From contig OZ024743.1 in assembly GCA_964016885.1 (NCBI GenBank), positions 273,296,001 through 273,360,000 on the forward strand: a stretch of 64,000 bases of DNA, in the 5' to 3' direction. Below the pieces are notes generated by a model, which was not told the DNA's origin, did not search any database, and saw nothing but the letters and a program-made list of their open reading frames with translations. Below are positions 1 through 64,000 of the stretch, one piece after another. Numbering within the stretch: position 1 is the stretch's first letter; each line of letters starts with the position of its first letter. The translations under genes and the position numbers were made by a program. Source of the DNA: Eledone cirrhosa (lineage: Eukaryota).

Positions 1-1146
1 AATCCCATACGTTATAAAATAAATAGGATAGGTTGCGGTCACAATATATGAACTAAACGACTAATTCTGGATTTTAAATGAATCAACGGAGACAACCAAG
101 AAAAATTACTGATTCTCCAAACAACCATGGTTATTTCAACACCCGCGATTACACCCCCACCTCGTTTATTCCACAACCTATGTTTAGGACCCGAAATCAC
201 TATCTTGCTGATTATGACTTCGTAAGCCACAGTAGGTTAGAAAGTGTTCATTATGAAGCGAAACGCTACTACTATCTTGAGAATTAAGTTTAAAATGATA
301 AAAATTCCCAATTAATATTAATTTAAAGATATTCAAATATTTTCTTTATTAACAATTCCTCTCTACTTTATTTGCTGATAACAAACATTTCATGATTGAT
401 ATAAGAACTCGTGAATTATAATGTAAACCTTCAATGCTTTTCGTTATTCAAAACATAGCCGATTTCTTGCTAGGTTGTACAGCTCACCTCATATGGCAAA
501 ATCAAACACCCCATAATATAGTTATGTGCCCCCAAATAGTATCTCGATAACTGTGATTAATTATAAAATATTATAAAATATTACTTACATTAATTTATGA
601 TAAACATGTTCATATCACAATAAGTTATTAAGTCATAGATAAGCAGAGGTCGATTTATCGATATCGGCAAATAGAACAAATACGATCAATTGGTAATAGG
701 TATTCGAGCAATTTGCTTATCGGTGCATCTCTTGTTTAATCTATTGTAATTCTTTTCATATCTCTGAAAACTTTGGTGGAATATAAATTCTTCAGATACA
801 TTTTGCATTTTCCTGAGAATAATTGGTTTAAATGTGTACTATGAAATCCTATTAGAATAATAGACTAAAGATGTTTTCTCTGTGTATGTAAGCAAGGAAG
901 TGATAATACATCATATAAGTATATATATTGTGCTAGAATACATAACAACATAAATTGCCTCGTTAATTTTTATTATCAGACGTAAACATTGTTTTCTCTT
1001 ACAACATTGTGTGTTGTTTCTATTATCAAATTTATCATAAATAAAACAATTTTTCTTTCTTCTCAAGGGACGGGAATTTGGAAAATCAAGCAAACGTAAG
1101 TTAAACGAATTAATATTTTACATCAATAATAATAATAGTAATAATA

Positions 1147-1600
1147 AGGGGTCTTTCCTAAACAGCAATGACACTCCACCTTTCATTCCGGGTTGACTAA
1201 GAGACGCGTAGATCTCAACGTCGTCGAGGATTGGGTGAGTGCGTGCGTGACAGAAATCCTGTTATCACTGACGGCTGTCACATCCACTGCTAGTGACCTG
1301 ATAACATCGAGGAAGCGGCCCTGCTTCTATGTGGACCCGAGGTCACGTACATTTAAACAACCTACTCATAGCACAGCCACGTTGGCCAGAAAGAAAGAAT
1401 AAGAAAAGGGGAGGAATACTTACCCCCTGGATGCTGCTAGAGGCCGGGTTGTTCGGCCTCCATTTTTGGTTGGTGGTGCTCTTTTGGAAACCCCTTTAAA
1501 TGCCTACGCGAAGCTTTCATATTTTTGATGCCCACGTCGTCGGGAAATCTCTATTTAATGTTATTATACGTGTTTACTAGCATCCGCACCTTCAGCAGTT
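1147..1600 (+). mobile_element. Possible highly degraded RLE-endonuclease fragment of a CRE-like non-LTR element
   Basis: Follows a (TAA)n run. The translation RRVDL..DW...AVTS...ARKKE*EK...G....PF..GG weakly resembles a PD-(D/E)xK RLE C-terminus; stops are present. Confidence 0.25.
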
Positions 1601-1699
1601 TTTGGGGCACTCCGAAGGTACAGGTGCCTTGACTTAGTGCCATAAAGGTCATACGTTTGTCACGTGAAAGCCGGTTTAATTAGAGGTGGTGTATTCCGA

Positions 1700-2424
1700 A
1701 CATATTTTAAATAAGATGAGGCTCAATTAGTGTTTGGGGGTTCTGTTTCAAAGGGGAGTGGGAGTATGTCTGCAGGTGTTTGAGTGTTGGTCTGTAAGTG
1801 TGTTTGAAAGAAGGAGAGAGTGAGCGGTTGATTGGGCGATCCCAGGGGCGGTTGGTGTTGTCTTCGATATCGTTGTTGATATGTTTGTCTTTGTTGCCGG
1901 TGCCGGTGATGGTGCAGCTGTTGATGTTGTTTATTGCTGATGATGTTGTTGATGCTGTGGTTTCCGTTTTGGCAACAATAGAGTACTGTGGTTTCTTGTC
2001 TTGGAGCATTATTTCCATACTGGTCCCAAACTAGTGTTCCCTCCCGGGTGTGCTTCAGATCTAGGACGGGGTTAGTTTTTACTCTAAGACGCTAGCCAGG
2101 ATCTACCACGTGTTATAACCTAGTGGGATACCACGAACCTTTACCCTTACTGTACTTCTTTCTTGGTATAATAGTACAGTATATAATGGCCCGTTCGGAT
2201 AGGGAGTTTAAAGTGTTTCACTGTCATATCTTCGCACATAAAGAGCACTGAAATGGTTGCGTGTTGCCTTGCCCTGTCAATATGATCTATGTCAGTCATT
2301 AGGTCTTACAGTACTCTTCCACAGTGATTCTGTCGTGCTACTTGTGGGTGTCTGGATTTGTTTTCCACATTTCTGTCCGACAAAGACCTTCGGTCCAATG
2401 CCGCGAACACCTATGTAGACCCTT
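1700..2424 (-). mobile_element. Degraded ORF1/gag-like LINE fragment
   Basis: Minus-strand translation with stops includes ALYVRRYDSETL and TVRVKVRGIP, followed by a T/N-rich low-complexity stretch (ORF 1707-2018). Abuts (TAA)n at 2426. Confidence 0.3.
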
Positions 2425-2425
2425 G

Positions 2426-2456
<31 letters not shown>

Positions 2457-2457
<1 letters not shown>

Positions 2458-4597
2458 CTGCCAACCATGTTCAATGACTGCTTGATGTCAGGTGAGGTAC
2501 CAGAGTGGTTGACAAAAGGTACCACAGTTCTGATAATGAAAGACCGAATCAAGGGTAATGATGTTACCAACTATAGACCTATCACATGTCTGTCCGTAAT
2601 GTGGAAACTGTTGACAAGCATTATGTCAGAGGAAATCTACCATCAACTCCACACAAACAACTTGTTACCGGACGAACAGAAAGGATGCCGAAAGAAGTCA
2701 CGTGGTACAAAGGACCAGTTACTTATTGATAAGATGGTAATGAGGAATTGCAAGAGGAGACACACTGGTCTTGTCATGGGATGGATAGACTACAAAAAGG
2801 CATTTGACATGGTGCCTCATTCTTGGATCACCAAAAGACTGGAGATCTTCAAGGTAACATCAGACAGTTGTTGGGCAAAAGTATGAAGTCCTGGGAAACA
2901 GAGTTAACATCAACTGTAGAATCCTTGGGAAGCGTGAAGATCAAGAGAGGTATCTTCCAGGGAGATAGTCTGTCCCCTCTGTTGTTTGTCCTTGCCCTGA
3001 TGCCCCTGATCAGTGTACTGCGAAAAGTGAGAGCAGTATACAGGTTGGGAAAGGGAGGGCTTACCATCAATCACCTCCTCTTCATGGACGATCTTAAGCT
3101 CTTCGGGAAGAGTGAGAAGGAGCTGGATGTGCTTGTTGACACTGTCCGTATTTTCAGCAATGATATGTGTATGCAATTTGGTATTAGTAAGTGTGGAGTC
3201 CTTGTGATGAAGAGGGATAAATTGAGCAGAAGTAACGAATCCAGGTACCAACATGTGAGATGATAAAGGAAATTGACTCTGAAGAAGGATACAAGTATTG
3301 GGGCGTTCTGGAGGCTGATGATATCAAGAACAAACAAATGAAGGACTTGATAAGAACTGACTACATTCGGAGAGTAAGGAGCGTATTACAGTCACATCTG
3401 AACAGTAGGAATGTCATAAGTGCAGTAAATTCCTGAGCTGTGTCTATTATTAGGTACAGTGCGGGAATTCTGAGATGGAATGTTGCTGAACAAAAAGAAA
3501 TGGATAGGAAGACTAGGAAGCTATTGACTATCTACAACATGTTCCACAAGAGGAGGGATGTCAATAGAGTCTACTTAAGGAGATCTGAAGGTGGAAGAGG
3601 TCTTATCAGCATAGAGGACTGTGTTCAGATGGAGAAAAACAACCTACACAAATACGTGACTGATAGTAAGGAGCCAATGCTCAGAAATATACTGAAGGAG
3701 GGGGACAATAGGCCAGGGGATGTTCAAGGAGGAAATAACATCAAGGAGAAAGAGAAGCCTTCAGGAAAAATCCCTTCATAGTACCTTCTTTGAGAAAACT
3801 GAATTTAGAGATCCACAGACATGGAACTGGTTGAAAAGAGGAGACCTTAAAAAGGCTACAGAAGGAATGCTAATGACTGCGCAAGAGCAGGCCCTCAAAA
3901 TAAAGAGGGTTGAAACACCATATTTACAAGGAGGAGGCTAGCCCACTGTGCAGGATCTGTGGAGAGAGAGAGAGGAGACTGTGGCTCACATTGTATCCGA
4001 GTGTAAACACCTAGCCCAGACTCACTATAACGGCTGGAGACATGATGTGATGGGCAGGATGATCCACTGGCACCTATGCAAAGTAAACAATTTACCACAT
4101 TCTGAGAAGTGGTATGAGCATGAGCCAGAGGCGGTGATAGAAAACGATCAGGTGAAGGTGCTGTGGGATTTTAGGATACAGACGGACAAGAAACTGGAAC
4201 ACAATAGACCTGACCTGGTGGTTGTGGACAAAGAAAAAAGATCGTGCCTGATTGTGGATGTGGCCTGCCCATTCGACACAAGAGTGCAAGAGAAGGAGAG
4301 GGAGAAAATTAACCGATACCAGGACTTAAAGTGGGAGGTAAAAAGGATTTGGAACTGCCATGAAGTCAAAGTGATCCCGATTGCCATAGGTGCACTAGGG
4401 ACTATCTCAAAAAGTTTCCAGGGATGGTTAAAGAAAATTGGCCCCTTCACACTTTTTGGAACGCTTCAAAGGGCATGCTTGCTGGGAACAGCAAGAACCC
4501 TCCGATACGTCCTGAATATCTGAGGCTGCAGGTAGCGGCTTGATATTCATTTCAACAAACTTTCCTGTTAACTAACATCAATGACTGAGACTCAAAA
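2457..4597 (+). mobile_element. R4/Dong non-LTR retrotransposon family A, copy A1 (5'-truncated, frameshifted)
   Basis: RT motifs [38 protein letters not shown]; CCHC knuckle; RLE motifs RHD, HNRPDL, DVACP, IGALG. Flanked by (TAA)n on both sides. Confidence 0.93.
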
Positions 4598-4634
4598 ATA
4601 ATAATAATAATAATAAGAAGAAGAAGAAGAAGAA

Positions 4635-7602
4635 ACATCCTGAAAACAGAGGCTATATTGACAGTAACAAACTAGCCAATATACGAAGAAATATTGTAAA
4701 AAAAAGTTACTAACTGATATAGAAATTGATAGAGATCAAGCTATTAGCACAAAGTCAGCGAAGGGAAAATGAAACATGTGTCAGTGAAAACGAGGTAAAT
4801 TGTAACACATCGAGTCCCAGAACAAATTAAAGAAAGGATCGAAAAAGTGGAGGGAGTGCATGCTCAAGTTGAAACTCAAAATGAAAACAATGAGATCGTA
4901 AATGATAAAGAAATGAATGAGAATGAACTTGCCAACTTGAAGGATAAAATTATGATCGAATGGATGAAAATGAAAGAATCTGACATGGGGGAACGAAACA
5001 ACCTCCCTAAGATCCAGAACTCCAAACAGAACCAAAAGATAATACGCAAGACTAACATAATTATCAAAAACATTATCATCACAAACAAACTAAACATTAC
5101 TGATTTAAATCATCTCTATTATGCATCGGCTAAAGTCAGCACTCACTTATGTGGAGTGAAGATGAAAAAACAAAGGAATTCCCACAAGAAATCTACTTGG
5201 CAAGAGAACATCAATCGCCAAATAAACCTTCTCCGATCTGACATAGACATTTTAACAAACTATAAAGTAGGTGAACATGTTAAACAAACTAAACTTAGAA
5301 AATTGAAAAGAAAGTACAGTATAAAATCAACAAGTGACATATACATGCTGATAGAAATAATCAATCAAAAAGTGTCGGCCAAAGCTTCTCGTATAAGGCG
5401 CTTTGAAAAACGATCTAGATTCTATAAGGACAATAATATGTTCAAAAACAACCAAAGAAACTTCTACATAAAAATTGGTAAGTCAACAATAACTGCTAAA
5501 TCAATACCACCCAAGGAGGAAGTGCAAGAATTCTGGGAAGAGATCTGGGCCGAAAAGAAAGTTCATAATATACATGCCCCATGGATAGAGAGACACATGA
5601 AAGATACAGCTCACCTTGAGGAACAAATATGGGAAAATATAACAGTTGAACAGTTGCGTTTGGCTCTTAGAAAAACCAGCAAATGGAAATCCCCAGGAAA
5701 AGACAAAATACCAAATTTTTGGATAAATGCCTTCACAGAGTCTCATGAGGTGTTAGCCCAAATTTACAATGAAATAGTTAAGGAGCCAGAAAAGATACCA
5801 TCATGGCTAGTTAACGGCATTACATTCCTGCTTCCGAAGAATGATGAGACAAACAATCCAAAAAATTACAGACCGATAACTTGCTTGATCACAATGTATA
5901 ACATTTTAACATCAGTCCTAAATGAATATACATATGACCACCTGATAACAAATGATCTATTTCCCATTGAGCAGAAAGGGTGTAAACGAGGATCAGCTTT
6001 TGGTTAACAAAATGATACTGGAAGATTGTCATAATAGACATACAAATCTATCAATTGCTTGGATAGATTATAAAAAAGCATTCGATAGTTTGCCACACAG
6101 TTGGATTGAAAAATATTTAGAGATTTTCAAAATAACTCCCGTTGTCAGGAGATTTTTGTCATTCAGTATGAAGACATGGAAAACGACACTCCTTTTGAAT
6201 AGTGAAACAAAATCACTGGAAGCTGGAGAAGTTAATATTAATTGTGGACTTTTTCAGGGTAACTCTTTTCACCGCTTTTACTCTGCATCGCACTTATACT
6301 ATTAAGTAAAATGCTCAATGAAACAAAACATGGATATAAAGTAATGACAAAACAATTAATTACTTGTTCTACGTGGATGACCTGAAATTATTTGCATGAA
6401 TGATGAACAATTGCAAGGGCTATTATCCACTGTGGAGCAGTTCAGTGATGGCATTAAAATGGAGTTTGGACTAGATAAATGCGCCAAAGCAACGTTCACC
6501 AGAAGAAAGCTGCTGAAAATATCAGACATTAATCTTGATCGGGGGAATCTTGATAAGACAACTTGATTAAGGGGAAACTTACAAATATCTAGGTGTTTGT
6601 GAAGGAGACGGAATCAAGCACTTGACAATGAGGGAAAGGATAAGGAAGGAATGTTACCGCAGAGTAAGAGCAATCTTAAGAACAGAATTGAATGCAAGGA
6701 ATAGGATCGATGCCATAAACACGCTTGCCACACCAGTAGTAACCTACAGTTACAATGTCATCAACTGGTCAAGCACAGAGATCCGTAGGCTCGATACAAA
6801 AATTCGAAAATTCTTAACCATGCACAGAATGCATCACCCTAAGGCAGATACAGATAGAATATATCTCCCTAGGAAAGAAGGAGCACGTGGGTTAATCCAG
6901 TTAGACATTGCGTTGAAAACTGCAACAATTGGATTGTCTACATATCTAAGGGAATCACATGATTGGAGGATCAAACTCGTTTTGAAACACGAAAGCATCA
7001 AAAGATCATACTCCATTACAAAAGATGCACAAAGATACTGTAATGGAGTACAAATTTCAGAAGTCCCATTTACTGCTGAAATAGAAAACACAGAAAAAGT
7101 AAAGCAGGTAAAAGTAACTGCAAAGAAAGAACTGCTACAGAAACTGGCTAAGAAATGGCAAGAAAAGCCTCTGTATGGAAAATACCCAGAACGAGCTAAC
7201 AATCCTGATGTTGACAAAACTTTAACCCATCAGTGGTTGGCATCCTCTGGACTGAAAACGGAGACTGAAGGACTTATTATATCAGCACAAGATCAGTGTC
7301 TGCCAACAAAAAATTACTAAGCCAACATAATAAAAAATGGATGCAGCCCATGATGCCGTGTATGCAAAAAACAACCAGGAAACTCGCGTATAGGAGAAAT
7401 ACAAAAGATAGTATTAATGGGAACTGCCCATATACTAAGGAATATTCTGTCAATATAAGTACATCACAAGTCTAAACACTAAAGATGCATGTGTGAGTAT
7501 GTATGTTCTTTCTTGAACATAGCGGACCTTGTTGTCTCTTGAGGTCACTGGTTGTGACTTGGTGATAACTCGTATGAACATAAAGCAAGATAAATGCAAC
7601 TG
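4635..7602 (+). mobile_element. R4/Dong family B, copy B1 (5'-truncated, RLE region deleted near 7380)
   Basis: ORFs 4847-6007, 5952-6305 and 6622-7320 with [31 protein letters not shown]. Ends in (TAA)n. Confidence 0.92.
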
Positions 7603-7625
7603 TAATAATAATAATAATAATAATA

Positions 7626-7947
7626 CTTTCTTTATTAACCACAAGGGTTTACATAAAATAGACATTAAAGACAGTACAGGACAATACAGGACGGTATAAA
7701 TGGGCATTTCTGCGTGTAAAAAACAAAAACAGAGGATGTAATAAAATAACAATGAAAAATTCCCCAATAGGGGGGAGACTTCGGAGGAACATTTGTGGAG
7801 AAAGCCCATTAAAAGGCCACACTGATCCTGACCACCAGGGCAAGTGCCCTCTCCCAGTTTTCCACCTTTAATTTACAGACACATACTCAGAGTAGGCCCA
7901 TTCACTCGGGCCATTCTTCCTTCTCTCACCCATCTTTCAACAAAATG
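7626..7947 (-). mobile_element. 3' end of an L1/Tx1-like LINE inserted antisense into the TAA run
   Basis: Minus strand reads FVERWVREGRMARVNGPTLSMCL*, then a 3' UTR with AATAAA immediately before the (TTA)n tail. Confidence 0.45.
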
Positions 7948-10745
7948 CTAGGACAAGATTTGGTTGATATCCTGAACTTAGTGGTAGATGAAATGAACAA
8001 TGCTAGTGGAAAACCTATGAACCTAAGATTTGTAGACACGAAAAAGTTTAAAGAAACAACAGCTAAGGTAAACCAAGTCATCTCATACCTTGAGGCGAGG
8101 AAACTTCACCAATGCAACAATATCCTCAAAGCAAGAGCAAATGCGGTGAGGAAATTACTTGGCATAAAAACAAGACGAAACAACAAATAAGAAATATCAG
8201 AACCTTGTTGGAAGAAACGACTGAATGGTCAAATCAGAGAAATGAGAAGAGACATTCGAAACTTGAGACCTTACAGAATGGGACATATAAAAACATAGAC
8301 ACTAAAGATATATTGGACAGCTTGAAGGGCAAGAAAGAGGCAACGACGTGATCCCTGAGGCGGAACAGACTAAGACATTCTGAAGAGGAATATGGGAAGA
8401 GGATGTTGAACATAATGATCAGGCAGTGTGGATTGAGACAGTTCAAAAGGAGATTAGTGAACAAGCACACCAACAACCTGATTTGAGTATCACAGTTGAA
8501 ACTCTTAAAGAGCAGGCCAAAAAACAAACCAACTGGAAATCACCAGGCCCATATGGTGTGCAGCGGTATTGGATGAAACATATAACATCCCTCCACCCGA
8601 AACTGACAACCATGTTCAATGATTGCTTGATGTTGGGTGAGGTACCAGAGTGGTTGACAAGAGGTAACACAGTTATGGTAATGAAAGACCGAATCAAGGG
8701 TAATGATGTTACCAAATATAGACCTGTCACATGTCTGTCCGTAATGTGGAAACTGTTAACAAGTATTGTGTCTGAGGAAATCTACCATCACCTCCACATA
8801 AACAACTTGTTACCGGACGAACAGAAAGGATACTGAAAGAACTCCCGGGGTACAAAAGACCAGTTACTTATTGATAAGATGGTAATGAGGGATTGCAAGA
8901 GGAGACACACTCGTCTTGCCATGGGATGGATAGATTACAAAAAGTCATTCGACATGGTACCTCATTCTTGGATAACCAAAGACCTAGAGATCTTCAAGGT
9001 GGCAGATAACACCAGACAGTTGTTGAGCAAAACTATGATGTCCTGGGAAACAGAGATAACATCGGGTGGAGAAACCTTGGGAGGCGTGAAGACCAAGAGA
9101 GGTATCTTCCAGGGAGATAGTTTGTCCCCTCTGTTGTTTGTCCTTGCCCTGATACCCCTGATCGTTATATTGCAAAAAGTGAGAGCAGAATACAAGTTGG
9201 GAAAAGGAGAGCTTACCATCAACCACCTCCTCTTCATGGACGATCTTAAACTCTTTGGGAAGAGTGAGAAGGAGTTGGATGTACTTGTTGACACTGTCCG
9301 TGTTTTTAGCAATGGTATATATATGGAATTTGGTATTAATAAGTATGAAGTCTTAGTGATGAAGAGGGGTAAATTGAGCAGAAGCAACGGAATTCAGGTA
9401 CCAACAGGTGAGATGATAAAGAAAATTGACACTGAAGAAGGATATAAATATTTCGGTGTTCTGGAAGCAGATGGCATCAAGAACTAAACAATGAAGGAAT
9501 TGACAAGATATGAGTACATAAGGAGTGTAAGGAGAGTATTAAAATCACATCTAAATAGTAGGAATGGCATAAGAGCAACGAATTCCCGGGCTGTGTCTAT
9601 TATTAGGTATAGTGCGGGAATTCTGAAATGGAATGTTGCTGAACAAAAAGAAATGGATAGGAAGACTAGGAAGCTATTGACTATCTACAACAAGTTCCAC
9701 AAGAGGAGTGATGTCGATAGACTCTACCTAAAGAGATCTGAAGGTGGAAGAGGTCTTATCAGCTAAGAGGATTGTGTTCAGATGGAGAAAAACAACCTGG
9801 ACAAATACGTGACTGACAGTAGGGAGCCAATGCTCAAAATTGTACTGAAAGAGAAGACAATAGACCAGGGGATGTCCAAGGAGGAAATAACATCAAGGAG
9901 AAAGAGAAGCCTTCATGAAAAATCCCTTCATAGTACCTTCTTTAAGAAAACTGAATTTACAGACCCACAGACATGGAACTGGTTAAAAAGAGGAAACAAT
10001 AAAAAGCTAAAGATGGATTGCTAATGGCTGCGCAAGAGCAGGCCCTCAGAACAAAGTGGGTGAAACACCATACTTACAAGGAGGAGGCTAGCCCACTGTG
10101 TAGAATCTGTGGAGATAGAGAGGAGACTGTTGCTCACATTGTATCCGAGTGTAAACACCTAGCCAGACTCACTATAACGGCTGGAGACATGATGTGTTAG
10201 TCTGGGTGATCCACTGACATCTATGCGAAGTAAACAATTTACCACATTCTGAGAAGTGGTTTGAGCATAAGCCAGAGTCGGTGATAGAAAACTATCAGGT
10301 GAAGGTGCTATGGGATCTAAGCATACAGACGGACAAGAAATTAGAACATAATAGGTCTGACCTGGTGATTTTGGACAAGGACAATAAGATGGTGCCTTAT
10401 TGTGGATGTAGCCTGCCCATTCGACACGAGAGTGCAAGAGAAGGAAAGGGAGAAAATTAACCGATACCAGTACTTAAAGTGGGAGGTAAAATGGATTTGG
10501 AACTGCCATGAGGTCAAAGTGGTCCCGATTGTCATAGGCGCACTAGGTACTATCTCAAAGAGTTTCCAAGGATAGTTAAAGAAATTTAGTCCATCACCGC
10601 TTTTTGGAACACTTCAAAAGGCATGCTTGCTGGGAACAGCCATAACCCTCCGATACGTCCTGCATATCTGAGACTGCAGGTAGCGGCTTGATATTTATTT
10701 CAACAAACTTTCCAGTTAAATAACATCAATGACTGAGACTCAAAG
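7948..10745 (+). mobile_element. R4/Dong family A, copy A2 (5'-truncated, degenerate)
   Basis: Homologous to A1/A4 throughout (ORFs 8426-8836, 8879-9487); same 3' UTR, then TAA. Confidence 0.92.
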
Positions 10746-10763
10746 AACAATAATAATAATAAT

Positions 10764-13700
10764 AATGAGAATGAACTTGCCACCTTGAAGGATGAAATTA
10801 TGATCGAATGGATGAAAATGAAAGAATCGGACATGGGGGAAAGAGACACTCTCTCTAAGATCCAGAACTCCAAACAGAACCAAAAGATAATACACAAGAC
10901 TAACATAATTATCAAAAACATTATCATCACAAACAAACTAAACATTACTGATTTAAATCATCTCTATTATGCATCGGTTAAAGTCACAACTCACTTATGT
11001 GGAGTGAAGATGAAAACACAAAGGAATTCCCACAAGAAATCTACTTGGCAAGAGAACATCAATCGCCAAATAAACCTTCTCCGATCTTATATAGAAATTT
11101 TAACAAACTACTAAGTAGGTGAACATGTTAAACAAACAAAACTTAGAAAATTGAAAGGAAAATACAGTATAAAATCAACAAGTGACATAGACATGCTGAT
11201 AGAAATAAACAACCAACAAGTGTCGGCCAAAGCTGCTCGTCTAAGGCGCTTTGAAAAACGATCTAGATTCTATAAGGACAATAATATGTTCAAAAACAAC
11301 CAAAGAAACTTCTACAGAAAAGTTTGCAAGTCAACAATAACTGCTAAATCAATACTACCCAAGGAGGAAGTGCAATAATTCTGGGAAAAGATCTGGACCG
11401 AAGAAAAATTCATAATATACAACCCCCATGGATATACAGACAAATGAAAGACACAGCTGACCTTGACGAACACATATGGGATAATATAACAGTTGAACAG
11501 TTGCGTTTGGCGCTTATAAAAACAAGCAAATGGAAATCCCCAGGAAAAAGACAAAATACTATATTTTTGGATAAATGCCTTCACAGAGTCTCATGAGCTG
11601 TTAGCCCAACTTTACAATGAAATAGTTAAGGAGCCAGAAAAGATACCATGATGGCTAGTTAACGGAATTACATTCCTACTTCCGAAGAATGATGAGACGA
11701 ACAATACCAACAATTACAGACAGATAACAAGCTTGACCACAATGTATAACATTTTAACATTAGTCCTAACTGAATATACATATGACCACCTGATAACAAA
11801 TGATCTATTCCCAATGAGCAGAAAGGGTGTAAACGAGGCTCATATGGCTGTACAGATTATCTTTTGGTTAACAAAATGATACTGGAAGATTGTCATAATA
11901 TACACAAAAATCTATCAATAGATTACAAAAAAGCATTCGATAGTTTGCCACACAGTTGGATTGAAAAATGTTTAGAGATTTTCAAAATATCTCCCGTTGT
12001 CAGGAGGTTTTTGTCATTCAGTATGAAGACATGGAAAACGACACTCCTTTTGAATAGTAAGACAAAAATCACTGGAAGCTGGAGAAGTTAATATTAATTG
12101 TGGAATTTTTCAGGGTGACTCTTTATCACCGCTTTTATTCTGCATCGCACTTACCATTAAGTAAAATGCTCAATGAAACAAAACATAGATATAAAGTCTA
12201 TGACAAAACCATTAATCACTTGTTCTACATGGATGACCTGAAACTATTTGCAAAAAATGATGAACAATTGCAAGGGCTCTTACCCAAAGTGAAGCAGTTC
12301 AGTGTTGACATTAAAATGGAGTTTGGACTAGATAAATGCGCCAAAGCAACGTTCACCAGAGGAAAGGTGTTAAAAAGTTCAGACATTAATATTGATCGGG
12401 GGAATATGATAAGAGGATTTGATCAAGAGGAAACTTACAAATATCTAGGTGTTTGTGAAGGAGACGGAATCAAGCACTCGACAATGAGGGAAAGGATAAG
12501 GAAGGAATGTTACCGCAGAGTAAAAGCAATCTTAAGAACGGCATTGGATGCAAGGAATAGGATTGATGGTCAAGCACAGAGATCCGTAGGTTCGATTCAA
12601 ACATTAGAACATTCTTAACCATGCACAGAATGCATCACCCTAAGGCAGACACAGATATAATATATCTCCCTAGGAAAGAAGGAGGACGTGGGTTAATCCA
12701 GTTAGATATTGCGTTGAAAACTACAACAATTGGATTATCTACATATCCAAGGGAATCAATGATTGGATGTTCAAATTCGTTTTGAAACACGAAAGCATCA
12801 AAAGATCATACTCCATTACAAAAGATGCACAAAGATACAGTAATGGAGTACACATTTCAGAAGTTCCATTTACTGCTGAAATGAAAAGCACAGAAAAACA
12901 AAGCAGGTAAAAGTAACTGCAAATAAAGAACTACTACAGAAACTGGCTAAGAAATGGCAAGAAAAGCCCCTGTAATGAAAATACCCAGAAAGTGCTAATA
13001 ATCCTGATGTTGACAAAACTTTAAACCAACAGTGGTTGGCATCCTCTCGACTGAAATCGGAGACTGAAGGTCTAATTATATCAGCACAAGATCAGTGTCT
13101 GCCAACAAAAAATTACTAAGCCAACATAATAAAAAATGGATGCAGCCCATTATGCCGTGTATGTAAAAAACAACCAGAGACCATTGATCATATAATTTCA
13201 ATGTGCAGTCCTATAGCTCCAACCGAATACCTAAACAGGCATGACAGCTGCACAATACATACATTGGATAACGTGTAAGCATTTTGACCTGCCCCATTAA
13301 AAGAATTGGTGGGAGCATCAACCACCTCCCATACTTGAAAAAGATCACATCTCAATCTTGTGGAATTTTAGCATCCAAACAGACCGAAAAATAGATGCAA
13401 ATAGACCTGATATAATACTGAAGGACTTTAAAAAGAGGGTGTGCCTGCTAATTGATATGTGCATTCCAATAGACAAGAATGTATCTATAAAAACATTTGA
13501 AAAATTGAGCAAGTATAAGGACCTGGAGATAGAAATTAAAAAAATGTGGAAATTGAGAACTAAAACAATAAATACCAGTGGTTGTAGGCGCACAAGGAAT
13601 GATACATACGGAGTCTAATGATTACTTATCGCAAATCCCAGGAAACCCGCGTATAGGAGAAATACAAAAGCTAGTACTAATGGAAACTGCCCATATACTA

Positions 13701-13866
13701 AGGAAGATTCTGTCAATATAAGTACATCACAAGTCTAAACACCTAAAGATGCATGTGTTTGTATGTTTGTTCTTTCTTGAGCATGTCGGACCTTGTTGTC
13801 TATTGAGGTCACTGGTTGTGAATTGGTGATAACTCGTATGAACATAAAGCAAGATAAATGCAACTG
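10764..13866 (+). mobile_element. R4/Dong family B, copy B2 (5'-truncated, degenerate)
   Basis: Homologous to B1/B6; FYMDDLKL, ANRPDIIL, IDMCIP; same 3' UTR, then TAA. Confidence 0.92.
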
Positions 13867-13919
13867 TAATAATAATAATAATAATAACAAGAAGAAGAAG
13901 AATAACATTTATTTTTTAT

Positions 13920-14495
13920 GGATCATTTTTGTAAATATCAGGTACTTAAATGTTAAAAGATCTGGATATTTCAATTGGTATTCAACAAGTTGACAAAGGT
14001 CCTCTCCTGTGTGTTTCTTACATATTTAAAGTACCAAGCTATGTTGCTTTCTTTGGTTTTCACATAATTTTCGCTACGTATTAGTCTTCTACCTCCTAAT
14101 TTTCTTTCGGCGTGGAGTTATTTATGCAATTTCATCCATTTCTTAGTTTTCTTAACAATATTTTCCAGTTCATCGTTCCTCCATTTAATAACTGCTATCC
14201 TATATCGTAGGAAAGAAAGAGCTAATATATTCGTTGAATTCATCTTATTCCTTCCATTCAATTAAGACGCCATTACCAGTCTCACCCGCCATTCTTTCTC
14301 TACGTGTTAAATCTATTTATATTTACTTTAGAGTGTAAAACTCCGTACACTGCCATCCATTTTCTCGACTCTCTATCCAACTTTGCTGTTTCTTCTTCAA
14401 TCCAACTGAAAATGGACGTAGTATATCTCAACACTGCAACTGCCTAGGTATTAATTACAGTGACGACTAGATTTCTCGCATTCAGGTTGAATATT
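13920..14495 (-). mobile_element. Old degraded Dong-like RT-thumb fragments
   Basis: Minus strand reads LNARN..INT*AVAVLRY..W....LDRESRK..LHSK and a second similar LRY...KW...TKK..LH stretch. Confidence 0.55.
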
Positions 14496-14504
14496 TATTA
14501 TTTG

Positions 14505-14668
14505 GATTGACAGTATTGGTAGAGAGTCGGACACCATGCTTCGTAGCATAGTGTTACGGCCCTTTACATTCTGATTTCAAATCCTGCCAAGGTTACCTTT
14601 GCTTTTCATCCTCACAGGGTCGATAAGATAAAGTGGCCTTGTTCCTATATAAGAAACCATTATTATTA
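14505..14668 (+). mobile_element. SINE (same family as 35254 and 55167)
   Basis: Shared core TTCAAATCC...CTTTGCTTTTCATCC...GGGTCGATAA..TAAAGT...GGCCTTGT, with an ATT tail. Confidence 0.7.
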
Positions 14669-15410
14669 CTAGTATTAGCAGTATTAGTAGTAGTAGTTAT
14701 AGTAGAAGTAGTACCAGTAGTAGTAGCAAAAATAATTATATTATACTCCCCTTTGTAATTTTGTTTTCCTATTAGTTAAAATCGCGGTAAAACATTCTGC
14801 AGCATATTCCTAAATTCTGCCAAGTATATTTATATCAGATTCTCTCTCTCACCCCCCCTCTCTCTCTCTCTATAGTACTCAGGTAGTATTAAATAAGATA
14901 TGGCTGTATGCAATATGCTGATTGTTTATATAAAATGAACATATCAGAGGTTTTGACTCTCAAAGGGAAAATATGTTCATTATGAAAATGTTATCTTTCT
15001 CTCTTCCTGTGTGAAGATGTCACGGCTATCTCAGTAGCCTATAGGCATGTAGGACAGCTAATTCACGATTCATTAATCACTCATCAGTGACATTCACCCA
15101 ACTGGTACTGAGATAAAAATGACTAGAGCATATGTAGAATTTGCCTATTCAACATTTGCAGGGATGCTCATTTGCATGTAGCAGATAGAAAACATCAGCT
15201 GTAAATTCTTATTTGCATAAAGGGTGAATTTGGCTAGTTATAATTACTTGATAGTAATACTCAAGTAGCATTACGCATAGTAGGTGTGTAAATGCAACAC
15301 AATGCTATTTGATTATATAACAATGACACATGTTAGCTTTGCTATACAAATACAATAAACATATGTTCACTGAGCAAAAGTGAGAACATATTTTTTCATA
15401 CGCACCTAAT

Positions 15411-15860
<450 letters not shown>

Positions 15861-15875
15861 ATATATATATATATA

Positions 15876-16225
15876 TAAAGAGAAAAGATGAAATCGAAAA
15901 TGTAACTGGAGTCTTATTTTAAAAAATATATATATTTATTTGGTTCCTTTACCGGTTTCGCAGTTCTTCTGCTTTTCAAAAGTAGAGTCAAGATGGAGGG
16001 TCTGTGGTTTTTCTCACATCTGATGTGAGAAAAACCACAGAACCTCCATCTCAACTCTACTTTTGAAAAGCAGAAGAACTGCGAAAACGGTAACGGAACC
16101 AAATAAATATATATATTTAAAAAAAAATAAACTCCAGTTGTATTTTCGATTTCATCTTTTTTTCTTTATGCTTTCACTCGTGTAGGACACCTCGATTATA
16201 TTCATTTTGTAAAATAAACCCTCAC

Positions 16226-16231
<6 letters not shown>
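15876..16231. mobile_element. Fold-back element 2: ~146-bp arms centred at 16021 plus ~60-bp tail, with variant hammerhead-like motif
   Basis: Inverted arms 15876-16020 / 16022-16169; minus-strand motif CTTT-TGAAAA-GCAG-AAGAA-CTGC-GAAA-CCGG-TA-AAGG; flanked by (TA)n. Confidence 0.8.
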
Positions 16232-16299
<68 letters not shown>

Positions 16300-16301
<2 letters not shown>

Positions 16302-16570
16302 GAGAACACATTATCGTTATAGCTAGTCCGGTTAGAGGTTGTGAGTACTCTGTATTGTGGATAGTTTTAACTTACGGTGTTGTTTGACTCAACAAAAGGT
16401 TTCCTTAGTAAGGTAGCGAGTTCGCGAGAATTCCTATTCAGGTTAACCTTGGAGTAATAATAGTGAAAGAGTGAAGAATAACATGGTCAACAGTACAAAA
16501 AGCGTTTTATTTACAGTAAATAAAACCCTTTTTGTACTGTTGACCATGTTATTATTCACTCTTTCACTAT
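16300..16570. repeat. Fold-back element 3: 55-bp arms centred at 16515 plus ~160-bp left tail
   Basis: 16460-16514 vs 16516-16570 are inverted; (TA)n on both sides. Confidence 0.8.
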
Positions 16571-16619
16571 ATATATATATATATATATGTATATTGCATA
16601 TATATCCCTTGGAATAATG

Positions 16620-17330
16620 CTTCGAATAAGCATCCTTATCTGAACCCCAATAGTAGGGCATTCGTATTGGGACTTCAAGGCAAAAGAAAGCAGTCCACTG
16701 ATCTTTTCATTCTGTAGAATCTTCCACAACAAATCCTTTGTATTGCGATGCCTATTTGATGTCTACGAAAAAAACATTCACCTCTTTGCAAAACTCCCAT
16801 GATTTCTCGAAGGTTTGCTGGATCGTGAATATTTGGCAAGTTGTGCTACGTCCGGGAGTAAAAATCAATGTTCGGCATCTAGCTTGGATTCAATAGATTC
16901 CACGCATCCCTTTGCCAGGCACTTAGCAGATACATTACCAGGGAAGCTTGTCAAGGATAATTCTCTTGTCTCCCTTTTAGAACATTATGATTACCAATCG
17001 CTTTGGTGCTGTTTTGGAGATTCAGGCGGTTCGACACTCTTGAGTCAGCAGAGGATTTCTTCCATATTTAAAGTTTTTAACATCTCGGTCCTTGCCACAT
17101 CTGAGCGGTTAATTGTTTCGTTGATCTCAACGTGCGAGCGGTTACTCTTTGTTCCTAAATGCACTTTATGTACATAAAAAACAAACGTTGTGACTGAATT
17201 TAGGAGATCAGCAAAGTATCCTCTCCACCTCACGTAGATGCACCGTTCTTCAGATTGAAGAATCCTAGAGGTATTATGACAGCTGACGTAATTGGAGATT
17301 TCGTATTACAAATTCGACGCATGATCAACA
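16620..17330 (-). mobile_element. Degraded RTE-clade RT fragment
   Basis: RWRGYFADLLN, PGRSTTCQIFTIQQTFEKSWEF, FFVDIK; interrupted by stops. Confidence 0.7.
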
Positions 17331-17667
17331 ATACCCATTTATATGATAACTCTTTGCCTTGTTTTGAAAATCATTCTATTACATTGTCCACATTCTCCAG
17401 CAATAACAATATGTGACGAAAATTACTTGAGATACCATACATCTCTGGATACAATGCATGTAAATAAAACCTTTTTGTACTCTTTCACTATATTGCAATG
17501 CATTCTTATTACGTATTCTCTATAGTATCTAGCTTGGATTACAGATACCTAATTTAATCAGAGTTTTACAAAGTCTGCTCTCATCTCCAGCCAACATATT
17601 TAATATCTTCGACTTATACATAACATCAAATGATGTCGTTCCGCCCCAAGTCAAACCTATTATATAT

Positions 17668-18367
17668 ATATGAATAAATTTAATCCTTCATCAGTGATCT
17701 TTCAGCCGTCATTGGTATTTCTTCGCTTTAAAGACCATATACCTCTGGTTGGTGCGAGCAACGGCTAAAAAAATTTGTTGGGACACGTAAATAGGGGGAA
17801 CGAGTGAGACAGTAAACAAACAAAGATGGTATGCAACGAAAAGTGAAGAAGAAAGAGTCAAGTCCCTGAAATCGATGAACATAAGTTCTGTGAAATCGTA
17901 GACGAGAGAGAATAAAGACCATCCGAGCTGGTCGAAATGTGAGTGAGGAAAGAATTTCGCACAGGTCAAATGGGATCACAGAACTTATGTGCATCGAGTT
18001 CAGGGACTTGACTCCTTCCTCCCGTTTGATCTGTGCGAAATTCTTTCCTCATTCAAATTTCGACCAGGTCGGATGGCCTTCATTCTCTCTCGTCTGCGAT
18101 TTCACAGAACTTATGTTCATCGATTTCAGGGACTTGACTCCTTCTTCCTCACTTTTTGTTGCATTACCATCTTTGTTTGTTTACTGTCTCGCTAGTTCCC
18201 CCTATTTACGTGTCTCAACGACTTTTTTTAGCCGTTGCTCGCACCAACCAGAGGTATATGGTCTTTAAAGCGATGAAATACCAATGAAGGCTGGAAGATC
18301 ACTGATGAAGGACTAAATTTATTCATATGTAAACCATTTGCAACCACGCACCACGCCATGTGTTCGT

Positions 18368-18375
<8 letters not shown>
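17668..18375. repeat. Fold-back element 4: ~308-bp diverged arms, 44-bp spacer, ~47-bp tail
   Basis: 17668-17975 vs 18020-18328 are inverted; the spacer is a direct copy of 18102-18145; (TA)n on both sides. Confidence 0.85.
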
Positions 18376-18442
<67 letters not shown>

Positions 18443-18977
18443 ATATATATATACATATTAAATTAGAGATTTTTGCCCGTAATAAATTTGTCTTCTCATA
18501 ATTTAGATATAGAGTATCTAGGGGTATATAATCTTAATCCTGTTGTCGTTCACATTTTAAGACGTTAATGATGATATACGTTACATTCCGTTTTTATTTC
18601 CTGTATCCACGCATACTCTGTTGTTATATTATCTGTTATACCAAGATTGATGTGTGCACCCAAGCGTGTAATCACTCTAATCAGAATATTTAAATGGATA
18701 TTTGCCCTATATAAACATCAAAACTAAATAATCGTACAATTTTGAATGTGTCATACCATATTTTTAACGAGAAATCCAGAAATTACAGAAGGGAATGACA
18801 CATCAGCATCCATGTATTACATGTTTTCTTTGTAACTCATTTGTTTCGGAATACTTTTAATGTTACTATACACTAAAACCCCTGCAAAGCTAGCAAAAGG
18901 CCCAGATCGGGTGTAATATGTAGGCTAGGTTTCAATACCACAGTAGTTGTTTCAGTAATCGGTATGTATTATATGTA

Positions 18978-19311
18978 AAGACCCCATTCGGTCACGAATG
19001 ACCATGGGATTTGCCCCTAGACAGTTCTCCTCAAAGGCGGAAGTCTCGGCAAGGTTGTTTGTGGAATACCAGTAATCGCCCATGCATACCAGCGTCCCCT
19101 CTCCACGCCACCGTTGTTGTGCAAGGGAAAGGCAATGGCCTATACAGCTTGGCACTAGTGACGTCGCAACTCCTTTCTATAACTGAATAAACTGGAGCAA
19201 CGTGAAATCAAGTGTCTTGCTGAAGGACACAACGCATCACCCGGTCTGAGAATCGAACTCACAACCTCCCGATTGCAAGTCCAATGCTCTTACCCCTAAG
19301 CCATGCGCCTT
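18978..19311 (-). mobile_element. tRNA-derived SINE
   Basis: Head GGCGCATGGCTTAG..GGTAAGA (A box) and GAGTTCGATTC (B box), followed by a TGTGTCCTT.AGCAAGACACT core. Confidence 0.75.
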
Positions 19312-20779
19312 CATGTATTATATATAGTGTAGATATTGTACCACCATGTAAAAACATAATTAAGAACTAGAATCTGAGGCGGACAGACTAACTGAAATTC
19401 ATACACTCATGGTTACTGGTCCACCTAACCTCTCTAGTTTGGTATATTTCCTCACATTAGGTCGTATCTGATTTCTTTCAGAAATATTATATCACCTATA
19501 CACATTGATTTTACACACTCACTGCGGTTCCAATTTTTTCATCGATAAATTTCCTAGAAATTGTTTAATTATTATGATTTAACCTTTATTTGACTCCCAA
19601 CCTATAGCAGTTTCATCCTCTGCACTAAATATCAAACTCAGTGCCCTGAGATAGTATATTTATAGTAAAGGTTAAACTAATCGATTTCTCATCTTAAATT
19701 TTTATCACGAGGTCGCATTTTAAACGTTTATATTTTCATGGCTTGGTGAAAGAAAGTCCATTGATACTAGTGTGGGCGGGAGGAATAGAAAACACGTCAA
19801 ATGTATTGTTTCAGTATTTAGAAGCGATGAATATATCATGATATCGAGTTATCGTCAGACCTGTCTAGAATATTTGCCACACTCTGGACACCCCAGACGG
19901 CAGTCATAGACGAATGTATGATGTTAAGCTGGACGATAGAGATAACAGCCAAATGTACATCTAATCAAGAGGAAAAAAAATGGAATGGAAGCATCCGATA
20001 ATATAGAACTGAATAAATGCCTTCCGAGATGTTGCCGGTTGATGTGTACTTTGCTCATAGTTTAACTCAGTGCTGCATCAACTAAATTTTCAGAAATATT
20101 GTTTGGCTTAGTTTGGCTTTAAAAGGCTTTACATTACAACAGTATTGTAGTACAGTAAGGTAGTACAGTTTTGCCATGTGAGTTTTTGAATTGTTCAAAT
20201 ATACTGATAACTCTTTACCGTATTTTGAAAATCATTCTATTGCATTGTTCACACTCTCCAACAATAACAATGTGATGTGACGAAAATTATTGAGATACCA
20301 TACGGCTCTATATAATTTATCTGTGCACTTAATTTAGATATAAACTAAAAGTAGTTAGATGATAATCTATCTAAATCGATTTGTTTTTATAACAATGAGT
20401 ATATATACTTGAAGTTCTGTTGAATCTGAATAACTTCTTTACTTTTTCCTTCATTTCCTTTTAACAGATGCAGTGGTAACTTCATGAATTTGAGTCTCTC
20501 ATAATATTTTGTCATTTCTACGATCTACTAAATAACTATTTGCAAGAATGTATCTTCTTCAAATCGGTTCACTCTATTTAGTCTGATATTAATCGAAAAT
20601 CAATATTGAACGTCGGAGGTTAAATAGACCAGTTACGTCTACTGATAAAATATAAAAACATCAGTGCATCAGTGATATTTATATTGTCTTACATGAATAA
20701 GTAAGATAGCTGGGATAGGGATTCGTCGGCTATGAGATCGAAGCAGTTGATGTGTATGTTTATTATGTTTAACTCATTC

Positions 20780-21850
20780 TCAGTAGGTCGAGAACAGCCT
20801 ACAACGTGTCTGTTCATTACAGGCTTGAAGCGCTCACTATGATGGGAAACAAGAACGACTGTCAGATGAGATATACACGGTTCTGCAAGAGGTTATCAAA
20901 ACAACAGCAGAAGTTCTCGCCAAGAAACTAAAAAGTGTCAATCAGCAGTGGATTTTCCATGAGACTGAAGCAAGGTACTGAAAAGCCGACGGAGCAGTCC
21001 AGCGTGAGGCCAGTTAGTACGATGCTACGCGGCCTGCGGGAAAATGTGTGGAAGTATAAGACAGCCAACGCTATGAAAACGCGAAGCAGAAACAACGTCT
21101 TCCAGATTCTTGATTTAGAGGAACATCAATGACGAAGATGTCCGTATTCTGACTGAACTCCAGGACACCATGGGGAGATAGAAGAACAATGATAAATGTC
21201 TTTATCACGACGATGATTATTATGATAACGAAACCACTACGAATATGAGGTGAGTGTAGCCATCAGACGATGGCTAAAGTATAAACAGATGGTTATCGAT
21301 GGCATCCTAACGAAGCTGTTCAAGACAAACAAAGAAATGATGGGCCAAGTCATATGTAAGCTACTCAACAAGATCTTGGAGATTAACAAGCAACAACAGG
21401 TTGTCCTCATTCCAAACTTCCTGTGACTGCAAAATGTAATGAACATCGAACCATCGCTCTAATCAGTCAGGCCAGCAAGACATTTCTCCGAGCTATGCTA
21501 TGGGGAACATCAAGAGCATAAGGGAAAATGAATGTCAATATAATGTCCAAACAGGGACACACAATCCGTACTGATGAAGGCAGTCAATAGTGCTGTAGTT
21601 AACCTACTGAAGAAACTACAGTAGGCAGCCTGCTATAGTTAAACTAGAAGAGTATGTGGAGAAAGGGTTTAACACCCGGAAAAGTATACAGGAAGGCTTC
21701 CTCATGTCAGCCAAGTGCTTCAAAATATAATCTGAAGAGGCAATGCGACAGAATTATCTTGGATAGGAGTAACCATTGGTGGCTCGAATCTCAATATCTT
21801 TCGCTTTGCTGATGTTTCAAGGTGATAGCAACATTACCAGAGATACTAGC
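20780..21850 (+). mobile_element. Degraded RTE (BovB-like) RT fragment
   Basis: Remnants RTIALISQASK, a QEG..MS motif-B-like segment and NIFRFAD; heavily mutated. Confidence 0.6.
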
Positions 21851-22251
21851 GAACGGGTGCAGCTGGGGATTCAATGGGAGATGTGTCATGCTTGCTCATG
21901 TTCCAGCATTGATCAAACAGCGAATGTTCGTTATTCCTAATGGATTTTAACGCTAAATTATAGTAGCCAAATCATTTTAATATATCACTTCACCGTTTGA
22001 AAATAATTTCTATCACCATAGCTACAACACAGATTATATATATGTTAATAAATAATACCTTGCGGGTTAATCAAGAATAACAAATTAATTATGAAATGAG
22101 AAATGCAGGTGCAAATATATCGAATGTAATATATCACCAATAGCGAATTATCTGTACCTGAAACCCAACCATCTCTACTATAATGGCATACGAACTTCTC
22201 AAGAAGCGTGCTTCATGAAATTTCTGCATACGATCCAGTCTCTCTCCTTCT

Positions 22252-22287
<36 letters not shown>

Positions 22288-22499
22288 TATATATATATAT
22301 AGTGGTGGAACACTGGAAGGTAATAACCGTAGTGGTAGAGCACTCAGTCCAAGGGACGTGTTAAGTAGAAGTGGTTACGCCACAGTTAGTTCACCATACC
22401 GAGAACAATTGCTTCACCTTTGGTCGCTGAGGAACCTGTTTAATTTATCTCTATTTTCCAGTATTCAGGCAGGTGTTTGGCGTGCTGGGATGATTTGAT

Positions 22500-23208
22500 C
22501 CCATCTACACAATGCTGCACTTGCAGAACAAGTGAATCTGGTCGGTGAAACAATCAGCATGAGGATCAATTTCGGTTATGTTGATGAATTTACTGCTCGT
22601 TGAATTACCAAGGACGTGGTCAAGCTGATGCCAATGTTTGGAGATGGATGCTGTCAAGTTTTCTTGAGACAATCCTTTAGTTGGTACATTTTGCCAATAA
22701 TTCAGAGTAGAAAGCGTGTGCGAAATTCTAACTACATTAATCCATTGGAGTTCACATTTCCTACTCCAACTTTGCCGACTACTGCTGCCATGACTTCTAA
22801 CATTTTCCAACATGAAGATTGGAGTCATCGGTAACAACAATGGTATACCCCACCCTTTGACAATGCATTCACCAAGTTGCTCATGGAAACATTCCTTCTC
22901 AACCATTGACCGTCGCGTTGTTGGTCCATAGATACTGATGAATGTGAGATAGGAGCTGTTCTTCAGATGACCGCGAACAGTCAAGATTTTGTTAGAGACA
23001 GCAATTTCAAGCCCAGCTGTTTTGTCATCATTTCTGGTTCAAAAGATAGTATGAATCTTCTCTTTGGTTTTACCTCACTCAAGGCGCAAATTTAATAACT
23101 CCCTTCTCTATCTAACTGCAGATAATAGCTGTAGCATTCTCAGGGCTGACATAATTTGTATCGCCGTTAGTATTCCGAACATCCCAAGCTGCTTGGTTAA
23201 GAGATTGC

Positions 23209-23210
<2 letters not shown>
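22500..23210 (-). mobile_element. Degraded RTE-clade AP-endonuclease fragment
   Basis: AAWDVRNT, FISIYGPT, KHWHQLDHVL, DCFTD motifs. Confidence 0.7.
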
Positions 23211-23258
<48 letters not shown>

Positions 23259-23499
23259 AGCTCTATTGTTTATTGAAATTGAATGTTCATCGGTTACTCT
23301 GAAAGTGGTAGATCTATATGTAAGTAGCTCACTTTTCACCACTGCCATATGACATTGCGGCCTTGGCTTGCTTCTGTAAATAAATATATATATATATATT
23401 TTCTGTATATATGTAAGAAATATAGTGGTTTCTTAACTTGATATATGAATATGTCAAGAATTTATATGCGTATATTTATATTTATAAGTATATATACAA

Positions 23500-23531
<32 letters not shown>

Positions 23532-23534
<3 letters not shown>

Positions 23535-24076
23535 AGGGTGTTAAAGTTTGCTTGAAGCATTGTGAAATGAGTAAAATACGTAGTTTAGAAAGCCACAACA
23601 ATGCAGAGGGAAATCTCGAGGTAGGAAGTGAATGATAGATAGGAGAAATAGGAGAAAGTGAGAATTGAGAGAGACAAAGATGAAAACAAAACAAAGGTAG
23701 AAGGGTTACCGTAGTGGAGATTTAATCCCAATATTTCGGGCTCACGCCCATCAACGGGGGAAAGTTCCAAAAGGGGGGGAACAGGCTAAGCCGGAGAAAG
23801 TTGTGATGTCGTTAAAACAGGAATGCCGTTTTAACGACGTAACAACTTTCTCCGGCTTAGCCTCTTCCCCCCTTTTGGAACTTTCCCCCGTTGATGGGCG
23901 TGAGCCCGAAATATTGGGATTAAATCTCCACTACGGTAACCCTTCTACCTTTGTTTTGTTTTCATCTTTGTCTCTCTCAATTCTCACTTTCTCCTATTTC
24001 TCCTATCTATCATTCACTTCCTACCTCGAGATTTCCCTCTGCATTGTTGTGGCTTTCTAAACTACGTATTTTTTTA
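23532..24076. mobile_element. Fold-back element 5: ~245-bp near-identical arms, 9-bp spacer, ~40-bp left tail, variant hammerhead-like motif
   Basis: 23573-23818 vs 23828-24072 are inverted; motif TCCC-CCGTTGA-T-GGGC-GTGA-GCCC-GAAA-TATT-GGGA at 23884-23919; flanked by (TA)n. Confidence 0.85.
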
Positions 24077-24090
24077 ATATATATATATAT

Positions 24091-24150
24091 ACCCAAGGGC
24101 GGTGCCCCAGCATGGCCTCAGCCGGATGGCTGAAACAGGTAAAAGAGTGA
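24091..24150 (+). mobile_element. Short SINE/LINE 3'-tail fragment
   Basis: GGCGGTGCCCCAGCATGGCC...GCTGAAAC..GTAAAAGA lying between TA runs; recognised by resemblance only. Confidence 0.35.
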
Positions 24151-24161
24151 ATATATATATA

Positions 24162-26780
24162 TTAGGTATAGGATTATCCAAGATGTAGTGATGGTTAATT
24201 ACTACACTGGATATGGTTGACGAACGGTAAGAGGTTACTCTACGAGTTATGGAAGAATTGTTCAAGAAACTTAGTTCCTGGTCCTTCAGTATTCCGGAGT
24301 GTATATAAAGAATGAATAATAACAGGTAGACATCATAAAAAGGTAATTTATTCCGTGTGCTTACAAGTGTTTCCAGGGTGGTACTGCAGCCTAGTTCCGC
24401 TACGTGCAAATTCACAAGTATTTGCAGAACTCGAATATCCAATGCTGTGACCACTGTTTCCTCAGAGCAGAATGGTAAATGTACAATGTAAAAACCCTTA
24501 AGTGGGATTGTTGGGGAAGATAGAGTGGAACAGGAAGAGAGAAAAGTAGGGAAGAAGGAGAGAGAAGGAAAGATATGCAGGGATTGGAGAAGTAGGAGAG
24601 AGTGGCTTGTAGATATCTTAATCAAAATGTTATGGTAGGGGTTTTATTAGTTACTTTTGGAGAGATGCGTAGATAGTTGAGGTCGGAATTATTTATTGCC
24701 CCAGAGGGCAGGTTCATAGATGTTGAGAGGGAGGTAGGTCAAAGGTGAGAGAGAGAGAGTGTAATGGATGTAGATAGAGATATATAGGTAGTGAGGGGAC
24801 AGATAAAGTATATGTGGTGAGTGAACTTTTGGTTTTGTAGTAGTAATCTAGGAATTGTACTGAGTTACCATGTATAGTGATAAGTAGTGTATTGTCTTGT
24901 AGTGTGGGGGGGGGAGAAGGTTGTTAGCTAGAAAGTGGTGTTGTAGTTACGGGTTCGAATGTTAAGTTATTTTATAGTGAGAGAATTTAGCTTTTAGTTT
25001 GTGGTTGCAGTATAATGATCGTTCAATTCTATCGTTAAGTAGTTTGTTTTTGGATTTTAGTATGTAAAATAGCTGAAGGTTACATAACCTGCAGTACTTC
25101 GATCCACTCCGATATGCATTTGCGCTGGAAAGTATATCCCATTTTAAGGTGAACTGTTGGTTGTGTTCACGGAGTTGCCAGGTCTTGTTGGCGAGCGTGG
25201 TCACAAAACGGTGATTCGGATGTTTGATTGAGAATCGATGACGGTACCAGCGAGATTTAAACGATGTGGTGGTAGATCCGATATAATACCATTTCTGGTC
25301 GTTCGATTCAACCGTGCATTGGTAAACAATGTTGGACTTTAGGCATTCATTCTGCAATGGACATCTTTCAGGTAGATGGCAGTTACATTCTTTGTTGTGG
25401 GTAGCGGGTATACCATGGATAGGTTGTGATAGCGGTACAGGTGGGTTGTGCAATACCCGTCTCCCATTTAGTGGTTGGGAGGCAGATATTGCGTTCTGCC
25501 CATCTGTTACTAAAATGTTTTGTTTTGTAGAGTTGTTTAATTGCCTTAAGTTAAGTTTTTTTATGTATGCTTCAAGGTTTGGTGCCGTGGAGTATGATAG
25601 TCTAATAGTTTTAGAATTCAGAATTTTGCTGTACTTATGGGAACTAGGGAAGTGTTTATTGATTAATTTAAAGAATGAAAGGGATAGTTTTGTACTAATC
25701 GAGGCATTAAAAATAGGATTATACCAGATATACTTTCTACAACGTGATTTATTTGGTGGTGATCTTCTATTATTAGTATGTCTGGTAGTACCGTGTGTGT
25801 GTGCTTGTGTTTTAGTCCCCCGGTTACGTATACCTTGATTACGTGTAGAGCTATGTGTGTTGTGGAAATTACTATCGATGTATTCTATTGTATCCCGGTG
25901 GTCAGCATTCCTTAATGCATTATTGTAGTATTCAGCATGTTCACTAAAAATATCTGAGTTAGACGATAGGCGAGAGATTCTAAGAGAAATACTCCGGCGA
26001 ACTGATTTGATCATGGAGAGTGGGTGGTTAGAGTAAAAGTCAATATACGTAAGGTTCTCATTTACCTTGTGGAAGGGTCGTATCTGTCCGGTATTTAAAT
26101 TAAGAGTTACGTCCAGAAAGTTTACTACTTTAAGATTGTATTCGTATGTTATATTTAGACCCAGTTCACTAAAATATTTTCTAATATTTTTCCGTAGCCT
26201 TTCAAGATTTTGGTTATTCAAGTTATTAACTAATAAGAGATCCCGTCATCTCTATATATCCCCCCCTGTAGATTACTAAATCTACTATGTAATATGTGGG
26301 CTATGTAAATTCCCACGAGATCCGTGACCTCCGCCGAGTCGTTGGAACCCATGGTAATATCGAAATTTGTGGGTCTGTCCTTACGTTCCCAGTAGCAGTT
26401 ATCGAACTTAATAATGGTTTTTCTAGCCTCGAGAATAATATTAATTTCGTCCTCTGTTAGGTCGGAATTGGCCTTAGCAAACGATAGGGCCTTACGTAAA
26501 GTGCTTGGTGAGATGGAAGAGTAGTATTCGTCTATGTCAAATTGTATAAACTTAGATTTATTCTTATTCTTAACATTATTAAACCAGCGAATTGCTTCGC
26601 TAGTGTTGCCCCATAATTTAATTTCAATTTTCTTTTTCACTTGAGTTATTACTCTGTCAAGTATATGTTTACTAATTTTCCCTATGTCTGATTTAGAAGG
26701 GCATATAAGTCTAATCTTGGGGTTAGAGTCAAAATTTACCTTATGGTCCTTCAGGTTGAAGGTGGGGGTAGCGGGTATAA
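24162..26780 (-). mobile_element. Penelope-like element, left (inverted) arm: 5'-truncated RT + GIY-YIG, 3' UTR and extra ~140-bp tail
   Basis: ORFs 26230-26640 and 24962-26221: FDIDEYY, TMGS, IYRDDG, FLDVTL, CNC..CPL...C, IVYQC..YYIGST...R, CRLC. Confidence 0.93.
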
Positions 26781-29558
26781 GCTTTCGAACAGGACTTATT
26801 GAAAACTACCATGAACATTAAGTTCAACAGACATAGAAATAATGAGCTGCAGAACAACATGAAAACCCTACTCCGAAGATTGCAAAATACCAATGGAATT
26901 GTTGTGAAAGCTGACAAGACTTCTAACGTATATACCATGGATATCGATACGTATAATAATTTCATACGCAACGAACTACACAAAAAATATAGAGAAACAA
27001 ATGAAACTACGCTAGCAAATATTAACAACGAGGCATATAAAGTGGTAAAGAATCTCAAGATAGACGATAGAACCGAGCCGATTATACCCGCTACCCCCAC
27101 CTTCAACCTGAAGGACCATAAGGTAAATTTTGACTCTGACCCCAAGATTAGACTTATATGCCCTTCTAAATCAGACATAGGGAAAATTAGTAAACATATA
27201 CTTGACAGAGTAATAACTCAAGTGAAAAAGAAAATTGAAATTAAATTATGGGGCAACACTAGCGAAGCAATTCGCTGGTTTAATAATGTTAAGAATAAGA
27301 ATAAATCTAAGTTTATACAATTTGACATAGACGAATACTACTCTTCCATCTCACCAAGCACTTTACGTAAGGCCCTATCGTTTGCTAAGGCCAATTCCGA
27401 CCTAACGGAGGACGAAATTAATATTATTCTCGAGGCTAGAAAAACCATTATTAAGTTCGATAACTGCTACTGGGAACGTAAGGACAGACCCACAAATTTC
27501 GATATTACCATGGGTTCCAACGACTCGGCGGAGGTCACGGATCTTGTGGGAATTTACATAGCCCACATATTACATAGTAGATTTAGTAATCTACAGGGGG
27601 GGGGGGGATATATAGAGATGACGGGCTCTTATTAGTTAATAACTTGAATAACCAAAATCTTGAAAGGTTACGGAAAAATATTAGAAAATCTTTTAGTGAA
27701 CTGGGTCTAAAAATAACATACGAATACAATCTTAAAGTAGTAAACTTTCTGGACGTAACTCTTAATTTAAATACCGGACAGATACGACCCTTCCACAAGA
27801 TAAATGAGAACCTTACGTATATTGACTTTAACTCTAACCACCCACTCTCCATGATCAAATCAGTTCGCCGGAGTATTTCTCTTAGAATCTCTCGCCTATC
27901 GTCTAACTCTGATATTTTTAGTGAACATGCTGAATACTACAATAATGCATTAAGGAATGCTGACCACCGGGATACAATAGAATACATCGATAGTAATTTC
28001 CACAACACACATAGCTCTACACGTAATCAAGGTATACGTAACCGGGGGACTAAAACACAAGCACACACACACGGTACTACCAGACATACTAATAATAGAA
28101 GATCACCACCAAATAAATCACGTTGTAGAAAGTATATCTGGTATAATCCTATTTTTAATGCCTCGATTAGTACAAAACTATCTCTTTCATTCTTTAAATT
28201 AATCAATAAACACTTCCCTAGTTCCCATAAGTACAGCAAAATTCTGAACTCTAAAACTATTAGACTATCATACTCCACGGCACCAAACCTTGAAGCATAC
28301 ATAAAAAAAAACTTAACTTAAGGCAATTAAACAACTCTACAAAACAAAACATTTTAGTAACAGATGGGCAGAACGCAATATCTGCCTCCCAACCACTAAA
28401 TGGGAGACGGGTATTGCACAACCCACCTGTACCGCTATCACAACCTATCCATGGTATACCCGCTACCCACAACAAAGAATGTAACTGCCATCTACCTGAA
28501 AGATGTCCATTGCAGAATGAATGCCTAAAGTCCAACATTGTTTACCAATGCACGGTTGAATCGAACGAACAGAAATGGTATTATATCGGATCTACCACTA
28601 CATCGTTTAAATCTCGCTGGTACCGTCATCGATTCTCAATCAAACATCCGAATCACCGTTTTGTGACCACGCTCGCCAACAAGACCTGGCAACTCCGTGA
28701 ACACAACCAACAGTTCACCTTAAAATGGGATATACTTTCCAGCGCAAATGCATATCGGAGTGGATCGAAGTACTGCAGGTTATGTAACCTTGAGCTATTT
28801 TACATACTAAAATCCAAAAACAAACTACTTAACGATAGAATTGAACGATCATTATACTGCAACCACAAACTAAAAGCTAAATTCTCTCACTATAAAATAA
28901 CTTAACATTCGAACCCGTAACTACAACACCACTTTCTAGCTAACAACCTTCTCCCCCCCCCCCACACTACAAGACAATACACTACTTATCACTATACATG
29001 GTAACTCAGTACAATTCCTAGATTACTACTACAAAACCAAAAGTTCACTCACCACATATACTTTATCTGTCCCCTCTCTATCTATATATCTCTATCTACA
29101 TCCATTACACTCTCTCTCTCTCACCTTTGACCTACCTCCCTCTCAACATCTATGAACCTGCCCTCTGGGGCAATAAATAATTCCGACCTCAACTATCTAC
29201 GCATCTCTCCAAAAGTAACTAATAAAACCCCTACCATAACATTTTGATTAAGATATCTACAAGCCACTCTCTCCTACTTCTCCAACCCCTGCATATCTTT
29301 CCTTCTCTCTCCTTCTTCCCTACTTTTCTCTCTTCCTGTTCCACTCTATCTTCCCCAACAACCCCACTTAAGGGTTTTTACATTGTACATTTACCATTCT
29401 GCTCTGAGGAAACAGTGGTCACAGCATTGGATATTCGAGTTCTGCAAATACTTGTGAATTTGCACGTAGCGGAACTAGGCTGCAGTACCACCGTGGAAAC
29501 ACTTGTAAGCACACGGAATAAATTAACTTTTTATGATGTCTACCTGTTATTATTCATT

Positions 29559-29565
<7 letters not shown>
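26781..29565 (+). mobile_element. Penelope-like element, right arm: longer 5'-truncated copy with frameshifts at homopolymers
   Basis: ORFs 26799-27635, 27644-28321 and 28414-28905; PLE-typical KADKT motif, RT and GIY-YIG; ends in (TA)n. Confidence 0.93.
29395..29519 (+). ncRNA. Hammerhead-like motif with ~85-nt stem II domain (mirror copy at 24350-24473 -)
   Basis: TGCT-CTGAGGA-AACAGTGGT...ACCACC(G/C)TG-GAAAC-ACTT-GTA-AGCA in the PLE 3' UTR. Confidence 0.55.
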
Positions 29566-29600
<35 letters not shown>

Positions 29601-29636
29601 TAATATATATGGACTGGCGTAATTCCTTAAAGGTTT

Positions 29637-29698
29637 ATTATACTATGAACATTTCAATGACCGGCTTCAGTATGAATCCGGTAACATCATCAGGTATT
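29637..29698 (-). ncRNA. Minimal hammerhead motif in a TA-flanked fragment (29600-29890)
   Basis: ATAC-CTGATGA-TGTTACCGG..CCGGTCATT-GAAA-TGTTCA-TA-GTAT. Confidence 0.55.
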
Positions 29699-29890
29699 CG
29701 AAATTTAACAAAGGAATATAATAGACACAATCCATGGGGCTGAAAAAGAAGAGAAGAAAAAGACGAGAAGGCCGCTAAACAATTAGCAGTTGCCAAGTTG
29801 CCAGATCGGTTGGCCGCATTCCGTAATATTACATCAAGGTTGACTATACGGTATGACCAGTTCTATCCAGTGGTGAACCAACAAACCTAA

Positions 29891-29945
<55 letters not shown>

Positions 29946-30005
29946 CCTGGTCTTAGTATTGCAGAATCTCTCTCTCTCTCTCTTTATATATATATATATA
30001 TATAT

Positions 30006-31483
30006 ACATCATCTCGTGAGGAGGCAGATAAAATATACACAATATTCTCCGGCATGGACGCCAGTATAAAGTTCAGCATGGAACACCACGATGACCGCGG
30101 ATCCCTATCCCTACTGGACTTCCAACTCTAGGTAACAGAGGAAGGCAACATCCACACCTGCTTCTATAATAAAGCCGCCAGCAGGGACCTGTTCGTACAT
30201 TTCAGATCGTCCCTCCCAATCGGTTCCAAGTTCGGATACATAAGGAACGAACTGGCACGTATCCGGAACAAATGCACCGACGCTAGAGACCATGACACAC
30301 ACACCACACATTTCCTGGAAGTACTCAAACTGAACGGATACACGACATCCACCACAAACCGTGCCAGAAAGAACAGAGGACACCACACCCGAGGCACTAA
30401 CACTTGCTTCCTGAAGCTCCCACACTTCAGTGAAGAAACAGCAACAGCCATCCGCAGAGCTATCAGACGAGAAGGACTAGATATCCAACTGGCCCACTCA
30501 GGTCCTTCTCTACGCGGTCAGCTAACCAAAAGACACTCCCCCAGACATGACAACTACTGCAGACTAGTCAACTGCCCCATCAACGACACAGACCTATGCC
30601 ACCAGGCTTACGTCGTATACAGACTAGAGTGTGACAAATGCAACAACTTCTACGTAGGTAGCACCACCAGACCACTCCACATAAGAATAAAAGAACACCT
30701 CAATGCTAACGCTTCCTCATTTAAGAAACACCTAGTTAAATGCAAAAACACCGACAAAACCATAACAGTTAGGATAGAAACTAAGGAAAGAAACCTCGGC
30801 AATCTTAGAATTAAGGAAGCACTAATTATAGACAAAACACGTCCACCAATTAATAATAGATTAGAACTCAACACCCAATTTCTAACTTGATAGAGCTCCT
30901 AGCCCCATATTTACACACACCCCACACACACACACGCACGCACACACACACACACACACACACACGCTTACACCTCCACTTATTCTCTCTCACACATACA
31001 CACACAAAACCAGTTCTAACACGAGATAACATCTATCCCCCACATTTACGTATAAACATATCTTCTCACACTCACACACACACAATCACATACTTACACC
31101 TTCATGCATTCTCCCACACACTTAAACAGGCATGTATAAAAAAAAAACAAAAAAACAAACAAACAAAAACAAACCCCTCTTAAAGGGAAACTACTCTTTA
31201 TCCACGTAATCTTAACTCTTTGACATTAGAGATAGAACAGATACTCGATACCATTTCCTGTCGGCATGACTTGGCAAGCTATTTAGAACACTGGTTTGAC
31301 AACTTTACTTCACTCTGAAGAAGAGATATTATCTCAAAAATTTAGGACATTTAAATAAATCTAAGGTAAAAGACTAATTGTCAACAATATCTTTTGCATT
31401 TACATTCGTTATTCTATGTCCATACCTGCATTGTTTTGGCTTTATTATACATATACAAACGTTTATACCTCATTACGCAATGC
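30006..31483 (+). mobile_element. Second Penelope-like family: 5'-truncated RT thumb + GIY-YIG (reading frame 30006-30890, one stop) plus 3' UTR
   Basis: Manual translation: IKFSME, SLLDF, FVHFRS, LNGY, C...CP.....C, VVYRLECDKCNNFYVGSTTRPLHIRIKEH, KEALII..RPPINNR. Flanked by TA. Missing from the ORF track because there is no start codon. Confidence 0.88.
31303..31371 (+). ncRNA. Degenerate hammerhead motif in the PLE 3' UTR
   Basis: CTGAAGA-A-GAGAT-ATT-ATCTC then AAAAA (GAAA box mutated), and an ATTTA/TAAAT stem ending ATC. Confidence 0.4.
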
Positions 31484-32361
31484 TATATATATATATATAT
31501 ATATATATGCAAAAGTTCTATTTAAATTGTTGGGATACAACAAGCAAATATTTTTATAACTCATATAAAGTACTCGACAAGTATTTGGAGTAAATATACG
31601 ATATTAACAAATGGAAACTATTTAACAGCCATAAATGCACTAAAGCTAATCCTATATATTTATATATATATATATTAAACATTTTTATTTAATAACCGAA
31701 TCGATGTATAACATTAATAATACAAAAAATCATTTATGCTTTGTATGTATATATTATATACGGGAGTAGATATAATATGTATTTTCTGAGTGTGTATGTA
31801 TATATATATATTTATGTGTATTTTTTGCGTGTGTGTAAGTGTTATATGATAGGTAATTTTTCTCTAGCAATATTTAAATTTCAATTTTTAATATATTGAT
31901 CTCAAATCTTAAACTAAATATCTGATCATAGTTAAACAATGATTAATTTCTCATATTATATATATATATTCCATTCATGAATATTAATATTTTTAATTTT
32001 ATTTATTCATTTCATCTCAATTGTTAACTTAACTTAATATGACATGACTTAAGGTTTTCGTTCTCTCCCCCTCTTTCTATCTCTATATTCCTCTCTCTTG
32101 ATTTTTTCTCTCTCTGTCTGGTGTTTTGATATCTCTCTCTTCTCTTTCTTTTTTCTTTTTTTCTTTTTTCTCTTTTTCTTTCATTATATCTCCCTTTCTT
32201 TCTCAACTTTTCTCTCTCTCGGTTCTTCTCTCTCTCTCCGTCTTTTTCCTTCTCCGTGACTTACTAAGATAAACAAATCCAATATCATGATGTCTTCCAA
32301 AACTAACGGTTGCATTTTGAAAGGGTATGTTAAAATTTATTTATAAAACTGGTATATATTG

Positions 32362-32426
32362 TATTTTGTCTGATGAAAGCATACCATAATTTAACATGGC
32401 ATCCTTGAAATATGTATAATAAAATA
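32362..32426 (+). ncRNA. Minimal hammerhead motif (relative of 15586 and 35512)
   Basis: TATTTTGT-CTGATGA-..-GAAA-TATGTA-TA-ATAAAATA; short inverted remnant 32338-32349 vs 32433-32444; followed by (TA)n. Confidence 0.65.
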
Positions 32427-32465
32427 GATATGGTTTTATAAATATAGTTTCCATTTGTTAATATC

Positions 32466-32522
<57 letters not shown>

Positions 32523-34740
32523 CGTCAGTGTGAGTGTGGGTTATATGTATTGGTATGTGTGTATGTGTGTGAGGGTATGGAACTTGCTATGCCATCTGGA
32601 ATCATCCAACTGTAATAATGTTCGTTTAATTTCTTCATTGACATTGTCATGATAGAGACTTGCCTCACATATATGCTTTTCCATTGTCCAGTTTAGGATG
32701 CTTTGTATCTATTGTAACGCTGAATCTGTTACGATCTAAGAGAAATCAGGTCGTGTTAGTTTTCTCCAGATCATTCATGCGCATAAGATTGGGCACACAC
32801 GCGCACGTTATAACTCATGCACGCATGGGCATACTCACCAGCCAAACATAAACGGCAATAAATTACAATACGAATTCAAATTAGAGTATCTGCAGAAAAA
32901 TAAGCGGAAGGATCAAACAACTAATAGATTTTATAAAATCAATAGACCATTTCAGATCAATATAGGATAAATAAACCAATATGCCTCTGAGAAAATTACA
33001 CATGTGTATATGTAAATGCACACGCACGGAGGTGTACGTGTATGTGTGTATGTTTCCATATTTTCGTATGTCTCCAAGTGTGTTTGTGTGTTTCCATCTG
33101 TGTGTCTGTGTGTGATTGATTCAGTTCACTCACTAGAACGATGTGTATTTGTTCTGGTTCTTTTCCCTCGGTGTTAAAATGTCATCGAAGTCAGATTTAG
33201 CTTTCCTTATTTTGGGTACGATAAAACCTAACCGGACTTGTACTTATATAATCGTCTCTCCTTCAATAAAATGAGGAATTTCGAAAAAGTGATTCTGTCT
33301 GGCCATAGATTGTAGTGTATATTCTTTATTTCCTCGTGGTAATTAATGAAGATATAGAAACAATAGTGTACAGAGTGGAACCGCCTACATGCATCTGCAT
33401 TCCTAGCTTTTAGCAAGTGCACCTGATGCACATAGTGACAATATTGACACTGTAACAACTACAATTATAATTATAACATATATAGAAAGAGAGAGATTGA
33501 TTGATAAAAACACCATGTTTTATTCATTCTGACGACTGAAAGCAGATTTATCTGCTTTCAAGAAACCACTGGTAAATGAAATAATTATCTTATGTTGTTT
33601 ATTACATAATTAGATTGATTGATAGATAGATATGTGTGTGTGTATGCGTGTGTGTGTGTGCATCTGCCTGTGTGTGTGAGGAAATATTTACACAAACGGA
33701 TATAAGTATATATGTTTAACTGGGTTCCTCAGTACAAAAAATACCAAATGTATTATTACATTATAACTTACCTTATATCTGTCGTGATCTAATATATTTT
33801 ATAGTTTAACGTTCGTGGTATTGCCCAAAGATAACTAAACAAGCAGGCATAGAATTATTTTTGTCATATACTAGTTGAAGTTTGAAACCTTAGGCATTCA
33901 TGTTAAGATCTTATTCATATAACATAGAGTGCTCTTTTTCTTTGAACTATTTCTTCGGACTACAAATATATGTATATAATATGAATAATGATACAATTAC
34001 ATGACAACATATGTTATATATTTTAGATTATCAGTGGTGTTAATTAACTTGGTAACTAACACCACTGTAACAGTGAAGAGGTTTGGTTATTGTGTAATAT
34101 ACAAATTGTCAATAAGTAATTAAATAGGTGCCATAAAGAAAGTTTCAGAAAATTATTTCTTTAAACTTATCACTTTGTATATATACATAGATTTATATCA
34201 ATCTCCTGAATTATTTGTTTAAATTTCGAAGCGATTTTCAACATTAGGCAGAGAAAATATGCTGCGCATATATTATCATCTGATAGATATTGCCGGAATT
34301 AATATGATACACAAACAAGTAAGGTATTTACTCTAGGGAATGTTGTACAATGTATGTTATATCTATCCTCTGAAATAAAGCTCAAATAAAGATAGAGGGT
34401 TTTGTTTAGGTATACAAGTGACATAATGTTATGTTATTGAATCTGTCAAGTATACTTCTATCAATATATACAAACAGACATCATACACACACACATACAC
34501 GCACGCGCCACGCACGCACACAATCTTACACACACACACACATACACACGCGCGCGCACACACGCACACAATCATACACACACATATACACACTCGCACG
34601 CACACACACACGCGCACGCACGCTCACGCACAAACACACACATATATATATATATATGAGGAGTGCGCATGTCTGTGTATATATATGTATATTCCAAAAA
34701 ATATTATGTATTTTCACAGCCTCTGACAGTTGGGAGGTAA

Positions 34741-34799
34741 ACAGTATATGGTACTGATGAAGGGTAATAACCCAGAAAAATTAGTGTCTGCCAAACTGT
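34741..34799 (+). ncRNA. Hammerhead motif, type I
   Basis: ACAGT..TGGTA-CTGATGA-A-GGGT-AATA-ACCC-A-GAAA-AATTAGT-GTC-TGCCA..ACTGT; stem III is weak. Confidence 0.55.
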
Positions 34800-35043
34800 T
34801 TAGATGCCAACACAAGAGCAAGAATGACGAGGTCATTCTAGCCACATGGCTTCAGAAGCTGTTTGCGTAATTGCAACCGAATCGAATCTTATTATTAATA
34901 TTCGAAAATCTCAGATTTACATTTCTTTTACACGGCCATGTAGAGCGATAAAACTATTTGTTAGTTTTATATAAATATATATATATTGCAAAATGTGTGA
35001 ACTCTTAGGTACTAAAGGAAAAGAATGACTTCACCTTTCCCTT

Positions 35044-35103
<60 letters not shown>

Positions 35104-35253
35104 AATGAGTTGTAGACTCTTTTGATTTGTAATCAACAGAATTATGTTCATAATAGATATGAAGCACTCGACTGGTATTTATCTGGAGTATTATAATAAT
35201 AATAGTAATACATGTAAAATATATCACTATAGCATCATAATTTATTTCATTAT

Positions 35254-35437
35254 AGTGGCTTGCCAGTATCGGTAGAGGTGGGACACTATGCTTTGACGCA
35301 TAGAGTTACGCCTTGCCATTCTGAGTTCAAATCGCGCCAAAGTTAACTTTGCGTTTCATCCTTACGGTGTCGATAAAATAAAGTACCAGTAAAGTACTGG
35401 ATAATTGCTGGCCTTGTGCGAAAAGTAGAGACAATTA
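35254..35437 (+). mobile_element. SINE with possible ATTATA target duplication
   Basis: Same core as 14505 and 55167 (GAGTTCAAATC..CTTTGCGTTTCATCC..GTCGATAAAATAAAGTACCAGT). Confidence 0.8.
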
Positions 35438-35511
35438 TATATATTTCAGGGTTACTAAGTTTAAGTATTTATACATCTGATATTGTTATAGTATTTATAC
35501 TTCTAATACTG

Positions 35512-35571
35512 TATTTTGTCTGATGAGGGCATGCTATAACTTAGTATCCCTGAAATATATATAACAAAATA
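35512..35571 (+). ncRNA. Minimal type I hammerhead ribozyme motif (best-preserved copy)
   Basis: 8-bp stem I TATTTTGT/ACAAAATA, CTGATGA, stem II GGG..ATGCTA/TAGTAT..CCCT, GAAA, palindromic ATATATAT stem III, ATA site. Confidence 0.8.
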
Positions 35572-35626
35572 AATTATGATGCTATAGTGATATATTTTTA
35601 ATTTATCATTATTATTATTATTATTG

Positions 35627-37268
35627 TTCTGTGAGTCTCAGTCATTGATTTATTTAACTGGAAAGTTTGTTGAAATGAATATCAAGCCACTACCTGCAGC
35701 CTCAGATATTCAGGACGTATCTGAGGGTTCTTGCTGTTACCAGAAAGCATGCCTTTTGAATTGTTCCAAAAAGCAAGGCGGGACCAATTTTCTTTAACCA
35801 TCCTTGGAAACTCTTTGAGATAGTAGCTAGTGCGCCTGTGATAATCGGGGCTCCTTTGTACTCATGGCAGTTCCAAATCCTTTTTACCTCCCACTTTAAG
35901 TCCTGGTATCGGTTAATTTTCTCCCTCTCCTTCTCTTGCTCTCTCGTGTCAAATGGGCAGGCTACATCCACAATCAGGCACGATCTTTTACCCTTGTCCA
36001 AAACCATCAGGTCAGGTCTATTGTGTTCCAGTCTCTTGTCCGTCTGTATCCTAAAATCCCACAGCACCTTCACCTTTACCAACTCTGGCTTATGCTCATA
36101 CCACTTCTCAGAATGTGGTAAATTGTTTACTTTGCATAGGCTCCCAGTGGTTCACTCTGCCCATCACATCATGTCTCCAGCCCTTATAGTGAGTCTGGGC
36201 TAGGTGTTTACACTCGGATACAATGTGATCCACAGTCTCCTCTCTCTCCACAGATCCTACACAGTGGGCTAGCCTCCTCCTTGTAAATATGGTGTGTCAG
36301 CCACTTCCTTTTGAGGGCCTCCTCTTGCGCAGCCATTAGCGTTCCTTATGTAGCCTTTTTAAGGTCTCCTCTTTTCAATGAGTTCCCTGTCTGTGGATCT
36401 CTAAATTCAGTTTTCTCAAAGAAGGTACTATGAAGGGATTTTTCATGAAGGTTGCTCTTCCTCCTTAATGTTATTTCCTCCTTGGACATCCACTGGTTTA
36501 TTGTTCTCTCCTTCAGTACAATTCTGAGCATTGGCTCCATACTATCAGTCACGTATTTGTGCAGGTTGTTGTTCTCCATCTTAACACAGTCCTCTATGCT
36601 GATAAGACCTCATCCATCTTCAGATCACTTTAAGTAGAGTCTATCGACATCACTCCTCTAGTGGAACATGTTGTAGAAAGTCAATAGCTTCCTAGTTTTC
36701 CTATCCATTTCTTTTTATTCTGCAACATTCCATCTCAGTATTCCCGCACTGTACCTAATAATAGACACAGCTCGGGAATTTACTGCACTTATGGCATTCC
36801 TACTGTTCAGATGTGACTTTAATACGCTCCTTACTCTCCGAATGATTTCAGATCTTATCAATTCCTTCATTTTTTGTTCTTGATATCACCCAGAACACCT
36901 AAATATTTGTATCCTTCTTCAGTATCAATTTCCTTTATCATCTCACCTGTTGGTACCTGGATTCCGTTGCCTCTGCTCAATTTACCCCTTTTCATCACAA
37001 GGACTCCACACTTACTAATACCAAATTGCATACATATATCATTGCTGAAAATACGGACAGTGCCAACAAGCACATACAACTCCTTCTCACTCTTCCCGAA
37101 GAGCTTAAGATCGTCCATGAAGTGGAGGTGATTGATGGTAAGCTCTCCCTTTTCCCAACTTGTATCCTGCTCTCACTTTTCGCAGTATAATGGTCAGGGG
37201 GATCAGGGCAAGGACAAACAGCAGAGGGGACAAACTATCTCCCTGTAAGATACTTCTCTTGATCTTCA
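35627..37268 (-). mobile_element. R4/Dong family A, copy A3 (5'-truncated)
   Basis: [21 protein letters not shown]; family A 3' UTR; (TTA)n on both sides. Confidence 0.92.
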
Positions 37269-37304
37269 ATTATTATTATTATTTTTATTATTATTATTAT
37301 TATA

Positions 37305-37335
<31 letters not shown>

Positions 37336-37336
<1 letters not shown>

Positions 37337-38968
37337 AGTTGCATTTATCTTGCTTTATGTTCATACGAGTTATCACCAAGTCACAACCAGTGACCTCAAG
37401 AGACAACAAGGTCCGCCATGTTCAAGAAAGAACATACATACTCACACATGCATCTTTAGTGTTTAGACTTGTGATGTACTTATATTGACAGAATCTTCCT
37501 TAGTATATGGGCAGTTCCCATTAGTACTATCTTTTGTATTTCTCCTATACGCGGGTTTCCTGGGATTTGCGATATGTAATCATTAGACCCCTTAGGTATC
37601 ATTCCCAGAGCGCCTACAACCACTGGTATTGTCTTAGTTCTCAATTTCCACATTTTTCCAATTTCTATCTCCAGGTCCTTATACTTGCTAAATTTTTCAA
37701 ATGTTTTTATAGATACATTCTTGTCTATTGGAACAGACATATCAATTAGCAGGCATACCCTCTTTTGAAAGTCTTTCAATATTATATCAGGTCTGTTTGC
37801 ATCTATTTTTCGGTCTGTTTGGATGCTAAAGTTCCACAAGATTGAGATGTGATCTTTTTCAAGTATGGGAGGTGGTTGATGCTCCCACCAATTCTTTTGA
37901 TGGGGCAGGTCAAAATGCTTACACATTATCCAATGTATGTATTGTGTATTGTGCAGCTCTGTCATGCCTGTTTAGGTATTCGGCTGGAGCTATAGGACTG
38001 TACATTGAAATTATATGGTCAATGGTCTCTGGTTGTTTTTTGCATACACGGCATAATGGGCTGCATCCATTTTTTATTATGTTGGCTTGGTAATTTTTTG
38101 TTGGCAGACACTGCGTCTTGTGCCGATATAATCAGTCCTTCAGTCTCCGATTTCAGTCCAGAGGATGCCAACCACTGATGGGTTAAAGTTTTGTCAACAT
38201 CAGGATTGTTAGCTCGCTCTGGGTATTTTCCATGAAGAGGCTTTTCTTGCCATTTCTTAGCCAGTTTCTGTAGCAGTTCTTTCTTTGCAGTTACTTTTAC
38301 CTGCTTTACTTTTTCTGTGTTTTCCATTTCAGCAGTAAATGGGACTGCTGAAATGTGTAGTCCATTACTGTATCTTTGTGAATCTTTTGTAATGGAATAT
38401 GATCTTTTGATGCTTTCGTGTTTCAAAACGAGTTTGATCATCCAATCATGTGATTCCCTTAGATATGTAGATAATCCAATTGTTGCAGTTTTCAACGCAA
38501 TGTCTAACTGGATTAACCCACGTCCTCCTTCTTTCCTAGGGAGATATATTCTATCTATATCTGCTTTAGGGTGATGCATTCTGTGCATGGTTAAGAATTT
38601 TCGAATTTTTGTATCGAGGCTACGGATCTCTGTGCTTGACCAGTTGATGACATTGTAACTGTAGGTTACTACTGGTATAGCAGGCGTGTTTATGGCATCG
38701 ATCCTACTCCTTGCATTCAATTCCGTTTTTAAGATTGCTCTCACTCTGCGGTAACATTCCTTCCTTATCCTTTCCCTCATTGTCGAGTACTTGATTCCGT
38801 CTCCTTCACAAACACCTAGATATTTGTAAGTATATTCTTGATCAAGTTCTCTTATCACGTGCCCCCGATCAAGATTAATGTCTGAACTCTTCAGCAGCTT
38901 TCCTCTGGTGAACGTTGCTTTGGCGCATTTATCCAGACCAAACTCCATTTGAATGTCATCACTGAACT
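37336..38968 (-). mobile_element. R4/Dong family B, copy B3
   Basis: ORFs 38019-38948 and 37480-37965; TTA junctions. Confidence 0.93.
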
Positions 38969-38980
38969 TATTATTATTAT

Positions 38981-40603
38981 TTGCATTTATCTTGCTTTAT
39001 GTTTATACGAGTTATCACCAAGTCACAACCAGTGACCTCAAGAGACAACAAGGTCCGCCATGTTCAAGAAAGAACACACATATTCACACATGCATCCTTA
39101 GTGTTTAGACTTGTGATGTACTTATATTGACAGGATCTTCCTTAGTATATGGGCAGTTCCCATTAGTACTATCTTTTGTATTTCTCCTATACGCGGGTTT
39201 CCTGGGATTTGCGATAAGTAGTCGTTAGACCCCTTAGGTATCATTCCCAGAGCGCCTACAGCCACTGGTATTGTTTTAGTTCTCAATTTCCACATTTTTC
39301 CAATTTCTATCTCCAGGTCCTTATACTTGCTCAATTTATCAAATGTTTTTATAGATACATTCTTGTCTATTGGAACAGACATATCAATTAGCAGGCATAC
39401 CCTCCTTTGAAAGTCCTTCAATATTATATCAGGTCTATTTGCATCTATTTTTCGGTTTGTTTGGATGCTAAAGTTCCACAAGATTGAGATGTGATCTTTT
39501 TCAAGTATGGGTGGTGGTTGATGCTCCCACCAATTCTTTTGATGGGGCAGGTCAAAATGCTTACACATTATCCAATGTATGTATTGTGCAGCTCTGTCAT
39601 GCCTGTTTAGGTATTCGGCTGGAGCTATAGGACTGTACATTGAAATTATATGGTCAATGGTCTCTGGTTGTTTTTTGCATACACGGCATAATGGGCTGCA
39701 TCCATTTTTTATTATGTTGGCTTGGTAATTTTTTGTTGGCAGACACTGCGTCTTGTGCCGATATAATCAGTCCTTCAGTCTCCGATTTCAGTCCAGAGGA
39801 TGCCAACCACTGATGGGTTAAAGTTTTGTCAACATCAGGATTGTTAGCTCGCTCTGGGTATTTTCCATGAAGAGGCTTTTCTTGCCATTTCTTAGCCAGT
39901 TTCTGTAGCAGTTCTTTCTTTGCAGTTACTTTTACCTGCTTTGCTTTTTCTGTGTTTTCCATTTCAGCAGTAAATGGGACTGCTGAAATGTGTAGTCCAT
40001 TACTGTATCTTTGTGAATCTTTTGTAATGGAATATGATCTTTTGATGCTTTCGTGTTTCAAAACGAGTTTGATCATCCAATCATGTGATTCCCTTAGATA
40101 TGTAGATAATCCAATTGTTGCAGTTTTCAACGCAATGTCTAACTGGATTAACCCACGTCCTCCTTCTTTCCTAGGGAGATATATTCTATCTATATCTGCT
40201 TTAGGGTGATGCATTCTGTGCATGGTTAAGAATTTTCGAATTTTTGTATCGAGGCTACGGATCTCTGTGCTTGACCAGTTGATGACATTGTATCTGTAGG
40301 TTACTACTGGTATGGCAAGCGTGTTTATGGCATCGATCCTACTCCTTGCATTCAATTCCGTTTTTAAGATTGCTCTCACTCTGCGGTAACATTCCTTCCT
40401 TATCCTTTCCCTCATTGTCGAGTACTTGATTCCGTCTCCTTCACAAACACCTAGATATTTGTAAGTATATTCTTGATCAAGTTCTCTTATCACGTGCCCC
40501 CGATCAAGATTAATGTCTGAACTCTTCAGCAGCTTTCCTCTGGTGAACGTTGCTTTGGCGCATTTATCCAGACCAAACTCCATTTTAATGTCATCACTGA
40601 ACT
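38981..40603 (-). mobile_element. R4/Dong family B, copy B4 (B3/B5 recombinant)
   Basis: Same 5' truncation point as B3; its 3' part shares variants with B5. Confidence 0.92.
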
Positions 40604-40615
40604 TATTATTATTAT

Positions 40616-41673
40616 TTGCATTTATCTTGCTTTATGTTTATACGAGTTATCACCAAGTCACAACCAGTGACCTCAAGAGACAACAAGGTCCGCCATGTTC
40701 AAGAAAGAACACACATATTCACACATGCATCCTTAGTGTTTAGACTTGTGATGTACATATATTGACAGGATCTTCCTTAGTATATGGGCAGTTCCCATTA
40801 GTACTATCTTTTGTATTTCTCCTATACGCGGGTTTCCTGGGATTTGCGATAAGTAGTCGTTAGACCCCTTAGGTATCATTCCCAGAGCGCCTACAGCCAC
40901 TGGTATTGTTTTAGTTCTCAATTTCCACATTTTTCCAATTTCTATCTCCAGGTCCTTATACTTGCTCAATTTATCAAATGTTTTTATAGATACATTCTTG
41001 TCTATTGGAACAGACATATCAATTAGCAGGCATACCCTCCTTTGAAAGTCCTTCAATATTATATCAGGTCTATTTGCATCTATTTTTCGGTTTGTTTGGA
41101 TGCTAAAGTTCCACAAGATTGAGATGTGATCTTTTTCAAGTATGGGTGGTGGTTGATGCTCCCACCAATTCTTTTGATGGGGCAGGTCAAAATGCTTACA
41201 CATTATCCAATGTATGTATTGTGCAGCTCTGTCATGCCTGTTTAGGTATTCGGTTGGAGCTATAGGACTGCACATTGAAATTATATGGTCAATGGTCTCT
41301 GGTTGTTTTTTGCATACACGGCATAATGGGCTGCACCCATTTTTTATTATGTTGGCTTGGTAATTTTTTGTTGGCAGACACTGATCTTGTGCCGATATAA
41401 TCAGTCCTTCAGTCTCCGATTTCAGTCGAGAGGATGCCAACCACTGATGGGTTAAAGTTTTGTCAACATCAGGATTGTTAGCTCGCTCTGGGTATTTTCC
41501 ATACAGATGCTTTTCTTGCCATTTCTTAGCCAGTTTCTGTAGCAGTTCTTTCTTTGCAGTTACTTTTACCTGCTTTGCTTTTTCTGTGTTTTCCATTTCA
41601 TCAGTAAATGGGACTTCTGAAATTTGTAGTCCATTACTGTATCTTTGTGCATCTTTTGTAATGGAATATGATC
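40616..41673 (-). mobile_element. R4/Dong family B, copy B5
   Basis: ORF 40733-41596 with intact CCHC knuckle and RLE. Confidence 0.93.
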
Positions 41674-41722
<49 letters not shown>

Positions 41723-41723
<1 letters not shown>

Positions 41724-44700
41724 GTTGCATTTATTTTGCTTTATGTTCATACGAGTTATCACCAAGTCACAACCAGTGACCTCAAGAGACAACAAGGTCC
41801 GCCATGTTCAAGAAAGAACATACATACTCACACATGCATCTTTAGTGTTTAGACTTGTGATGTACTTATATTGACAGAATCTTCCTTAGTATATGGGCAG
41901 TTCCCATTAGTACTATCTTTTGTATTTCTCCTATACGCGGGTTTCCTGGGATTTGCGATAAGTAGTCATTAGACCCCTTAGGTATCATTCCCAGAGCGCC
42001 TACAACCACTGGTATTGTTTTAGTTCTCAATTTCCACATTTTTCCAATTTCTATCTCCAGGTCCTTATACTTGCTCAATTTTTCAAATGTTTTTATAGAT
42101 ACATTCTTGTCTATTGGAACGGACATATCAATTAGCAGGCATACCCTCTTTTTAAAGTCCTTCAATATTATATCATGTCTATTTGCATCTATTTTTCGGT
42201 CTGTTTGGATGCTAAAGTTCCACAAGATTGAGATGTGATCTTTTTCAAGTATGGGAGGTGGTTGATGCTCCCACCAATTCTTTTGATGGGGCAGGTCAAA
42301 ATGCTTACACATTATCCAATGTATGTATTGTGCAGCTCTGTCATGCCTGTTTAGGTATTCGGCTGGAGCTATAGGACTGCACATTGAAATTATATGGTCA
42401 ATGGTCTCTGGTTGTTTTTTGCATACACGGCATAATGGGCTGCATCCATTTTTTATTATGTTGGCTTGGTAATTTTTTGTTGGCAGACACTGATCTTGTG
42501 CTGATATAATCAGTCCTTCAGTCTCGGATTTCAGTCCAGAGGATGCCAACCACTGATGGGTTAAAGTTTTATCAACATCAGGATTGATAGCTCGTTCTGG
42601 GTATTTTCCATACAGGTGCTTTTCTTGCCATTTCTTAGCCAGTTTCTGTAGCAGGTCTTCTTTGCAGTTACTTTTACCTGCTTTGCTTTTTCTGTGTTTT
42701 CCATTTCAGCAGTAAATGGGACTTCTGAAATGTGTAGTCCATTACTGTATCTTTGTGCATCTTTTGTAATGGAATATGATCTTTTGATGCTTTCGTGTTT
42801 CAAAACGAGTTTGATCATCCAATCATGTGATTCCCTTAGACATGTAGATAATCCAATTGTTGCAGTTTTCAACGTAATGTCTGACTGGATTAACCCACGT
42901 CCTCCTTCTTTCCTAGGGAGATATATTCTATCTATATCTGCCTTAGGGTGATGCATTCTGCGCATGGTTAAGAATTTTCGAATTTTTGTATCTCTGTGCT
43001 TGACCAGTTGATGACATTGTAACTGTAGGTTCAATGGCAAGCGTGTTTATGGCAACGATCCTATTCCTTGCATTCAATTCTGTTCTTAAGATTGCTCCTA
43101 CTCTGCGGTAACATTCCTTCCTTATCCTTTCCCTCATTGTCGAGTGCTTGATTCCGTCTCCTTCACAAACACCTAGATATTTGTAAGTTTTTTCTTGATC
43201 AAGTTCTCTTATCACGTTCCCCCGATCAAGATTAATGTCTGAACTCTTCAGCAAATTTTGTATTTTGTCTTTTCCTGGGGATTTCCATTTGCTGGTTTTT
43301 CTTAGAGCCAATCGCAACTGTTCAACTGTTATATTTTCCCATATTTGTTCCTCAAGGTGAGCTGTATCTTTCATTTGTCTGTCTATCCATGGGGCATGTA
43401 TGTTATGAACTTTTTCTTCCGCCCAGATCTTTTGCCAGAATTCTTGCACTTCCTCCTTGGGTGGTATTGATTTAGCAGTTATTGTTGACTTACCAATTTT
43501 TCTGTAGAAGTTTCTTTGGTTGTTTTTGAACATATTGTCCTTATAGAATCTAGATCGTTTTTCAAAGCGCCTTATACGAGCAGCCTTGGCCGACACTTTT
43601 TGCTTGATTATTTCTATCAGCATGTCTATGTCACTTGTTGATTTTATACTGTACTTTCTTTTCAATTTTCTAAGTTTAGTTTGTTTAACATGTTCACCTA
43701 CTTTATAGTTTGTTAAAATTTCTATGTCAGATCGGAGAAGGTTTATTTGGCGATTGATGTTCTCTTGCCAAGTAGATTTTTTGTGGGAATTCCTTTGTTT
43801 TTTCATCTTCACTCCACATAAGTGAGTGGTGACTTTAGCCGATGCATAATAGAGATGATTTAAATCAGTAATGTTTAGCTTGATTGTGATGATAATGTTT
43901 TTGAGAATTATGTTAGTCTTGTGTATTATCTTTTGGTTCTGTTTGGAGTTCTGGATCTTAGGGAGGGTGTGTCGTCGCCCCATGTCAGATTCTTTCATTT
44001 TCATCCATTCGATCATAATTCCATCCTACAAGTTGGCAAGTTCATTCTCATTCATTTCTTTATCATTTACGATCTCATTATTTTCATTTGGAGTTTCATC
44101 TTGAGCATGCACTCCCTCCACTTTTTCGATCCTTTCTTTAATTTGTTCTGTTGTCAGTGATTCCGCCCCAACCCTGGGATTCGAAGTGTTATAATTTACC
44201 TCATTTTCACTGACACATGTTTCATTTTCCCTTCGCTGACTTTGTGCTAATAGCTTGATCTGATCAATTTCTATATCAGTTAGTAACTTTTTGATTACAA
44301 TATTTCTTCGTATATTGGCTAGTTTGTTACTGTCAATATAGCCTTTTGGGGGGCGGGATGTTTCTTTTTCCAGTTGATATATGTCTGTTCTGTATTCGAT
44401 ATATTTGATGGGTAGGACATGGCAGTGTAGAAAGCCTCAAGGACTTCTTTATTATCTTCCCTTGTCCATTTCTCTCTCTTTTTCTTTGGATTTCTTGGTG
44501 GTGAGCATGGAGGGCCAACAGTAGGAGTATTCCGGTTATGGGAGGTCTCCAGCTCCGAAGTGATGGGAAGGTTTGAACCATTAGCTGATTTTTCGACCCC
44601 AGTCTGGTTCCTCTCTGAGGGACGCGGCCCTTTTTTACTCGGGTGACGGCCGATCCGGTATGAGATTTTATCATTAGACATTTACTTTATTTTGTCGCGT

Positions 44701-44845
44701 TTTATCCTTATCCGCCAAAGGGTAATCATTTCGTGTTACCACTTTTAGAACGAGTGTCAACCAAGACTAGAGGGGTCGTTCTCCCCTAGAGACACGGCTA
44801 TTCCCCGCCGGCTGCCATCCCGGTATTTCTTGGTCACGGGGTTTT
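41723..44845 (-). mobile_element. R4/Dong family B, copy B6: retains the 5' UTR and N-terminus, RT core deleted
   Basis: Starts MSNDK (44681) with KWTRE motif; ORF 42943-44016 joins KSPGKDKIQN directly to LLKSSDIN; intact RLE at 41866-42549. Confidence 0.92.
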
Positions 44846-44889
44846 CTTTTTTGTTGTTTTTTTAAATTGTTATTATCATGAGTGGTTCC

Positions 44890-45918
44890 TTAATGTGAAC
44901 ATTGCGTGGCTTAAGAATGAAATTATTAACAATTGTCTCCACTCCAGGCACAAGGTCAGCACTCACCCAGTGCATCACAATAATATAATATACTTTTTGC
45001 TGAAGTTTCCTGTTATTGTTGTTGGCTATGTCGGTGGTGGCGCTGGGGCTTTTTATATTGTTGGTGAGGAGGGGGGGGGCAGCAATGCCATAGATGTTGA
45101 CGTTTGGCCGGTGGCCGGGTCACTAAGTCAATCTATTTATATCTTTTGCTAGCCTCTCCCTTGTCTAGTGATACCGTGATACCGCCACCTTCCCCTTTCT
45201 TAAGTTAACAGGGGTATAGTGGTGGTAGCAATGAAGGAGTGGTGGCGGCGGTGATGGGATAGTGGTACCAATGATGGATGGAGTAGTGGCGGCGGTGGGG
45301 TTGTCGTTACTGAGTTTTGTTGAATGGACAATTCTTTTTGATATGTAGTATCTATGCGTTTGTGTGGCGTATGTTTAATATATGTGTTGAATAGACTAGT
45401 TTTGTTTGATCTGTAGTATCTATACGTTTGTGTCGCGTATGTTTAATGTATGTGTTGACATATTCTTTTAATATTGGAATTAAACATTTTGTTAAAACTT
45501 GAGACAATAATAATAGTAATTATTATTATGATGCTGGGATTGGTGGTGGTGGTGGTGAAATTGCCGTTATCTGGCTGTTATATTTAGTGTACACAGCGGG
45601 GTGATGGGGTAGGTGGTGTATCAAGTCTATGGTGTTGGTGAAATTGCTGTTACTTGGCTGTTCTATATAGTGTAGACAGAGGAGGTTTTCTTCCATTTAT
45701 AACCATTTTCTTTTTTGAATATAAAATATATAATACAAAATTGAATATTTGAGCGATATAACAATATATTATGGATCCGAAATTTTATGAGACTTGATTC
45801 GGTGATTTATGCATCATTTGTACTAAGAATTTATTTCACAATTGATTTAAATATGTTAAAAATCAAAAACTTACGGGAGCGATTTCATGACCTTCTAGCA
45901 CAACGTGCGTCTTCTTAC

Positions 45919-45920
<2 letters not shown>
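44890..45920. repeat. Unclassified GT-rich repeat X, copy 1
   Basis: Shares blocks with 49760-51225 (GGTGGCGGCGGTGATGGGATAGTGGT; AAACTTACGGGAGCGATTTCATGACC); internal ~46-bp direct repeat at 45345/45413. Confidence 0.65.
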
Positions 45921-45991
<71 letters not shown>

Positions 45992-45993
<2 letters not shown>

Positions 45994-48900
45994 CTTGAAT
46001 CTCAGTCATTGACGTTGGTCAACTGGAAAGTCCGTTGGAATGAATATCAAGCCACTACCTGCAGCCTCAGATATTCAGGACGTATCGGAGGGTTCTTGCT
46101 GTTCCCAGCAAGCATGCCTTTTGAAGCGTTCCAAAAAGCGTTAAGGGGCCGATTTTCTTTATCCATCCCTGGAAACTTTTAGAGATAGTCCCCAGTGCGC
46201 CTATGACAATCGGGATCACTTTGACTTCATGGCAGTTCCAAATCCTTTTTACCTCCCACTTTAAGCCCTGGTATCGGTTAATTTTCTCCCTCTCCTTCTA
46301 TTGCACTCTCGGGTCAAAAGGGCAGGCCACATCCAAAATCAGACACGCTCTTTTTTCTTTGTCCACAACCACCAGGTCAGGTCCATTGTGTTCCAGTTTC
46401 TTGTCCGTCTGTATCCTAAAATCCCACAGCACCTTCACCTGATCGTTCTCCATCACCGCCTCTGACCTATGCTCATACCATTTCTCAGAATGTGGTAAAT
46501 TGTTTACTTTGCACAAGTGGCAGTGGTTCACCCTGCCCATCACATCATGTCTCCAGCCCTTATAGTGTGTCTGGGCTAGGTGTTTACACTCGGATACAAT
46601 GTGAGCCACAGTCTACTCTCTCTCTCCACAGATCCTGCACAGTGGGCTAGCCTCCTCCTTGTAAATATGGTGTTTCAACCACTTCGTTTTGAGGGCCTGC
46701 TCCTGCGCAGCCATTAACATTCCTTCTGTAGCCTTTTTGAGGTCTCCTCTTCTCAACCAGTTCCATGTCTGTGGATCTCTAAATTCAGTTTTCTCAAAGA
46801 AGGTACTATGAAGTGATTTTCCCTGAAGGCTGCCCTTTCTCCTTGATGTTATTTCCTCCTTGGACATCCCCTGGCCTACTGTCCCCTCCTTCAGTACAGT
46901 TCTGAGCATTGGCTCCTTACTATCAGTCACGTATTTGTATAGGTTGTTTTTCTCCATCTGAACACAGTCCTCTATGCTGATAATACCTCTTCCACCTTCA
47001 GATCTCCTTACGTAGAGTCTATCGACATCACTCCTCTTGTGGAACATTTTGTAGATAGTCAATAGCTTCCTAGTCTTCCTATCCATTTCTTTTTGTTCAG
47101 CAACATTCCATCTCAGAATTCCCGCACTGTACCTAATAATAGACACAGCTCGGGAATTTACTGCGCTTATGGCATTTCTGCTGTTCAGATGTGACTTCAA
47201 TACGCTCCTTATTCTCCGAATGTATTTAGTTCTTAACAATTCCTTCATTTTTTTGTTCTTTATGCCATCAGCCTCCAGAACGCCCAAATACTTGTATCCT
47301 TCCTCAGAGTCAATTTCCTTTATCATCTCACCTGTTGGTATCTGGATCCCGTTACTTCTGCTCAACCTACCCCTCTTCATCACAATGACTCCACATTTAC
47401 CAATACCAAACTGCATACATATATCACTGCTGAAAATACGGACAGTGTCAACAAGCAAATCCAACTCCTTCTCACTTTTCCCGAAGAGCTTAAGATCGTC
47501 CATGAAGAGGAGGTGATTGATGGTAAGCTCTCCCCTTCCCAACTTGTATCCTGCTCTCACTTTTCGCAGCATAATGGTCAAGGGCATCAGGGCAAGGACA
47601 AACAACAGAGGGGACAGGCTATCTCCCTGGAAGATACCTCTCTTGATCTTCACGCTTCCCAAGGATACTCCAGTTGATGTCAACTCTGTCTCCCAGGACC
47701 CCATACTCCTGCCTAGCAACTGTCTGATGTTATCTGCCACCCTGAAGATCTCCAGGCTTTTGGTGATCCAGGAATGAGGCACCATGTCAAATGCCTTTCT
47801 GTAGTCTATCCATCCCATGGCAAGATCAGTGTGTCTCCTCCTGCAATTCCCCATTACCATCTTATCAATAAGCAACTGGTCCTTTGTACCACGTGACTTC
47901 TTTCGGCATCCTTTCTGTTCGTCCGGTAACAAGTTGTTTGTGTGGAGGTGATGGTAGATTTCCTCAGACACAATGCTCGTCAACAGTTTCCACATTACGG
48001 GCAGACATGTGATAGGTCTATAGTTGGTAGCATCATTACCCTTGATTCGGTCTTTCATTATCAGAACTGTGGTACCTTTTGTCAACCACTCTGGCACCTC
48101 ACCCGACACCAAGCAGTCATTGAACATGGCCGTCAGCTTCGGGTGGAGGGATGTTAGATGTTTAATCCAATACCCCTGCACACCATCTGGGCCTGGTGAT
48201 TTCCAGTTGGTTAGTTTTTTGGCTTGCCCCTTAAGAGTTTCAACTGTGATACTCAACTCAGTCTGTTGCTGTGCCTGCTCACCGATCTCCCTCTGTACTG
48301 TCTCAATCCACCCTGCCTGGGCATTGTGTCTAACATCCTGCTCCCATATTCCTCTCCAGAATGTTTTAGTTTGTCCGCCCCAGGGATCAAGTCGTTGCCT
48401 CTTTCTTTGCCCTCAAGCTGTCCAAACAGCATCTTCTGGTTGTTGTCGAACATGCGGTTCTGTTTATACTGGCTGACTCTGTTCTCGTATCGCCTGATTT
48501 TTGCACTCTTTGCTACAATGCGTTGCTTCAATTCCTCTATGATAATATTTAGCTTTTTACTCCTAGTTTTGTATTTTATTTCCAGTCTATTTTTAGTGCC
48601 TATGTTGTTTAGTGTCCCATTCAGTAGTGTCTCAAGCTTTCCTATGTCATTTCTCATTTCCCCGATTTGCCCACTCAGTCGCTTCTTCCACCACGGCTCT
48701 GCTCTTTCTTGTCTGTTGTTTCCTCTCGCTTTTATACCAAGTAGTTTCCTCACCGTATTTGCTGTTGCTCTGAGGATATTGTTGCACTGGTGAAGGCTCC
48801 TCGCCTCAAGGTATGGGATGTCTTTGTTTACCTTAGCTGTTGTTTCTTTTAACTTTTCCCTGTCTACAAATCTTAGGTTCATAGGTCTCCCACTATCATT

Positions 48901-49640
48901 GTTCAATTCATCTACCACTAAATTTAGGATGTCAACCGAATCTTGTCCTAGCCCGTCAGCATTCATCTCCTCAGTGGCCGTATCTCTGTTCCAGGTATTA
49001 TTTATCTCAGTACTCAGATCATTGTCTGCTTCGGGTGGTTCCTCCGTTCTCAGGACCTCCTCACCTTCATTTCCCACCGGCTCGCTTGTCTGGCATACTA
49101 CACCCGCCATCTCCAAGCCATTCTCTCTGCTCAGTTCCTCCAGTTCCAGCTCGCTTATCCACCCATTAGTTCTTATTACCCGAGCCTGCCCGGCCAATTT
49201 TTGTTCATCTAATTTAAATAAACCAATCTCGTTCCAGATGTTATGCATCCGTCTCCTGTAGCCCCTCTCCTTGGGGTTACTTTTCTGGTAGCATTGCATA
49301 ACAGTTCTATTCAATTCTTTCGTCCAGTTGGTTCTGGCCCCTTTCCTTCTTCTCCTTCCTCCAACATCAGCAGTATTTGGTTGACAGTCAGGTTCCTGCT
49401 GCTGAGCCAGGGGGCACCTGTTGGGTGAGAGTCTGCCACATGACGTTCTAGTCTCCATTTCACCGTTATTCGAACTGTTTATGTTTGATATTTAAACACT
49501 CTTATCGAGGATTGGCGAATGTATGTTTACATAGCCATCTGTGGATCCGCCATCCCACTTGGCCCTTGTGTGGCACTATCACCACGCTGTATACGAACAC
49601 ACATAAACAAACAAACACACAGGCAGAAAGGGCCCCAGAA
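45992..49640 (-). mobile_element. R4/Dong family A, copy A4: near full length with few frameshifts
   Basis: ORFs 48253-49458 (METRT..NWTKELN), 46613-48256 (complete RT) and 46298-46609 (RLE); 3' UTR followed by long (TAA)n. Confidence 0.95.
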
Positions 49641-49759
49641 ATGAATAAGCATAAGTTTCATTGTAACGTAGTGTTCGAATGTCTGACTTAGTTTTATTTT
49701 TTTAAGTTTTACTCTTTCCCCCCTCTTCTCTGTCCGTCCGCCTGCTTCTCTCTTCATTC

Positions 49760-51225
49760 TTATTTTCTTTACGTTTTGGGGGTTTCTTTTTTTTGTTTTT
49801 GTTTTTCTCTGTTTGTTTTTCTCGTTTTTTGCTGTTGTTGCTGTGCTGCTTTGGTTTTGTTGTTTGTTTTTTCTTTTTTCTTTTGGGTCTATCTATATAT
49901 TTTGATGCCTTCCTATTTGTTAGTAGTAGGAATTCTATAATGTGGAAGTAGCAGCCAGCAGGGAAGTGGGAGACTGGCGGCGTTAGCGATACTGAGACAG
50001 TGGTGGTGGTGATGTCGATACCGAGGCAGTGGTGGCGGTGATGTGACCGTATTACTGTAGTGATGGTGCTGTAGCGGAGTCAAGGGGTGGTGGCGGCGGT
50101 GATGGGATAGTGGTGGTAATGATGGCCGTAGTGAGCGGTGGCGGTGAAGGTGAAAATGTGTCGTTATCTGGCTGTTGTGTTTAGTGTACACAGATGATGG
50201 GGTGGGTGGTGTATCTAGTTTCTGGTGTTGGTGAGTTTAGCTGTCCTATATAGTGTAGCCAGAGGAGAGGAGGGGAGGGGTTCTTCTTCCATTTATAGCC
50301 ATTTTTTTTTTTTTTTTTTTTTTCTTTGGATATACAGTGTACAATACAAAGTTGAATATTTGAATATTTGAGCCTTATAACAATACATTTTCTTTACGTT
50401 TTGAGCCTTATAACAATATATTTTCTTTACGTTTTGAGCCTTATAACAATATATTTTCTTTACGTTTTGGGGGTTTCTTTTTTTTGTTTTTGTTTTTCTC
50501 TGTTTGTTTTTCTCGTTTTTTGCTGTTGTTGCTGTGCTGCTTTGGTTTTGTTGTTTGTTTTTTCTTTTTTCTTTTGGGTCTATCTATATATTTTGATGCC
50601 TTCCTCTTTGTTAGTAGTAGGAATTCTATAATGTGGAAGTGGCAGCCAGCAGGGAAGTGGGAGACTGGCGGCGTTAGCGATACTGAGACAGTGGTGGTGG
50701 TGATGTCGATACCGAGGCAGTGGTGGCGGTGATGTGACCGTATTACTGTAGTGATGGTGCTGTAGCGGAGTCAAGGGGTGGTGGCGGCGGTGATGGGATA
50801 GTGGTGGTAATGATGGCCGTAGTGAGCGGTGGCGGTGAAGGTGAAAATGTGTCGTTATCTGGCTGTTGTGTTTAGTGTACACAGATGATGGGGTGGGTGG
50901 TGTATCTAGTTTCTGGTGTTGGTGAGTTTAGCTGTCCTATATAGTGTAGCCAGAGGAGAGGAGGGGAGGGGTTCTTCTTCCATTTATAGCCATTTTTTTT
51001 TTTTTTTTGGATATACAGTGTACAATACAAAGTTGAATATTTGAATATTTGAGCCTTATAACAATATATTTTGGGTCCGAATTTTTTGGGGCTCAAGCCG
51101 GGTGCTTTACGTAGCATTTGTGCTAAGAGTTGTTATTTCACAAATGGTTTAAATATGTTAAAAATTCAAAACTTACGGGAGCGATTTCATGACCTCCGTC
51201 ACCTCGTGCGTCTTCTTCCCTTATT
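49760..51225. repeat. Repeat X, copy 2, with an internal tandem duplication (period ~691 bp)
   Basis: 49761-50390 matches 50452-51070; three 33-bp units at 50368-50466. Confidence 0.8.
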
Positions 51226-51235
51226 CTTCTTCTTC

Positions 51236-51276
<41 letters not shown>

Positions 51277-51324
51277 ATATATTATTATTATTATTATTAT
51301 AATATATATTTTTTATTTTCTTTC

Positions 51325-54300
51325 ATTATTGTTTCTGAGATATATGCCGAGTGTCTTCCTGACACCTAGGGCAAATATATTGACAGTGTGCATTGGTAAG
51401 CCAGTTAATACAGAACATTGACTATAATTAAAAAAACAACAACAACAGTATACATATATACACATGTGCATATGCATATGTAAATACAAGGAGGGATATC
51501 AATTTTACAGAGATAGTGCTCTTCTCAATACAGTACCAGTCAAAACAATATTTTGCACCTCGTGCAGAGAGGGTAAACCAGGAATCATTCGCAAATATTG
51601 TTGTGTTCCTTTCTTGATCATTCCCAGTCCTCCCACAATCACTGGTATTGTAACTGCCTTGAGATGCCACATTTTTTCAATTTCAATAAGCAGATCTTTA
51701 TATTTTCGTAGCTTGTTAAATTCTTTTGCCGCGATATTGTGATCACATGGGATGCTCATATCTATCAATAAACAGACCTTGTTATGTTGATCTTTTACAA
51801 TGATGCCAGGTCAATTTGCTTTTATACTCCTGTCAGTGTGTACAGGAAAGTCCCAGAGAATTGTTACTTTTTCTCCTTCAGTTACAGCCTCAGGTTTAGG
51901 GTTAGGGTTAGGGTTCGGATTGTAACACTTGTCTTTAACTTTGATTTTGTAATGCCGAAATATTACCCAGTGTAGATATTGGCCGACTCTGTCATGTCTA
52001 TATTTATATTCTACTGGTGCTAAAACTTTACATCCAGAGACTAAGTGATCCACTGTTTCAACCTCATCATTGCAGAATCGGCACGTTGGGTTTATTCCGT
52101 TTCTCATCACATTGGCCTGGTAATTACAAGTCAATAAGTTTTGATCTTGGGCAGCTAAGTTGAAGCCTTCACTCTCCGCCTTTAGCCCTGAACTACGTAG
52201 CCACTGATGGGTGTGCTTTTGTTCAACATCAGCTTGTTTGCTACGGGCCACATGTTTGCCATACAGATGTTACTGCTCCCAATCTGATGCTAATTGTCTT
52301 TGCCCTTTTGCTTTTGTCAGTTATTTTATGTGCCTAGCAACATCAGTTGCAACAGCTTCTTTAGTCTGTCCAACCTGGGTATCAAGCATGAGATTAGTAG
52401 CATATTTGTTGCTCTTCTTCAAGATAGAATGAAGCTTCTTACTTCTCTCATGCTTTTCAACAAGTTTCAGAATACATTCGTTAGTTGTTTGAAGGTATTT
52501 GGCCAGTCCAATGATGGTGGTCTTGTAAGCAAGTTAACATTGAATCAGGCCACAACCTCCTTGAGTTCTAGGAAGGTAAAGACGATCCACATCTGCTTTT
52601 GGGTGGTGCATCCTATTACAGGTCAGTAGCTTACGGACTTTGGTGTCGATTCTTTTGATTTCACTCATATGCCAGTTCAACACACCGAAGCTATAAGTGT
52701 GCACGTACTCTCCTGTAACATTCTTTCTTTATCCTCTCTTCCATACTTGCATGCTGTATGCCGGAGCCCTCATTAATCCCTAAGTATTTATAGGTTTGTT
52801 CCTGCTCAAGTTCTTTATGATTGTTTCAGCATCCAATTTAACTGAGTCTGAGTTGACAAGATTCCCCTTCTTGAAAGTGGCTTTTGTACACTTGTCAAGT
52901 CCAAACTCCACCCTGATGTCATCGCTAAACGTTTTTACTGTCCGCAAAAGGCCTTCCAGTTCGTCATTATCTTTGCAATATAGCTTCAAGTCATCCATAT
53001 AAAATAGGTGGTTTATTTTGTGGTTGTCAATTCTATAACCGTGCCCTGTTTGGATGTAAGGGGTATTAAAGCTATGCAGAAAAGCAATGGTGAAAGTGAG
53101 TCACCTTGGAATATACCACAGTTGATGTTTATATTCCTAGTTTATATACCTCAGTGGAATGAGACAATTGGAAATTTGTGTTTCATAATGACATACTGTG
53201 CTTCAGGAAGTTTGAGATCACACGTGAGATTTTGAAGATGTCCAGTGATTTCAGAATCCATGAGTGTGGTATGCTGTCAAAGGCTTCTTTATAATCGATC
53301 CATGCAGAACTGAGATTTCTGTGTTTATTATGACAGTTCTCAAGGATCATACGATTAATCAAAAGTTGATCTTTGCAACCATATGAACCTCGACGGCACC
53401 CTTTTTGTTCAATGGGGAAAATACTGTTCTCCTTCAAAAACACGTATGCTTTTTCCATGAGAATAGATGTTAGTAGTTTATAAGTGGTGGACAAGCAGGT
53501 TATGAGCCGATAGTTTTTTTTATCTTTGGTTTCGTTGTTCTTTGGTGGATGGTAGGTAATGCCACTTGCTATCCAATCAGGTGTATTTTTTGGATCTTTC
53601 ATAATTCCATTAAACAGCTTAACCAATATATTGAGAGTGAACGGGAGTGGGGAAAGCCAGAAATTTGGCACCCTATCTCTACCAGGAGATTTCCATTTAT
53701 GAGATTCATTGCTGTGTTTAAGTCCGCTATAGAGATCTTCCCACGCCTGTTCTTCTAAATTTGTGTAGAATTTTTCGAGGCGACTAATCCAATCTGCATT
53801 AGCATTATATGTCTTCTAATCACTCCAAATCTTACTCCAGATAATTATTTCTTTCTTCCCTAATTCTCTATAAAATGACTTCGAATTGGATGAGAATAAT
53901 TTATTTTGCCTGTAGAAGCTGTTTCGCTTCTCTAATCTACGAATTCGTTGGGCTTTTACTTGGACTTTTTGTTTCAGAGATTCTTTTGTTGAAACTATTG
54001 CTTCTCTAGAAGACAGTCCATATGTTCTTAACTATCTTGGACCTTGTAACATTTCCAGCGGTTAACTCACTCAATAAATATATTTCTCCTCTCATTACGT
54101 CAATCTACTTTTCGATTCTACTCCTCCAAATTGGTTTACCTCGAAGGTTTGACCTTTTTTGTTTTTTTTTGTGGTAAACACCTTGTTTCAATTACTCTAG
54201 CAGACGCATAAATGATTTCATTTAACTCACTAAGATCAGGTTCTAGTTCTCCTATGATTTCTTTTGTCAAAGAATTACCAATAATTATTTGTTTTCTATT

Positions 54301-55162
54301 TTGGATTGTATTTGCGAGTTTTTGAAGTTGTTCTCTATCATTTATACTAGAATGTCTTACTACTGCAAGCTCATCAGTATTTTTTGCTTTAATTCCTTCA
54401 TAGTCTCCCTGTGTTCTTCAGCATATGTTTGGTTATCAATTACTGTTTCTGTGTCCCTCTCCTGGCTATTTTCAGCGGTTTCAATAGGGCTTCTCATTTT
54501 TACAAACCTATTTGTGATTTTGTCAGATGGAGGTTTTTCAGTAAAGACATGTGACTGGTTACTATCTCCAGGAGATTCTTCAGTTCTTTCATCATTTCTA
54601 TTTATGTCATTCTCCACGGCCTGCTTGATCGCAGTTAGTTCAGTGTCTGTGAGTCTATTATTTCTAAAGATATACCTCCTTACATTTGCCAACTTATTTA
54701 CATCTATATCACGTCTGCTAGCTTGATTCCGAGTTTTCCAGATTTTGTAGGAGTTTAAAGTGTGTCTGTCTTGTGATTGCTTACCTAATGCATAGTAATA
54801 TGCATATATTACTTCTTTATACTCTTCTCGGGTCCATTTCATCCTTTTAGGTTTTTCTTTTTGAGGTGGTTTGGGTGGTGGATCTGGAGGGCTCGAGTTG
54901 GGGCAATCCCCGATCAAGTGACCAACCAGGTCCATCATTGGAGAAGAGTTTGTGCCAGAGGAGGACTTTTCGATCTCAGGTTGGCACCTTCCTGAGGGAC
55001 GCGCTTCCTGATTAACCATAGGAAAAGCGATTTAGTATTGTGTATTAATTTTTATTTGTTCATCTCGCAGTACATGCTTGCATTACGCATGGTATTGGAC
55101 GTACATGGAAAGTTGCCCGGCTCTGTGGGTAGTGCATTTGCTGGATGGCACTGAGATCATTA
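51325..55162 (-). mobile_element. R4/Dong family C, full-length but degenerate
   Basis: Starts MVNQE (55019) with KWTREEY; YRLITCL, EQKGC, WIDYKEAFD, YMDDLKL, CRFC..H...C, RHD, IDMSIP, VGGLG. Confidence 0.92.
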
Positions 55163-55166
55163 TTAC

Positions 55167-55352
55167 AGAATTGGCAGTATCGGTAGAGGGTCGGACGCCA
55201 TGATTTCTAGCATAGTTACTTCCCTTTACGGTCTGCGTTCAAATCCCGTCGAGGTTAACTTTGCCTTTCATCCTTACAGGGTCGATAAAATAAAGTACAA
55301 GTAATGTACTGGGTATTTGCTGGCCTTGTGCCAAAAGTAGAAACAATTATTA
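55167..55352 (+). mobile_element. SINE
   Basis: Same family as 14505 and 35254. Confidence 0.8.
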
Positions 55353-56039
55353 CTATTATAACAGTATAGTTATGGTCATTGCTGTTGTTGATTGAGATGA
55401 TATTGTTATGGTTGAAGCTGTAAGAGGTGTACGAGAATTTTCTCAAATGTTCTTGCGGTGTGAGTGCTGTTGCTGGTGGTGTCAGGGAGATTAATGCTGG
55501 GGTGGGGGTGCTGGGAGTGGTAGTGGGTAGGGTGACATTGTAGCTTATAGGAGTTGCTTCGATGTTATTTTCTGTCTATTACGAGTTTGAGGTGTAAATG
55601 GAGTGCTAGTATTATTTTTCTTCCCCTTTGTTGTGTCCTTTGTGTGGGCTCCATACACGTACATAAATATACACACACACGTGCATACTTATACACACGT
55701 TTGTATTTACACACACATATATATATACCCACACATTAGACACTGGGATTTACTGGTGTGAATGTGTGAGGAAGTGGTTGTGAATGTGGTGGTGGGAGGG
55801 AGAAGTGATCTTTCAACTGTCCATTTTCCTTTCAAAATCTGAAATTTAGCCACAATCGACCAAAATGTAAAAAAAAAAAATTGTATTAGGGAAATATTTA
55901 AAAATATATATGCACCTTTCACATCTTCAGCCACAAATATGATTGCATAATAATTAGTAGGATTTTTGATTAAACAGAACTTATCCCCCGAAATAAACAG
56001 TGTGTTTTCCGATCTATGTCTGTTTCTTTTCTTCAAATA

Positions 56040-56132
56040 ATTGTTTCTACTTTTGGCACAAGGCCAGCAATTTACTAGTACATTACTGGTACTTTATTTT
56101 ATCGACCCCGTATGGATGAAATGCAAAGTTAA
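56040..56132 (-). mobile_element. SINE 3' fragment (a shorter related piece lies at 58124-58170)
   Basis: Reverse complement of the GGGGTCGATAAAATAAAGTACCAGT...GCTGGCCTTGTGCCAAAAGTAGAAAC core. Confidence 0.7.
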
Positions 56133-58899
56133 TATAATATGTAAACAGCGATTGTAATGGTTCAATATATAAACATATGCAGTTCTCACAACTAGTGTCA
56201 GATTATTTGTAGAGATAAGTGGTGAAATAATTTGTCTAATTTTCGTGTTGGGGAATACCAAAATAAACAAAACTTACTCCTCGAAATAAGCCACGTGTGT
56301 CGTCCGATCTACGACTGTTTCTCTTCTTCAAATAGTTTTTTTCTTTAAGTTCAAAGAGCGAACGTCTGTATATCTGCATGTTTCTTTTATGTACATTGTT
56401 CGTTGTGTTTATAATACATGTATGTGTAATATAATCAATAGAGTTTGTTACTTACATATATCGTTTTTCTTTTGTTTTGATTTAAAATTCTGATATTCAG
56501 TTTCTTTATTTACACATGTGGTCCGTTGTTTTAATGAAGAAAATTATGTTATAAGGATGATCCGTGTACAAAATTTATTTTTTGTAGGCTTCTTTGGTAT
56601 TCGTCCATTATGTTTCCACTTCGTTTTCTTAGTGTTTTCACCAGAGTACACGATACTTAGGGTAGCAGAATGGGTAATAGGAAAATAGTCAGGTCCTGAC
56701 TCTTTTCCTATATATATATATTTAATACAAGAAAGATAAATGAGAGCTTACTTAAATTTAGGGTGGAGCTTATTGTAAATGCCTCTCTAAATAAGAGAAT
56801 TTTGTAACAGTTAGACCTAAAAAATAATAATAATAATAAAAGACGCAAAATTTGTTGTTTTTAGATTAAAATTGTTTACAGATGTTTTCAAAATGATGAG
56901 AGAGAGAGAGATAGAAAGGGAGATAGAGTGGGATAGAGAAAGAGAGTAGAGTGTAGAGAGAGAAATAATAGTAAAAAATAACAATTAATTTATATATATT
57001 GCATAAAGAAAAATGTAGCCGCATCAAATTTATGCTGTATAGATATGTGTGAAGATAAAGGAAAAACGAAAGACATATCAAATAGAGATAAATGATGGAA
57101 TAGAAAGAAAGAAAGAACGAGAGTAAGGATTCGGGATGTGAGCAGCAGAGAAAGAAATATTTAGATACATACTAAAAAAAAAAAAAGAACACTAATCTAA
57201 TAACTTATTTATGACAGGATACTTGGTAAAATAAATTTTATCTACTTGCGTTAAAGGAAAATAAAAGGTAGATTTCACATTTTAATATTATTTTATATAT
57301 TTCACATAAGATGAGATAAATTACCTATTATAAATATGTACACAAAAACATGTGTATAATGGATTGAAGTACATAAGTAAAGGTGGTTAAGAAAAAATAT
57401 ATGTAAAATGCGTTTATATATATATGAAATTATATTAATGTGAAAATAAACTACATTCTAAATTGAAACACAAATGTGTAGTCTTTCATAAAGGCAAATG
57501 AATGTGAAAGGGAAGAAAAGAGGGAATTATATGGTTTTTTTTTAAATTTGTTTTCAAACAAAGTAGGTGTAAGTGATATGAGAATAATAATATGATATGG
57601 TAAACGTAACAAGGAATAATATATATCTAGGATAGAATGACCGAGGAGAGCTTGAGTTGATACTGAAGATCGGCGGTTAAGTTGAAGGAAAAGTATCAGA
57701 TATTTTGCATTATTCATGCACAAATTTAAGATGAAGAATATGTATGAAAATGTTCGATTTAAAATAGTGAGTAATAATTTAATTTTTGCGTGAAGGTTAA
57801 ATATGTTTGTGTCCGTAGAAGTTTAAGACAAAACTTATGAAATTGTTGAGGCATAGTGTAAATTAAATGATTCTAGAGTGTGAGTAGGTCGGAAGCTACA
57901 AGAAATATGTGTAACTCCATTGTGCATATTAAGTATGTTTCTTTTTATATAGTTGGGGCTAAAGAACTAGCTGTATATATCATGTAGCTAATATTAGGGT
58001 AATCATCAGCATATATTAAAGTTATGTATATCGGCAAACACGTGAATTCCTTTTCATTCTATATAGTCTTAAAATTACATTCCTTAAATCAAATACAGGG
58101 AGAATTCTAGCAAGTCGACTGCCTAGTACATTACTGGTACTTTATTTTATCGACCCCGTATGGATGAAATAAAATCTTTGTATTGCCACAATACAAAGAG
58201 CAGAAATAAAAAAAAAAACAATGTACTTATTTTCGTTTTATATTGTTTGGTACATCATCAGCGTAGATATCACCTTCACCAAAGCCAACATGTTAGATAT
58301 TAACTTACAATTACCACGTTGAGCACATTACCCTCTTAGGAAACTTGTTGAATCCTTGAACTATATGTATAGATTTTTGAGCCAGCATCGGTACATTAAA
58401 AATCTACTCGGAAATGGTACAATGATCAAAACCGTTTTGGAAATAAGTAATTTCTTTCCGGAATCCGCTCTTTAATGAGACGTTTGCTAGAAGCGGATTC
58501 AAAACTCTCTTCTATTCAACATACTGCTATCAACAAAAACATAAATTATAAACAGAAAATAGGCAAAAAAAGATTAGTGTCATACAACCGGCTACTGCCT
58601 AGTAGCGAAATACCCGTTTACACTACTTACAAAATTAACTTCCATCCACCTCATAAATATTATAAAGTCGTCAAAAGAAACATCATTAAAACTTCAGTAA
58701 ATTTATAGATTACATTCGATTTCATTGGAAACCCTTCATCTGTTTTTCTGTTAAAAATGTCGATTGCAAGCATCTTGGAAGCCAAGTTATTTGATAGGCC
58801 ACGAAACAGAAACGAGGGAAAAAATGTCCCACTGAATCGAAGCGGGTTTAGTAATATTACCAAAACATCTTATTCTACATCTCTCTCTCTATATATATA

Positions 58900-59605
58900 T
58901 AAAATAAACATATGAAACAATCACAAGGAATAATTTGTAAAGTGTGTAAGCACACACAGCTAGTTTTAACTAGAACTTCAAATATAGATACCTTTTAAAA
59001 TGATTTTTAAAGAAATATATTTCACCATCAATCGGTAAAGCACAGTAGTCAAATCCTGGATTTTCAACAAGGAAATTTAACTATCTGTGTTTACACAATA
59101 AATGCAAATCTGTGAATGACTAGCAGCACGTGTTGCATTTTTTAAAAATACACACATCGAACCAGCGTCATCCCAGTGGCGTGAATAGGATTATCGACAG
59201 CTAGAAATAGCAACCGAGTCCTTTCAACTGAGTTAGCTCTACAATTAGGGGCCGTATAAATATCCAAAATTAAATTGTGTCATGTCTGAGAGACATGCGC
59301 CATATCCACTGTAGAATATGCTCAAAGATTACAATGAATAGATCCGAGCATTAAAAGGTATCTATATTTGAAGTTCTAGTTAAACTTTAATTAGTTACCT
59401 ATCTAGCTGTGTGTGCTTACACACTTCACAAATTATTCCCTGCGATTGTTTCATATGTTTAATTTAGATATATATATATATATGTTTATTTTAAATATAT
59501 ATATAAAATGCTCGGATCTATTCATTGGAATCCTTGATTATACTCTACAGTGGATATGGTGCATGTCTCTCAGACATGACACCCTTAATTTAATTTTGGA
59601 TATAT
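58900..59605. repeat. Two interleaved inverted-repeat pairs next to TA runs
   Basis: 58900-58998 vs 59351-59466, and 59259-59352 vs 59503-59605. Confidence 0.75.
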
Positions 59606-60782
59606 ATTCTACAACATCAATCTTGTTCCAAATCCTTGTTTCATTGAACAAGCACAGAAGATTAATTCAGCGATTTTCATAATGATTCTAAAATAAATTT
59701 CATGAACACCAGCACATGATTCTATAAATATAAATGCCTAGGAATTTATAGTGTTCATCAAGGTAAAAACTAACAACTCACAACATAACTACAGCAGTAT
59801 CATCATTAAGCCAGTTCACCAATTCACACACATTTAGGTAACCAATACAAGAAGGACATTTTATTATATGATTTCCTTTAAATTACAACAATTTAATTCA
59901 CGAATGAAAGTATAGCCTGCTGTAGAAAAGAAATCTGCAGGGCCAATTCATACACAAGTAATTCTTATTTATGCATAACTAATAATTTAATCATACTATT
60001 TTTTAAAGACCACGTATTAAGGAACTCAATAAAAGGGGTTTTCTGTATATATAAAATACTAGAAGCATAAGAAATGTATAAACAGCTAACGTATCCTACA
60101 ACAGACCTTATTTATAATTATAAACTACCAAATAATAATTATCTACTATTTCTAACAACAACACTTTGTCTCAAATGCACTATTTCACGAGGCCACTAAT
60201 ATTTAATTTGCTACATAATTTCTACATGCTATTTATTCCTAGAAAGAGAATAGAATTACCTTGTTTAAACATACAGTTTCACATATTTATAGCAGTTTTC
60301 GCCTTTAAAACTATAGAAATAATCATTTTTCACGAGATCTAAGCCGTTGACATACTTATTCACGAAAGTACCTGCTAACACCAAAAGTAAATTTATCCTC
60401 CCTGCCAAAATACGAAGAGTGTGCACTACTTAAATTTCATTATGTTCACGCCTATTATGACTCGGAGTAAAAACTTGAATATATTCTACAAATATACCTT
60501 TTGGCACTCAACATATTTCTTCAATTTGTCACATTGTAAAGCCTAACTTCTGTATAACTCCAGCCATAATTACTCAACCATAATACATCCTTTCTAAATG
60601 TTCATTAAATTCCGTTCTTCACCTTCCGTATCTGTTATTTATATTATATTTCTCATATCTTTCATACATCTGCTATGTGACAATCAATATGATATGTATT
60701 GAATTAGGTTTATAATTCAGCTTTTGTCATCTCCATTAATTATGTTTTATAACTTCCTTATTCTACAATGCGCCTTATATAT

Positions 60783-60956
60783 ATCCTGTGGGAGCCCCTA
60801 CATGGACACACTAGAAGAGGAAGACCAAGGTTAACGTATGTTGATGCCCTAGGACAGACACTGGTCTGTTGGAGACGCAGGACATGGCAGCGATAATGAA
60901 GGACAGAGACCGCTGGAGAGAACTCGTCCATGGTTCTCGAGAATTTTACCCGCGTT

Positions 60957-60958
<2 letters not shown>
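60783..60958 (+). mobile_element. RTE-type LINE 3' end
   Basis: [23 protein letters not shown]...[11 protein letters not shown], followed by (TA)n. Confidence 0.7.
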
Positions 60959-61012
<54 letters not shown>

Positions 61013-61097
61013 GTGCATGTGCGTGTGTGTGTATATATGTATGCATATAATATATATATATATGTGTGCGTATGCGTGTGCGTGTATATATGTATGC

Positions 61098-61152
<55 letters not shown>

Positions 61153-61213
61153 GCTGGTCACTAATCACTCGTACACTGGAATCTGACTGGCTAGAAAATA
61201 TTTAAGACATTAA

Positions 61214-62571
61214 CAGAGAAAGCTGTAAGCAACACTCCGACTGGCTTCCGTCTCACTCAACAAACATTACGATTTACCTTAGTATAATCCCAATTACACG
61301 TTTGGAATGCTAACTATACGTATTTTGCGGATAGCCAGTTGTGTTATTTTATATGAGACATAATTAAAATACATCTCTCTTTCCAAACGATCATTTCATT
61401 ATAAGTTTTCTACAAATTGGGAAAATAATGTCCAGGTTATGTAGAAGCCCTACACATAGTCCATAGGAATATATGTAGGTGGGAACTTATAAATAATCAG
61501 TGGATACCCGGCAAATATCGATATAAAAAAAACCTTAACGACATTAATGTTCAGCGATGGTACCCTTCCGTGCTAGAATGATCGCCAAATTTGAAATTCC
61601 AGCAGTCTCACAATGAGAAATCTCACACTGCCATCAAGCGGAAAGGGGAGGTTATCGCAAAACATAAAAGAATAAAATAATATGCACGCGGGTCAATTAA
61701 TTCTTTCAATAATTTTAACCTTGCGTGAAGAACTCAATTGGATATAAAAAATAAATAAATATATGCATGTATTATTTATACACGCATATAGGTATTTTCT
61801 CAGGCTAAAAACAGAGACAAGATACCGGAAGAACAATCAATATTTCATACAAAGAATAAATACGGAAAGTCATACCTAAAAGGTATCTGGAAATATTCAT
61901 CCCTGGCCAAATCAAGAGTATTATATATAATACATTACCAGAGAAAGCTTTAAGCAATACTCCGACCGGCTTCCGTCTCACTCAACAAACATTAGGATAT
62001 ACCTTAGTATAATCCCAATTATACGTTTGGGATGCTAACTATACGTATTTTGCGGATAGCCAGTTTTATTATTTTATATGAGAGATAATTAAAATACATC
62101 TCTCTTTCCAAACGATCGTTTCATTATAAGTTTTCTACAAATTGGGAAAATAATGTCCAGGTTATGTAGAAGCCTACACATAGTCCATAGGAATATATAT
62201 AGGTGGGCACTTATAAATCATCAGTGGATATCCGACAAATATCGATATTAAAAAAACCTTACCGACATTAATGTTCAGCGATTGTACCCTTCCGTGCTAG
62301 AATGACCGCCAAATTTGAAATTCCAGCAGTCTCACAATGACAAATCTCACACTGCCATCAAGCGGAAAGGGGAGGTCATCGCAAAACATAAAAGAATAAA
62401 ATAATATGCACGCGGGTAAATTAATTCTGTCAATAATTTTAACCATGCGTGAAGAACTCAATTGGATATAAAAAATAATTAATATATGCATGTATTATTT
62501 ATACACGTATATAGGTATTTTCTTAGTTTAAAAGCTGAGACAAGATACCGGAAGAACAATCAATATTTCAT
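61214..62571. repeat. Tandem duplication, period ~725 bp
   Basis: 61214-61849 matches 61939-62571 with scattered substitutions. Confidence 0.9.
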
Positions 62572-64000
62572 CCCAATTGACAGATTTAATTGGTATCTTT
62601 ATTTTGAACTATTTGAATCGGAAAATTCCTCAACTTCGCCGTGGAATTTATCGTGACAATGGACTCTTTACTATCTTAAATTGCAACATAGTTAACCTTA
62701 ATATTATTAAGAACAATATACGTAATCTCTTTAACCAACATAACTTAAAAATTGAATTTGATAACAGCATCAAACTAGCTAATTTATTGGATGTATCTCT
62801 TAATCTTGTCACTCCCCTATATTACCCTTACCATAAAAACAATGAGAACCTAAATTATGTTAATTTTAAGTCTAACCACCCCACTAATATTAAGAATGTT
62901 ATAGTTAGTAATATTGGAAAAAGAATATCTAACCTATCTTCTAATAAAAACATCTTTGATGCTAACGCCGATTACTATAATAACGCCCTTTCTAAAGCCG
63001 GTTATCCTGATAAAATCAAATATAGTAAAGAAACAAATTCTAGAAGATCTTACAGTAGAATAATTAATCATGATCATTCCAATAACTTTAATAAAAGACC
63101 TAGATACAAAAACATAATCTGGTATAATGCTCCTTTCTCCATCTCTATTAATAATAATATTCCTAAATTATTCTTTAGTGCCTTAAATAAATGCTTCCCT
63201 CCCTCACATATCTATAGTAAAATATTTAACAAACACACTATAAAATTCTCCTATCCGACCTCCTCCAACATCTCCAACATTATCTCTAAACACAACAATA
63301 AAATACTAAATACTAAATCTCTTCCTTCCAACACTGAATATCATAATATTAGTAATAGTACTCCCGACGTCATTGTTAACTCTAGGCTAATTTCTGCAAA
63401 CCCAAATACAACGTCAAACGCAACTTCCTTAAATGTTGTTAATCCCATTCTAAATCAATAAACTATCGTAAATAACTTCTCCAATCCAATCTCTTCTATA
63501 GATAACACTAGGTCACTTGTGAATAACTCTGTTAATCTCTCTAATCGCAATTGTAATTGCCCTGTTAAAAATAAATGTCCTCTCAACAACCATTGTCTTG
63601 AAAAAAAATTAATTTACGAATGTAATGTTATAACTGACACCAATTCCTTTACCTATTTTGGCTCCACTTCCACCTCCTTTAAAGCTCGTCTTTATAATCA
63701 TCATTCGTATTTTAAATACCAACTTAAAAGAACCAACACGGCACTCTCAGAACTCATATGGTCCTTGAAAGACAAAAATATTAACTATAACATCTCTTGG
63801 AAAAAGGTTTCTTCTGCTTCTCATGCTTGAACAGTTCTCTATCCAAGACATGCAATCTCTATTAATGTGAAAAATTTACCATTATATCTAATTTAGATTC
63901 TATAATAAATAGACGCACTGAATCGTTCTCTCTCTGCTTGCATAAATTCCACAGAACATTCCATAAAGTATACAGCTAATATCTAATACTTTACCAATTT
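62572..64000 (+). mobile_element. Third Penelope-like element (related to the 24-29 kb family but diverged), 5'-truncated, running to the window end
   Basis: TDLIGIFIL, GIYRDNG, LLDVSLNL, SNHP, IIWYNAPF, CNCP..CPL...C, LIYEC..YFGSTSTSFKAR. Confidence 0.9.

What the first reader, a model, noticed from the sequence alone, without database searches (positions are those of the whole stretch)
44747..44845. Multi-pseudoknot RNA at the exact 5' end of Dong family B: candidate new ribozyme or leader fold
Seen on the sense (minus) strand in ~95 nt: CCCCG/CGGGG; GACCAAGA/TCTTGGTT; CCGG/CCGG hairpin; CTAGGGG/CCTCTAG hairpin whose loop AGAACGA pairs with downstream TCGTTCT; and GTGTC/GACAC. The three 3' strands are contiguous (TCTTGGTT-GACAC-TCGTTCT). 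The imperfect pairs are G-U only on the sense strand. Established: R2, R4 and RTE elements release their 5' ends with HDV-like ribozymes. I could not fit a canonical HDV fold: an alternative GAC-CCCTCTA-GTC P3/L3 exists, but P4 and J4/2 are missing. Inference: an atypical self-cleaving or translation-initiating structure that frees the element from read-through transcripts of the array.
Basis: partly seen in the sequence, partly recalled or inferred. Interest (0 to 1): 0.75.

Follow-up and report, generated by a model that had tools for sequence, protein, structure and literature searches.

The report
Knotted leader RNA shared across retrotransposons
This stretch of a jumping gene's front region keeps its base pairing as its letters change across relatives and matches a conserved piece known from unrelated jumping genes only as a sequence; it lies about 1,070 bases inside this family's usual start and likely works as a non-cutting folded RNA that shields the RNA's front end and helps ribosomes load.

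Summary
The fold is real, but it is not at family B's 5' end and does not fit HDV or twister ribozymes. Of 30 unbiased copies, 15 start about 1.07 kb upstream and 28 run at least 240 nt past it. The 3' half (44787-44745) matches the RTE 5'-UTR / Ceph-SINE domain that Kojima 2018 described by sequence only. A model built without family B hits it at E=2.6e-9, the only significant hit in the window. The 5' half is a second, less certain knot. It begins two relatives directly after TAA repeats, and about 2% of B copies also join TAA there (23 places against 3 and 4 at control sites). A third small knot sits 13-16 nt before the start codon in four lineages. Best reading: a non-cutting leader that stops 5' trimming and helps load ribosomes; weak self-cleavage is not excluded. 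No structure or function for the domain was found in Rfam or the papers searched.

The parts
41723..45919 (-). Family B non-LTR retrotransposon copy (R4/Dong type) between two TTA tracts; this copy has frameshifts and an internal loss of about 810 nt in the RT region at 43253
   Evidence: an intact sister copy gives a 1216-aa ORF with RT and R2-protein similarity
44926..45919 (-). Upstream leader carrying the family's usual 5' end; its first about 380 nt resemble family A's front (78%); a weak match to a repeat elsewhere in the window at 44927-44978
44846..44925 (-). Short pre-leader shared with the older family D (70% over 60 nt), ending in an A-rich run; D keeps a fossil TAA-repeat junction just before the fold
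44795..44841 (-). 5' knot (module 1): helix 44841-37/44807-03, hairpin 44823-20/44811-08, and GCC(R) at 44798-95 pairing with 44817-14 or 44836-33; hotspot of 5' junctions at its edge
44745..44787 (-). Core (module 2) = RTE 5'-UTR / Ceph-SINE conserved domain: 5-bp helix 44787-83/44775-71 crossed by 7-bp helix 44782-76/44753-47, plus 3-bp hairpin 44767-65/44758-56 with loop TTGGTT
44759..44835 (-). Long-range pairing 44835-30 with the loop 44764-59 (6 bp; 8 bp, plus 44795-91/44758-54, in an alternative fold seen only in B and D)
   Evidence: sequence read directly; no two-sided change seen
44697..44720 (-). Small H-type pseudoknot (module 3), ending 15 nt before the ORF start codon
41866..44681 (-). 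ORF (start codon at 44681, preceded in frame by a stop codon), broken in this copy

Best explanation
The stretch is the first two of three conserved pseudoknot modules in the leader of a Dong-type retrotransposon, and it likely works without cutting, as a cap substitute: the 5' knot likely stops 5'-to-3' trimming and so sets an RNA end, and the core with the downstream knot likely helps load ribosomes at the start codon. Shown: the core's base pairing, its homology to the RTE/Ceph domain, its internal position, the junction hotspot at the first helix, and the 13-16 nt spacing of the third knot to the start codon. Inferred history: the ancestor began at the first helix inside TAA repeats and was transcribed by read-through; the B/D line then gained about 80 nt, and B a further 1 kb of leader, which left the fold internal. 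Inferred use by SINEs: capturing the core would park their RNA on ribosomes, near newly made reverse transcriptase.
For: Core pairing: 93.9% of 165 cells, 10 of 15 pairs with two-sided change, slid controls 29-46%. Model without B or D finds it at 38.8 bits. By eye, 28 of 29 published elements with both strands shown pair all 7 bases of the long helix. Not a cutter: the core lies mid-UTR and inside SINEs (PMC5786205), downstream of a canonical HDV-like ribozyme in L135, twice, and at least 208 nt inside 4 copies of an APE-type family. 5' end: L143 and L342 start at the first helix right after TAA repeats with no HDV fit; 23 B places join TAA within 12 nt of it, 19 of 20 read joining in the last A run or at the first C, against 4 and 3 at control sites, the second with the same AAAA-C context. 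Translation: module 3 is 100% paired in 6 sequences with 2 two-sided changes and lies 15, 16, 14 and 13 nt before the start codon in B, L132, L135 and L143. Precedents read as passages: uncapped R2 and L1Tc leaders are thought to act as IRESs; a double-pseudoknot fold protects against 5' exonuclease. A host partner explains sharing between APE and RLE elements.
Against: No RNA-level or biochemical evidence. Ordinary pseudoknots do not stall Xrn1 (PMC10321173). Only about 2% of B copies end there, which microhomology plus DNA-level trimming at a cDNA hairpin could also give. Non-coding SINEs keep the core, which fits a protein handle at least as well. In D the spacing to the start codon is 27 nt; L142 has the core without module 3 and L132's contig shows module 3 without a core hit. 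Most B copies have an upstream AUG between core and ORF. Families A and C of this window have no model hit. Thirteen of 28 D copies were scored as having a shortened 5' knot, most by one shared loss of about 20 nt (the query was such a copy). The 5' knot rests on few lineages: 52 of 500 shuffles reach its score.
Confidence: 0.4

Rival explanations
1. The fold is a handle gripped by the element's own RT/endonuclease protein, like the R2 5' pseudoknot, used in RNP assembly and 5' joining.
For: Repeated, independent capture by SINEs and retention of 5' UTR parts in bipartite RTEs (PMC5786205 passages); R2 protein binds a 5' pseudoknot; a bound protein could explain junctions at the fold's edge; two unreviewed scan notes favour a handle for what may be the same domain.
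Against: The same core serves an APE-type and an RLE-type protein; related families A and C lack a model hit; it does not explain the fixed spacing of module 3 to the start codon.
Confidence: 0.27
2. The 5' knot, alone or with the core, is a slow or muted self-cleaving ribozyme of a new or very divergent kind that cuts 0-4 nt before the first helix; it was the ancestor's 5' end device and was damped after B gained an upstream leader.
For: It starts L143 and L342 at the TAA junction, the place where Bombyx Dong has an active HDV-like ribozyme (PMC3774820 passages); the strand order resembles HDV; CUAA follows the 5-bp helix in D and L143; sharp junction hotspot in several B subfamilies; B has an A-C mismatch in the register that L143 and L342 pair fully.
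Against: No HDV loop or P1.1 match, no twister core; the C is T in L342, L135a, L142 and the APE family, and the purine after it pairs in the hairpin; few invariant unpaired bases in the 5' knot; about 98% of copies do not start there.
Confidence: 0.13
3. Only the core is functional; the 5' half is a decayed remnant and the junction hotspot is a by-product of A-rich microhomology and cDNA hairpins.
For: Weak statistics for the 5' half; two competing registers; the shortened D subfamily amplified; the 8-bp and GTGTC/GACAC helices occur only in B and D.
Against: The first helix keeps 5 of 5 pairs with three different central pairs in B, L143 and L342; a control with the same AAAA-C context gives 3 places against 23.
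Confidence: 0.15
4. The conserved domain acts as DNA (promoter, enhancer or factor site), as Kojima 2018 speculated.
For: High sequence conservation among distant elements; 5' UTR position.
Against: Two-sided changes in 10 of 15 pairs and G-U pairs on the sense strand are RNA signatures.
Confidence: 0.05

Closest known systems
Conserved RTE 5'-UTR domain / 3' half of the Ceph-SINE domain (Kojima 2018, PMC5786205; section 19, passages, supplement part 13 and search hits read)
   Same: Same layout and near-identical spacing; mid-5'-UTR position; already noted in one R4 element (R4-1_ADi) and one Ingi element.
   Different: The paper gives sequence similarity only and speculates on regulator binding; no RNA fold. 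Family B's version is diverged and is flanked by an enlarged 5' knot and a start-codon-proximal knot.
HDV-like ribozyme at the 5' end of Bombyx Dong, R4, R2 and RTE (PMC3774820, passages and section 16 read)
   Same: Same element group and TAA target; similar strand order; a relative here (L135) has a canonical fit at its 5' end.
   Different: No HDV L3/P1.1, a linker breaks P2-P3 stacking, the candidate catalytic C is not conserved, and most copies begin 1.07 kb upstream.
Twister T-variants of Schistosoma Perere-3 (PMC8501958, sections 3 and 17 read)
   Same: An A run before the first helix at a 5' junction; a CCGG-closed loop that pairs downstream.
   Different: The conserved GC, GUCCCAAGC and GAGGG elements are absent.
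R2 5' RNA pseudoknot (protein binding, IRES-like) (PMC6765202, passages read)
   Same: Internal structured 5' RNA of an RLE retrotransposon with proposed translation and protein-binding roles.
   Different: No sequence comparison was made; this domain is shared across APE and RLE clades and SINEs.
Exoribonuclease-resistant RNAs (PMC10321173, passages read)
   Same: Pseudoknot-dependent folds that leave a defined RNA 5' end.
   Different: Viral; no Rfam xrRNA match here; ring topology and Xrn1 stalling untested.

Membership tests
RTE 5'-UTR / Ceph conserved domain | Similarity to the domain in RTE-type and related elements | tested here: met
   Model from 11 non-B, non-D sequences (one APE-type family, an unclassified repeat family, three metagenome Dong-type loci) hits 44732-44790 at E=2.6e-9. 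Match to the published consensus sequences was by eye only.
RTE 5'-UTR / Ceph conserved domain | Position in the middle of the 5' UTR, not at the end | tested here: met
   About 1.13 kb from the usual 5' end, 65 nt before the start codon.
HDV-like ribozyme | L3 loop of U-S-C-N-C-G type with P1.1 to G residues directly after P1 | tested here: not met
   Descriptor finds no fit in the B, A or C leaders, L143 or L342, but does fit L135.
HDV-like ribozyme | Conserved catalytic C in an unpaired J4/2 | tested here: not met
   C in B, D and L143; T in L342, L135a, L142, L172 and the APE family; the following purine pairs in the 3-bp hairpin with a two-sided change.
HDV-like ribozyme | Full-length copies begin at the first base of P1 | tested here: not met
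   0 of 30 unbiased copies; about 23 of at least 1,015 genome-wide.
HDV-like ribozyme | Rfam model match | tested here: inconclusive
   No hit, but Rfam also missed the canonical-looking fit in L135.
HDV-like ribozyme | Site-specific self-cleavage | not testable with these tools
   Needs a cleavage assay.
Twister ribozyme | Conserved L2, L4 and L1 sequences forming T1 and T2 | tested here: not met
   Compared with Table 1 of PMC8501958; no Rfam hit.
xrRNA | Xrn1 stalls at the fold; ring-like topology | not testable with these tools
   Only indirect: junction hotspot.
IRES-like leader | Cap-independent initiation, ribosome binding | not testable with these tools
   Only indirect: module 3 lies 13-16 nt before the start codon in 4 of 5 lineages.
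R4/Dong clade (host element) | Single ORF with RT and C-terminal zinc knuckle plus restriction-like nuclease; insertion in TAA repeats | tested here: met
   1216-aa ORF, RVT_1, match to R2 proteins over residues 449-1162; TAA tracts at both ends. Nuclease motif read by eye from recalled knowledge.
R4/Dong clade (host element) | Phylogenetic placement with named Dong/R4 references | not tested

The most novel reading that the evidence does not exclude
Probability: 0.12. Interest if true: 0.85.

Novelty: new variant of a known kind. Interest (0 to 1): 0.55.

Why it matters
How uncapped or read-through LINE RNAs get a defined 5' end and are translated is open for most clades, and why unrelated SINEs keep capturing the same RTE 5'-UTR piece was left unexplained in the paper that described it. 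A covariation-supported fold for that piece, with exact helices, makes both questions testable with short synthetic RNAs. It could also inform design of RTE-based gene-writing templates, whose UTRs are optimised empirically (whether RTE-1_MD has this domain was not checked).

Tried and rejected
Single-sequence folding and shuffles: uninformative. Rfam: no ribozyme, IRES or xrRNA hit at the fold in the window or in relatives. Twister reading: rejected. Sequencing runs: no RNA holder listed; seven of eight runs laid held only low-depth, near-identical or partial pieces and added no new pair types. Viral and prokaryote collections: the model was run on six of their 14 protein-matched loci and found no domain; pattern scans gave nothing usable. 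A degenerate protein-motif pattern returned only B copies. Family C seemed to start at its own fold, but most copies share sequence upstream, so that was dropped. One alignment had a wrong coordinate and two misaligned rows and was replaced, which leaves out L143, L135b, L350 and D copy L232; one search leaves out L143 and L350. One search used a mis-registered structure and is superseded. In one search the aligner shifts L143's first strand by one column, so that helix scores 73% there; read directly it pairs 5 of 5. Ruminski 2011 and Berry 2010 were not held. Searches for a published structure of the domain (listings, with passages of selected papers) found none; most subscription papers are not in the library, and supplements other than that of PMC5786205 were not read.

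Full report
Setting. The window lies in a 3.0-Gb animal assembly and holds several non-LTR retrotransposons joined by TAA tracts. The finding is on the minus strand of a family B copy. An intact sister copy encodes 1216 aa with an RT domain and similarity to R2 proteins; with the TAA target this fits the R4/Dong type, but no tree with named references was made. Earlier scan notes call the host an octopus; I did not check that.

The observation. From one sequence they are not above chance (z = 0.05; 101 of 200 shuffles tie or beat 32 pairs). The place is not the family's 5' end. An internal 22-mer has 1,015 exact matches. Of the first 30, 15 reach 45910-45916, 28 run at least 240 nt upstream, 2 join TAA about 25 nt upstream and none starts at the first helix. 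The fold ends 65 nt before the start codon at 44681.

Variation within B. Among 103 B loci held (not a random sample), one pair of the 7-bp helix is A-U in 88, G-C in 12, G-U in 1 and unpaired in 2; position 44795 is G in 84 and A in 19, which turns a G-U into A-U in the loop pairing. In the deepest sequencing run these three sites were the only common variants inside the fold apart from the window's private change at 44813.

Relatives. An older family D in the same genome, a further diverged copy L342 and an APE-type family, and metagenome Dong-type elements L135, L142, L143 and L172 carry the same 3' core. On 11 equal-length sequences a 15-pair structure (5-bp helix crossed by the 7-bp helix, plus a 3-bp hairpin) is 93.9% paired with two-sided changes at 10 pairs; slid controls give 29-46%. 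Caveat: L135a and L172 were picked by a pairing descriptor and L142 by eye, and related rows are not independent. A covariance model from 11 sequences without B, D or L342 finds 44732-44790 at 38.8 bits, E = 2.6e-9, the only significant hit in 64 kb. It also finds D, L342 and L350, but not L143 or families A and C.

What the core is. [quoted passage not shown] The supplement's alignments show the same layout. Counting by eye in part 13, 28 of 29 elements with both strands visible pair all 7 bases of the long helix (G-U allowed) through many different sequences; 12 of the 29 are AviRTE-like, and 3 partly shown elements were left out. Those sequences were chosen by sequence similarity, not structure. 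The paper proposes no fold for the domain in the passages read, and eight searches found no paper that does.

The 5' half. A descriptor finds B's arrangement in L143, directly after TAA repeats, along with a few unrelated chance hits. The first helix pairs 5 of 5 in B, L143 and L342 with a different central pair in each; the hairpin and the loop pairing each show one two-sided change between B and L143 (52 of 500 shuffles, so weak alone). The GCC(R) strand has two possible partners: the strand after the first helix (4 of 4 in L143 and L342, one mismatch in B) or the hairpin loop (B, L143). The 8-bp helix and GTGTC/GACAC are confined to B and D and compete with the universal 3-bp hairpin; the 6-bp part on the loop is compatible with it. 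D keeps a fossil TAA junction before the first helix, and 13 of 28 D copies were scored as shortened in this half against 8 intact.

Not a known ribozyme. An HDV descriptor fits L135 near its 5' end, upstream of two copies of the core, but not B, L143 or L342. The would-be catalytic C is not conserved. Twister's conserved elements are absent. Rfam gives nothing, though it also missed L135.

A minority 5' end. TAA repeats join within 12 nt of the first helix at 24 places (49 overlapping matches), one of them a D copy. Of 20 read, 19 join in the last A run or at the first C, in different flanks and subfamilies. Control sites give 4 places and 3 places, the latter with the same AAAA-C context. 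Reverse transcriptase has unwound the fold by the time it reaches this edge (inference), so the excess points to RNA ends there, or to trimming or protein binding at joining. At about 2% of copies, against half at the upstream end, it is not efficient cleavage.

A third knot. 44720-44697 is a small H-type pseudoknot, 100% paired in 6 sequences with 2 two-sided changes, 13-16 nt before the start codon in B, L132, L135 and L143, and 27 nt in D. That a pseudoknot can position a start codon on the 40S subunit is known for the HCV IRES (seen only as a title in a reference list).

Mechanism. Shown: fold of the core, homology, internal position, junction hotspot, spacing. Inferred: a non-cutting leader in which the 5' knot blocks 5'-3' trimming and the core with the third knot loads ribosomes (0.40). 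Rivals: handle for the element's protein (0.27), decayed 5' half with a by-product hotspot (0.15), slow or muted new ribozyme (0.13), DNA element (0.05). Unreviewed scan notes reached similar readings on the captured leader and on the RTE domain; they are leads, not support.

Verdict. Its core is a known sequence domain whose RNA fold appears undescribed; function is untested. Interest 0.55.

Noticed in passing
L139:84-167, L145, L146 and L153 5' ends: Several metagenome Dong-type elements begin with a tRNA-like head instead of a ribozyme (L139 scores 30.3 bits to Rfam tRNA; the others by eye), suggesting a third way to make the 5' end.
   Followed up: partly
window 49513-49558 (-): Family A has a similar crossed-helix arrangement about 55 nt before its start codon, plus long-range helices; the model does not hit it.
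   Followed up: partly
window 55050-55165 (-): Family C's leader has its own hairpins and a loop-to-downstream pairing, with no resemblance to B's core.
   Followed up: no
window 44600-44660 (-), and L132, L135, L142, L143, L145, L146, L158, L167, L192: The first coding bases look conserved beyond what the codons need, CpG-rich, perhaps a further RNA domain inside the ORF.
   Followed up: no
L135:3360-3690; L350:1200-1560: A Dong-type leader with a canonical HDV-like fit followed by two copies of the core; L350 in this genome looks like a decayed relative.
   Followed up: partly
L338, L339, L344, L347-L349, L351-L353, L355: An unclassified, apparently non-coding repeat family in this genome carries the core.
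   Followed up: no
G000:C28:114444297-114459481 (L024-L027): Four near-identical B copies in tandem at a 4,955-base period.
   Followed up: no
window 37324-41675: Tandem repeats of B's 3' part at 98% identity.
   Followed up: no
window 24302-29567: A 2.5-kb inverted repeat at 98.8% with a GIY-YIG match, likely Penelope-like.
   Followed up: no
L325-L327, L331, L332: Dong-type ORFs on contigs of a bacterial MAG, likely host contamination.
   Followed up: no
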